Made by a program: the position numbers and the translations under genes. Below the pieces are notes generated by a model that worked only from the letters and a program-made list of their open reading frames with translations, ran no database searches and was not told the DNA's origin. This document shows positions 1 through 64,000 of a DNA stretch of 64,000 nt, piece after piece. How positions within the stretch are numbered: the first letter of the stretch is position 1; every line of letters begins with the position of its first letter. The stretch is from Ranitomeya imitator (lineage: Eukaryota): assembly GCF_032444005.1 (NCBI RefSeq), contig NC_091283.1, positions 271,684,001 through 271,748,000 on the forward strand, in the 5' to 3' direction.

Positions 1-780
1 CGATGTTGATGCCTGCTGCGGCCCCTCCTCCTCCGCTTCAGAACTACTGTCGCCTGCACCCTGTTCTCCTAATGGCTGCCAATCGGGGTCAACAACTGGG
101 TCATCTATGACCTCCTCTTTTATCTCGTGTGCAACTTCGTCTGTGTCACCGTGTAAGCCTGTGGTATAGCGTTTGTGACGGGGCACCATAGTCTCATCAG
201 GGTCTGATTCTGGATCAGTACACTGCGAGGGCAATGTGGTGGTCTGAGTCAAAGGAACAGCATAGTAATCTGGCTGTGGCTGTGCATCTGTGCACTCCAT
301 GTCCGATTCAACTTGTAATGGGCATGGCCTGTTAACTGTTTCACTTTCTAACCCAGGAATGGTATGTGTAAAGAGCTTCATGGAGTAACCCGTTGTGTCG
401 CCTGACGCATCCTTCTCTGTTGTTGTTTTTGCTGAACAGGACAATGGAGCGACTTGTCCCTGAGCGTGAATATCCACTAACGACGCGCTGCTTTTACATT
501 TACCAGTTTCAGAAGAGGAGGCAAAAGAGCTAGAGGCTGAGTCAGCAAGGAAAGCCAAAACTTGCTCTTGCTGCTCCGGCTTTAAAAGCGGTTTTCCTAC
601 TCCCAGAAAAGGGAGCGTTCGAGGCCTTGTGTAGCCAGACGACGAACCTGGCTCCACAGCTCGAGACTTAGGTACTATATTGTTTTTCCCATGACCACCT
701 GATGCTCCACCACCACTACCATCATTACCAGCTGGCAATGAACGCCCACGGCCACGACCTCTTCCACCAGACTTCTTCAT
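1..780 (-). CDS. hAT transposase N-terminal region (260 codons, open to window edge)
   Basis: Manual translation from ATG at 780: MKKSGGRGRGRGRS...KPEQQEQVLAFLA...VVDPDWQP..., with no stop before position 1. These motifs parallel the N-terminus of the hAT pseudogene at 21915 (RGRG, DHVLEWM, VLDPSW). Confidence 0.75.
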   Translation of the reverse strand, partial: MKKSGGRGRGRGRSLPAGNDGSGGGASGGHGKNNIVPKSRAVEPGSSSGYTRPRTLPFLGVGKPLLKPEQQEQVLAFLADSASSSFASSSETGKCKSSASLVDIHAQGQVAPLSCSAKTTTEKDASGDTTGYSMKLFTHTIPGLESETVNRPCPLQVESDMECTDAQPQPDYYAVPLTQTTTLPSQCTDPESDPDETMVPRHKRYTTGLHGDTDEVAHEIKEEVIDDPVVDPDWQPLGEQGAGDSSSEAEEEGPQQASTS

Positions 781-929
781 TGTTTTAAAAACGTAACCAA
801 AGTAACGGTATTTGTTACTGTAAAACAACTTACAAGGTGAACTCAAACTTCTGTAGGATTTAGATTCCCTTTATAGGTGGGTGAGACTGCAAGGAAAATC
901 AGGCACAATGTTACACACTCGGTTTTCTG

Positions 930-2040
930 TGGCACAAAATGAGACAGATGCCACACACGCAGGACTGGCACTGAAGCACAAATGCCAATATTAATCTCCC
1001 ACTATTTTTTTTTTCTGGGAGAATTCAATGGCCACTCTAAGCTGAATGTGCTTACCCTCGTCAGATCGCAAATGCAAAGCAGCTTGAGGCTGGGCAAGTA
1101 CCAGCGTGGGACACTGGCTGGGAATCCCTGGTGCCATTGACACTTCCTTACTAACTATGTTACTATAGTCGAGGAGTTCAAGAGAGGCCTGGATGTCTTC
1201 CTGGAGCAGAACAATATTGTATCATACAATTATTAGGTTCCGTAGAAGGACGTAGATCTGGGGATTTATTATGATGGAATATAGGCTGAACTGGATGGAC
1301 AAATGACTTTTTTCGGCCTTACTAACTATGTTACTATGTTAGAATTTAAAAAAACAAAAAACAAAAAAACAGACACTAGGCTTTCTGTGGCCCACAATTT
1401 GAGAGAGATGGCACACACGACTGGCACTCAAGCACAAATGCCAATATTAATCTCCCACTATTTATTTTTTTTCAGGGAGAATTTAAACCCCCCCCCCAAA
1501 AAAAAAAAACCAGACACTAGGCTTTCTGTGGCCCACAATTTGAGAGAGATGGCACACACGTCTTTCAATGAAGCACAAATGCCAATATTAATCTCCCACT
1601 ATTTATTTTTTTTCAGGGAGAATTACACCCCCCCCCCAAAAAAAAAAAACCCAGACACTAGGCTTTCTGTGGCCCACAATTTGAGAGAGATGGCACACAC
1701 GACTGGCACTCAAGCACAAATGCCAATATTAATCTCCCATTTTTTTTTTAAAGGGAGAATTAAGAACCAAAAAAAAACAGTATTGCAGACACTAGGCTTT
1801 CTGTGGCCCACAATTTGAGAGAGATGCCACACATGCAGGACTGTCAGTCAAGCAGAAATGCCAATCTTAATCTCCCACTTTTTTTTTGTTTCTGGGAGAA
1901 TTGTCAAGAAATCAGGCCCAGTATTACACACTAGGCTTTCTGTGCCCCCAAATTGGAGAGAGATGGCACACACAGGACTGGCACTCAAGCACAAATGCCA
2001 AGATTCATCTCCCACTATTTATTTTTTTTCAGGGAGAATA
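930..2040. repeat. ~140-bp subterminal tandem repeat of the hAT
   Basis: GACACTAGGCTTTCTGTGGCCCACAATTTGAGAGAGATGGCACAC... recurs at ~1372, 1513, 1653, 1788 and 1927. Confidence 0.9.
1167..1340 (+). mobile_element. CR1-type LINE 3' end fragment
   Basis: ...GGCTGAACTGGATGGAC...CTAACTATGTTACTATGTT tail, typical of amphibian CR1 3' ends. Confidence 0.65.
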
Positions 2041-2755
2041 AAAAAAAAAAAAAGAAACAGGGACTGTCCTACAATTACTATCTCCCTGCAGTAATCTCAG
2101 CAAGGTATGGCAGGCAGCAATAACAAGGAGTGGACTGCTGCACAAATTAAATAAAAAGTGTGGACAAACAAACAAGATAGCTGTGCAGAAAGGAAGGAAC
2201 AAGAGGATTTGTGCTTTGAAAAAAGCAGTTGGTTTGCACAGCGGTGTACAAACAGCAATGCAGCTATCAGGGAGCCTTCTAGGGCAGCCCAATGAGCTAC
2301 AGTGCTGAGGAAAAAAAAATGTAGCTTCCACTGTCTGCAAACAAAAGGTGGTGTTGGACAGCGGAAATCGCTACAGCACAAGCGGTTTGGGGGTTAATGG
2401 ACCCTCCCTAACGCTATCCCTGCTTCTGACGAAGCGGCAGCAACCTCTCCCTAGGCTCAGATCAGCAGCAGTAAGATGGCGGTCGGCGGGAACGCCCCTT
2501 TATAGCCCCTGTGACGCCGCAGACAGCAAGCCAATCACTGCAATGCCCTTCTGTAAGATGGTGGGGACTGAGACCTATGTCATCACGCTGCCCACACTCT
2601 GCGTCCACCTTCATTGGCTGAGAAATGGCGCTTTTTGCGAAAGTCGCGTACCGCATGGCCGACCCCACACAGGGATCGGGTCGGGTTTCATGAAACCCGA
2701 CTGTGCCAAAAGTCGGCGACTTTTGAAAATGAACGATCTGTTTCGCTCAACCCTA

Positions 2756-5700
2756 GTTTAAACAGGACGGGTTCAGGATCACAGTTACTGGTTCAGACAG
2801 GATGGCTGGTTTAGACAGGACGAGTTCAGGATCACAGTTACTGGTTCAGACAGGACAACTGGTTTAGACAGGACGGGTTCAGGATAACAGTTACTGGTTC
2901 AGACAGGATGGCTGGTATAGAGAGGATGGGTTCAGGATCACAGGTACTGGTTCAGACAGGACAGCTGGTTTAGACAGGATGGGTTCAGAATCACAGGTAC
3001 TGGTTCCGACAGCATGGCTGGTTTATATGCAGCGCCCCAGAGATCTGGTCGTTGCAGTATGCCACTCTGCCACTAAGGGGAGTGATGGTACGTCTGATGG
3101 CACTGAAGGAATTCTCCTGACCAGGTATCACCAGAACACATTACACTTCACACTCCGGCCACTAGGGGGAGAAAAAGGCTTTATTTATTGGGCCACTCCT
3201 CACACTGGTAAAACTAGGGGTTGGGGAGGAAGTTAGTCAGATGCTGACTGGGTTGGATTCAGGCAACATCCCGTGGCGGGGGTGTTGCAGGGAGAAGGCA
3301 CAGGGGGGTCCCTGTCAGGCGTGGGAACTTGGCAGGTGCCTAGCAACCAGAACAGAACGTTACGGAACCGTGCCTGCACTACCTTGCGGTGGTATCCTAA
3401 GAAAGAGATAAGAAAGGAAGGATATTGTGGAACAGTGTAAACGAGATCAAGCAAAAAGGAGAACCAGTAGGAGTCGTGCAGTGAGACCGAGGCAACATCC
3501 TACTGAGGCACGTAGTCGGTGGCCGGAACACCGCGGGAGTAAATGACTCTAGGCCTTACTTCAAACTCCGCAGGACAGTTAATTATATGTTGGCTGTCTA
3601 CAATAAATTTCCTACGAAGATATAGGGGGCAACAGTGGGAGAGGGGCGTCTCTAGGGTCCCGCAAGAGCTCCGAGCCTTCCCGTCATACGGGTGCGTCCT
3701 AGCCAAAACATACCTGGGGGACGAGAAACTAGCAACATCTGGAACTAAAGAGAGAGAGAGCTGTAGAGAACGAACGAACGAGAACAGCAGTTGTGAGGAC
3801 TATTCCGAATGCTCAGCAGGGTAGGACTACAACACACAGGCGCTAGTGGTGGGCAACGATTTCCACCTGCGAGGGAAATTCTGGAAGTGCCCATCAGACC
3901 GGCCGGTCTCTGATAGCCCTGTTAAACGTGCTCTGGATTGAGGATCCTGAAGTCTTCAGTAAAGAGGTAAAGAGACTGCAACCTTGTGTCCTCGTTATTG
4001 CCTGCACCTCACACCATCAACCTCCACCTTACTGGGAAGCCCTGGGGACATACTTCACCTGTGGGAAGGTATACCATCCAGCTGCCATTCCATCACCCCA
4101 GCGGACCCCACAGCAGCGTCGGTCACCCGGACCGAACACCACAGGTGGCGTCACGAACTCCTGACAGACTGTACCACCTTTATTGGACGCCCCTTAGCAG
4201 GGTCGCGGACCGGGTCTAGCCACCGTGACAGCATCAGAACCGAACCAGAGAGGCTCGGTACGGAAACGCGTGGCCCTGTGTCTGGGGGCAATCCATATAC
4301 AGGATGGGTTCAGGATCACAGGTACTGGTTCAGACAGGACGGCTGGTTTACACAGGACGGGTTCAAGATCACAGGTACTGGTTCAGACAGGATGGCTGGT
4401 TTAGACAGGACGAGATAAGGATCACAGTTACTGGTTCAGACAGGACAGCTGGTTTAGACAGGACGGGTTCAGGGTCACATGTACTGGTTCAGACAGGACG
4501 GCTGGTTTAGACAGGACAGGTTCAGGACCACAGTTACTTGTTCAGATGGGACGGCTGGTTTAGACAAGACGGGTTCAGGATCACAGGTACTGGTTCAGAC
4601 AGGACGGCTGGTTTAGACAGGACGGGTTCAGGATCACAGGTACTGGTTCAGACAGGATGGCTTGTTTACCCAAGACGGGTTCAGGATCACAGGTACTGGT
4701 TCAGACAGGACAGCTGGTTTAGACAGGACGGGTTCAGGATCACAGGTACTGTTTCAGACTGGAAGGCTGGTTTAGACAGGACAGTTTCAGGATCACAGGT
4801 ACTGGTTCAGACAGGACGGCTGGTTTAGACAGGACGGCTTCAAGATCACAGGTACTGGTTCAGACAGGACGGCTGGTTTAGACAGGACGGGTTCATGATC
4901 ACAGTTACTGGTTCAGACAGGACAGCTGGTTTAGACAGGACGGGTTCATGATCACAGTTACTGGTTCAGACAGGACAGCTGGTTTAGACAGGATGGGTTC
5001 AGGGTCACAGGTACTGGTTCAGACAGGACGGCTGGTTTAGACAGGACAGGTTCATGATCACAGGTACTGGTTCAGACAGGACGGCTGGTTTAGACAGGAC
5101 AGTTTCAGGATCACAGATACTGGTTCAGACAGGACAGCTGGTTTAGACAGGATGGGTTCAGGATCACAGGTACTGGTTCAGACTGGAAGGCTGGTTTAGA
5201 CAGGACGGGTTCAAGATCACAGGTACTGGTTCAGACAGGACAGCTGGTTTAGACAGGATGAAATCAGGATCACAGTTACTGGTTCAGACAGGACGGCTGG
5301 TTTAGACAGGACGGGTTCAGGATCACAGGTACGATTCAGACAGGATGGCTGGTTTAGACAGGACGGGTTCAGGGTCACATGTACTGGTTCAGACAGGACG
5401 GCTGGTTTAGACAGGATGGGTTCAGGATCACAGGTACTGGTTCAGACAGGACAGCTGGTATAGACAGGACGGGTTCAGGGTCACATGTACTGGTTCAGAC
5501 AGGACGGCTGGTTTAGACAGGACGGTTTCAGGATCACAGGTACTGGTTCAGACAGGATGGCTGGTTTAGACAGGATGGGTTCAGGATCACAGTTACTGGT
5601 TCAGACAGGATGGCTGGTTTAGACAGGACGGGTTCAGGATCACAGGTACTGGTTCAGACAGGACAGCTGGTTTAGACAGGACGGGTTCAGGATCACAGGT

Positions 5701-8665
5701 ACTGGTTCAGACTGGAAGGCTGGTTTAGACAGGACAGTTTCAGGATCACAGGTACTGGTTCAGACAGGACGGCTGGTTTAGACAGGACGAGATCAGGATC
5801 ACAGTTACTGGTTCAAACAGGACAGCTGGTTTAGACAGGACGGGTTCATGATCACAGGTACTGGTTCAGACAGGATGGCTGGATTAGACAGGACGGGTTC
5901 ATGATCACAGGTACTGGTTCAGATAGGACGGCTGGTTTAGACAAGACGGGTTCAGGATCAGAGGTACTGGTTCAGACAGGATGGCTGGTTTAGACAGGAC
6001 GGGTTCAGGATCACAGGTACTGGTTCAGACAGGACGGCTGGTTTAGACAGGACGGGTTCAGGATCATAGGTACTGGTTCAGATAGGACGGCTGGTCTAGA
6101 CAAGACGGGTTCAGGATCACAGGTACTGGTTCAGACAGGACAGCTGGTTTAGACAGGACGGGTTCAGGGTCACATGTACTGGTTCAGACAGGACGGCTGG
6201 TTTAGACAGGAGGGGTTCAGGATCACAGTTACTGGTTCAGACAGGATGGCTGGTTTAGACAGGATGGGTTCAGGATCACAGTTACTGGTTCAGACAGGAC
6301 AGCTGTTTTAGACAGGACGGGTTCAGGATCACAGGTACTGGTTCAGACTGGAAGGCTGGTTTAGACAGGACAGTTTCAGGATCACAGGTACTGGTTCAGA
6401 CAGGACAGCTGGTTTAGACAGGACGGGTTCATGATCACAGGTACTGGTTCAGACAGGACGGCTGGTTTAGACAGGACGAGATCAGAATCACAGTTACTGG
6501 TTCAAACAGGACAGCTGGTTTAGACAGGACGGGTTCATGATCACAGGTACTGGTTCAGACAGGACGGCTGGTTTAGACAGGACGGGTTCATGATCACAGT
6601 TACTGGTTCAGACAGGACAGCTGGTTTAGACAGGATGGGTTCAGGGTCACAAGTACTGTTTCAGACAGGACGGCTGGTTTACAGGACAGGTTCAGGACCA
6701 CAGTTACTGGTTCAGACAGGACGGCTGGTTTAGACAGGACGGGTTCAGGATCACAGGTACTGGTTCAGATAGGACGGCTGGTTTAGGCAAGACGTGTTCA
6801 GGATCACAGGTACTGGTTCAGACAGGACGGCTGGTTTAGACAGGACGAGGTCAGGATCACAGGTACTGGTTCAGACAGGACGGCTGGTTTAGACAGGACG
6901 GGTTCAGGATCACAGGTACTGATTAAGATAGGACGGCTGGTTTAGACAAGATGGGTTCAGGATCACAGGTACTGGTTCAGACAGGACAGCTGGTTTAGAC
7001 AGGACGGGTTCAGGATCAGTTACTGGTTCAGACAGGATGACTGGTTTAGACAGGACGCGTTCAGGATTACAGGTACTGGTTCAGACAGGATGGCTGGTTT
7101 AGACAAGACGGGTACAGGATCACAGTTACTGGTTCAGACAGGATGACTGGTTTAGACAGGACGCGTTCAGGATCACAGTTACTGGTTCAGACAGGACGGC
7201 TGGTTTAGACAGGACGGGTTCAGGGTCACATGTACTGGTTCAGACAGTACGGCTGGTTTAGACAGCACAGGTTCAGGACCACAGGTACTGGTTCAGATAG
7301 GACGGCTCGTTTAGACAAGACGGGTTCAGGATCACAGGTACTGGTTCAGACAGGACGGCTGTTTTAGACAGGACGGGTTCAGGATCACAGGTGCTGGTTC
7401 AGACAGGATGGCTTGTTTAGACAGGATGGGTTCAGGATCACAGGTACTGGTTCAGACAGGACGGCTGGTTTAGACAGGACAGGATCAGGATCACAGTTAC
7501 TGGTTCAGACAGGATGGCTGGTTTAGACCGGACGGGTTCAGGATCACAGGTACTGGTTCAGATAGGACGGCTGGTTTAGACCAGACGGGTTCAGGATCAC
7601 AGGTACTGGTTCAGACAGGATGGCTGGTTTAGACAGGACGGGTTCAGGATCACAGTTACTGGTTCAGACAGGACAGCTGGTTTAGACAGGATGGGTTCAG
7701 GATCACAGGTACTGGTTCAGACAGGACAGCTGGTTTAGACAGGACGGGTTCAGGATCACAGGTACTGGTTCAGACTGGAAGGCTGGTTTAGACAGGACAG
7801 TTTCAGGATCACAGGTACTGGTTCAGACAGGACGGCTGGTTTAGACAGGACGAGATCAGGATCACAGTTACTGGTTCAGACAGGATGGCTGGTTTAGACA
7901 GGACGAGATAAGGATCACAGTTACTGGTTCAGACAGGATGGCTGGTTTAGACAGGACGGGTTCATGATCACAGGTACTGGTTCAGACAGGACAGCTGGTG
8001 TAGACAGGACAGGTTCAGGACCACAGTTACTGGTTCAGACAGGACGGCTGGTTTAGACAGGACGGGTTTAGGATCACAGGTACTGGTTCAGATAGGACGG
8101 CTGGTTTAGACAAGACGGGTTCAGGATCAGAGGTACTGGTTCAGACAGGACGGCTGGTTTAGACAGGACGGGTTCAGGATCACAGCTACTGGTTCAGACT
8201 GGAAGGCTGGTTTAGACAGGACGGGTTCAGGATCAGTTACTGGTTCAGACAGAATGACTGGTTTATACAGGACGGGTTCAGGGTCACAGGTACTGGTTCA
8301 GACAGGATGGCTGGTTTAGACAAGACGGGTTCAGGATCACAGTTACTGGATCAGACAGGATGGCTGGTTTAGACAGGACGAGATCAGGATCACAGTTACT
8401 GGTTCAGACAGGACGGCTGGTTTAGACAGAACGGGTTCAGGATCACAGGTACTGGTTCAGACAGGACGACTGGTTGAGACAGAACGGGTTCAGGATCACA
8501 GTTACCGGTTCAGACAGAACGGCTGGTTTAGACAGAACGGGTTCAGGATCACATGTACTGGTTCAGACAGGACGGCTGGTTTAGACAGGACGGGTTCAGG
8601 GTTACAGGTACGGGTTCAGACAGGACGGCTGGTTTAGACAGGACAGGTTCAGGATCACAGGTAGT
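2756..8665. repeat. 53-bp minisatellite array (interrupted by a solo LTR)
   Basis: Unit GGTTCAGGATCACAGGTACT-GGTTCAGACAGGACGGCT-GGTTTAGACAGGACG. Period 53 measured between 5581 and 5634. Confidence 0.97.
3028..4295 (+). mobile_element. Solo LTR
   Basis: Termini TGCAGCGCCCCAGA...TCTGGGGGCAATCCA and a 4-bp TSD TATA (3024-3027, 4296-4299). Homologous to 30271-31288 in the opposite orientation; strand is relative only. Confidence 0.9.
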
Positions 8666-9202
8666 TGTACAGACTGGAGACACTTCTGGAGTGAGCGCAG
8701 GCCCTTTAAGAAGCATGGAGCATCTGTGCGCCCTAAGTGCATTTCCAGGCTCTGGGACCTGGAAGCTGCAGTGGGAGCTGGAGTAGGAGGAACACCAGGG
8801 AACATGTCGGAGTACCTGTAGTGGGGAGGGGGAGGAACAATACAGGGACGCTAGCGTTAGAGTTCCCCCTTCTTTATGCCCGCTATTCTTCAAGCTCGCA
8901 AGGTTGCAGAAGAATTGGGGTAAGAATAGTCTCCCTGGGCTCCCACGATCTCACTTCATGGGCCTTTCCAATCAATCAGGTAAAAAGTTTTATCTCTCAC
9001 CTTCTTCATGGCCAAGATGTTCTTCACCTCAAAGACATTCTCAGAACAGACTAGCACAGGTGTGGAACCAGCATCCTTGAAGAAGTGAAGAAGTTGCTGA
9101 AGATGACTGGTTTATGGAGAGATACGTAGAAGGAGTAAGGCATGCGTAATGAAGCTGAAACTTTAACTTGTAAGACATTGGGTTGATCTACTTGAATCTT
9201 TT

Positions 9203-11533
9203 ACATAGGAGCAGTATTATAGTAGTTATATTCTTGTACATAGGAGCAGTATTATAGTAATTATATTCTTGTACATAGGGGGCAGTATTATAGTAGTTAT
9301 ATTCTTGTACATAGGAGCAGTATTATAGTAGTTATATTCTTGTACATAGGAGCAGTATTATATTAGTTATATTCTTGTACATAGGGGCAGTAGTATAGTA
9401 GTTATATTCTTGTACATAGGTGCAGTATTATAGTAGTTATATTCTTGTATATAGGAGTAGTATTATAGTAGTTATATTCTTGTACATAGGAGCAGTATTA
9501 TAGTAGTTATATTCTTGTACATAGGAGCAGCATTATAGTAGTTATATTCTTGTACATAGGGGCAGTATTATTGTAGTTATATTCTTGTACATAGGAGCAG
9601 TATTATAGTAGTTATATTCTTGTACATAGGAGCAGTATTATAGTAGTTATATTCTTGTACATAGGAGCAGTATTATAGTAGTTATATTCTTGTACATAGG
9701 GGCAGTATTATATTAGTTATATTATATTAGTTATATTCTTGTACATAGGGGGCAGTATTATACTAGTTATATTCTTGTACATAGGGGCAGTATTATAGTA
9801 GCTATATTCTTGTACATAGGAGCAGTATTATAGTAGTTATATTCTTGTACATAGGAGCAGTATTATAGTAGTTATATTCTTGTACATAGGAGCAGTATTA
9901 TAGTAGTTATATTCTTGTACATAGGGGGCAGTATTATAGTAGTTATATTCTTGTACATAGGAGCAGTATTATAGTAGTTATATTCTTGTACATAGGAGCA
10001 GTATTATAGTAGTTATATTATTGTACATAGGAGCAGTATAATAGTAGTTATATTCTTGTACATAGGAGCAGTATTATATTAGTTATATTCTTGTACATAG
10101 GGGCAGTAGTATAGTAGTTATATTCTTGTACATAGGTGCAGTATTATAGTAGTTATATTCTTGTATATAGGAGTAGTATTATAGTAGTTATATTCTTGTA
10201 CATAGGGGCAGTATTATAGTAGTTATATTCTTGTACATAGGGAGCAGTATTATAGTAGATATATTCTTGTACATAGGGGCAGTATTATAGTAGTTATATT
10301 CTTGTACATAGGAGCAGTATTATAGTAGTTATATTCTTATACATAGGAGCAGTATTATAGTAGTTATATTCTTGTACATGGGAGCAGTATTATAGTAGTT
10401 ATATTATTGTACATAGGAGCAGTATTATAGTAGTTATATTCTTGTACATAGGGGCAGTATTATAGTAGTTATATTCTTGTACATAGGGGCCAGTTTTATA
10501 GTAGTTATATTCTTGTACATAGGGGGCAGTATTATAGTAGTTATAGTCTTGTACATAGGGGCAGTATTATAGTAGTTATATTCTTGTACATAGGAGCAGT
10601 ATTATAGTAGTTATATTCTTGCACATAGGAGCAATATTATAGTAGATATATTCTTGCACATAGGGGCAGTATTATAGTAGTTATATTCTTGTACATAGGG
10701 GCAGTATTATAGTAGTTATATTCTTGTACATAGGGGGCAGTATTATAGTAGTTATATTCTTGTACATAGGAGCAGTATTATAGTAGTTATATTCTTGCAC
10801 ATAGGAGCAATATTATAGTAGATATATTCTTGCACATAGGGGCAGTATTATAGTAGTTATATTCTTGTACATAGGGGCAGTATTATAGTAGTTATATTCT
10901 TGTACATAGGGGGCAGTATTATAGTAGTTATATTCTTGCACATAGGAGCAATATTATAGTAGATATATTCTTGCACATAGGGGCAGTATTATAGTAGTTA
11001 TATTCTTGTACATAGGGGCAGTATTATAGTAGTTATATTCTTGTACATAGGGGGCAGTATTATAGTAGTTATATTCTTGTACATAGGAGCAGTATTATAG
11101 TAGTTATATTCTTGTACATAGGAGCAGTATTATAGTAGTTATATTCTTGTACATAGGGGCAGTATTATAGTAGTTATATTCTTGTACATAGGGGCAGTAT
11201 TATAGTAGATATATTCTTGTACATAGGAGCAGTATTATAGTAGTTACATTCTTGTACATAGGGGCATTATTATAGTAGTTATATTCTTGTACATAGGAGC
11301 AGTATTATAGTAGTTATATTCTTGTACATAGGAGCAGTATTATAGTAGTTATATTCTTGTACATAGGGGCAGTATTATAGTAGTTATATTCTTGTACATA
11401 GGAGCAGTATTATAGTAGTTATATTCTTGTACATAGGGGCAGTATTATAGTAGTTATATTCTTGTACATAGAGGCAGTATTATAGTAGTTATATTCTTTT
11501 ACATAGAGGGCATTATTATAGTAGTTATATTCT
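9203..11533. repeat. 35-bp AT-rich minisatellite
   Basis: Unit ATAGGAGCAGTATTATAGTAGTTATATTCTTGTAC, about 65 copies. Confidence 0.97.
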
Positions 11534-11615
11534 GAGAGTATAGTAATTTTGTACCTGTGTATAGGTGCTTTTTATTTCCCAGTTTCCTCGCATGCTGGCA
11601 TTACCCTGTTCCATT

Positions 11616-12182
11616 TGTAGTGAGGTGGGGTTGGTTCAGTGTGACATACAGTGACCACAGGGAAAGTTCACAGCAAAACATGTTTAATGTCCAAACTCAC
11701 ACAGTGCACAGCATCCTCTGGATCGCAGCCAGGAAACAAGACAGTCCATAAGTGGGTAGCCAAGGGCAACTGCACCACCGTATCATGCTACAGGGTGCCA
11801 AGAGTTCGCTTTGCTTGGCTCTGCTTTTGCAGAGCCGTGTTCTCTGCATGCTGCAAACTCCACACTGACACAACCAAAACTTTGCTGCAGGGGATTTTTT
11901 TAAACCCGGAATCTGTGGCCATGGGCCATTTGCAAGACCCGGCATGGAGGAAAGGGGCAGCCCCGCTACCTTTCTGTGGTCCATTTCAAAAATAAAAGCC
12001 CATAACGGGTTTTCCTGGATAATGCCTAGGCCAAATACCTTGCCCAGGTCCATGCTGACTTGTATTTTGCCTTGTGACTCACAGGCGTCCTGCTGTGACC
12101 ACAAGCCACTCCAGGGGCCTCAATATGCTGGTTTGCGCATCTTGGGGGACACATAGCAACCCTCGTATATGACCCTGTCACA
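11616..12182. mobile_element. Probable solo LTR
   Basis: TG start and ...CCCTGTCACA end, GC-richer than its flanks. CATT flanks 11616 and 12180, or alternatively TGTGACA/TGTCACA inverted ends at 11640/12182. Boundaries are ambiguous. Confidence 0.45.
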
Positions 12183-13658
12183 TTCTGCAGAATTAGAAGT
12201 TACCTTTACTTTGTAAAAGTTTAATTGTCCTCGTCTCTTTCTTTTGTCTTCATCACATTGCTTTTTCTGAAGAATTTTGCGGCTTCAAAGTAGGAGAAGA
12301 AAACAATATTTAGACAAAAATCCGAACTAAATGCTAACAATTCAAGTAAAATCGAATTGTATTCACAGTCACTTTTGTCTCATAAATTAATGGGAAAAAT
12401 AATATTTGGATGTGTAACTTCTGTAGATCTTGGATCTTAGACATTTGTATCTGCAGTTGGTGGAGTTGACGTTCACAAGTTTCTCCATACAGTAAACACA
12501 TAAATTTATGTGCAGGTGGATGAAAGAGAAGTTTTGGAGGCACCTCCTTCCATTCACCCGACAAATGTTTTTGTTCTTGACTTTGAAGAATGGATAGTAA
12601 AAAAAACACTTTCTACTCACATTGTGCTTGGGGCTTGGGTTTTTGTGTCTTCTGATGACACCTGCATGAATGATCACAAACCTATCTGGATTGTAGAAAT
12701 GACCATGATATAATATGTGTGTGACATGTGTCCACCTGGAGATGCTCTCAGAGGACATAAACAATCAACGCATTTTTTTTAAGGAGAAGATAAGAATCAT
12801 CTTCTTTTTCAAGGTCTAGGCTTCAGGTTCCACAAATATTGCAGCTCGATATTACTACTGCCAGGGCCGTATTTAGAGTTTCTGCTGCCCTAGGCACTTT
12901 TAGTGCTGCCTCCCCCTTTGGTGAGTATGACACTATCGGCAGTGACTTTGGCAAAAATCGCTGATGTGAAAGTCGCCTTTTGCAGCAGATCCGACAGTTT
13001 TTCCGCATCTGCCGCGTAATGGATCACTTAGGGCAACACTGCGTTCGGCCTCATTCATTCCCTATGGGACTTACAGACATGTGCGGCACTTGCGGTTTTG
13101 CCGCCATCCGGCAAATGCGGTACTTGCAGCAATGAGAAAAAACACTACTAGCAGTGTTTTATGTATCATCGTAAGTGCAAAACCGCAATTGCCGCACATG
13201 TTCGCAAGTAGCCATCACTACCTGTCCCTGCAGCATCCTAGCTCATCCCTAACAATCCCTCCCTGACCTATAACTACACTATAAAGCTTCAGAAAAGCAA
13301 TTTATTAACTGACATATTCCTATGATAATGAGGCTCTAGGCTACGGCGTAGACTGGGACGGGCAGTCTCCGGGTCTCCATCCTCTCTGTGCACACCCTCA
13401 GTCCCTGCCTCACTGCCTGTGCACAGACCACCCTCCACCGCACCCGGTAATCACCGCTCGCAGTAGCATACCAGCAGAGGTGTATCTAGGGTTTCTGGCA
13501 CCCGGGGAAAGAATTCATTTTGGTGCCCCCCCTCCGCCAAGGACATATGTGATTTGCACACTCAGTCATGTGCCCACGAGCTCCTCTCCCTAATGCTCTC
13601 AATGTTCAGTGAAAAACTAAGAGAAGCAGAAGAGAAGCTCGTTGTCGCAGGACCATAA

Positions 13659-13873
13659 GAGTATGTGTCCACGTTCAGGATTGCATCAGGATTTGGTCAG
13701 GATTTTTCATCAGTATTTGTAGCCAAAACCAGGAGTGGAACAATTAGAGGAAAACTATAATAGAACCATATGCTCCACTTCTGTATTTATCACCCACTCC
13801 TGGTTTTGGCTACAAATACTGATGTAAAATACTGACCAAATCCTGATGCAATCCTGAACGTGGACACATACCC
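13659..13873. mobile_element. PIF/Harbinger-type foldback MITE
   Basis: Long TIRs G(A/G)GTATGTGTCCACGTTCAGG... with a TAA TSD on both sides. Confidence 0.85.
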
Positions 13874-14260
13874 TAAGTCTGAAAAATCGCATATGAGTGA
13901 CGTGTCCATGTGACGACTACTGGAACTTGCAGAGCTGAATCCTGACATCGCAGCTTCTGAATTCTCACAACGCATGCACTGCACACTACTAGGATTCTCC
14001 CTTGCCGGTGGACGGTCATGTCAGCACAAGTATGTGATTTGTAGACTTCTGACCACATTCTGACTAGATGTGCCCGGCCTCGCTCAGTTCATTTTCATTG
14101 ACGGAGGTCACGCATGTCTAGTCAGCACGTGATCGCATTAATGTAAATCCCCAGCATGAGAGAATCCTGACAGCGTGCAGTGTGCACTGTGAGAATTCAG
14201 AAGTCTGCAGTCAAAAAGAATGACTGCAGACTCATCACAAGCCTGGACATCCCCTTTAAA

Positions 14261-14595
14261 AGGGACTCTGTCACCTGAATTTGGAGGGAACAATTTTCAG
14301 CCATAGGGGTGGGGCTTTCGGGTGTTTGATTCACCCTTTCCTTACCCGCTGGCTGCATGCTGGCTGCAATATTGGATTGAAGCTCCTTCTCTGTCCTCCA
14401 TAGTACACGCCTGCGCAAGGCAAGATTGCAGATTGTGCAGGTACAGTATGTACTACGGAGGACAGAGAATGAGCTTCAATCCAATATTGCAGCCAGCATG
14501 CAGCCAGCGGGTAAGGAAAGGGTGAATCAAACACCCGAAAACCCCACCCCTATGGCTGAAAATTGTTCCCTCCAAATTCAGGTGACAGTGTCCCT
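14261..14595. mobile_element. T2/Kolobok-type foldback MITE
   Basis: ~140-bp inverted arms AGGGAC(T)CTGTCACCTGAATTTGGAGGG.../...CAGGTGACAGTGTCCCT, flanked by TTAA. Confidence 0.85.
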
Positions 14596-15019
14596 TTAAA
14601 TCTCCTAACATATATAAAAACATGAGAGTTAGCATCACAAATAACATTTACATCCAGGTACCTGATAGATGACGTCGCCTCTGGAGCCGTTCTCCTTTTC
14701 TTCATCTTGTCCAGATCCCATGATGAGTTTTCTCATCCACAGCCGTCTCTGCAGACTTCCATCTTCACCGCTCTTTTGCAGAAAGTCTCCACATGACGCC
14801 CTTAAAGATACAAGTGTCATTATAATGCTCCCAAATAAAAAATTGCCCCTCACTATATTGTCTGCACAAAGTATGACCCCCACACTGTCCCTCTTATGGT
14901 ACATACTCTTCACACTGTCCTCTCCTTTCTATACCAGTCCCCTCTTCACACTGTCCTCTCACACTGTGTCCCCCTTATAGGGCCCAGTATTTATACTCCA
15001 TATTTATACTCCATCCTCC

Positions 15020-15960
15020 CACACTGCGTTCATGCCTCCCCCATCCTCCCACCCTGCGTTCATGGCTCCCCCATCCTTCTCCCCTGCAAGCATGGCTCCC
15101 CCATCCTCCCACTCTGCGTTCATGGCTCCCCATCCTTCTCCCCTGCGTTCATGGCTCCCCCATCCTTCTCCCCTGCGTTCATGGCTCCCCCATCCTCCCA
15201 CTCTGCGTTCATGGCTCCCCCATCCTCCCACTCTGCGTTCATGGCTCCCCCATCCTCCCACTCTGCGTTCATGGCTCCCCATCCTTCTCCCCTGCGTTCA
15301 TGGCTCCCCCATCCTTCTCCCCTGCGTTCATGGCTCCCCCATCCTCCCACCCTGCGTTCATGGCTCCCCCATCCTTCTGCCCTGCGTTCATGGCTCCCCC
15401 ATCCTTCTCCCCTGCGTTCACGGCTCCCCCATCCTTCTCCCCTGCGTTCACGGCTCCCCCATCCTTCTCCCCTGAGTTCACGGCTCCCCCATCCTTCTCC
15501 CCTGTGTGCACGGCTCCCCATCCTTCTCCCCTGTGTGCACGGCTCCCCATCCTTCTCCCCTGTATGCACGGCTCCCCATCCTTCTCCCCTGTATGCACGA
15601 CTCCCCATCCTTCTCCCCTGTATGCACGGCTCTCCATCCTTCTCCCCTGTATGCACGACTCCCCATCCTTCTCCCCTGTATGCACGGCTCAGTCCCCATC
15701 CTTCTCCCCTGTATGCACGGCTCCCCATCCTTCTCCCCTGTATGCACGGCTCCCCATCCTTCTCCCCTGTATGCACGACTCCCCATCCTTCTCCCCTGTA
15801 TGCACGGCTCCCCATCCTTCTCCCCTGTATGCACGGCTCAGTCCCCATCCTTCTCCCCTGTATGCACGACTCCCCATCCTTCTCCCCTGTATGCACGGCT
15901 CCCCATCCTTCTCCCCTGTATGCATGGCTCCCCATCCTTCTCCCCTGTGTGCACGGCACC
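15020..15960. repeat. 29-30-bp pyrimidine-rich minisatellite
   Basis: Unit CATCCTTCTCCCCTGCGTTCATGGCTCCCC, drifting to CATCCTTCTCCCCTGTATGCACGGCTCCC. Confidence 0.95.
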
Positions 15961-17179
15961 CCACTTTTTTTCCCTGTCATACTTACCTCTCACCGACGCG
16001 CAGCACAGAACTTCCTGGCATCTCAGCGTCTTCCTTCCTGTCTTCAGCGGTCACATGGTAGCGCTAATTAAGGGTGATGAATATGCGCATATTCATCACC
16101 CTTAATGATCGGTACCATGTGACCGCTGAAGACAGGACGGCGCTGAGACGCAGTTGCAGCCACCGCTGGAGAAAGGTGAGTATTACGTCTTCAGGGAGGG
16201 AGGGAGGGGGGGCGGGAAGGAGGGAGGAGGGGGGGCGGGAAGGGGGGAGGGAGGAAGGGGGGCGGAAACTTGACCCCGGAGTTTTATAAAAAAAAAAAAA
16301 AAAAAAGAAAAAACCTAGCTCAAGGGCGCCCCCCCGCATCCCGCCGCCCTAGGCACGTGCCCTCAAGTGCCTAGTGGCAAATACGGCCCTGACTACTGCC
16401 AAGAGTATCAATGGTGTAAACAACTTCATGGAAGACTTCTGATCCTTAATGGAATTTTTTGGAGAACTTTTATTTCATTGATGAAAATTTGCGCCAAGCT
16501 CTTGGTAAAGCGGATAGTGCAATGAAATGAGACATCTGTATCTGTCCACCACCACCACCAAAATAACTGTATTACCTGAAGATACAGTTAGATCGGTGAT
16601 GAAATCCACCGCTAAATGAGTCAAAGGTCTACTAGGAACCACCAAAGGCTGGAAAGACCAAGAATGTTGAGCACGAGGGGTCTTAAAACACTCACACACA
16701 CCAACAACCTCCTTCTCAAATTCGGAACTGATACAAGCCATAACTAGAGATGAGCGAATATTACAATATTTGGTGCGGATTACGATCACCGAATTTGCAA
16801 TATTGGCCAAACATAACCGAACGCCATTCATGTCAATGTGAGGCAAAAACAAATGCATGCACAACATCTTATAACGGCCCCAAATGCTGCCAAAACACAT
16901 CAAATGAGGGACAGACACCAGGAAAGTGGCCTCAATTCACCCACAGTACAAATTTTAGCATGGCACTGCAGCAATCAGCCAGGCATGAGGTATCGGGGTC
17001 TGACAGAATTTACAGCTTTCAATTGAATGTCACAGTAAGACGAGGTGGGTGAAGGACCAGTGTAGGCCTCCTGTGCTGGGAGCCCTGATACCACATGCAA
17101 CAGCTCAACCTGCTTTCATGCTTTGCCACACTTAGGTGGCACAAATATCATATAAATTCTGTATACTACCATTGTCAGA

Positions 17180-17790
17180 AAAATCTAAGGATAGTAGTAC
17201 GGGTAGTTGAGTCCAAGCAAGTGGAAGCCTGACGGTCTTGGAGGCCTACTGCTACAGGCAACACGCATGGAGGAGAACCAACCAGGAATGTTCACATTTC
17301 CAAAAATTATTGGCAGATACCACAAAAGTGGCATCAATTTCATCTCAGTAGAAATAGTATAATAGGGAACGATAAGTCTTCCACTGCGCCCAACCCAGCA
17401 GATGGACACCTAACCAGGAGTGTTCACAGTTACACAAATGAGGGCCTTACACCACAGAAGTGTCATCAATTTCACCACAGTAGAAATAGTATGATGGGAC
17501 CTATAGGTCTTCCACTAACCCCAATCCAGCAGATAGACACCCAACCAGGAGTGTTCACATTTCCAAAAATTACTGGCAGACACCACCATAGTGGCATCAG
17601 TTTCACCACAGTAGAAATGGTATCATAGGGACTGACAGGTCTTCCACTGCATCCAATCCAGCAGATGGACACCCAACCAGGAGTGTTCACAATTAAAGAA
17701 ATGAGGGCCTTACACCACAGAACTGTCATCAATTTCACCACAGTATAGATAGTATAATAGAGACCGACAGGTCTTCCACTACACTATACG
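17180..17790. repeat. ~131-bp tandem repeat, two alternating subunit types
   Basis: CCAGGA(A/G)TGTTCAC recurs at ~17282, 17413, 17545 and 17676. It is followed alternately by ATTTCCAAAAATT and by A(G/A)TTA...ATGAGGGCCTTAC. Confidence 0.85.
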
Positions 17791-17799
17791 GGGATCATA

Positions 17800-20700
17800 T
17801 CGCAGATAGTGCAGCAAGAAGGCACTCATATGTCGAGCTCTACCATGAGGTTCAAGAACATGCTGTGTTGGTGGCTGGGTAACAATGAGGCTCGTTTCCT
17901 CCATCCCCTCCTGCCAACCACGAACAACAGAGAGGGGAGGATTATCCTCTTCATCCGTGAGTTGGTTTCCCATCACCTCTTCTTCATTTGTTCCTCGGAT
18001 CTTGCACCTTTCGATAACAGTTTGTCTGTTATCACCAGCCCCCCTCGATCACAGTAATTCATCTTCCCTTAGCACCTGCCTGTGTGTCGACAGTCTTGAA
18101 CTTAGAGACAATGTTATCCCTTCCACATCCTCCTCTGCTTCCTCCTCTTCTTCTGGGACCACCCGCAGGCTTTTCAAAGTCTGCTCTGGCATATACCTTG
18201 TAGATGACCAGAATATTGATGCTGATGACGGTGGCATCAGCGCTAACCATCTTAGTAGCCATTTCAAAATTGTGCAGAAGGGTGCAGAGGTCCTTAACCC
18301 CTTACCGACCTCCGCCGTACTCCTTGAGCCCACTTCAAAGCCGGGACATGTCAGCTGTTTTGAACAGCTGACATGTGCCCACAGTAGCGGCGGGTGAAAT
18401 CGCGATTCACCCGCCGCTATTAACTAGTTAAATGCCGCTGTCAAATGCTGACAACGGCATTTAACCAGCGCTTCCGGCCACGCGGCCGGAAATGAGCGCA
18501 TCGCCGATCCCCTTCACATGATCGGCGGTCAGCGATGCGTCGGCATAGCAACCAGAGGTCTCCTTGAGACCTCTATGGTTGCTGATGTCGGATTGCTGTG
18601 AGTGCCACCCTGTGGTCGGCGCTCATACCAAGCCTGTAATTCAGCTACATATTAGCGATCTGAGCATTGCTCCTATGTAGCAGAGCCGATCAGGCTATGC
18701 CAGCTTCTAGTCTCTCATGGAGGCTATTGAAGCATGGCAAAAGTAAAAAAAAAAAGTTTAAAAAAATATGAAAAAAATTAAAAATATATCAAAGATTAAA
18801 TCCCCCCCCCTTTTGCCCCATTCAAAATAAAACAATAAAAAAATCAAACCTACACAGATTTGGTATCGCCGTGTTCAGAATCGCCCGATCTATCAATAAA
18901 AAAAAGCATTAACCTGATCGCTAAACAGCCTAGTGAGAAAAAAATTTGAAACGCCAGAAATACGTTTTTTTGGTTGCCGCGACATTGCATTAAAATGTAA
19001 TAACGGGCAATCAAAAGAATGTATCTGCACCAAAATGGTATAATTAAAAACATCATCTTGGCACACAAAAAATAAGCCCTCACCCCACCCCAGATCACGA
19101 AAAATGGGATGCTACGGGTATCGGAAAATTGCGCAATTTTGTTTTGTTTTGTTTTTTTAACAAAGTTTGGAATTTTTTTTACCACTTAGATAAAATGTAA
19201 CCTAGACATGTTTGGTGTCTATGAACTCGTAATGACCTGGAGAATCATAATGGCAGGTCAGTTTTAGCATTTAGTGAACCTAGCAAAAAAGCCAAACAAA
19301 AAACAAGTGTGGGATTGCACTTTTTTTTGCAATTTCACCGCACTTGGAATTTTTTTTCCCATTTTCTAGTACACAACATGCTAAACCCAATGATGTCGTT
19401 GAAAAGTGCAACTTGTCCCGCAAAAAACAAGCCCTCACATGGCCATATTGAGGGAAAAATAAAAAAGTTATGGCTCTGGGAAGGAGGGGAGCGAAAAACG
19501 AGAACGCCCACTCTGTAAACGTGATATGCGCCACGTCCGGACTGCATTGGCCCAGGTTATACGACATGACATGCATCAGGGCTTGTTGCTGCTGCCACAG
19601 TCGCTGCAACATGTGCAGAGTTGAATTCCACCATGTTGGCACATCGCATATCAACCTCTTAACTGGCATGGACAAAGTCCTCTGTATTGATGCAACTTGA
19701 TGACCTGAGGGGTGCAAATGGCGGAAATGAGCACACAGCTTACAAGCTTTCTGGAGCAGCTCACCCAAGCCAGGATATTGGCGGAGAAAATGCTGTACCA
19801 CCAAGTTGAGAGCGTGAGCCATGCAAGGCACGTGTGTGAGCTTGCCTTGCCGTAGGGCCGCTACCAGGTTCGCACCATTATCGGGCATGGCCTTCCCTGG
19901 ATGCAGGTTCAGCGGAGACAGCCATTGATCAAACTCAGCCTGGAGAGCTGACTGCGATCTCCAAGGCATATCACTTTTAATGCTGCCTGACTGCATTGAG
20001 CCCTGGCTGCACAGTACAGAGGTGGTGGGGATTCACTCAGCATGTGCCTCATTAAGGAAGAGGCTGAGGGTGCAGGTGAGGGTCCTAGAGGAGATAGAGG
20101 AGGCAGAAGCAGCGGAGGAAGTGATAAATAAATGTAGAGGTTTGTCCTGCAAGCCTTGAGGATTCCAAGACCTGTGGAGCAGCACCTGCCCCCACAGCCG
20201 CCAGAGTCACCCAGTCTCCAGTCAGCGAGATGTAACGCCCTTGGCCATGCTTACTCGTCCAAGTGTCTGTGGTGAAATGCACCCTGGCAGAGATTTTGTC
20301 AAGGAATGGGTGATGTTGTCTGCAACATGCTGGTGGAGCGCAGGCACAGCTTTCTTAGAAAAGTAATGGCGACTGGCCAATTGGTACTGGGATACTGTGA
20401 CGGCCGTCAGCCTTTCAGAAACAGTCTGTATCTTCCAGGCGGAAAGGCAGCATTTCTGTAGCTAACAGATTGGAGATGGTGGAGTTCAACCTCTTATCTT
20501 TGTTATGCGTAGGAGGAAACAATCTTTTACGTGACCACAACTGTGGAACCGTGGGCTGGCTGCAGTGCTGTGAGAGGGAGGAGTACAGTGAAACTGCTGG
20601 ACCATGAGAGATGTGCATCATCATGTGGTGTGATCATTCCCTGAGATCAGTCACAAACAACAGGCATGTACGCTTCCATTACAGCTGACGGCGGGCTCTC

Positions 20701-21915
20701 AGTCAGCGTGACTGGAGCGGGTAAAAAACCAGAGGTTCTGTGGTTGAAGACCTGCGTCTCAATAGTTGGCACGGTAACAGAGGAGGAGGAAGAAGCGGCA
20801 GATGCAATTGATTGAGCGACTGACGGTTGTTGAGGTCCGCTGGTCCGCATTTTTGCGCTGTGGGATTCCCACAGTAAAGCATGTTGATTGTGCATGTGAA
20901 GGTCCATGCATGTAGTTGACAAATTATTGCACTTTTTTCCTCCACTCAGTTTTTTTTCGCGGTTGGCAGATTACATGAGTTGGCTCATCTTTTGCAGTGT
21001 CAAAAAAGGCCCAAGCTAGGCAACCCTTGCCACCCCTACGAGCTGCAGACCCGCGGACGCTGCTGGTCACAGGCACAGTTGTGGCTGAGGAACCATTGCT
21101 CGTCGTGGCTACCTCACTGTCTGCGACGTATGGCACAACATAACCTCCTTGTTTTCCTCCTCAGATGATCTACTCAGCTGTTTGCCTCTATGTTCACACC
21201 AACTGGGATCTAACACCTCATCATCATCATCATCCTCTGTGTTATCACATTCCTCACCCTTGGAGTCACCCTTCTCCTCTTCTTGACTTGACAGCACAGT
21301 ACAGTTCGCGTGAGCCTCAGATATCTGTGCCTCATCAGGATCACCTCCCCCCAGGTGTTAACGTCTGATGACGAGGGTCAGGATGGTGTTCGGTCCCTAC
21401 TTCATTCTGCCCCGGATCCAAGCTAAAAAAAATTTGGGCATTGGTGCAGATTTCCTCCTCTTGACTCTGTGAAGCTTTTGAGTACACTTCTGATGACCAT
21501 GGCATAGAATGTGTGAACAGCACTTGAGACTCCCCCATCTGTGGTTCTGTACAGTCAGTTGTATGGTTGGAGAGTTGGGACACAGGCGGAAGCAAGGGGA
21601 ATTTGTGTGCCACCTCTGTGGACTGTACTGGGTGTGATGTTGGGGTGGAAGAAGAGGAGGAGAGGCCACTTAAAGCTGCACCTGCCATCCACTCGAGCAC
21701 ATGGTCTTTCTGGGCATCATCGACAACGTGTACCACTGTGCATCTGCCAAAGAAAGGTTGTGGAGAAGCCCATCCAGTATCAGAAGTCAGTTGTCTTTGC
21801 ATAGGATGTGAGGTTGTTCACTAGCACTTTCACAAACATTACCACCTACCCCAAGTACACCTTGAACACCAAGCTTAATTCCCCTTCCACGACTACCTCG
21901 CTTTTTCCCTGTCAT
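17800..21915 (-). pseudogene. hAT transposase pseudogene (BED finger + DDE core)
   Basis: ATG at 21915 (MTGKKRGSRGRG). Motifs: BED-type WAFFDTAKDEPTHVICQ, HFTTDTWTS, DNGANLVAAL...HVPCMAHALNLVVQ, DVPTWWNSTLHML and KDLCTLLHNFEMATKMVSAD. Many frameshifts. Confidence 0.9.
18298..19504. mobile_element. One-ended TTAA-targeting (piggyBac-like) non-autonomous element
   Basis: Starts TTAA|CCCCTTA and has internal hairpins. It interrupts the hAT transposase between ...EWA and KDLC. The second end is missing. Confidence 0.6.
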
Positions 21916-22102
21916 GTTGCTCAGATAGTGTGGTAGGAGCACAGTATTAGCAACAAAAAATTGATTTTAAACTCTGCATCACCTCTGCAAAAAGCTGAAT
22001 TTCAGCGACCTTAAATTCCAAGTTGAAATATGGCATGCTGTATCGTGTTAGTCACAGAAAGAAGAATTATTTGAGTGTGGATGAGGCCTGTTATGCTACA
22101 AA

Positions 22103-23992
22103 TAGTGTTGAGCATTCCGATACCGCAAGTATCGGGTATCGGCCGATACTTGCGGTATCGGAATTCCGATACCGAGATCCGATACTTTTGTGGTATCGGG
22201 TATCGGTATCGGATACATAGAGATGTGTAAAATAAAGAATTAAAATAAAAAATATTGATATATTTACCTCTCCGGTGGCCCCTGGACTCAGCGCGGGTAA
22301 CCGGCAGGCTTCGTTGTTCAAAATCAGCGCTTTTAGGACCTGAGAATCACGTCCCGGCTTCTGATTGGTCGCGGGCCGCCCATGTGACCGCCACGCGACC
22401 AATCACAAGCCGCGACGTCACCGCAAGCTATTAGCGCGCTCATTTTTGAAAATGAGCGCGTTAATGGCTTTCAAAGACGTAGCGGCTTGTGATTGGTCGC
22501 GTGGCCGCGACCAATCACAAGCCGCGACGTCACCGCAAGCTATTAACGCGCTCATTTTTAAAAATGAGCGCGTTAATGGCTTTCAAAGACGTAGCGGCTT
22601 GTGATTGGTCGCGTGGCCGCGACCAATCACAAGCCGCGACGTCACCGCAAGCTATTAACGCGCTCATTTTTAAAAATGAGCGCGTTAATGGCTTTCAAAG
22701 ACGTAGCGGCTTGTGATTGGTCGCGTGGCCGCGACCAATCACAAGCCGCGACGTCACCGCAAGCTATTAACGCGCTCATTTTTAAAAATGAGCGCGTTAA
22801 TGGCTTTCAAAGACGTAGCGGCTTGTGATTGGTCGCGTGGCCGCGACCAATCACAAGCCGCGACGTCACCGCAAGCTATTAACGCGCTCATTTTTAAAAA
22901 TGAGCGCGTTAATGACTTTCAAAGACGTAGCGGCTTGTGATTGGTCGCGGCCGCGACCAATCACAAGCCGCTACGTCTTTGAAAGTCATTAACGCGCTCA
23001 TTTTTAAAAATGAGCGCGTTAATAGCTTGCGGTGACGTCGCGGCTTGTGATTGGTCGCGTGGCCGCGACCAATCACAAGCCGCTACGTCTTTGAAAGCCA
23101 TTAACGCGCTCATTTTTGAAAATGAGCGCGTTAATAGCTTGCGGTGACGTCGCGGCTTGTGATTGGTCGCGTGGCCGCGACCAATCACAAGCCGCTACGT
23201 CTTTGAAAGCCATTAACGCGCTCATTTTTAAAAATGAGCGCGTTAATAGCTTGCGGTGACGTCGCGGCTTGTGATTGGTCGCGTGGCCGCGACCAATCAC
23301 AAGCCGCTACGTCTTTGAAAGTCATTAACGCGCTCATTTTTAAAAATGAGCGCGTTAATAGCTTGCGGTGACGTCGCGGCTTGTGATTGGTCGCGGCCAC
23401 GCGACCAATCACAAGCCGCTACGTCTTTGAAAGCCATTAACGCGCTCATTTTTAAAAATGAGCGCGTTAATAGCTTGCGGTGACGTCGCGGCTTGTGATT
23501 GGTCGCGTGGCCGCGACCAATCACAAGCCGCTACGTCTTTGAAAGCCATTAACGCGCTCATTTTTAAAAATGAGCGCGCTAATAGCTTGCGGTGACGTCG
23601 CGGCTTGTGATTGGTCGCGTGGCGGTCACATGGGCGGCCCGCGACCAATCAGAAGCCGGGACGTGATTCTCAGGTCCTAAAAGCGCTGATTTTGAACAAA
23701 GAAGCCTGCCGGTTACCTGCGCTGAGTTCAGGGGCCGCCGGAGAGGTAAATATATCAATATTTTTTATTTTAATTCTTTATTTTACACATCCCTATGGAT
23801 CCCAGGGCCTGAAGGAGAGTTTCCTCTCCTTCAGACCCTGGGAACCATGAGAATACCTTCCGATACTTGATGTCCCATTGACTTGTATTGGTATCGGATA
23901 TCGGTATCGGCGATATCCGATATTTTTCGGGTATCGGCCGATACTATCCGATACCGATACTTTCAAGTATCGGACGGTATCGCTCAACACTA
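22103..23992. mobile_element. hAT-type foldback element with internal palindromic array
   Basis: TIRs TAGTGTTGAGC...GCTCAACACTA and a perfect 8-bp TSD GCTACAAA (22095-22102, 23993-24000). The arms are inverted repeats. Confidence 0.95.
22386..23622. repeat. 112-bp hairpin-unit array: 5 units forward, 6 inverted
   Basis: The ORF track repeats every 112 bp and switches strand. The inversion centre is at 22950/22951 (GTCGCGG|CCGCGAC). Confidence 0.95.
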
Positions 23993-25408
23993 GCTACAAA
24001 CAATTTGAAAGTCAGGTCCCCTACTGTATGACACTAGGAACAGAAGATTTTTTTGTGGCCTCTGTATCAGGCCTGTATAACACACTAGATGCTACAAACT
24101 ATTTGAAAGTCAGGTCTCCTACTGTATTACGCTAGGAACTGAAGGATTTTTTGTGGCCTCTGTATCAGGCCTTTATAACACACTAGATGCTACAAACATG
24201 ACTGCGTATTCCAAGATGGGACCTCCGATATACCAGGCCTCTCTTACCACATTGATCCTTATACTCTCCCACTAATTAATACTCCCTAAATTAAAAACAC
24301 AACACTTATTTCTTTTGGATAATTTTGGCCACAGCGGCCATTTTATTAAATAACAAACATAAAAAACCATTTATACATTTGTATAAAAACTTGAGGGGAG
24401 GGTTCTTGGAGCTAATAAATCTGGCACCTAATAGGCAAAGCCCAAAACCAACATGTAAAAACCCCTTCTTTACCCCCAGCCGTAACCACCAGCTCGAGGG
24501 CACCATGTAACCCGTTTACCGGGCAAACCAACCCCAAAGCTCCCGAGGTCAAATCCCCGTCCAGAGCCAGTAAACCAAAGCCAGATCAGCCCCATGAAAC
24601 CAACTCCAAGAACCCCGCCCCCCGCCAACCAGCCACTGTGACAACAATGCAATATAAACCCTTACAAAAACATATTTTTTAACCCCAAATCCCCAACTAT
24701 TCCCTCATTATGGACCAAAAACAAGGGAGGGTGGGAGGGCTTCTCAGGTCAGATATTCCAGCAGTAATGGCCCCTTTCCCGCACTTTTCCATGACCCGCC
24801 CCCCCCCCACTAGACCACCCCTCTACTCCTCCCCATCTCCAGAACCAATCCCTTCTCCCAGCATTCACATTTAAAAATTGCTCTCCTGCGTTCCCTTGGC
24901 AACGCAGTCATGGGGGGCTTTCCTTAACTCCGTTCCTCCAGCCCCCCCTCTTGACTGCGTATTCCAAGATGGGACCTCCGATATACCAGGCCTCTCTTAC
25001 CACATTGATCCTTATACTCTCCCACTAATTAATACCCCCTAAATTAAAAACACAACACTTATTTCTTTTGGATAATTTTGGCCACAGCGGCCATTTTATT
25101 AAATAACAAACATAAAAAACCATTTATACATTTGTATAAAAACTTGAGGGGAGGGTTCTTGGAGCTAATAAATCTGGCACCTAATAGGCAAAGCCCAAAA
25201 CCAACATGTAAAAACCCCTTCTTTACCCCCAGCCGTAACCACCAGCTCGAGGGCACCATGTAACCCGTTTACCGGGCAAACCAACCCCAAAGCTCCCGAG
25301 GTCAAATCCCCGTCCAGAGCCAGTAAACCAAAGCCAGATCAGCCCCATGAAACCAACTCCAAGAACCCCGCCCCCCGCCAACCACGAGCAGCACTGAACA
25401 CCTCAGGC

Positions 25409-26038
25409 TCACGAGTGCCCCACCACCGCCATGGCCCTCTCCACTCCTTCTTGTATTGCCAACATCCACAAATCCAAGCCAATATCGTTCAAATGAACGC
25501 CATCGCTCCTCCAGTAATTTCCAACACCAGCTTCCAACTCAAAATGGCGAACCGCCATCCCCCCGTTACGAGAAACAAAACTCGCCACAGCCCTGTTTAG
25601 CTTCACCAGAGCCCTATTGATACCCTTCATAGAGCGTGCTGCCCTCCACGATTTTCTGGGCACAATGTCGGACCACACCGTAACCATCCCTGGGAAGGAT
25701 ACCCACAATCGCAATAGATCGTACCGTATATCCCGAATTAGTTCTCTCACCGGCTTAGACCCCAAATCATTACCACCCAAATGCACAACAACAATATCCG
25801 GAGAACGATCCAAACTAACCGATCGAGAAAATTCGGTCAAAAACCCGCGCCAGGACATGCCCCGAAAACCCAACCAACGGACCACCACCGCCTCCCTCTG
25901 AAATCCCAATTGCCTACCATCGTGTCTAACATCAGCACGAATCGCCCCCCAATGCACGAAAGAATGGCCGAAAATCCACGCCAGAAGTGGGGTCCGCCCT
26001 GCAAAAATACAACAATGATTAATACCCCCACTAAACAA
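25409..26038 (-). CDS. SGNH/GDSL-type hydrolase of the Ngaro element
   Basis: Block I WIFGHSF, block II LGFRG, block III HLGGND and block V SDGVHLN are all present. Confidence 0.85.
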   Translation of the reverse strand: MFSGGINHCCIFAGRTPLLAWIFGHSFVHWGAIRADVRHDGRQLGFQREAVVVRWLGFRGMSWRGFLTEFSRSVSLDRSPDIVVVHLGGNDLGSKPVRELIRDIRYDLLRLWVSFPGMVTVWSDIVPRKSWRAARSMKGINRALVKLNRAVASFVSRNGGMAVRHFELEAGVGNYWRSDGVHLNDIGLDLWMLAIQEGVERAMAVVGHS

Positions 26039-26046
26039 ATAACAAA

Positions 26047-27093
26047 TCAGTTACGCACATAAGATAAATAACGATTCGACGACCACCTACCAATACGCCG
26101 AATAACCTCCGGGCCCAGCCCCAAACCAGCAGCCTCCGATGCTGCCCCAATTCGGAAGGAGTGCGTCCCAAATAACGCCGGATCCAGGCCCAAAATTGTC
26201 AACGCTTGTCTCAAAACAGCCGTAAACTGAAACCGCGATAAAAATTTGCCCTGACGATGCCGCAAAAGTGGCCCCGACCTATCCGGATCCAAACCCCAAT
26301 ACTCTTCCAAACACCTATGAGGGCACATTGCCCCCCCAATCACTTTTCCCAAAACCACACGCCTTCCTTTCCCCAACTGATCAGTCTTTGACCGCCGGAT
26401 CCAAAACGCAACCCCACCTGACCAAAATTCAGTATCCCCCGCCAACAAACCCCCAGCTGTAAACCTGCTAGGGGAAACCAGCTCCCCTATTCTCAACGCC
26501 CCGAAGAAGGCTAACGAAAAAGCCAGACGAAACAAAACAGCCTCATAATGAGAACTACAAACTTCCCCCAAGACTACACCCAAACGTTCCAACATCCCGA
26601 ACGATATGGGCAGCCGAGCGTCACACGTTGAAAAACCTCTTCTAAAACCTTTTAATGCCTGCCAAATCAAAAATTCCTTAGTAACATCAACAGAACCCTG
26701 AAGCTTGAAACCAAAAGCAACCCCAGCTATAAATTTATTCAACTTCGATACGGACCAGCCCCATTCAACCACCGAACCGATGAAAAGCAACAACGCCATC
26801 ACCTTATCGTCATCCGATTCGACTGAACCCAGCTGATCCAACCACCCTTCCCACAAATGCCACGACGCCTCATAACCTGACCACGTCCTTCCTGACACTG
26901 ACGACTGTATCAGACGTCCTCCTCGTCCGCAACTATCTGCCACAAATGAGAAGGGCATGTCGTTCCTGCATCTTCCGCCTCTGGAGCCAACTCCCGGAAA
27001 CGCGCCCACTGCAAACGAGACAGAGCATCGGCTATAGAGTTTTGCACACCGGGAACATGTACAGCTGAAATCCATGTATTCAACTCCAAGCAC
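26047..27093 (-). CDS. Tyrosine recombinase
   Basis: LAFFGALRIGEL (R), RSKTDQ (K), GTHSFRIGAAS (HxxR) and GRWSSNRYLSYVR (W, Y nucleophile). Overlaps the RT ORF by 184 bp. Confidence 0.93.
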   Translation of the reverse strand: MLGVEYMDFSCTCSRCAKLYSRCSVSFAVGAFPGVGSRGGRCRNDMPFSFVADSCGRGGRLIQSSVSGRTWSGYEASWHLWEGWLDQLGSVESDDDKVMALLLFIGSVVEWGWSVSKLNKFIAGVAFGFKLQGSVDVTKEFLIWQALKGFRRGFSTCDARLPISFGMLERLGVVLGEVCSSHYEAVLFRLAFSLAFFGALRIGELVSPSRFTAGGLLAGDTEFWSGGVAFWIRRSKTDQLGKGRRVVLGKVIGGAMCPHRCLEEYWGLDPDRSGPLLRHRQGKFLSRFQFTAVLRQALTILGLDPALFGTHSFRIGAASEAAGLGLGPEVIRRIGRWSSNRYLSYVRN

Positions 27094-28631
27094 CGCAAAA
27101 CTAACTCCCGAACCAATTTGATTACCGGAGGAGATGAAGATGACAGACTATTGATCACCGACACCACACTCGAATTATCGCAATGGAAACGTATCCGCCT
27201 ATCCTGAAACGTACTGCCCCAAATGAACACCGAAACCACAATTGGAAACAGTTCCAACAACGCCAAATTTTTTGTAAACCCCGCATCACACCACCAATCC
27301 GGCCATCCCCCAACGCTCCACTTTCCAGCACAATAAGCCCCGTATCCAACACTACCAGCCGCGTCCGTAAAAATTTCACAATCGAAATCGTTCAAATCCT
27401 CCTGTTGAATCAGGGCCCTGCCATTATAGTTGTCCAAAAAACGCCTCCAAACCACCAAATCCTCCCTGTGCTCCCTTCTCAATCGTACAAAATGATGCGC
27501 AGACCGCACACCGGCCGTAGCTCTCGACAATCTCCTACAAAATATCCTGCCCATCGGCATGATCCGGCACGCAAAGTTTAACCGCCCCAACAATGACTGA
27601 AGCTCTTTCAATGTAACCTTGCGCAGCTTCTCGCATCTCAATACCTCTTGCCGTAAGGCCAACAGCTTCTCCTCAGGCAAGCGACACTCCATCTTCACCG
27701 AATCTATAAGAATTCCTAAAAAACTCAACACAGTAACAGGTCCTTCCGTTTTGTCACGCGCTAAAGGCACCCCAAACTGGCCTGCTACCCACTCCATCGT
27801 AGCCAACAAATTGCCACACAGCAAAGAATCCGGGGGGCCAACAAACAAAAAATCGTCTAAGTAATGAATAACCGACGGCACCTGGGAAACGTCCCGAACA
27901 ACCCACTCCAGAAAAGTACTAAAAGCTTCAAACAGCGAGCAGGAAATTGAACAACCCATCGGCAAACACCTATCCAAGTAAAACCCTCCATTCCAAAAAC
28001 ATCCCAACAGCGGGATACTATCGGGGTGAACCGGAAGCAACCGAAAAGCCGATTCAACATCTGTCTTAGCCATTAATGCACCTGAGCCATACCTCCGCAC
28101 CCATTGCACGGCAGTATCAAAAGAGGTATAAACCACAGAGCAGAGATCCTCAGCTATCCCGTCATTAACTGACTGGCCCTTCGGATAAGACAGATGCTGA
28201 ATAAGGCGAAACTTGTTGGGCTCTTTTTTAGGAACCACCCCAAGCGGTGACACAACCACCCCCTCCACGGGTAAATCACTAAACGGCCCCGCCATGCGTC
28301 CAAGCTCAACTTCCTTTGCCAATTTAGCCGTAACCACATCAGGCTGCAAATTAGCCGACCTCAAGTTCTTCTTAGAAAAGGGGATAGCATGAGCCGGATG
28401 AGGAATTCTAAACCCCTCAGAAAACCCCTCACACAGCAACCTAGCCTTTTCCCTATCCGGATACCTACTTAGATAAGGGGTCATCCTTAGAACCTTCACC
28501 GGTGTCACCCCCATGACCGCCTCCCACTCCTGGTTTACCCCTCGCTTTCTTGAAACACTTGGCCGCTCCATGTGAGGCCCCTCCGCAGTGGGAAAAATTG
28601 CTCTCCTGCGTTCCCTTGGCAACGCAGTCAT
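26910..28631 (-). CDS. Reverse transcriptase-RNase H (DIRS/Ngaro type)
   Basis: Motifs SPLGVVPKK, AKTDVESAFRLLPV, LPMGCSISC, HYLDDFL, FTDAAG, ALLELFPIVV, FHCDN and NSIADALSR. 573 aa open. Confidence 0.95.
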   Translation of the reverse strand: MTALPRERRRAIFPTAEGPHMERPSVSRKRGVNQEWEAVMGVTPVKVLRMTPYLSRYPDREKARLLCEGFSEGFRIPHPAHAIPFSKKNLRSANLQPDVVTAKLAKEVELGRMAGPFSDLPVEGVVVSPLGVVPKKEPNKFRLIQHLSYPKGQSVNDGIAEDLCSVVYTSFDTAVQWVRRYGSGALMAKTDVESAFRLLPVHPDSIPLLGCFWNGGFYLDRCLPMGCSISCSLFEAFSTFLEWVVRDVSQVPSVIHYLDDFLFVGPPDSLLCGNLLATMEWVAGQFGVPLARDKTEGPVTVLSFLGILIDSVKMECRLPEEKLLALRQEVLRCEKLRKVTLKELQSLLGRLNFACRIMPMGRIFCRRLSRATAGVRSAHHFVRLRREHREDLVVWRRFLDNYNGRALIQQEDLNDFDCEIFTDAAGSVGYGAYCAGKWSVGGWPDWWCDAGFTKNLALLELFPIVVSVFIWGSTFQDRRIRFHCDNSSVVSVINSLSSSSPPVIKLVRELVLRCLELNTWISAVHVPGVQNSIADALSRLQWARFRELAPEAEDAGTTCPSHLWQIVADEEDV

Positions 28632-30270
28632 GGGGGGCTTTCCTTAACTCCGTTCCTCCTCCGTTCCTCCAGCCCCCCCTCTATTTGATAGGTCCCCTAC
28701 TTTATGCCACTAGAAACAGAAGAATTTTTGGGTGGCCTCTGGATCAGGCCTCTACAGCTTAATTTCAACCCAACAAAATGACAAAGTGTGATACAGCGGA
28801 CTGTCTAACTTTTTGCAACTGAAAAATTATAATTTTTTTTTTAATGTGACTTAGGTCTGCATACAGGTTCATATCACCATAGCACTAAATGACAAGCAGG
28901 CTTTCTCACATTTAGCTAGTGAAAAAATATTATTTAGAATGTTCTACTCGTGCATGGAGCACAATAGATGCAGTGCACAACACAATTGTAGGACATGTGT
29001 CCCGCTGGCTTTGTCTGTGGACCTCAGTAATGGCCAAAAAAAGTGCTGGAAGGTAAATGTAATGGCGCTAAAACAAGATGTCCACTCTTTACATGGAGAG
29101 GGACATGTGATTTCAGCAGCCAATGACAAAAGCCATTGTGACAGGACATTGTGGATGTTTCCTGCGCCTGATTGGCTAGCCTCAATGTGCACACATAAAG
29201 TTAGGAAAAAAAGAAAAAAAAGTACTGTTTACAAGAACGCCACGCCTCTGAATTCTGCAAACCCCCTCACCTCATCAAACACGTGCCAAACGCTCATGAT
29301 ACACCATCATTATCGTTGCTAAAGTGCTGAAAATACTTTTGTGGCAATGCAAATATTTTCCCGCACTTTTACGGAATGTTACCGATTTTATAAAATTTTG
29401 CTCGTGTTTCCAATCACGAATCCGAATGTGCCATATTCCTGCCGAATTTATGTTTGGCGATCGTTTTCAGAACAAATTCGCTCATCGCTACCCATAACTA
29501 CCCCCTAGTATAGTATAGTAGCTGGTTCACAATTATCTCTGCGCCCAGGAAATCAACAAGACATGACATCCAACTTAATATTCTTATTCCCCAGCCTATA
29601 TGTCACAAAAATGTTGAAATCTGGTGAAGAACAAAGACCATGTTGCTTGTCTATGCGTCAGACGCTTAGCAGATTCTAAGTATAAAAGACTTTTATGATC
29701 TGTGATTACCATAACCGGATGAACTGCCCTTTCCATAAAATGCTGCCACTTCTCAAAGAACCACTTAATTGCCAAGAGTTCCCTGTTACCAATGTAATAG
29801 TTTTTCTCTGTAGACGACAGTTTATTAAAAAAATGCGCATGGACCCCATTTACTAGGAAGTGCACCTGCAACAATACAGCCCCCCTTCAGATGCCTCAAC
29901 TTCAACAGTAAAAGGCTGAGTGATGTCAATGACGTCAATGATTGGTGCATAAGCAAAGCATTTCTGGACTATTTGGAAAAGTCTGTCCCTTTCCTGGTTA
30001 TATCCGTCAGATGTTTAGCCACTATCGAAAAGTTTTTGATTAACTTATGATAGTAGTTGGCGAAACCCAAAGACCTTTCTAACACCTTTAGGTCCTCAGC
30101 ACAATCCAAATCCAGCACCACCCAGACTTTCGCCAGATCTGTGCAAAAATCGGTGGACGATAAAAAAACAAGAAAAGGGATCTCCTGAACCAAGAAGATG
30201 CATTTCTCGGGTTTGACAAATAATTTATTGTCCCTGAGTATCTGTAGGACCTGCCTGGCATGTATCTTAT

Positions 30271-31288
30271 TGGAGCGCCCCCAGACACAGGGCCACGGGG
30301 TACTCGATCCGGGGTTGTCATGGTGGCTAGACCCGGTCTGTGATCCTGCTAAGGGGCGTCCAATGAAAGGTGATGGTGCCTGGTGCAAGGAATAACGAGG
30401 ATACAGGGTTGTAGTCTCTTTACCTTTTTACTGAAGGCTTCAGGGTCCGCAGTCCAGAGCACTGCTAATAGGGCTGGCTGAGACCGGCCGGTCTGAGGGC
30501 ACATCCAGAGTTCCCTTTGCAGGTGGGAATCAGTGTCTACCTTCTAGCGCCTGTGTGTTGTAGTTCTTCCCTGCTGAGCACCATGGGATAGTCCTCACAA
30601 CTGTCGTATCTGTTCCTTCTCTCTCTCCGTCCCCCAGATTATATGGCTAGGATGCACCTTTATGACAGGTAGGCCTAGAGTTATTCTGGGACCCTAGCGA
30701 CGCCCCTCTCCCACGATTGCCTCCTATGTCCATCTAGGTGATTTAAGTCAGACAGCCAACCTGTAATCAACTGTCCTGCCGCTGTTGAAGTAATGCGTGG
30801 AGTCTGTTACTTCCTCGGTGCTCCGGCCACCGGCTACGCGCCTCAGAAGGATGTTGCCAATCTCGGGGCACGACTCCTTCTGGTTCTATCTCTATACTCA
30901 TACTATGATCCCACTTCTCACTTCTCCACAATATCATTCTCTTCGTGTCCTTCCTTGAGATACCGCCACAAGGTAGTGCAGGCGCGGTCCCGTAACAATC
31001 TGTCCTTTCTGCTAGGTACCTGCCAGGTTCCCAGTTCTGACAGGTCCTCCCTCGAGCTCTCCCATGCTGCGTTCTACCCTAACTTCCTATTCAACCCCCA
31101 GTTTTACCAGTGTGAGGAGTGGCCTAATACATAGTGCCTTTTGCTCCCCCTGGTGGCCGGAGTGTGAAGTGTAGTGTGTGACTGTGATACCTGGTCAAGT
31201 GAACTCCTTTAGTGCAATCAGACATACAATCGCTCCCCTTAGTGGCAGAGCGACATTACTGCAACGACCAGGACTCTGGGGCGCTGCA
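30271..31288 (-). mobile_element. Solo LTR (same family as 3028-4295, opposite orientation)
   Basis: Termini TGGAGCGCCCCCAGA...CTGGGGCGCTGCA and a 4-bp TSD TTAT. Inserted in the old Gypsy RT. Confidence 0.92.
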
Positions 31289-31476
31289 TTATGATTTTAG
31301 GTAAGGCGAAAAAGTCAATATGTCATCAAGGTAGATCACAAGAAATTTACCTTCCGGGTCACTAAAAATGTCATTAACAAAGTGTTGAAAGATGGCATGA
31401 GCATTAGTCAACCCAAATAGCCTCAGGAGGTTTTCATAGTATCCCTCAGGTGTATTGAAGGCTGTCTTCCACTCAT

Positions 31477-32784
31477 AATAATAATAATATAATAATAATT
31501 TTTATTTATATAGCGCCAACATATTCCGCAGCGCTTTACAAATTATAGAGGGGACTTGTACATACAATAGACATTACAGCATAACAGAAATACAGTTCAA
31601 AACAGATACCAAGAGGAGTGAGGGCCCTGCTCGTAAGCTTACAAACTATGAGGAAAAGGGGAGACACGAGAGGTGGATGGTAACAATTGCTATAGTTATT
31701 CGGACCAGCCATAGTGTAAGGCTTGGGTGTTCATGTAAAGCTGCATGAACCAGTTAATTAATTATTTTTTTTTTTTTTAATATAGGCCACACAGGGATCG
31801 TTAGGTTAATGCATTGAGGCGGTAGGCCAGTCTGAACAAATGAGTTTTTAGGGCACGCTTAAAACTGTGGGGATTGGGGATTAATCGTATTATCCTAGGT
31901 AGTGCATTCCAAAGAATCGGCGCAGCACGTGTAAAGTCTTGGAGACGGGAGTGGGAGGTTCTGATTATTGAGGATGCTAACCTGAGGTCATCAGCGGAGC
32001 GGAGGGCACGGGTAGGGTGGTAGACTGAGACCAGAGAGGAGATGTAGGGTGGTGCTGAGCCATGGAGTGCTTTGTGGATGAGGGTAGTAGTTTTGTACTG
32101 GATTCTTGAGTGGATGGGTAACCAGTGTAATGACTGGCACAAGGTAGAGGCATCGGTGTAACGGTTGGTGAGGAATATGATCCTGGCAGCAGCATTCAGG
32201 ACAGATTGGAGCGGGGAGAGTTTGGTAAGAGGGAGGCCGATTAGTAGAGAGTTACAATAGTCCAGACGAGAATGAATAAGTGAAACAGTAAGAGTTTTTG
32301 CAGAGTCGAAAGTAAGAAAAGGGCGAATTCTAGAAATGTTTTTGAGATGCAGGTAAGAAGAGCGAGCCAGTGATCGGATGTGGGGGGTGAATGAAAGGTC
32401 AGAATCAAGGATGACCCCAAGGCAGCGGGCATGTTGCTTTGGAGTAATGGTGGAACCGCAAACGGAGATGGCAATGTCAGGCAAAGGTAGGTTAGTAGAG
32501 GGAGAAAACACGAGGAGTTCAGTTTTTGACAGGTTTAGTTTCAGATAGAGGGAGGACATGATGCTAGAGACAGCGGTAAGACAATCACTGGTGTTTTCTA
32601 ATAAGGCAGGCGTGAGATCAGGAGAAGAAGTGTATAGTTGGGTGTCGTCAGCATAGAGATGGTACTGGAAGCCAAATCTACTGATTGTTTGTCCAATAGG
32701 GGCAGTATACAAAGAGAAGAGGAGGGGGCCTAGGACTGATCCTTGAGGAACCCCAACAGTAAGGGGAAGGTGAGAGGAGGAGGA
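31477..32784 (-). mobile_element. 5'-truncated L2-type LINE
   Basis: (ATT)n tail and the GTAAAGCGCTGCGGAATATGTTGGCGCTATATAAATAA 3' motif. ACTCAT is duplicated at 31471-31476 and 32785-32790. Confidence 0.9.
31801..32784 (-). pseudogene. L2 ORF2 C-terminal RT fragment (open frame, 5'-truncated)
   Basis: [28 protein letters not shown] and LHWLP motifs. Confidence 0.92.
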
Positions 32785-34678
32785 ACTCATCACCCTCCTT
32801 TATGATATTGTATGCCCCCGTGTGTTTCATGTTAGAAAACCAATTGGCTCCTGTGATCTGACTAAAAAGGTCCGGGATAAGAGTGGATCCCGGACCGTAA
32901 TCTAAATCAGTTTGTGAAAATCCAGGCTAGGGTGTAACCTCCCCCCATCTATTTTATTGACAAAGAAAAACCCTGCTGCAACGGGAGATGAAGAAGGTCT
33001 GATATGACCCTTTGCCAGACTCTCAGCAATATAATCCTTTATGGACCAGAGATACTGTATAACCTGCTTTTTGGCAGCTTTGCCCTCGGAATAAGATTAA
33101 CAGAGCAATCATAAGGATGAGGTGGAGAAAGTTTTTGACACCACTATTGTGAAAAGACATCCCCAAAGACAGGCAGGTATTCAGTCACAGATTGGGTACC
33201 CACTGTGGCTAATTGGATGCTCAAGCAGTGTTCTTGACAATGCTTGCTCCATTTTACCACCTTCCAAGTCTGCCAGTCTATCACTGGATTGTGCAGTGTA
33301 AGCCAAGGTAGTCCAAGAACCTCAGGCCCTCTTTCACATAACAGTCTATAAGTTCGGAGTGCATGGCCGTATTTGTTGATGCAACATACGAACAACTTGA
33401 GTAAAATACCCAGGCTCAAGAGTGCAGGTTCTATCGCGACTATGGGTATAGATCTAGACAACTTATGTGGTTTCAGGCCATATGGCTAGATGAATCTAGT
33501 GTTGATCAAATTAAACCCCGCCCCACTATCCAAAAAGGCAGAAATGATCACCTCACTTTTGCCAAAGCGGATCTCGGCTGGTAAAAAAATTTATGACCTT
33601 CCTGCGGAGGAAATAAGTACTTCAGGGTTGCCAACCCGCACTCCTTAGTTTTCTGGCGGCTGTTCACGATGTGATATGGAAGGACAAGTATCCATGAAAT
33701 GATCCTTTCCACCACAGAACAGACACACTCCCCCTTTACGCTGAACTACAGTTGCTTCAAAAGAATGTGTCGCCCCTCCAAACTGCATGCGCTCCTCTGT
33801 TGACTCGGCCCAGGCTCCCATGACCTTGAGCCCTCCCGCAAATTAAAGTATCTTCTCATGTCTCTGACAAATATGGCGGTCTACACGAATGACCAGAGAC
33901 ATGGCTGCCTCAAAGGAGACCGAAGCTTCATACAGGCCAAGGGCATCCTTCATTTACGCTTACAGATAACTCTTGATAGAACTGACTACGGAGTGTGAGG
34001 TCATTCAACTTAGTATCAGTGGACCGCCTCCGAAACTTGGAGTAATACTCCATCGCTGGTGAGTCTCTGTGCTGAAGATGATGTAGCATAGATTCAGCCA
34101 GCGAAACACGATCGGGGTCTTCGTATATGTGACCGTGTAAAAATTACTCAACCAACCGAAGCAAGGAGAGTCTGCCAGGAGAGAGAATGCCCTGGCTTGA
34201 GCGTCTCCCTGTAGGAGCAAAATTACGATCCCTATCGATGATACTCAGTTCTTGAGGAGTGTGGATGTAACTTAAAGTATAGCTTACAGGCCTCCCTAAA
34301 AACAACAAACTTGTCATGTCCCCAAAAAAACCTGTCAGAGAAAGTGATCTTGAGCTCCACCTGGTGTTGCCTGGGAGTCCCTAAACCAGCCATGTCAGGT
34401 TGTTGTGCCACCTCAGTGTGAAGATCTGCTACGTACAGGCTGAGCTGCTGCAGTTTTCCAGCTAGAGCAGTAATAGGATCAATAATGGATCAAAAAATAG
34501 TCTGGGCCATGTGTTAATGCCACCACTCTGTTGTCAGATATCCCGGGGCAAGGGGCTCCTTCCCCCTGTCCCTAGTGCTGAGGGCACCCTAGCTATTCCT
34601 GTTCCCCGGATTACTTCTAATGGTGAAGATGCCTGGGCCACGTACCTTGCTAAATGTCCTGGCATCTGTTCCTTCCCC

Positions 34679-37600
34679 TGTTGTGAATTCTGTTGTCGAA
34701 CTCCCTCCTGTGGTCGTGAATGGTACTTCGGCGAGTTCTGTCCATGGACTCCCTCTGGTGGCTGTGAGTGAAGCTGCTGCTTCTGAGGTTCCTTACACAG
34801 GTGACGTGGTTTATCCTTTGGTTGGCTGCTCTATTTAACTCCACTCAGATCGTTACTCCATGCCTGCTGTCAATGTTCCTGCATTGGTTCAGTTCGCTCT
34901 TGGATCTTTCTGGTGACCTGTCTTCTCCAGCAGAAGCTAAGTTCCTGATAGTTATTATTTGTTCATTGTTTCCTTGTCCAGCTGGTTATCATGATTTTGT
35001 CTTGCTAGCTGGAAGCTCTGGGATGCAGAGTGGCATCTCCGCACCGTTAGTCGGTGCGGAGGTCTTTTTGCACACTCTGCGTGGTCTTTTGTAGTTTTTT
35101 GTGCTGACCGCAAAGATACCTTTCCTATCCTCTGTCTCTTTAGTAAGTCTGGCCTCCCTTTGCTGAAACCTGTTTCATTTCTGCGTTTGTGACTTTCATC
35201 TTTACTCAGTCAGTATATGTGGGGGCTGCCTTTTCCTTTGGGGAATTTCTCTGAGGCAAGGTAGGCTTTATTTTCTTTCTCTAGGGCTAGCTAGCTCTTA
35301 GGCTGTGAAGAGGCGTCTAGGGAGTGTCAGGAACGCTCCACGGCTATTTCTAGTTGTTGTGATAGGATTAGGGCCTGCGGTCAGCAGAGCTCCCACATCC
35401 AGAGCTTGTCCTGTGTGAGTTTAACTATCAGGTCGTGCCGGTGCTCCTAACCACCAGGTCATAACAGTACAGCTGGCCCAAAGTATTAATGCATCTCAAT
35501 AGAGGGATAAGAGAAGTTCTGAGACCATTTTTTTCTTTGCACTGTGTTTTGTCTTTCTTTTGCCCTAAACCTTTGGGTGGTTCAGGACACAGGTGTAGAT
35601 ATGGACATTCAAGGTCTGTCCTCTTGTGTGGATCATCTCACTGCAAGGGTACAAAACATTCAAGATTTTGTGGTTCAGAATCCTATGTTAGAGCCTAGAA
35701 TTCCTATTCCTGATTTATTTTCTGGGGATAGATCTAAATTCCTGAATTTCAAAAATAATTGTAAACTGTTTCTAGCTTTGAAACCCCGCTCCTCTGGTGA
35801 CCCCGTTCAACAAGTAAAAATCATTATTTCTTTGTTGCGTGTTGACCCTCAAGACTGGGCATTTTCCCTTGCGCCAGGAGATCCTGCATTGCGTGATGTT
35901 GATGCGTTTTTTCTGGCGCTTGGATTGCTTTATGATGAACCAAATTCAGTGGATCAGGCAGAGAAAATCTTGCTGGCTTTGTGTCAGGGTCAGGATGAAG
36001 CGGAGGTGTACTGTCAGAAGTTTAGAAAGTGGTCTGTGCTTACTCAGTGGAATGAGTGTGCCCTGGCGGCCATTTTCAGAAAGGGTCTTTCTGAAGCCCT
36101 TAAGGATGTCATGGTGGGATTTCACACGCCTGCTGGTCTGAATGAGTCTATGTGTTTGGCCATTCAGATCGATCGGCGCTTGCGTGAGCGCAAAGCTGTG
36201 CACCATCTGGCGGTATTCTCTGAGCATAGGCCTGAGTCTATGCAGTGTGATAGGACTTTGACCAGAGCTGAACGGCAAGAACACAGACGTCGGAATGGGC
36301 TGTGTTTTTACTGTGGTGAATCCACTCATGCTATCTCCGATTGTCCTAAGCGCACTAAGCGGTTCGCTAGGTCTGCCACCATTGGTATGGTACAGTCTAA
36401 ATTTCTTTTGTCCGTTACTCTGATTTGCTCTCTGTCGTCCTATTCTGTTATGGCATTTGTGGATTCAGGCACTGCCCTGAATTTGATGGACTTGGAGTTT
36501 GCCAGGCGCTGTGGTTTTTTCTTGGAGCCCTTGCAGTATCCTATTCCATTGAGAGGAATTGATGCTACGCCTTTGGCCAAGAATAAGCCTCAGTACTGGA
36601 CTCAATTGACCATGTGCATGGCTCCTGCACATCAAGAGGATATTCGCTTTTTGGTGTTGCATAATCTGCATGATGTGGTAGTTTTGGGGTTGCCATGGCT
36701 ACAGGTCCATAATCCAGTGTTGGATGGGAAATCTATGTCTGTGTCCGGCTGGGGTTGTCAGGGGGTACATGGTGATGTTCCATTGTTGTCAATTTCACCT
36801 TCCACTCCTTCTGAAGTCCCTGAGTTTTTATCAGATTACCGGGATGTATTTGAAGAGCCCAAATCTGGTGCCCTACCTCCTCATAGGGATTGCGATTGTG
36901 CTATTAATTTGATTCCTGGTAGTAAGTTTCCTAAGGGCCGTCCGTTTAATTTATCTGTGCCAGAGCACGCCGCTATGCGGAGTTATATAAAGGAATCCTT
37001 GGAGAAGGGTCATATTCACCCGTCGTCGTCACCATTGGGAGCAGGGTTCTTTTTTGTGGCCAAGAAGGATGGCTCTTTGAGACCTTGTATTGATTACCGC
37101 CTTCTTAATAAGATCACAGTCAAATTTCAGTATCCTTTGCCGCTGCTGTCTGATTTGTTTGTTCGGATTAAGGGGGCTAGTTGGTTCACCAAGATAGATC
37201 TTCGAGGGGCGTATAATCTTGTGCGAATTAAACAGGGCGATGAATGGAAAACAGCATTTAATACGCCCGAGGGCCATTTTGAGTACCTGGTTATGCCATT
37301 CGGGCTTTCTAGGGGGTCAAAGTGTCTCTTTGGAGTTCAGAAGGTTTCATTTTTGGGTTTCATTTTTTCCCCTTCTACTATCGAGATGGACCCTGTTAAA
37401 GTTCAGGCCATTTATGATTGGACTCAGCCGACATCTGTGAAGAGCCTGCAGAAGTTCCTGGGCTTTGCTAATTTTTACCGTCGCTTCATCGCTAATTTTT
37501 CTAGTATTGCTAAACCGTTGACTGATTTAACCAAGAAAGGTGCTGATGTGGTCAATTGGTCCTCTGCGGCTGTAGAGGCTTTTCAGGAGTTGAAGCGTCA

Positions 37601-40272
37601 TTTTTCTTCTGCCCCTGTGTTGTGCCAGCCAGATGTTTTGCTCCCGTTTCAGGTTGAGGTTGATGCTTCTGAGATTGGAGCAGGGGCTGTTTTGTCGCAA
37701 AGAAGTTCTGATGGCTCGGTGATGAAACCCTGTGCCTTCTTTTCTAGAAAATTCTCGTCTGCTGAGCGCAATTATGATGTTGGCAATCGAGAGTTGTTGG
37801 CCATGAAGTGGGCATTCGAGGAGTGGCGACATTGGCTTGAAGGAGTTAAACATCGTGTGGTGGTCTTGAAGGACCACAAGAATTTGACTTATCTCGAGTC
37901 TGCCAAACGGTTGAATCCTAGACAGGCTCGATGGTCGCTCTTTTTCTCCTGTTTTGATTTTGTGGTTTCATACCTTCCGGGATCTAAGAATGTGAAGGCT
38001 GATGCCCTGTCAAGGAGTTTTGTGCCTGACTCTCCGGGTGTTCCGGAGCCGGCGGGTATTCTTACAGAAGGGGTAATTTTGTCTGCCATCTCCCCTGATT
38101 TGCGGCGCGTGCTGCAGAAGTTTCAGGCTGATAGACCTGACCGTTGTCCTACGGAGAAACTGTTTGTCCCTGATAGATGGACTAGTAGAGTTATCTCTGA
38201 GGTTCATTGTTCGGTGTTGGCTGGTCATCCTGGAATCTTTGGTACCAGAGATTTGGTGGCTAGATCCTTTTGGTGGCCTTCTTTGTCACGGGATGTGCGT
38301 TCTTTTGTGCAGTCCTGTGGGACTTGTGCTTGGGCTAAGCCCTGCTGTTCTCGTGCCAGTGGGTTGCTTTTGCCCTTGCCGGTCCTGAAGAGGCCCTGGA
38401 CGCATATTTCCATGGATTTTATTTCTGATCTCCCTGTTTCTCAAAGGATGTCGGTCATTTGGGTGGTTTGTGATCGCTTCTCTAAGATGGTTCATTTGGT
38501 ACCCTTGTCTAAATTGCCTTCCTCCTCTGATTTGGTGCCATTGTTTTTCCAGCATGTGGTTCGTTTGCATGGCATTCCAGTGAACATCGTCTCGGACAGA
38601 GGTTCCCAGTTTGTTTCGAGGTTTTGGCGGTCCTTTTGTGCTAAGATGGGCATTGATTTGTCTTTTTCTTCGGCTTTCCATCCTCAGACTAATGGCCAAA
38701 CCGAACGAACAAATCAGACTTTGGAAACATATCTGAGATGCTTTGTTTCTGCTGATCAGGATGATTGGATGTCCTTCTTGCCTTTGGCTGAGTTCACCCT
38801 TAATAATCGGGCCAGCTCGGCTACTTTAGTTTCTCCTTTTTTCTGTAATTCTGGTTTCCATCCTCGTTTCTCTTCAGGGCAGGTTGAGCCTTCGGACTGT
38901 CCTGGTGTGGATACGGTGGTGGACAGGTTGCAGCAGATTTGGACTCATGTGGTGGACAATTTGACATTGTCCCAGGAGAAGGCTCAACGTTTCGCTAACC
39001 GCCGGCGCTGTGTTGGTCCCCGACTTTGTGTTGGGGATTTGGTTTGGTTGTCATCTCGTCATGTTCCTATGAAGGTTTCCTCTCCTAAGTTTAAGCCTCA
39101 TTTCATTGGGCCATATAAGATTTCTGAAGTTCTTAATCCTGTGTCATTTCGTTTGGACCTTCCAGCTTCTTTTGCCATCCATAATGTGTTCCATAGGTCG
39201 TTGTTGCGGAGATACGTGGCACCCTCCGTTGATCTTCCTGCCCCGGTGTTGGTCAAGGGGGAGTTGGAGTATGTGGTGGAGAAGATTTTGGATTCTCGTG
39301 TTTCGAGACGGAAACTCCAGTACCTGGTCAAGTGGAAGGGTTATGGTCAGGAAGATAATTCCTGGGTTTTTGCCTCTGATGTTCATGCTGCCGATCTAGT
39401 TCGTGCCTTTCATTTGGCTCATCCTGATCGGCCTTGGGGCTCTGGTGAGGGTTCAGTGACCCCTCCTCAAGGGGGGGTACTGTTGTGAATTCTGTTGTCG
39501 AACTCCATCCTGTGGTCGTGAATGGTACTTCGGCGAGTTCTGTCCATGGACTCCCTCTGGTGGCTGTGAGTGAAGCTGCTGCTTCTGAGGTTCCTTACAC
39601 AGGTGACGTGGTTTATCCTTTCGTTGGCTGCTCTATTTAACTCCACTCAGATCGTTACTCCATGCCAGCTGTCAATGTTCCTGCATTGGTTCAGTTCGCT
39701 CTTGGATCTTTCTGGTGACCTGTCTTCTCCAGCAGAAGCTAAGTTCCTGATAGTTATTATTTGTTCATTGTTTCCTTGTCCAGCTGGTTATCATGATTTT
39801 GTCTTGCTAGCTGGAAGCTCTGGGATGCAGAGTGGCATCTCCGCACCGTTAGTCGGTGCAGAGGTCTTTTTGCACACTCTGCGTGGTCTTTTGTAGTTTT
39901 TTGTGCTGACCGCAGAGATACCTTTCCTATCCTCTGTCTGTTTAGTAAGTCTGGCCTCCCTTTGCTGAAACCTGTTTCATTTCTGCGTTTGTGACTTTCA
40001 TCTTTACTCACAGTCAATATATGTGGGGGGCTGCCTTTTCCTTTGGGAAATTCCTCTGAGGCAAGGTAGGCTTTATTTTCTTTCTCTAGGGCTAGCTAGC
40101 TCTTAGGCTGTGAAGAGGCATCTAGGGAGTGTCAGGAACGCTCCACGGCTATTTCTAGTTGTTGTGATAGGATTAGGGCCTTCGGTCAGCAGAGCTCCCA
40201 CATCCCAGAGCTTGTCCTATGTGAGTTTAACTATCAGGTCATGCCGGTGCTCCTAACCACCAGGTCATAACA
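34679..40272 (+). mobile_element. Ty3/Gypsy chromodomain LTR retrotransposon with two LTRs
   Basis: 5' LTR 34679-35466 and 3' LTR 39481-40272 (TGTTGTG...CATAACA), roughly 2% different by eye. PPT AAGGGGGGGTAC precedes the 3' LTR. TTCCCC flanks both ends. Confidence 0.97.
35544..39488 (+). CDS. Gag-pol polyprotein with in-frame deletion of the RT catalytic core
   Basis: Gag with CFYCGESTHAISDC, protease FVDSG, RT lacking YxDD, RNase H DAS...NRELLA...DHK, integrase H-H-C-C and DFI/SDRG/NGQTER, chromodomain EYVVEKIL...YLVKWKGY. The likely real start is ATG 35601. Confidence 0.93.
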   Translation: MFCLSFALNLWVVQDTGVDMDIQGLSSCVDHLTARVQNIQDFVVQNPMLEPRIPIPDLFSGDRSKFLNFKNNCKLFLALKPRSSGDPVQQVKIIISLLRVDPQDWAFSLAPGDPALRDVDAFFLALGLLYDEPNSVDQAEKILLALCQGQDEAEVYCQKFRKWSVLTQWNECALAAIFRKGLSEALKDVMVGFHTPAGLNESMCLAIQIDRRLRERKAVHHLAVFSEHRPESMQCDRTLTRAERQEHRRRNGLCFYCGESTHAISDCPKRTKRFARSATIGMVQSKFLLSVTLICSLSSYSVMAFVDSGTALNLMDLEFARRCGFFLEPLQYPIPLRGIDATPLAKNKPQYWTQLTMCMAPAHQEDIRFLVLHNLHDVVVLGLPWLQVHNPVLDGKSMSVSGWGCQGVHGDVPLLSISPSTPSEVPEFLSDYRDVFEEPKSGALPPHRDCDCAINLIPGSKFPKGRPFNLSVPEHAAMRSYIKESLEKGHIHPSSSPLGAGFFFVAKKDGSLRPCIDYRLLNKITVKFQYPLPLLSDLFVRIKGASWFTKIDLRGAYNLVRIKQGDEWKTAFNTPEGHFEYLVMPFGLSRGSKCLFGVQKVSFLGFIFSPSTIEMDPVKVQAIYDWTQPTSVKSLQKFLGFANFYRRFIANFSSIAKPLTDLTKKGADVVNWSSAAVEAFQELKRHFSSAPVLCQPDVLLPFQVEVDASEIGAGAVLSQRSSDGSVMKPCAFFSRKFSSAERNYDVGNRELLAMKWAFEEWRHWLEGVKHRVVVLKDHKNLTYLESAKRLNPRQARWSLFFSCFDFVVSYLPGSKNVKADALSRSFVPDSPGVPEPAGILTEGVILSAISPDLRRVLQKFQADRPDRCPTEKLFVPDRWTSRVISEVHCSVLAGHPGIFGTRDLVARSFWWPSLSRDVRSFVQSCGTCAWAKPCCSRASGLLLPLPVLKRPWTHISMDFISDLPVSQRMSVIWVVCDRFSKMVHLVPLSKLPSSSDLVPLFFQHVVRLHGIPVNIVSDRGSQFVSRFWRSFCAKMGIDLSFSSAFHPQTNGQTERTNQTLETYLRCFVSADQDDWMSFLPLAEFTLNNRASSATLVSPFFCNSGFHPRFSSGQVEPSDCPGVDTVVDRLQQIWTHVVDNLTLSQEKAQRFANRRRCVGPRLCVGDLVWLSSRHVPMKVSSPKFKPHFIGPYKISEVLNPVSFRLDLPASFAIHNVFHRSLLRRYVAPSVDLPAPVLVKGELEYVVEKILDSRVSRRKLQYLVKWKGYGQEDNSWVFASDVHAADLVRAFHLAHPDRPWGSGEGSVTPPQGGVLL

Positions 40273-42346
40273 TTCCCCTACCCAAGGAAAGGATAGTTGT
40301 GTATGAAAATACACAAACCCGACTAACAATGGACTACATACAGGGATAAAGGGAAATACCAATCACACTAATATGCACACACAAACAACAGAGTGAAGGA
40401 AGGTAAAAACCAAATAGGAGAGGATGAGGAAATGCACACAACCGAATAATCAAGCAATGTCTTTAGATAAACACTCTAAACACCTCCTCAAACAACAAAC
40501 TACTCCAGCTCCAGAGCTAGGCAGCAAGAAACTAAGACTGGCATCCCTGATAGCCATAATATGTATAGGAAAGGGGAGTGGTCAACATCTGAGACCATCA
40601 ACACTGGAAAGCTCTAGCAGCTCTCAACTGAACAGTTTAATCCTTGCACTGCTAGGACAAACTTTCACCATTTAATATGATGGTGAGGTGCTTCTAATCA
40701 GTGGAGGAGCGTGTGAAATCAGATGCTGTGGTTTTCTGGGACCTCTCTGTCACGGTAAACCAGTAACATATGACCTTTATGACCTTTACTGAAGATGTCC
40801 ACAGGGTTCCAATCTCGAGAGAGGTAGCCGCGTCAAGTGTACACCCTACACCCTCATAATTGAAGATTGTGGACTTGGTTAAGAATCGTGACTCTGTAAG
40901 AATTGTCCTGCCAGCAGTTTTGAAATATGTCTTCTCGATGTGTTGCAAAAATGTGACCAAGGACGGTCTTCATGGCCAGACATGGATTTTGACATATTTA
41001 GTGACTGAACCTCTTCTTTCACATCTTACAGATTAGCAAAGATGAAAACATACCTGTACTCTTGTCCTCTGGGCTTTTTACCCTTCACACACACACATGA
41101 AGAGAAAAGCAGTGTGAGAATTTTCTATCCTTCTCGATGGACCTAAATCAGATTTCTCAATTTATTTTTACCCTTGTATAAAATTTCTCCTCCTAGTTGC
41201 TGTCCAATTCAGAAGAACATATGAGAATGCTTATGGTTTGAGTGTTTTATACAATGTTCTAGATTTCATGCATCGTTGTTCATGCATTCCTTGATGGAAT
41301 CTCTTGAAAAAACAGAGTTTCCTTTTAGGGTGAAGGAGAAATGGACTTCTCCTTGAATGGATTATACATTGCAGATGAAGAGCAGTTTCAAACTTCTCCA
41401 AATCTTCAGAGGTATATATGTATGGTCAAATCGTATCGACCCCATGAGATTGAGCAATCCGAGTCAAGACCATTTGGAGGACAGTCAATCTTCTGGCTTT
41501 CATTGATTTCTTGTAGAAATTTTATTTCTTGTAGTATTTCTGATCCTTCTTCTGAAAGCCTTGAACCCAGAGCTTTCTTCTGAAAATCTTTTAAACCAAA
41601 GATGCCTAGTAAATGTATGAAGAATTAATAGCCATGACCTTGAGGTCCTTGATCGAACATTTTCACCAGGTTCCAATCTCAAGAAGCTTAACTATGCCCT
41701 TGGTTTCTCAATACACCCTCAAAATAGAAGACAAGTAATGGACTTGGTTAAACATCATGACCCGTAAGAGGTCTCCTACCAACAATTTTGAATGATGTCT
41801 CTTGATGTGTTGGAAAAATATGGCATAGGTCTCGTCAGCCAGACTTGTACTCTTACAAATTCTATGGTTAAATCTATAGTCTTGTCCTCTGAGCTTTTTG
41901 ACCCTTTTTCAGAAGAGAAGGATGGTGTGACCCTTCTCCATGGACCTTCAGCAGTTGTTTCAATGTTTTTAGCTACTGTGTATAGTATTGGTCATCTCAA
42001 TTGTTGCCTCCATCAATCCACATGGAAATACTTGTGATCTGTGCCTTTTAGAATGTTCTACATATTACACATCTTCAGAAAGTTTCCTCCTTGACTTTAA
42101 GGAAATTTCTGAACATTGATGTACAAAAACCTACATTCATACTAACATTTTGGTCAAGGCTACAAGCTTGGGGCCAACTCTCAACTGCCCTTGTAAACGA
42201 ATACAAGGAATACGAGGACTACCAGAATAACGCGGAGAGTTTGGCCAAAGAAATGTCTCACTTGACCTTTACAGATTTCAAGTTTTTAGATTGTTGTAAA
42301 TATTTCTGTGAATATTTAGTCTCGAAATAACATATCTGGAGACTAA

Positions 42347-42994
42347 GGCCGGCTTCACACTCAGCGTATGAAAATACGGTCCGTATATATAAATATTTTA
42401 TATTTATTATTAAAGGGTTAAATAAAAGACAAACACATTATTTAAAATTATTTTAATGAAATAAAAACAATAGTTGTTGGAGTATTTTATTCTACGCCCA
42501 ATCCAGTCACTGAAGACCCTCGTTCTGTGAACGAAAAAACATAATAAACCAACAATATACTTACCCTCCGCAGATCTGTAACGTCCAACGATGTAGATCC
42601 TTCTGAAGGGGTTAAAACATTTTGCAGCAAGGAGCTTTGCTAATGCAATGCTACTCCTCGCTGCAAAACCCCGGGGAATGAGTCTAAATATAGATCAATG
42701 AGCTATATTTAGCTTCATTTGCGGTGAGGCGCCCTCTGCTGGATGTTCATAGATCGTGGGAACTTACCTAGAAAGCCTGGGAGCTTTCTAGGTAAGTTCC
42801 CACGATCTATGAACCACATTTCTTGCACAGTACGGTGACAAACGCAGCATGCTGCGATTTTGTACGGCCGTAGAAAGCCGTATAATACTGATCAGTAAAA
42901 TACGGCAGATAGGAGCAGAGGCATAGAGAATAATTGTGCCGTATTTTTTGCATACGCTCTTACGTCCGTAAAACTCGCAAGTGTGAAGCCGGCC
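42347..42994. mobile_element. PIF/Harbinger-type MITE
   Basis: 14-bp TIR GGCCGGCTTCACAC, TAA TSD on both sides, internal hairpin at ~42745-42813. Confidence 0.9.
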
Positions 42995-43669
42995 TAATTC
43001 TTGAAAATATTTACCTCATCCCACCAGAAGAAAAGAAATTGGTGGTTCCGGAGTCATCTTATCATTGTGAGGCACCGTGGCTTGTGCTATAGAGGTCCTA
43101 GAAGACATTCCATCATTTCCAATTCATCCTGACTGTGTTGATCAATATTCTGGAATACAATTCATGAACCAGGCATCCCAGGATGAACAGGCATAACTGC
43201 TCATTCATAACCATTTGATAGGTAATAATTTCTTAATGGTCTTATGAATAGACTGGGAGGGAGAGGGGAGTCGCCATCTTGTCCTCTTTACTCCAGGCCT
43301 TGTCCTTTTAAAGAAATAACAAGCTCGTAAGTTGATAAGTTTCTATGATGATAGCGATGGCGGATGATGAAGCTGCGACCCGCGAGCCAACGCTTGTATA
43401 AACAGACAGACAGCTTCATTATACGGGGCGATAATTCCTCTAATCACAAACTTTGACTGCGGCATCAGGGTCTCCGGATCCATCAAATATGGGGATTTTG
43501 AGACATGTAAACAGCAGACTGTGGAAAGATGGAGGATTACGTCATCAGCCAGCCGCTCGGGTCACCTTACACCATGTCCAAGTTCTCACAGCTACTTTTC
43601 TAGGTTTATGTCTTTCAAGGAAAAGTGGGTGACAACCAAAGTGGGCGCCAGTCAGACTTTTGTAGCCCT

Positions 43670-44420
43670 CACTGTGCTCTTCTCTGTGCCCCTCTCTGTA
43701 CCCCTTTCTATGCCCCTCTCTGTGCCCTTCTCTGTGCTCCTCTCTGTGTCCCTTCTCTGTGCTCCTCTCTGTGCCCCTCTCTATGTCCCTCTCTATCCCC
43801 CTCTCTTTGCTCCTTTCTGTGACTCTCTCTGGGCCCCTTTCTGTACCCCTTTCTATGCCACTCTCTGTGCCCTTCTCTTTGCTCCTTTCTGTGACCCTCT
43901 CAGAGAGGGGCACAGAGAAGGCCACAAAGAGGGGCACAGAAATGTCTCTGTGCCCCTCTTTGTGCCCCTCTCTGTGACTTTCACTTTGCTCCTCTCTGTG
44001 CCCCTCTCTGTGCCCTTTTCTGTGCTCCTCTCTGTGCCTCTCTCTATGCCCCTCTCTGTACCCCTCTCTGTGCCCGTCTCTGTGCCCCTCTCTGTGCCCC
44101 TTTCTGTGCCCCTCTCTGTGCCCTTTTCTGTGCTCCTCTCTGTGCCCTTTTCTGTGCTCCTCTCTGTGCCCTTCTCTGTTTCCCTTTCTGTACCTCTCAC
44201 TGTGCCCCTCTCTGTGCCCCTCTTTGTGGCCTTCTCTGTGCCCCTCTCTGTGCCCTTCTCTGTGCTCCTCTCTCTCTGCCCCTCTCTGTGCCCCTCTCTG
44301 TGCCCTTCTCTGTGCCCTTCTCTTTGTTCCTATATATACTCCTCTCTGTGCCCTTCTCTGTGCCCCTCTCTGTGCCTATTTCTTTGCTCTTTTCCATGAC
44401 CATCTCTCTGTCCTCTCTCT
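43670..44420. repeat. 12-bp CT-rich minisatellite with a short inverted patch (~43900-43940)
   Basis: Unit TCTGTGCCC(C/T)TC repeated. Confidence 0.9.
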
Positions 44421-44694
44421 GCCCTTCTCTGGACAGCTTGTTAGTGAGGACATTTCTTTCTGACATGAGCTGCTTCCAGTCTCCCATTCTCCATGTAGGA
44501 GCAGGACAGGAGCTGTCAGCGACACGTCTCCACAGCATCATCCTGAACTGACACATTGACACGCAGCTGTGGAAATGACAGCAATGCTCATATCACTGGG
44601 CACTGCCACCCCCAGTACACCGCCCGTTACACTACACCCACCTCTACATACTGCAGTTAGGGGAAGATATGTCTATTGACGGGTCATTGTGTGT

Positions 44695-46610
44695 ATCTAA
44701 TCCTCTCCTGTGTGATACTGACTGCTGAGCCATTTATCTAATCCTCTCCTGTGTGATACTGACTCCTGAGCCATTTATCTAATACTATCATGTGTGATAC
44801 TGACTGCTGAGCCGTATCTAATCCTATCCTGTGTGATACTGACTGCTGAGCCGTGTATCTAATCCTATCCTGTGTGATACTGACTGCTGAGCCATGTATC
44901 TAATCCTATCCTGTGTGATACTGACTGCTGAGCCGTGTATCTAATCCTATCCTGTGTGATACTGACTGCTGAGCCGTGTATCTAATCCTATCCTGTGTGA
45001 TACTGTCTGCTGAGCCGTGTATCTAATCCTCTCCTGTGTGATACTGACTGCTGAGCCGTGTATCTAATCCTATCCTGTGTGATACTGACTGCTGAGCCGT
45101 GTATTTAATCCTATCCTGTGTGATACTGACTGCTGAGCCGTGTATCTAATCCTATCCTGTGTGATACTGTCTGCTGAGCCTTGCATCTAATTCTATTCTG
45201 TGTGATACTGACTGCTGAGCCGTGTATCTAATCCTCTCCTGTGTGATACTGTCTGTCCGTGTATCTAATCCCATCCTGTGTGATACTGTTTGGTTGTGTA
45301 TCTAATCCCATCCTGTGTGATACTGTCTGGCTGCGTATCTAATCCCATCCTGTGTGATACTGTCTGGCTGTGTATCTAATCCCATCCTGTGTGATACTGT
45401 CTGGCCGTGTATCTAATCCCATCCTCTGTGATACTATCTAGCCGCATATCTAATACTATCATGTGTGATACTGTCTGGCCGCGTATCTAATCCCATCCTG
45501 TGTGATACTATCTGTCCGCGTATCTAATCCCATCCTGTATGATACTGTCTGGCCTCGTATGTAATCCCATCCTGTGTGATACTATCTGTCCGCGTATCTA
45601 ATCCCATCCTGTGTGATACTGTCTGGCCGTGTATCTAATCCCATCCTGTGTGATACTGTCTGGCCGCGTATCTAATACTATCCTGTGTGATACTGTCTGG
45701 CCGTGTATCTAATCCCATCCTGTGTGATACTGTCTGGCCGCGTATCTAATCCCATCCTGTGTGATACTGTCTGGCCACGTATCTAATCCCATCCTGTGTG
45801 ATACTGTCTGATGGGTATCTAATCCCATCCTGTGTGATACTATCTGGCCGCGTATCTAATACTATCCTCTGTGATACTGTCTGGCCGCGTATCTAATCCC
45901 ATCCTGTGTGATACTTTCTGTCCGCGTATCTAATCCCATCCTGTGTGATACTGTCTGGCCGCATATCTAATCCCATCCTGTGTGATACTGTCTGATGGGT
46001 ATCTAATCCCATCCTGTGTGATACTGTCTGGCCGCGTATCTAATCCCATCCTGTGTGATACTGTCTGATGGGTATCTAATCCCATCCTGTGTGATACTTT
46101 CTGGTCACGTATCTAATACTATCTTGTGTGATACTATCTGGCCGCGTATCTAATCCAATCCTGTGTGATACTGTCTGGTCGTGTATCTAATTCCATCCTG
46201 TGTGATACTGTCTGGCCACGTATCTAATCCCATCCTGTGTGATACTGTCTGGCCGCGTATCTAATCCCATCCTGTGTGATACTGTCTGGTCGTGTATCTA
46301 ATTCCATCCTGTGTGATACTGTCTGGCCACGTATCTAATCCCATCCTGTGTGATACTGTCTGATGGGTATCTAATCCCATCCTGTGTGATACTGTCTGGC
46401 CGTGTATCTAATCCCATCCTGTGTGATACTGTCTGGCTGTGTATCTAATTCCATCCTGTGTGATACTGTCTGGCTGTGTATCTAATTCCATCCTGTGTGA
46501 TACTGTCTGGCTGTGTATCTAATTCCATCCTGTGTGATAATGTCTGGCCGCGTATCTAATCCCATCCTGTGTGATAATGTCTGTGTATCTAATCCCATCC
46601 TGTGTGATAC
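44695..46610. repeat. 41-bp then 37-bp minisatellite
   Basis: GTATCTAATCCTATCCTGTGTGATACTGACTGCTGAGCCGT (41 bp) switches near 45250 to GTATCTAATCCCATCCTGTGTGATACTGTCTGGCCGC (37 bp). Confidence 0.95.
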
Positions 46611-47282
46611 TCCTGGTGGTCCCAGCCCGTATATTGCATGCAGTGCCTCTCATGGCGCTGTCCGCCTTCTACCCCGGCAGTGCGGCCTGCAGCAGATGTC
46701 AGTGTGTCTCTGGCGTGCGCTCCGTGGTTGCTCGGTTTACGAGGTGTGGCGCGTGCCGTCCAGACTCCGGCTGTTTGTCCCCCGGTGCTCGTCTGCCGGA
46801 GTAAATACACTTTTATCTACATATAAACTATTGTGGTGCAGCTGAGCTACAGCCGCTTCCCGTAGGACGGCGCATTCCTCCCGCGCCCCGGGGACTGGCG
46901 AGAACTCATGATGGCTGCCCAGATCCTGACAGCTTAAAGGGGAAAACTAACAATATACCAAAGGATGCCGTGAAAAGTTTACTACGTTTCGCCACAAAGC
47001 AATGTTCTGGAGAAGTCAAGCATTGCTTCCAAAAGTCATTCCTGTTCTTCCAGCTCATTGTTTTTTATATGTCGAGGCGCTGAACAAGACATCACGTAAG
47101 TCAAGAGAATCTGAGTCATTGTATGACGGTGTTATTACACTGACGAGCAAGATGGTGACAATGTTCTGAACTTCTGACTTCCAGGCTCCATGTCTCACCA
47201 TGTTCTACTGCTCCGAACGGGAGACCACCATCATTTTATAGATCATCTTCATTCTCTCACTGGTTCGAATCGAGGAGCCGCC

Positions 47283-48300
47283 ATGAAGACGATTTCCCAA
47301 GAAAAGTGAAACGGCATCATCCAGCTCATCGATAGTGGTGTCTCGGCCAAGAGAATCAAGGAGCCACCATGAAGACGAGTTCCCAAAAATAGAGAAACGA
47401 CATCATCCAGCTCATCGATAGTGGTGTCTCGGCCAAGAGAATCAAGGAGCCACCATGAAGACGAGTTCCCAAAAATAGAGAAACGGCATCATCCAGCTCA
47501 TCATCTCGACCAAGAAAATTGCCAAACTGCATCATGTGAGCATCATGACTCTTGGAAGCATACAAAATGAAGTCCGTCTATTCAGAAGCCAAGAGGTGGA
47601 CGTTGAGGCAAAATATCGTTGTCACCAAGTCGACCCATGGCAAGGTCTATCAGTTCGGGAGTGGAGGAGGCTTGTATGCTTCATAGCAGTGAGATCACAA
47701 ACGTCCATGTAAGCACCCTCCGACGCACGTTACACAAGTCTGGAATGGTGGCCCAAAAAAAGGTGAAGAAGCCTTGACTTCTATATCGTCATAAGAAGTG
47801 TCGGCTTGAGTTTGCAAAAAAGTACAAAAAGTGGACAGTAGAAGACTGGAGATGGGTGATTTGGAGTGATGAAAGGAAAGTCAATGATGAGTGGAAATGG
47901 GTCTGAAAGAAACAAGGAAAAATTGGACTAACGGATTGAGAAATTAAAGGGACCGTCAAGTTCGGTGGAAGAAGCCTGATGATATGTGGTTGTGTTACAG
48001 TCAAAGGCATTAGATACTTGACCAGGATTGAGGGTGATCTCAATGCTGAGCTATATGTGAGTGTCCTACGAGACTAGTTACTTCCTACACTCGAGCACTA
48101 TGGGTATGAAAAGGATGACAGCGATCCAGCAGGACAAGGACCCGAAGCATACGGCGAGATTGGAGAAGATATGGGTCAATGACAATGAAGTAGAGGAGCT
48201 GGATTGTCCCCACAGTTCCCAGACCTCAACCCAATCCAACACTTGGGGGAGAGGTGAAGAACAAGCTGTCTATACAAAGGTGACCAGTGGGCACCAACAT
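47283..48300 (+). pseudogene. Tc1-like transposase remnant with triplicated N-terminus
   Basis: MKTISQEK..GIIQLIDSGVSAKR HTH start, then WSDE, GGRSLMIC, DKDPKHTAR and a decayed SPDLNP. Confidence 0.8.
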
Positions 48301-48329
48301 GGGGAACGTGTAGGCAATTTTATTTGGGA

Positions 48330-48900
48330 TTGCAATGTCAATATTGTGTGGGAAATACAATATATCAGTATTATTTGAGCATTGTAAGCAGCATTGTTGG
48401 ATAACGTATAGAAGTATTATTTGAGCACTGTATGAACGTATTTTTTATTCATTGTATGGAAGTAATTATTTAGCATCAAGGAAAATTGTTATTTAGGCAT
48501 TATATGGAACTATTTTTTTTAGATACTGTATGGAAGTATGATATAGGCATTTCATGATGGTATTATTTATTCATTGGCCAGCTATTTTATGGAGGCATTA
48601 AATAGTTAATTGAATTGTAGCATTGTTAAGGAAAAGTATGGCGGTATAAGTAAGGCATTGTGTCAGTATTATTTAGGCATTGTATGGATCTGTTAGTTAC
48701 AGTATACACTGTATGGAGATATTGTTTAGGCATTGTGTAGCATAATTATTATTTCACCTTATCACAGTATTTTTTATTCATGGCATGGGGGTATTTAATT
48801 AGGCTATGTATGGAGGATTTATTGAGAAATAGTATGGAGGTATTGGTTAGCAATTGTATGGCAATATTATTTATATTAACAAATTTAGCATAAATCAATA
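48330..48900. repeat. Degenerate AT-rich tandem repeat
   Basis: Recurrent TATTATTTAGGCATTGTATGG-like motif. Confidence 0.6.
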
Positions 48901-49793
48901 TACTAGGCCCATATAAGAAACTTTCTAATATATCGTATCAGATAATTCTTCCATTTTATCCACCTATGAGCCACTTCTTCTCCTCCCCTCTGCCTCTTGA
49001 ACTCATCACCCACTCTGAAAAACAGCTCAATCCTTCTAACTCAAGACCAGATGGACTGCCAACATTGTATAGAGAGGAGAGGAGGAGTGAAGAGCAGAGT
49101 GAGAAAACAAGAAGAGGGAGACACAGAGAAATCGTGTTGAGCTTTCTAACAAGTCTTTTGTCTCATCTTAGAGGTGGATTCACATCTACACTGCTTAGTA
49201 TTGCTGTATAATGTCCTACATGCTGTTGCTGCTGCGTCTGTCTCAGGGCTAGCTGAGGAAAGAATATCAGGAACCCTTCATCCCTGTGTGTGTGTGCTTT
49301 GCTGAGGATGGGAGACAGTAGAGCAGTTAGTTTTCACCCACTAGCTCAGAGTCAAAGGCAAATTATGAGAGAACGTTCAGAGGGGAAAAGTGGTGAAAAT
49401 GCAGGAAACAAGTATTGTAAAGAAATAGTGTCATGTCCCATATACACACATGTGCCCAACCCATGCTGTAGTCTACATGGACAGAATGTAATTATTCTCT
49501 TGTTGGTCACCGGCAAAGATCACAGTCAAGTTGAAGGTCTGGATCACATTTAAGGTCAGGCTAAAAATCTCGGGGGTGGAGGGTTTGCACTTGTCAAGGT
49601 CTCAAGAGTGGTTTGTAGAACTCAACCAAGTCAAGAGGAGGAACCTTGAGGAGACAGTTTGCATCCAAGTTTCTGCAGCTTATGTTAGAACAGGAGATCA
49701 AGTCATTACACACAAGAAAGCTCAGTGATTGACCTAAGGAGAATGTCATTCAAGAAATAATTCTGAGAACCTTTTATTGACCTGATTACTAAA

Positions 49794-50282
49794 CAGTGGG
49801 GAAAATAAGTATTTGATGCGCTGCTGATTTTGCAAGTTTTCCGACCTACAAAGAATGGAGAGGTCTGTAATTTTTATCGTAGGTACACTTCACCTGTGAG
49901 AGACTAAATCTACAAATAAAAAAACAGAAAATCACATTGTATGATTTCTACATAATTAAATTGCATTTTATTGCCTGAAATAAGTATTTGATCACAGACC
50001 AACAAGCAAGAATGCAGACTCTCACAGAACTGTTAGTTTTTTTATGAAGCCTCCAAGTCTGCACTCATTGCTCCTGTTTAACCTCCTTACCTGTATAAAA
50101 GACACCTGTCCACACACTCAATCACACTTCAACCTCCCCACCATGGCCAAGACCAAAGAGCTGTCTAAGGACACCGGTGACAAAATTCTTGACCTGCACA
50201 AAAGCTTACAGACCTCTCCATTCTTTGTAGGTGGGAAAACTTACAAAATCGGCAGTGTATCAAATACTTATTTTCCCCACTG
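49794..50282 (+). mobile_element. Internally deleted Tc1 element
   Basis: Termini CAGTGGGGAAAATAAGTATTTGAT...ATCAAATACTTATTTTCCCCACTG. A residual [20 protein letters not shown] starts at 50143. Confidence 0.9.
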
Positions 50283-50769
50283 TAAATAATGACAATTCTG
50301 TTGGGACCAGAATTTTGAGATGTTCTGATGTTAATTCAAAATCCATGGGTTCAATTGCAGCCAGTTTTGGAATGTTCTCCAAGACAGAGATCAAAAGAAA
50401 TGAGACGGCTAGGTGTATAGTCTTTCCACTGAAAGCTTTCAAGTGGCACCAGGGCTAAATCACCAATGGTGGAGGAGATGAAGGTGAGCTCTCATCCCAC
50501 TTCTGGGCTTTGGTCCCCACCTAAAAACCTAGTACTGCCACATCTCACTGGCCTGATTAAGCAGTGGACAAAGTGACCAGAACCTACCACAAGCCCTGTC
50601 CTCCTAACTTTACAGAGTGAGCAGACTGGTGGGACAAAGGGGACATTTACACATTCCTCAGAAATCTAAAGCAGAACTGTAGGACAGGTTTGGAACTTTG
50701 GTTGGGGCTCCTGTAAAGATTAAGATCTCCGGTTGAGGACCACTTAGGAAGGTCATCTTTGCTATTTAA

Positions 50770-51138
50770 AGTGGACTTGTCACGTAACATAACTATGTAA
50801 TGTTTTACCTGGTTCTCCTGAATTTGACACTGTTTTACTTTTGTTCCTGAGCCTCTCCATTCCTGAGATATGGTCTTCTCTTCACCTCTTCACTGTATAT
50901 GAATTTAGTCTTTTTGGCCAACTAGGTGTGGTCCTCAAGAAGACACCCATAAAGATGAGTTGAGGAACCCACCAACTTAGTCAAAAAGACTCGCTTTATA
51001 TAAGGGAAAAAAGGGCCATATCTCAGGAATGGAGAGGCTCAGGAACAAAAGAAAAACAGCCCTGGAATCAGGAGAACAGCGACATTTACACGAGTTATAT
51101 AAAAAAAATACATACTAATAGCAAGTGACTGGTCCTTT
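50770..51138. mobile_element. Degenerate T2/Kolobok-type MITE
   Basis: TTAA flanks, imperfect terminal repeats, and internal inverted arms (TTCCTGAGCCTCTCCATTCCTGAGATATGG / CCATATCTCAGGAATGGAGAGGCTCAGGAA). Confidence 0.65.
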
Positions 51139-54100
51139 TTAACTGCAACGTCTGTGTCCATCTAGGCAGCCTTTCTTACAATGGTGAGATGACCATGCAT
51201 GACTGGAAAGGATCAATAAAGGACTTTACAAAGACTACATGATGAAGGCCCAAAGCACGTGAATCATGTGCCCTCCTTATAATCCCATTCTGTTGACCAT
51301 CCCTTTAACTGCAGATAAATTACCATCAAGCAAAGGAGGGCCTTGTTATGAGCAATCAATTTTAGTACCAATTTTTTTCCAATCAAACGAATTCTTTCCA
51401 GAAAATCTCAATTTACATATGTAGCCCCTCTTATCTGATCATGGTAGGTCATTACAAGCCGAGGATGTAACAGTGATGATGTCAGGCCAGTGACCTAACA
51501 CTGATTCTCCATGTCGGGAGCAGAACTCAGAGGATTATGTTTCAATTTAAGAGGAAAAGTAGAAACAGATGTGAGAAGTAGCGAGGACTAGAAGCCAGGA
51601 TTAAGATGTAAAACTCCCCGTGGATGGAGGGAATCGGCTTAGCGTTGGGGATAATTTACACCACTGACATCACCGTTCTTCTCTATGTGTGAATCCGATG
51701 AGACTCGAGATCTAAAGCTGAGACTCGTTATGTAAATATGGGAATGTAAATATTTAAGGAAATATTAGAATATGATCATAGACGGTAATCTACAGGCTCC
51801 GGGGCTAGTGGTCACCAAGCCAACACCCTTGGACTGTTTGATCCATCAAAGAAGTCTACCACAAATCAAGTAATCTCCACAGTAGTTCAGTACCTGAGAA
51901 CAACGTTGTCTCTGTCCAACTTGGAATGGGACTTGAGAGCTTCAAGTCCCGGTTCTAGATGTGGATCTTAATGACATTGGGGACCTCAGCTGTAAGAACT
52001 CACATGTTCTGCTTAATTACCATGTTTCTCATGAATAGCTCAATGGGGGAGGTCTAAGCGTGCATTATTTCTCTGGTATCTGAACACAATTCCATGAGGA
52101 CTTATTTCCTGGTTCTGGTCAAGTTCTGCTCTATCATTGAAAGGCAAAAGAAATGGCTTAAAATTTTGGCCGTTGTGGAGCTACCATGCATCTCTGTGAC
52201 CTACAAAAGGCTTCTGTATCCTCCTCTTCAAGCTCAGGAGGATCCAGGAGCTTGATAGTGTCATTAGCCACATATACTGATATTTGGGTCTCCCTCTGAG
52301 CTTGGAACCTCATCCTTCTCCTGCTAAATTTGGGCCAATAAATATTCCAGTTCATCAAAATTATGAGAAAAGTATTTTTAGCATGAGAAACCTCACACCT
52401 GCGCTGAAATCTCTGACCTACAACTCTAGCTTGCACTCATAGTCTCCATCTGTGCTGCGACCGATGCCAATGCCCTCCACCGGCTGATAATAAGAAAGGT
52501 ATGAAAATTTCTAGTTTTACATAGATGCTCCAAGAGAAGAACATGGAGTGCGGTTGATTCACACTCAATAAAGGATATCTAAAGATAACTCACTAATTTT
52601 CTTTGGGTCAAGATGCCAGAACTTTATCATTTTTGCTTGCTATACTTATGCTCAAAAGTTTACATACTCTGGCAGAATTTTTGCTTTCTTGGCCTTTTTT
52701 CCGAGAATATTAATGATAGATAACACCAAAACTTTTTCTCCACTCATGGCTAGTGGTTTGGTGAAGCCATTTATTGTCAAACTACTGTGTTTTCTCTTCA
52801 TAAATCATAATGACAACCCAAAACATCCAAATGACCCTGATCAAAAGTTCACATACCCCATTTCTTAATACCGTGTATTGCCCCCTCTAACATCAATGAC
52901 AGCTTGAAGTCTTTTGTGGTAGTTGTGGATGAGGTTCTTTATTTTCTCAGATGGTAAAGCTGCCCACTCTTCTTAGCAAAAAGCCTCCAGTTCCTGTAAT
53001 TTCCTGGGCTGTCTAGCATGAACTGCGCGCTTAAGATCTCCCCAGAGTGGCTCAATGATATTGAGGTCAGGAGACTGAGATGGCCACTCCAGAACCTTCA
53101 CTTTGTTGTGCTGTAGCCAATGACAGGTCGACTTGGCCTTGTGTTTGGATCGTTGTCATGTTGTAATTTCCAAGTACATCCCATGCGCAGCTTCCAGGCT
53201 GATGAGTGCAAATTTGCCTCCAGTATTTGCTGATAATATGCTGAATTCATCTTTCCTTCAACTTTGACTAAGTTTCCTGTGCCTTTGTAGCTTAGACATC
53301 CCCAAAACATCAGCAATTCACCTCCATGCTTTACAGTAGGAATGGTGTTTTTTTCATCATAGGCCTTGTTGACCTCTCTCCAAATGTAACGTTTATGGCT
53401 GTTGCCATTGACCTTCCTCCAAATGTAACATTTATGGTTGCTGCCAAAAAGTTAAATTTTGGTCTCATCACTCCAAATTACCTTGTTCCAGAAGTTTTGA
53501 GGCTTGTCACTGTGTTGTTTTGCGTATTGTAGGCGAGATACTTTGTTGCATTTGCGCAGTAATGGCGTTCTTCTGGCGACTCGATCATGCAGCCCATTTT
53601 TCTTCAAGTGCCTCCTTATTGTGCATCTTGACACAGCCGCACCGCAAGTTTTCAGAGAGGCCAGTATTTCAGCTGATGTTATTTGTGGGTCTTTCTTTGC
53701 ATGCCGAATAATAATTTTCCTGGCAGTTGTGGACAACATTTTTGTTGGTCTACCTGATAGTGGTTTTGTTTTTTCAGAGCCCCTGATTTTCCATTTGTTA
53801 ATCACAGTTTGAACGCTGCTGACTGGCATTATCAATTCATTGGATATCTTTTTGTATCCCTTTCCTGTTTTATACATTTCAACTACCTTTTCCAGTAGAT
53901 CCGATGACAATTCTTTTGCTTTCCCCATGACTCACAATTCAGTGGCTGGATGAAAGATGCAAGAGTCTGTCTGGATCCTAAAAACTCACTCAGCTTTTAT
54001 TAACACACACTGATTACAAGCAAACAGGTCACAGGTGAGGATGTTACCTTTAGTAGCCATTCACACCCATTTGTGTCAACTTCTGTGCATGTGATCAGGC

Positions 54101-54351
54101 CAAAATCACGAGGGTATGTGTCACGCTTGCGCCCTGAATGGTTGGCACAAGCCAGGGTGTGTGGCCCCACTATGCCACAAACCAGACTACCCTGGAAGTG
54201 GTGAGACTAAGAAGCTACCTTGGTGTTCACTGGAGCCTTTGATGGTGAGGTCAGACTTGTTCGACAGGTAGCTACCAGCTACCACTCCAGGGTGGTGTCT
54301 GGCTGTGGCTACTGATCCCACTGGGGAACGGAACACTGGCAGGCAGGCAGG

Positions 54352-55466
54352 TGGAACGCCCGCCAGGGCCGTGGGGTATCCAGTACCCAGTACCGGGTCC
54401 GGTGTTCACAGGGGAATGTCACGGTGGCGATCCAGTCCATGGCCCTAGGCACCCATGTAGAAGGGGAAATTGAATAAAGTTTATGTTCGTGATGCCACCT
54501 GTGGTGTTCGGTCAGTGGGGACCGACGCTGCTTAAAGGGGTCCTTTGGGGTGATGGTATGCAGCAAGATGGTGATGCTTCCCACAGGTGAAGCGGGGTCC
54601 CCAGGGCTTCCCAAGTGTAGGGCACCAATGGTGTGGTGGATGTTATGGCAAAGAACGAGGACACATGTTTGCAGTCTTTACCTGGTTTACAGATGGTAGT
54701 AGTCCTCAGTCCAGGGTACCAAGTGCAGGGTAGCTGTGGTCTGGCCGGCTTGGAGGCAATAGGAGATCCCTCTCCCAGGTGATGTCCATAAGCCTTTCCT
54801 ACTTGCGCTATTTTAGTTGGTGAGGTCCCTGTCGCTTGAAGCTTGGTTTCAAAGTCCACTCTGTCCTGTCCTAAGACAGATGTCTGTATGATAGGCAGTG
54901 CGAGCCGGTTTATAAGGTCTCTATCATGACCTGAGCTCTCAGGTTACTGCTTCACCTCAGACTTGATGCGGTCAATTGACATACAGTCCTATGCCCTCCG
55001 GTTCTGACGCGCGTCCTGGAGAACAATACGACCTCGGGCTCCCGGTACCCGGTTTCTGCGCTCTGGCTCCTAGGGTGTTCCCCTCCTGAGCCTCTTCTTC
55101 CTCTGTGCGTCTTCCCTCTAATCTCCTCCACTATTCAACTCTCCTTCGGATTCTCCCTCTTTCCAGGGATAGCAGCTCCCTTGAGGCTGCTCGGCCTCTA
55201 CGTCTGCTCCAGATGTCCTTCTACTTTCCTCTCTCCTCCAGAACGCACTAAGACTGCCTGGCTCCTCCTCCAGACAAGGATATATAAAGTGTAAGGAAGC
55301 TCCCCTGAATCCAGGTCGTGAGCTCCCCCTCCTGGCCTAGATTCAGATGTGTTGAATGCGAGTGCCTTACCTGATAGAGAAAATCTCCCTTGCCTCGAAG
55401 TGTGACATCACCCTCCCCGAAAGGAAGGCAACATCACTGCAACAATCGGTTACCTGGGGTGTTGCA
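54352..55466 (-). mobile_element. Solo LTR (inner), related to 3028-4295
   Basis: Termini TGGAACGCCC...GGGGTGTTGCA and TSD CAGG/AAGG (3/4). Segment 54490-54615 resembles the reverse complement of ~4030-4160. Confidence 0.8.
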
Positions 55467-55606
55467 AAGGCACAGCTGAGACACTGGCAGGCGGATGCGG
55501 CTGAGACACTGGCAGGCAGACACGGCTGAGACAAAAGGGACAGGAAGGGTCTCGAAAGCACAGGAACACGGACAGGTGTGAGTGATATATGGGAACAGGT
55601 AGGGAC

Positions 55607-55898
55607 TAGGGTTGAGCAAAACGGATCGTTCATTTTCAAAAGTCGCCGACTTTTGGCAAAGTCGGGTTTCATGAAACCCGACCCGATCCCTGTGTGGGGT
55701 CGGCCATGCGGTACGCGACTTTCGCGCCAAAGTCGCGTTTCGTATGACGCGCTTGGTGCCATTTTTTCAGCCAATGCAGGAGCGTGGGCAGAGTGATGAC
55801 ATAGGTCTTAGGGGCGTGGACGCCTATCGTCATCTTGTCGATTGTGCGCAGTAGCGATTTGCAATGTGTAACACCAGCTTTTCTGTTCAGGGACGGAG

Positions 55899-55940
<42 letters not shown>

Positions 55941-56124
55941 AAAATAAAAAAAATAAGACAAAAAAAAAAAAAAAATTCCCATTGACTTTGCATTGGGTTT
56001 CGTGTTTTGGTCGATCCCTGACTTTTCGCCATAATCGGCCGATTTCACTCGACTCGACTTTAGAGATAGTCGGGTTTCGCAAAACCCGACTCGACCCTAA
56101 AAAAGTAAAAGTCGCTGAACCCTA
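55607..56124. mobile_element. hAT MITE sharing its terminus with the element ending at 2755
   Basis: Termini TAGGGTTGAGC...GCTGAACCCTA, 8-bp TSD GTAGGGAC/GTAAGGAC, and an internal (GA)n tract. Confidence 0.9.
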
Positions 56125-57374
56125 GTAAGGACCTGTTCAGACTGTAGGAGCAGGGACTGATTCAGGGACGACAAAGACCCGCGAGGTTCAGAACGAGAGT
56201 GGGCATAACTGCAAGCAGCGGAGCAGGGCAGAACCGCAAGGAGCGGAGCAGGGCAGAACCGCAAGGAGGGGAGCAAAGAACGGAGGAGAGCCGCAGGTTG
56301 CAGAGCAGAGTGCAGAACAAAGTCACAGGATGCACAGCAAAGAGCAGAGCAAGGTCGCAGAGTGCAGAGCCGAGATCAGAGCAAAGCTGCAAGGTGCGGA
56401 GCAGAGCAAGGTTGCAGAGTGCGGAGCCGAGAGCAGAGCAAAGCCACAGGGTGCAGAGCAAAGAGCAGAGCAAGGCCACAGAGTGCAGAGCCGAGAGCAG
56501 AGCAAAGCTGCAGGGTGCAGAGCAAAGAGCAGAGCAAGGTCGCAGTGTGCAGAGCTAAGAGCAGAGCAAAGCCGCAGGGTAAGGAGCAGAGCTGTAAGGT
56601 GAGCAGCAGAGCAGGACAGGGCTGAGCAGAAAGGAGTGAGCACAAGGGAAAACACAGTGGAATAGGAAAGGCTACTGACAAGAATACGACCGGACACAGG
56701 AATAGGACTAAGTTCAGACAGGGAACAGAACAAGGACTCGGACCAGGGTACTAAGACCCACTGGGTGGCTGACACAAGGGACACTGGTACAAGCAAGGGT
56801 ACAAAGCCTCCTTGGGTGGCTGACAAAAGAGTAATAGCAGGACAGGACCTGGCACCTCAGCAGCAAGACACTGCTGAGGAATTAAGTTGCTCAGGCATTC
56901 CCCTAGGGGTGAGAATGCCTTAAGTACTTGAGGCCAATTGGCAATTGGCTGGGGAAACCTTAGGAAGGTGCACACTGACACTACAAGAATCAGGAAGTGC
57001 CGGGGCCGCCGCTCTAAGCACACAGCCAGGAAGAATGCAAAGAGCAGGCAGGAGACATGAGGCAGCAGACAGAACTCACTGCATGGCCCAGAGTAGTGAG
57101 TAAGTTGGTGTGTAATGCAGGTGGGGGATGGGAGGCCATGCAGAGTTGTTAGAGTATGTGAACTTTTTATCAGGGTCATTTGGATGTTTTGGGTTGTCAT
57201 TATCATTTAAGAAGAGATAGCACAGTAGTTTGACAATAAATGGCTTCACCCAACCACTAACCATGAGTGGAGAAAACATTCTGATGTTATCATTCATATT
57301 CCCTGAAAAAAAGACAAGAAAGCAAAAAATCTGTCAGAGTATGTAAATTTTTTAGCACAACTGTTTAAGACTAA

Positions 57375-58005
57375 AGGTACCTTCACACACAGCGACGCTG
57401 CAGCGATACCGACAACGATGTCGATCGCTGCAGCGTCGCTGTTTGGTCGCTGGAGAGCTGTCACACAGACCGCTCTCCAGCGACCAACGATGCCGGTAAC
57501 CAGGGTAAACATCGGGTTACTAAGCACAGGGCCGCTTAGTAAAAGTTAAAGTTAAAAAAACAAACACTACATACTTGCCTACCGCTGTCTGTCCCCGGCG
57601 CTGTGCTTCTCTGCTCTGGCTGTGAGCACAGCGGCCGGAAAGCAGAGCGGTGACGTCACAGCGCCGGGGACAGACAGCGGAAGGTAAATATGTAGTGTTT
57701 GTTTTTTTAACTTTTACGATGGTAACCAGGGTAAACATCGGGTTACTAAGCGCGGCCCTGCGCTTAGTAACCCGATGTTTACCCTGGTTACCAGCGAAGA
57801 CATCATTGAATCGGCATCACACACGCCGATTCAGCGATGTCAGCGGGAGAGCCAGCGACCAAATAAAGTTCTGGCCTTCTAGCCCCGACCAGCGACATCA
57901 CAGCAGGATCCTGATCACTGCTGCGTGTCACACTGATTGATATCGCTAGCCAGGACGCTGCAACGTCACGGATCGCTAGCGATATCGTTTAGTGTGAAGG
58001 TACCT
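57375..58005. mobile_element. PIF/Harbinger-type MITE
   Basis: TIR AGGTACCTTCACAC, TAA TSD, and a perfect 33-bp-stem hairpin at 57721-57792. Confidence 0.9.
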
Positions 58006-59504
58006 TAAGCATTCTGTTGATACCAGATTATTTGTGCTGAGACCATGGGAAAAGTTAAAACCAATTTTTCAATGTTCTTCAAGAAAAAGATCAATGGAGG
58101 TCAGGCATTTTGGATCACGACCAACCTCAAATACAGGGGTTTTTCGGTAATGTGCTAAAAATGGAAAAGTGGTTAAATCTCTGCCGGAGACATGCCCTAA
58201 AGAGAACATTTGTGACTGAAAGAAACCATTAATGGAAGACCACTAAAGTAATGTTCGAATATGACTATGACATGAGGGACGATTACTAAGAGGGAAAAAT
58301 GTTTTATATTTTCCAAATTTTCATTATTTAGAAACATTGACTTTTTTTGCCATAGATATTTCTTGCTTCTTTTCAGTCAAGGTGACCTCAGTGACCTTGA
58401 CATTTGGCATTTTTACTGACAGTACAGTGAAGGATACAGTATCCGATCAGTCAAGGAGTGAGGTCTCCAAGCAGGTAAATCTGAGACCGGCTGGGTGGGC
58501 CAACTGTTTCTAATGCTTTGTTCTTAGCTTGCAGCCAAAGTTTTCCTCTTTAGAGTAGATTTACTGTCTCAAGTCTCAGCTGTTGAAAAGTGACAAAACT
58601 CGGAGGCTGCCAACAACTTCTCTATGTCCATTCCCTTAGCTCAGTCTTGCAGGCTTTCGATTAGTCCATTAAACTTTTTAGTAAAGTTTAGGATACTGAG
58701 TCACATCTGAACTTCTGTTATGTGCAGTGTTTGCATGCTATCTGTTACTCACTTTCCCTGGGCTCAGCTGTGGTCTCCTTGTGACACCACCATCCATGTC
58801 CGATTGCTCCTCAGTGATTCCTGCACTCTGCCCTGGCCCTGAAATTCTTGTCCCAAACGCCGATAGCTGCATCTCAATGAGATCGGTTCTGGTGACCTGT
58901 TTAGAGGAGATTCCTTGCTAATGACTTCTTGCTTTTGTTGCTGTTTCTTACCTCCATCTTGTTTGGCATCATTACTTGGTCAAGCTTCTGTCTGACCTGT
59001 TCGATTTGACATCTGTTACTCATTATTCGATTGCGGGTACTGACCCCTGGTCCATACTCTGATTTAAAATTCTGTCTTCACTGATTTGTCACATCCTAAA
59101 GGCTTTCACAATTCTTACCCCTGCCTACACTACAATTCTCCTACGACTTCTGCCCCACTTGCTGACCATTCAGGAAACCTCAACCTATAAATCCGAATGG
59201 GGAATTTATCACCTGTCTACTCAGAACCAAACCCTATCTTCCATATTTGTTATAACTTTGGTCCATATTTTACCCATCATGCAGATCATGAGAATTTAAA
59301 TAATTAGATTACTGAGTTTTCTGCCCAACATTAGTCATGAGTTGAATACTGATTTAATTTACCTGTACCATCAGAAGAAAAGAAGGAAAAACATGTGCGT
59401 AAAGGTCTTTAGCACCCTACATGGGACACATGGGCACACTCGACCTTAGTTTCTAATATCCTAATATGTTCAGCTTTATTGTTGTACAGTTGTGGGCAAA
59501 ACCA

Positions 59505-59965
59505 CAGCCCTAATCTAACCCTAGCCCTAAGCTAACCTTAGCCCTAACCTTAGCCCTAAACTATCCTTAGTCCTAACCCTAGCCCTAAACTAACCTTAGC
59601 CCTAACCCTAGCCTAAACTAACCTTAGCCCTAAGCTAACTTTAGCCATAAGCCTTGCCCTAAACTAACCTGACCCATAACCCTAGCCCTAAACTAACCTT
59701 AGTCCTAACCCTGCCCTAAACTAACCTTAGTCCTAACCCTAGCCATAAACTAACGTTAGCCATAACCCTAACCATAAACTAACCTTAACCATAACCCTAT
59801 CCTAACCCTAGCCCTAAACTATTCTTAGCCATAACCCTAGCCCTTCACTAACCTTAGCCATTACCCTATCCCTAACCCTAAACTATCTTTAGCCATAACC
59901 CAAGCCCTAATCTAACCCTAGCCCGAAACTAACCTTAACCCTAATCTAGCCCTAGCCCTAGCTCT
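59505..59965. repeat. Degenerate telomere-like (CCCTAA/CCCTAG/CCTTAG) repeat
   Basis: Hexamer-phased CCCTAACCCTAGCCCTAAACTAACCTTAG motifs. Confidence 0.85.
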
Positions 59966-61597
59966 AATTACTCTTGAGGCCTACAGTTATAACCGACATG
60001 TATCGATAGCATCTAATAGATTATTTGTCAACTGACCCATAAAATACAGACCCTAAGGAAGGACATAGTAAGCTTCAAGAGGAATGTCAAAAGGGATTGT
60101 TCCACCATGGATCTTAAGATCCCATCATGGTATCAAGCAGGACCCCAACTATTTCTCACCTCTGGTTCCAGCTCTGCACTTCCTCTGGTGCCCGTGGTTC
60201 CTTCTGAATCTGTATCATCTTAAGATAAGCTCTTGTTGCTGTGTATTACTACTTGGTTATATTGTTTAGTCTTTATGCTGACCTTGACTTTGCTCCTGAA
60301 TATGCTGCCTTGTTCTTTGGATTGTCTGTCTGGTACATGTTATTGTTCTCTTAGATCACAAATCTAATGTTTGGTATCACCGTAATGATACTAAAAAATC
60401 ATGTTTCCAGATCACTTTTAACATACAATAAACTCCATCAAAGCAAAACCCCCAAAAGTCTTCAGTATAATATTGTTCAATTATTTCATCCCATTTTCAT
60501 TATTTAGGACGTTATATGGTGTAATTCAAAACTACAATAAAACAGTCCTCGTTTGACATGTCAATATTGTAGTAGAAACATTATGACTCGTGGAAGAACT
60601 GGAGGACACATGAAAACTCTAAAATGGAATAATCTCCTGACCAGTGGAACCCTTGAACTCCACACTCAAGTCTACCCTGTGCCAAAGTCATATTATGGCT
60701 TTTGGAATCCACATTTCTGATACTTAACACCACCACATGGTCATTTAAAGACTTAGGTTGTCCAGTCTGACCAAGGATGGCTATCATATTTATGATGTAA
60801 GGTCAATAAAAAAGGCCAAGAAGAGATTGTCCATGGAATTGAGGAAGTAGAGGAGACAACCTTACTGCAATTGAGTCACAAGAGAGACCTTCATCTTCTA
60901 CCCAGGTGCAGTCATCGAGATCTCTGGAAAAAAAATGAAGAAGTGAAGATCTGGGTTGTGTCACCCGTCATCCACACGCGTTTCCAAAGGCTTAAAAAAA
61001 TTAAGCAGAGAGAAACCTGAGTAACAAAAGGATTGTGTTTATTCATTCCTCCTCTCACTGTAAGGATGTTGTAAACTGACTTTTTAACCAAGTATTAGGC
61101 AAGATTTGGGAGCGAGCCATCCTATAATAAACACTGACATGCTTGTATTCAAATATTTACTTAATACCGTGGAATAACTTATAATGAGCGGAGCGGGGCT
61201 GCCGTATGGACCCGAGTGCTGAAGGATCAGGTCCCACAAGACAGAAATAATGAAAATCCAAAGTAAGAGAAGAACCTACCACCACCAGGACAATCTCCAG
61301 TCCTCATGCCATCTGAAATAATTATGGTGATTCCAACAACCTTTTTAAATCCTTCCATAGATATATCTAGATGAATACCTGGTTTCTAGTACTGTCCTAT
61401 CGTTATCAAATGAGACCCCACTTTTGGTTATAGCCATTAGGCTCTATGGTTGGGTTGGCTTCACTGATCCTCCATGTTCCGACTAAGATTGATGGCCGTA
61501 CATTCCCAATTGTACAAGTATAAAACACATGTAAGAGCAGTAAGTACAGTTCGGAATTGATACGGGATGCCCAGATAGATTGTCATGAAAAAATATA

Positions 61598-63200
61598 CAG
61601 TGGGGCAAAAAAGTATTTAGTCAGTCAGCAATAGTGCAAGTTCCACCACTTAAAAAGATGAGAGGCGTCTGTAATTTACATCATAGGTAGACCTCAACTA
61701 TGGGAGACAAACTGAGAAAAAAAAATCCAGAAAATCACATTGTCTGTTTTTTTAACATTTTATTTGCATATTATGGTGGAAAATAAGTATTTGGTCAGAA
61801 ACAAACAATCAAGATTTCTGGCTCTCACAGACCTGTAACTTCTTCTTTAAGAGTCTCCTCTTTCCTCCACTCATTACCTGTAGTAATGGCACCTGTTTAA
61901 ACTTGTTATCAGTATAAAAAGACACCTGTGCACACCCTCAAACAGTCTGACTCCAAACTCCACTATGGTGAAGACCAAAGAGCTGTCAAAGGACACCAGA
62001 AACAAAATTGTAGCCCTGCACCAGGCTGGGAAGACTGAATCTGCAATAGCCAACCAGCTTGGAGTGAAGAAATCAACCGTGGGAGCAATAATTAGAAAAT
62101 GGAAGACATACAAGACCACTGATAATCTCCCTCGATCTGGGGCTCCACGCAAAATCCCACCCCGTGGGGTCAGAATGATCACAAGAACGGTGAGCAAAAA
62201 TCCCAGAACCACGCGGGGGGACCTAGTGAATGAACTGCAGAGAGCTGGGACCAATGTAACAAGGCCTACCATAAGTAACACACTATGCCACCATGGACTC
62301 AGATCCTGCAGTGCCAGACGTGTCCCACTGCTTAAGCCAGTACATGTCCAGGCCCGTCTGAAGTTTGCTAGAGAGCATTTGGATGATCCAGAGGAGTTTT
62401 GGGAGAATGTCCTATGGTCTGATGAAACCAAACTGGAACTGTTTGGTAGAAACACAACTTGTCGTGTTTGGAGGAAAAAGAATACTGAGTTGCATCCAAC
62501 AAACACCATACCTACTGTAAAGCATGGTGGTGGAAACATCATGCTTTGGGGCTGTTTCTCTGCAAAGGGGCCAGGACGACTGATCCGGGTACATGAAAGA
62601 ATGAATGGGGCCATGTATCGTGAGATTTTGAGTGCAAACCTCCTTCCATCAGCAAGGGCATTGAAGATGAAACGTGGCTGGGTCTTTCAACATGACAATG
62701 ATCCAAAGCAAACCGCCAGGGCAACGGAGTGGCTTCGTAAGAAGCATTTCAAGGTCCTGGAGTGGCCTAGCCAGTCTCCAGATCTCAACCCTATAGAAAA
62801 CCTTTGGAGGGAGTTGAAAGTCCATGTTGCCAAGCGAAAAGCCAAAAACATCACTGCTCTAGAGGAGATCTGCATGGAGGAATGGGCCAAGATACCAACA
62901 ACAGTGTGTGGCAACCTTGTGAAGACTTACAGAAAACGTTTGACCTCTGTCATTGCCAACAAAGGATATATTACAAAGTATTGAGATGAAATTTTGTTTC
63001 TGACCAAATACTTATTTTCCACCATAATATGCAAATAAAATGTTAAAAAAACAGACAATGTGATTTTCTGGATTTTTTTTTCTCAGTTTGTCTCCCATAG
63101 TTGAGGTCTACCTATGATGTAAATTACAGACGCCTCTCATCTTTTTAAGTGGTGGAACTTGCACTATTGCTGACTGACTAAATACTTTTTTGCCCCACTG
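61598..63200 (+). mobile_element. Full-length Tc1 transposon
   Basis: TA|CAGTGGGGCAAAAAAG...CTTTTTTGCCCCACTG|TA. The ~209-bp TIRs appear identical by eye. Length 1603 bp. Confidence 0.97.
61965..62984 (+). CDS. Tc1 transposase, 339 aa, DD33E spacing
   Basis: Paired-like HTH, GRPRK-like GAPRK, WSDETK, HDNDPKQ and [11 protein letters not shown]. Confidence 0.95.
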
Positions 63201-64000
63201 TATATAAATGACACATTAGACGTCAACTATGTTTGTATGCCCCAAGTCAGAACTCGTAAGTTTGTAGTTAAAACTCTTGGATTTTCTACAATAATAGTAG
63301 AGGTGCTACTGTACGCCCTTTGCTTATCTCCTCCTCAGCCCCAACCTGACCACCACCAATCGCATCCTGGTTGCTGTAACTCACCTGGCTGCTTCAACTC
63401 GCCACTGGTTCTCATCATTGCCTTTTTGAGAGCAAGTGGTACCAAGTATCTCTGTGGACCTCCAATTCTTAGCTACCCTTGGTTTTATGAGGGATCTTGC
63501 GATATTACACCCTTGAACAATAAGGTCCACTAGGTTACAGTTCTGTGCATAGGTGTTTGTACTGAAATTCTGGGCATTGACCATGTGTACCTGTAGCCTG
63601 ACCAAGACCTATCTAACTATATTCTACTTTCGCTGCCCTGTTACTATGATTTGGTGTCATAAGTCCTTCCAAAAGCCCACTGTTATTCACAGAGACAACT
63701 CTAAAATAACAACCTAAAGATTCCTTATGGCTTTTTGGAGTAGAAACCTCACATTTCCTTAGACTCAGTACCCTGGTATAACCAATGTCAAATTCATTAG
63801 CAACCCAGTAGGTCCAGATCATCCAAGGTAGCCCTCACGGTAGGAAGATCCTTGAATTCAGGGTATCCGTAACATACAATTGCCCAAAGTGGACCATTGA
63901 CTAGACGACTAGATAATTTTAGAAATAATTTATCTTTGTCCACATTGTATGTGGAAGACACTCTGCTGTTCAATGTCTCTTTCCTCTTGTGATGTAACTG

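What the first reader, a model, noticed from the sequence alone, without database searches (positions are those of the whole stretch)
24199..28682. Gag-less Ngaro retroelement with open RT, YR and SGNH ORFs; the deletion supplies a new in-frame ATG
Seen: the complete split-direct-repeat architecture A1-ORFs-B1-A2-B2, with near-identical 433-bp B repeats. A1 keeps only ~90 bp of the ~320-bp A2 and then joins directly to RT at an AAAAATT junction. An ATG inside A1 (28631) is in frame with RT. Established: Ngaro elements have gag, RT-RH and YR, and some vertebrate ones add an SGNH hydrolase. Inference: a deletion removed the rest of A1 plus gag. The product is a young enzyme-complete but capsid-less copy that could be mobilised in trans, or could supply RT/YR to other copies.
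Basis: partly seen in the sequence, partly recalled or inferred. Interest (0 to 1): 0.7.

Follow-up and report, generated by a model that had tools for sequence, protein, structure and literature searches.

The report
One-off gag deletion in Ngaro copy
This is a single damaged copy of a common frog jumping gene that lost 2 kb from its front end; no second copy with the same break was found, and it likely cannot act as a helper because the lost piece also carried the start codon and the predicted splice site that its recombinase and esterase genes would need.

Summary
The anatomy is real: a young Ngaro (split-direct-repeat, tyrosine-recombinase) retrotransposon with open RT-RNase H, YR and SGNH frames and a 1,959-bp deletion joining A1 to the tail of gag. 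The junction occurs once in the 5.96-Gb genome. All 58 other copies carrying the right-hand 30-mer have gag there, and 107 of 133 copies examined have A1 plus at least 90% of gag. The ATG at 28631 is in frame but not needed: three native in-frame ATGs lie downstream. The deletion also removed gag's ATG and a conserved phase-1 splice donor that matches phase-1 acceptors before YR and SGNH. Annotated frog proteins join Gag-N to YR or SGNH at these positions, so this copy's YR and SGNH are probably not expressed normally. No spliced read was seen here. ORF1-less Ngaro copies are already in print (PMC8547959). This scan noted the splice scheme before, in this genome and three others. Verdict: an ordinary decaying copy; low interest.

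The parts
28593..28682 (-). A1 remnant: A-repeat positions 1-79 plus an 11-bp tandem duplication
   Evidence: duplication in 1 of 133 copies and absent from A2
28649..28670 (-). private 11-bp tandem duplication in A1
28629..28631 (-). A-repeat ATG brought into the RT frame by the deletion; C at -3 and A at +4 (weak context)
28592..28594 (-). deletion junction: 1,959 bp lost relative to a natural full-length sister (its positions 80-2038), 2-bp TT microhomology
   Evidence: unique in genome
28465..28593 (-). gag remnant: last 42 codons (second half of the Cys/His knuckle and tail), no start codon
26910..28631 (-). RT-RNase H frame, 573 aa from the A1 ATG; native in-frame ATGs at 28571, 28514, 28484; YLDD and RNase H acidic residues present
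26047..27147 (-). tyrosine recombinase frame (R, K, HxxR, W, Y motifs present; private changes R162W, R179L, E301K)
27009..27028 (-). predicted phase-1 splice acceptor for YR (AG at 27010-27009)
25409..26050 (-). SGNH hydrolase frame (GHS, GGND, DGVH present; first Met at residue 65, after the catalytic Ser; private R148L)
25999..26016 (-). predicted phase-1 splice acceptor for SGNH (AG at 26000-25999)
24952..25384 (-). B1 repeat, 433 bp
24740..24951 (-). A2 repeat, complete (212 bp)
24632..24739 (-).
24199..24631 (-). B2 repeat, 433 bp, 1 mismatch to B1
24000..24198 (-). about 100-bp tandem unit into which the element inserted; left and right flanks rejoin in register without a target-site duplication

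Best explanation
This is one young copy of a gag-bearing frog Ngaro family that lost 1,959 bp (the last 131 bp of A1 and 606 of 648 gag codons) in a one-off deletion at a 2-bp microhomology, has no detected daughter copies, and is likely a silent dead end. Shown: anatomy, breakpoints, uniqueness, gag-bearing sisters 0.4-0.55% diverged. Inferred: the deletion arose after insertion by microhomology-mediated repair (or once, as a reverse-transcription jump). The lost part of A1 likely held the promoter or start site. The lost gag front is predicted to be the shared first exon that is spliced in frame to YR and to SGNH, so those two open frames have no normal route to protein here. The in-frame ATG is a 1-in-3 coincidence.
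For: Junction 1 hit in 5.96 Gb, while its two halves separately give 59 and 29 hits. 58 of 58 other anchor-carrying copies have gag knuckle sequence before the anchor. 107 of 133 copies have A1 plus >=90% gag; 19 internal deletions, none sharing this copy's breakpoints. Five sisters differ by 14-20 sites in about 3.6 kb and all have gag. 9 private substitutions, 5 amino-acid-changing, two at conserved Arg (YR R179: R in 26 of 31 ungapped homologues; SGNH R148: R in 25 of 26). Donor intact in 50 of 59 and YR acceptor in 51 of 59 rows (this copy counts among those without the donor). Donor and both acceptors are phase 1 here and in a family about 72% identical. 13 of 41 long YR homologues start aligning at the acceptor residue (46-47), 11 of them with a Gag-N-like front and no RT. 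20 of 30 long SGNH homologues have a Gag-N-like front and no RT or YR.
Against: All three enzyme frames are open and all catalytic residues are present. 5 of 9 non-synonymous changes cannot tell neutral decay from weak constraint. One assembly only: daughters in other individuals are not excluded. Genome searches score only the best candidates (150 of 6742). YR has its own Met at residue 64, before the core, and could be translated without the splice. No spliced join was listed in four guessed-RNA contig sets and no spliced DNA copy was found in this genome (0 hits against 85 unspliced). The fusion proteins are automated gene models whose RNA support I could not see, and the Gag-N blast hits are partly low-complexity. 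The transcription start was not mapped.
Confidence: 0.87

Rival explanations
1. Born deleted: during reverse transcription the cDNA jumped early from the gag knuckle region to A2 at the TT microhomology, so the element integrated already lacking gag. Still a single event.
For: The left breakpoint lies inside A, where the split-repeat model needs a template switch (model recalled, not tested). Two private lesions lie within 70 bp of A1 and not in A2; 0 of the other 38 copies with both A repeats has an indel of 4 bp or more in the first ~90 bp. Ends and flanks are precise.
Against: Left breakpoints inside A are 3 of 19 deletions, and one of these (L129) comes with a 443-bp foreign insert. Deletions occur all along the element. 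Post-insertion repair gives the same microhomology signature.
Confidence: 0.25
2. One reading: founder or member of a gag-less, trans-mobilised Ngaro subfamily, or a donor of RT and YR to other copies, driven by the new ATG.
For: ATG in frame; frames open; B1-A2-B2 intact. DIRS-1 RT acts in trans on a construct lacking ORF1 (PMC7192593, passages). Several ORF1-less Ngaro copies exist in Cafeteria (PMC8547959, section 11).
Against: No daughter copy. 11 of 58 relatives have all four ORFs open. A positions 80-210, with motifs shared by a distant family, are gone. Predicted first exon for YR and SGNH is gone. Private changes at conserved residues.
Confidence: 0.05
3. Assembly artefact: the junction was made by mis-joining reads in a repeat.
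For: Seen in one assembly only; no listed contig of four DNA runs bridged it (uninformative: very short contigs, output cut).
Against: Chromosome-scale contig; colinear deletion at a microhomology; ordinary level of private substitutions; flanks in register.
Confidence: 0.04

Closest known systems
Amphibian Ngaro-like elements DIRS-53_XT / DIRS-54_XT (PMC9210276; parts 1-3 of 5 read)
   Same: A1-ORFs-B1-A2-B2; gag-like, RT/RH, YR and SGNH ORFs; A about 236 bp there, about 210 bp here; degenerate copies with lost repeats or broken ORFs are described as common.
   Different: Different family (B 433 bp here, 152 bp there); no direct alignment to the Repbase sequences was possible. This copy lacks most of A1 and gag.
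Cafeteria burkhardae Ngaro type 2b (PMC8547959; section 11 and passages read)
   Same: Ngaro copies with ~2 kb 5' deletions that cover ORF1.
   Different: There several copies form a class with a changed insertion preference; here the deletion is in a single copy.
Pleurodeles waltl Bou1 (PMC13003380; section 12 and passages read)
   Same: Amphibian Ngaro-like element with split direct repeats, described as lacking gag.
   Different: Bou1 is reported as a strongly testis-expressed 5.5-kb transcript; nothing shows expression of this copy.
Truncated DIRS-1 donor construct (PMC7192593; passages read)
   Same: Shows that an ORF1-less YR retroelement RNA can be reverse-transcribed in trans.
   Different: Engineered, inverted-repeat DIRS-1 with its left LTR kept; this copy lost most of its left repeat.

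Membership tests
Ngaro-like YR retrotransposon | split direct repeats A1-ORFs-B1-A2-B2 | tested here: met
   A1 reduced to 79 of about 210 bp
Ngaro-like YR retrotransposon | RT-RNase H ORF overlapped by a YR ORF | tested here: met
Ngaro-like YR retrotransposon | gag-like ORF1 | tested here: not met
   only the last 42 codons in this copy; met by the family: 107 of 133 copies with A1 and >=90% gag. It is a deletion derivative of a member.
Ngaro-like YR retrotransposon (amphibian) | SGNH hydrolase ORF after YR | tested here: met
   Lipase_GDSL_2 E=2.7e-7, 31.7 bits, just under the curated cut-off 32.9; 30 homologues
Ngaro-like YR retrotransposon | RT groups with the Ngaro clade in a tree | not tested
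   no tree with reference Ngaro, DIRS and PAT sequences was built; PAT-like elements also have split repeats (PMC9210276)
Ngaro-like YR retrotransposon | insertion without target-site duplication | tested here: met
   flanks rejoin a tandem unit in register; flanks of 41 copies listed
Non-autonomous (trans-mobilised) subfamily | same deletion at two or more independent loci | tested here: not met
Non-autonomous (trans-mobilised) subfamily | cis ends needed for transcription and end regeneration retained | tested here: inconclusive
   B1-A2-B2 intact; A1 positions 80-210 lost; start site not mapped
Non-autonomous (trans-mobilised) subfamily | transcribed | not testable with these tools
   no run on record as RNA, contigs only

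The most novel reading that the evidence does not exclude
In vertebrate Ngaro elements the front of 'gag' is a shared first exon: one phase-1 donor is spliced to YR or to the SGNH hydrolase, giving Gag-N::YR and Gag-N::SGNH proteins instead of the frameshift proposed in review. A 'gag-less' Ngaro such as this copy is then also recombinase- and esterase-silent, a natural knockout of all three.
Probability: 0.8. Interest if true: 0.5.

Novelty: new member of a known kind. Interest (0 to 1): 0.14.

Why it matters
As a locus it matters little: single internally deleted copies are the normal fate of retrotransposons, and ORF1-less Ngaro copies are already described. A recurrent junction would have shown trans-mobilisation of a vertebrate Ngaro, but it does not recur. 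The useful by-product is the family's predicted splice scheme, which would explain how a start-less SGNH frame and the YR frame are expressed and means that open downstream frames in gag-deleted Ngaro copies should not be read as helper capacity. I did not find that scheme in the paper library, but this scan had already noted it elsewhere.

Tried and rejected
1) Whole-window repeat search was swamped by a 53-bp satellite; replaced by blastn. 2) Sequencing runs: no RNA holder listed. Four guessed-RNA contig sets laid on a full-length copy listed no join at the predicted donor or acceptors; contigs were short, so no evidence either way. 3) Four DNA contig sets laid on 27900-29400 listed no record bridging the junction; 17,529 records not shown; uninformative. 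4) Spliced DNA copies in this genome: 0 hits against 85 for the unspliced control; exact 19-base anchor, so diverged spliced copies would be missed. 5) Permuted integrants (A2-B2 placed in front of A1) were looked for and not seen in 58 copies. 6) L129, the only other copy with A1 and <25% gag, is independent: break at A82, a 443-bp foreign insert, RT resumes 200 bp further on. 7) Script errors: the 'gag-tail W to stop' row used a wrong frame offset (true change G to D); the SGNH-acceptor regex matched nothing and was replaced; the conservation count for YR R162 falls in a poorly aligned column and is not used. 8) Naturally short A1 or naturally gag-less family: rejected.
Full report
Observation. 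The element lies on the minus strand from 28682 to 24199. B1 (25384-24952) and B2 (24631-24199) are 433 bp with one mismatch, and the first 90 bp match the start of A2. Frames for RT-RNase H, YR and SGNH are open. Pfam finds RVT_1 and Lipase_GDSL_2; YR has no Pfam hit but carries the R, K, HxxR, W and Y motifs and has 41 homologues at E<=1e-20, nearly all from frogs. The host is therefore probably a frog (inference; genome 5.96 Gb). The left and right flanks rejoin a roughly 100-bp tandem unit in register, so both ends are intact and there is no target-site duplication.

Against a natural full-length sister (6,429 bp) the A repeat is about 210 bp; the other 108 bp before B2 are a unique spacer. 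The deletion spans sister positions 80-2038 (1,959 bp) with a TT microhomology. It ends inside the C-terminal Cys/His knuckle of gag, leaving 42 of 648 codons. The A1 remnant is A positions 1-79 plus an 11-bp duplication that is in 1 of 133 copies and not in A2. ATG 28631 is in the RT frame, but so are 28571, 28514 and 28484, and full-length copies have four more in-frame ATGs upstream of the break. A random join is in frame one time in three. Its context (C at -3, A at +4) is weak, and full-length A1 holds five ATGs before the gag ATG, which suggests that the 5' part of A is not in the mRNA (inference; the start site was not mapped).

Is the junction shared? The exact 34-mer across it has 1 hit in the genome and a 24-mer with up to one mismatch has 1 hit. 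The right half alone has 59 hits and the left half 29. I fetched all 58 other right-half loci: 58 of 58 have gag knuckle sequence before the anchor. To catch gag-less copies with other breakpoints I searched with SGNH (150 scored of 6,742 candidates) and a YR 22-mer (78 hits) and fetched 78 further loci. I left out the 24 lowest SGNH hits (83-88% identity) and dropped 4 fetched loci of a distant family before counting. Of 133 copies, 107 have the A1 start and at least 90% of gag, 2 have A1 and under 25% (this one and L129), and the 19 internal deletions share no breakpoint with this copy. Some 'no A1' rows are copies whose front was pushed out of the fetched stretch by an insertion. L129 is an independent event. 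These counts are lower bounds from one assembly.

Age and state. The five closest sisters differ from this copy at 14-20 of about 3,640 sites and from each other at 10-18; all have gag. Nine substitutions are private (0.25%). With the Xenopus rate of 3.1e-9 per year quoted in PMC9210276 this is under about 1 million years (borrowed rate). Five of the nine change an amino acid, including SGNH R148L (Arg in 25 of 26 homologues) and YR R179L (Arg in 26 of 31 ungapped homologues, Leu in 3). The numbers are too small to prove neutral decay, but open frames are expected in so young a copy. 11 of the 58 relatives have all four ORFs open by crude length and motif rules.

What the deletion removed besides capsid coding. 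SGNH has no Met until residue 65, after its catalytic Ser near residue 30. Gag holds one canonical donor after codon 285, phase 1, intact in 50 of 59 rows; a pyrimidine tract plus CAG precedes YR (51 of 59) in phase 1 and SGNH in phase 1. The stretch before the SGNH acceptor varies in length by single bases (46, 47, 48 bp in 6, 29, 15 of 50 copies). A family about 72% identical keeps all three sites in phase 1. In public annotations, 13 of 41 long YR homologues begin aligning at residue 46-47, the acceptor position, although the full 366-aa frame was offered; 11 of them have a Gag-N-like front and no RT. 20 of 30 long SGNH homologues have a Gag-N-like front without RT or YR, and 10 of 30 end that front in a TAP-like motif matching the residues before this family's donor. 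These are automated gene models, selected by a search for longer proteins, and the Gag-N hits are partly low-complexity. Against: four guessed-RNA contig sets listed no such join (uninformative), and no spliced DNA copy was found (0, 85 unspliced). YR also has a Met at residue 64. I rate the splice scheme likely, not shown. This copy lost the gag ATG and the donor, and has only one GT(A/G)AG motif between A1 and the YR acceptor (28432), so 'enzyme-complete' describes frames, not expression. I reached this reading before (note). The scan's notes then showed the same idea in this genome (e1-8655617) and in lizard and clam genomes; these are unchecked AI notes, and the search for spliced DNA copies came from them.

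Mechanism. Most likely a single microhomology-bounded deletion, after insertion (repair) or once during reverse transcription. The two cannot be told apart from one assembly: the break inside A and the second private lesion in A1 fit an early jump to A2, but deletions occur along the whole element. Either way the copy has left no detected progeny.

Comparison with what is known. The architecture matches amphibian Ngaro-like elements with SGNH (PMC9210276, parts 1-3 of 5 read). ORF1-less Ngaro copies with ~2 kb deletions are described in Cafeteria (PMC8547959, section 11 and passages), and a newt element is called gag-less (PMC13003380, section 12 and passages). That paper quotes Poulter and Butler 2015 (not read) as proposing a frameshift for YR. 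DIRS-1 RT works in trans (PMC7192593, passages), so trans-mobilisation is possible in principle. PMC6681497 and PMC9341512 (passages) added nothing. Six library searches showed no paper on Ngaro splicing; the founding subscription papers are not in the library and no supplements were read.

Verdict. An ordinary defective copy of a known kind. Interest 0.14.

Noticed in passing
L061-L118 (family copies); e.g. L074, L101, L116: 20 of 58 anchor-selected copies stop at the end of B1 with no A2-B2 (about 44 of 88 by a cruder motif count), including 3 of the 5 youngest sisters. Their right flanks look like normal target sites. B1xB2 recombination is the simple reading, but the frequency in very young copies hints that some are born this way.
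   Followed up: partly
L064:7141-8646 (oriented); also L091: Extra repeat unit: B1-A2-B2-A3-B3 in L064, likely unequal crossing-over between B repeats.
   Followed up: no
L190-L193 and the identical 83% hits: A second Ngaro family, about 72% identical in DNA, with at least 18 SGNH hits of identical score, so probably very recently amplified; it keeps the phase-1 donor and both acceptors.
   Followed up: partly
sister position 1075 (deleted here); window 27009-27010 and 25999-26000: One gag splice donor and two phase-matched acceptors; distance from YR stop to SGNH acceptor varies 46/47/48 bp (6/29/15 of 50 copies), so the stretch before the acceptor is not frame-constrained.
   Followed up: yes
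L129 (G000:C6:129096311-129105311): A second, independent gag-less copy: A1 to position 82, then a 443-bp insert starting at a TTAA site (resembles a frog MITE; label recalled, not tested), then RT.
   Followed up: partly
L164:1168 (oriented): A roughly 5.3-kb insertion sits exactly at the SGNH acceptor.
   Followed up: no
window 22211-23802: Array of about 112-bp self-complementary units forming a 745-bp inverted repeat, 97% complementary, just beyond the element's 3' end.
   Followed up: no
window 2623-about 9000: Long 53-bp tandem satellite, at least 85 overlapping 300-bp matches.
   Followed up: no
window 29596-30427 (minus strand): Broken frames that read like LTR-retrotransposon RT/RNase H (label from my own knowledge).
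   Followed up: no
window 61593-63205: 1.6-kb element with perfect 213-bp terminal inverted repeats, probably a young DNA transposon.
   Followed up: no
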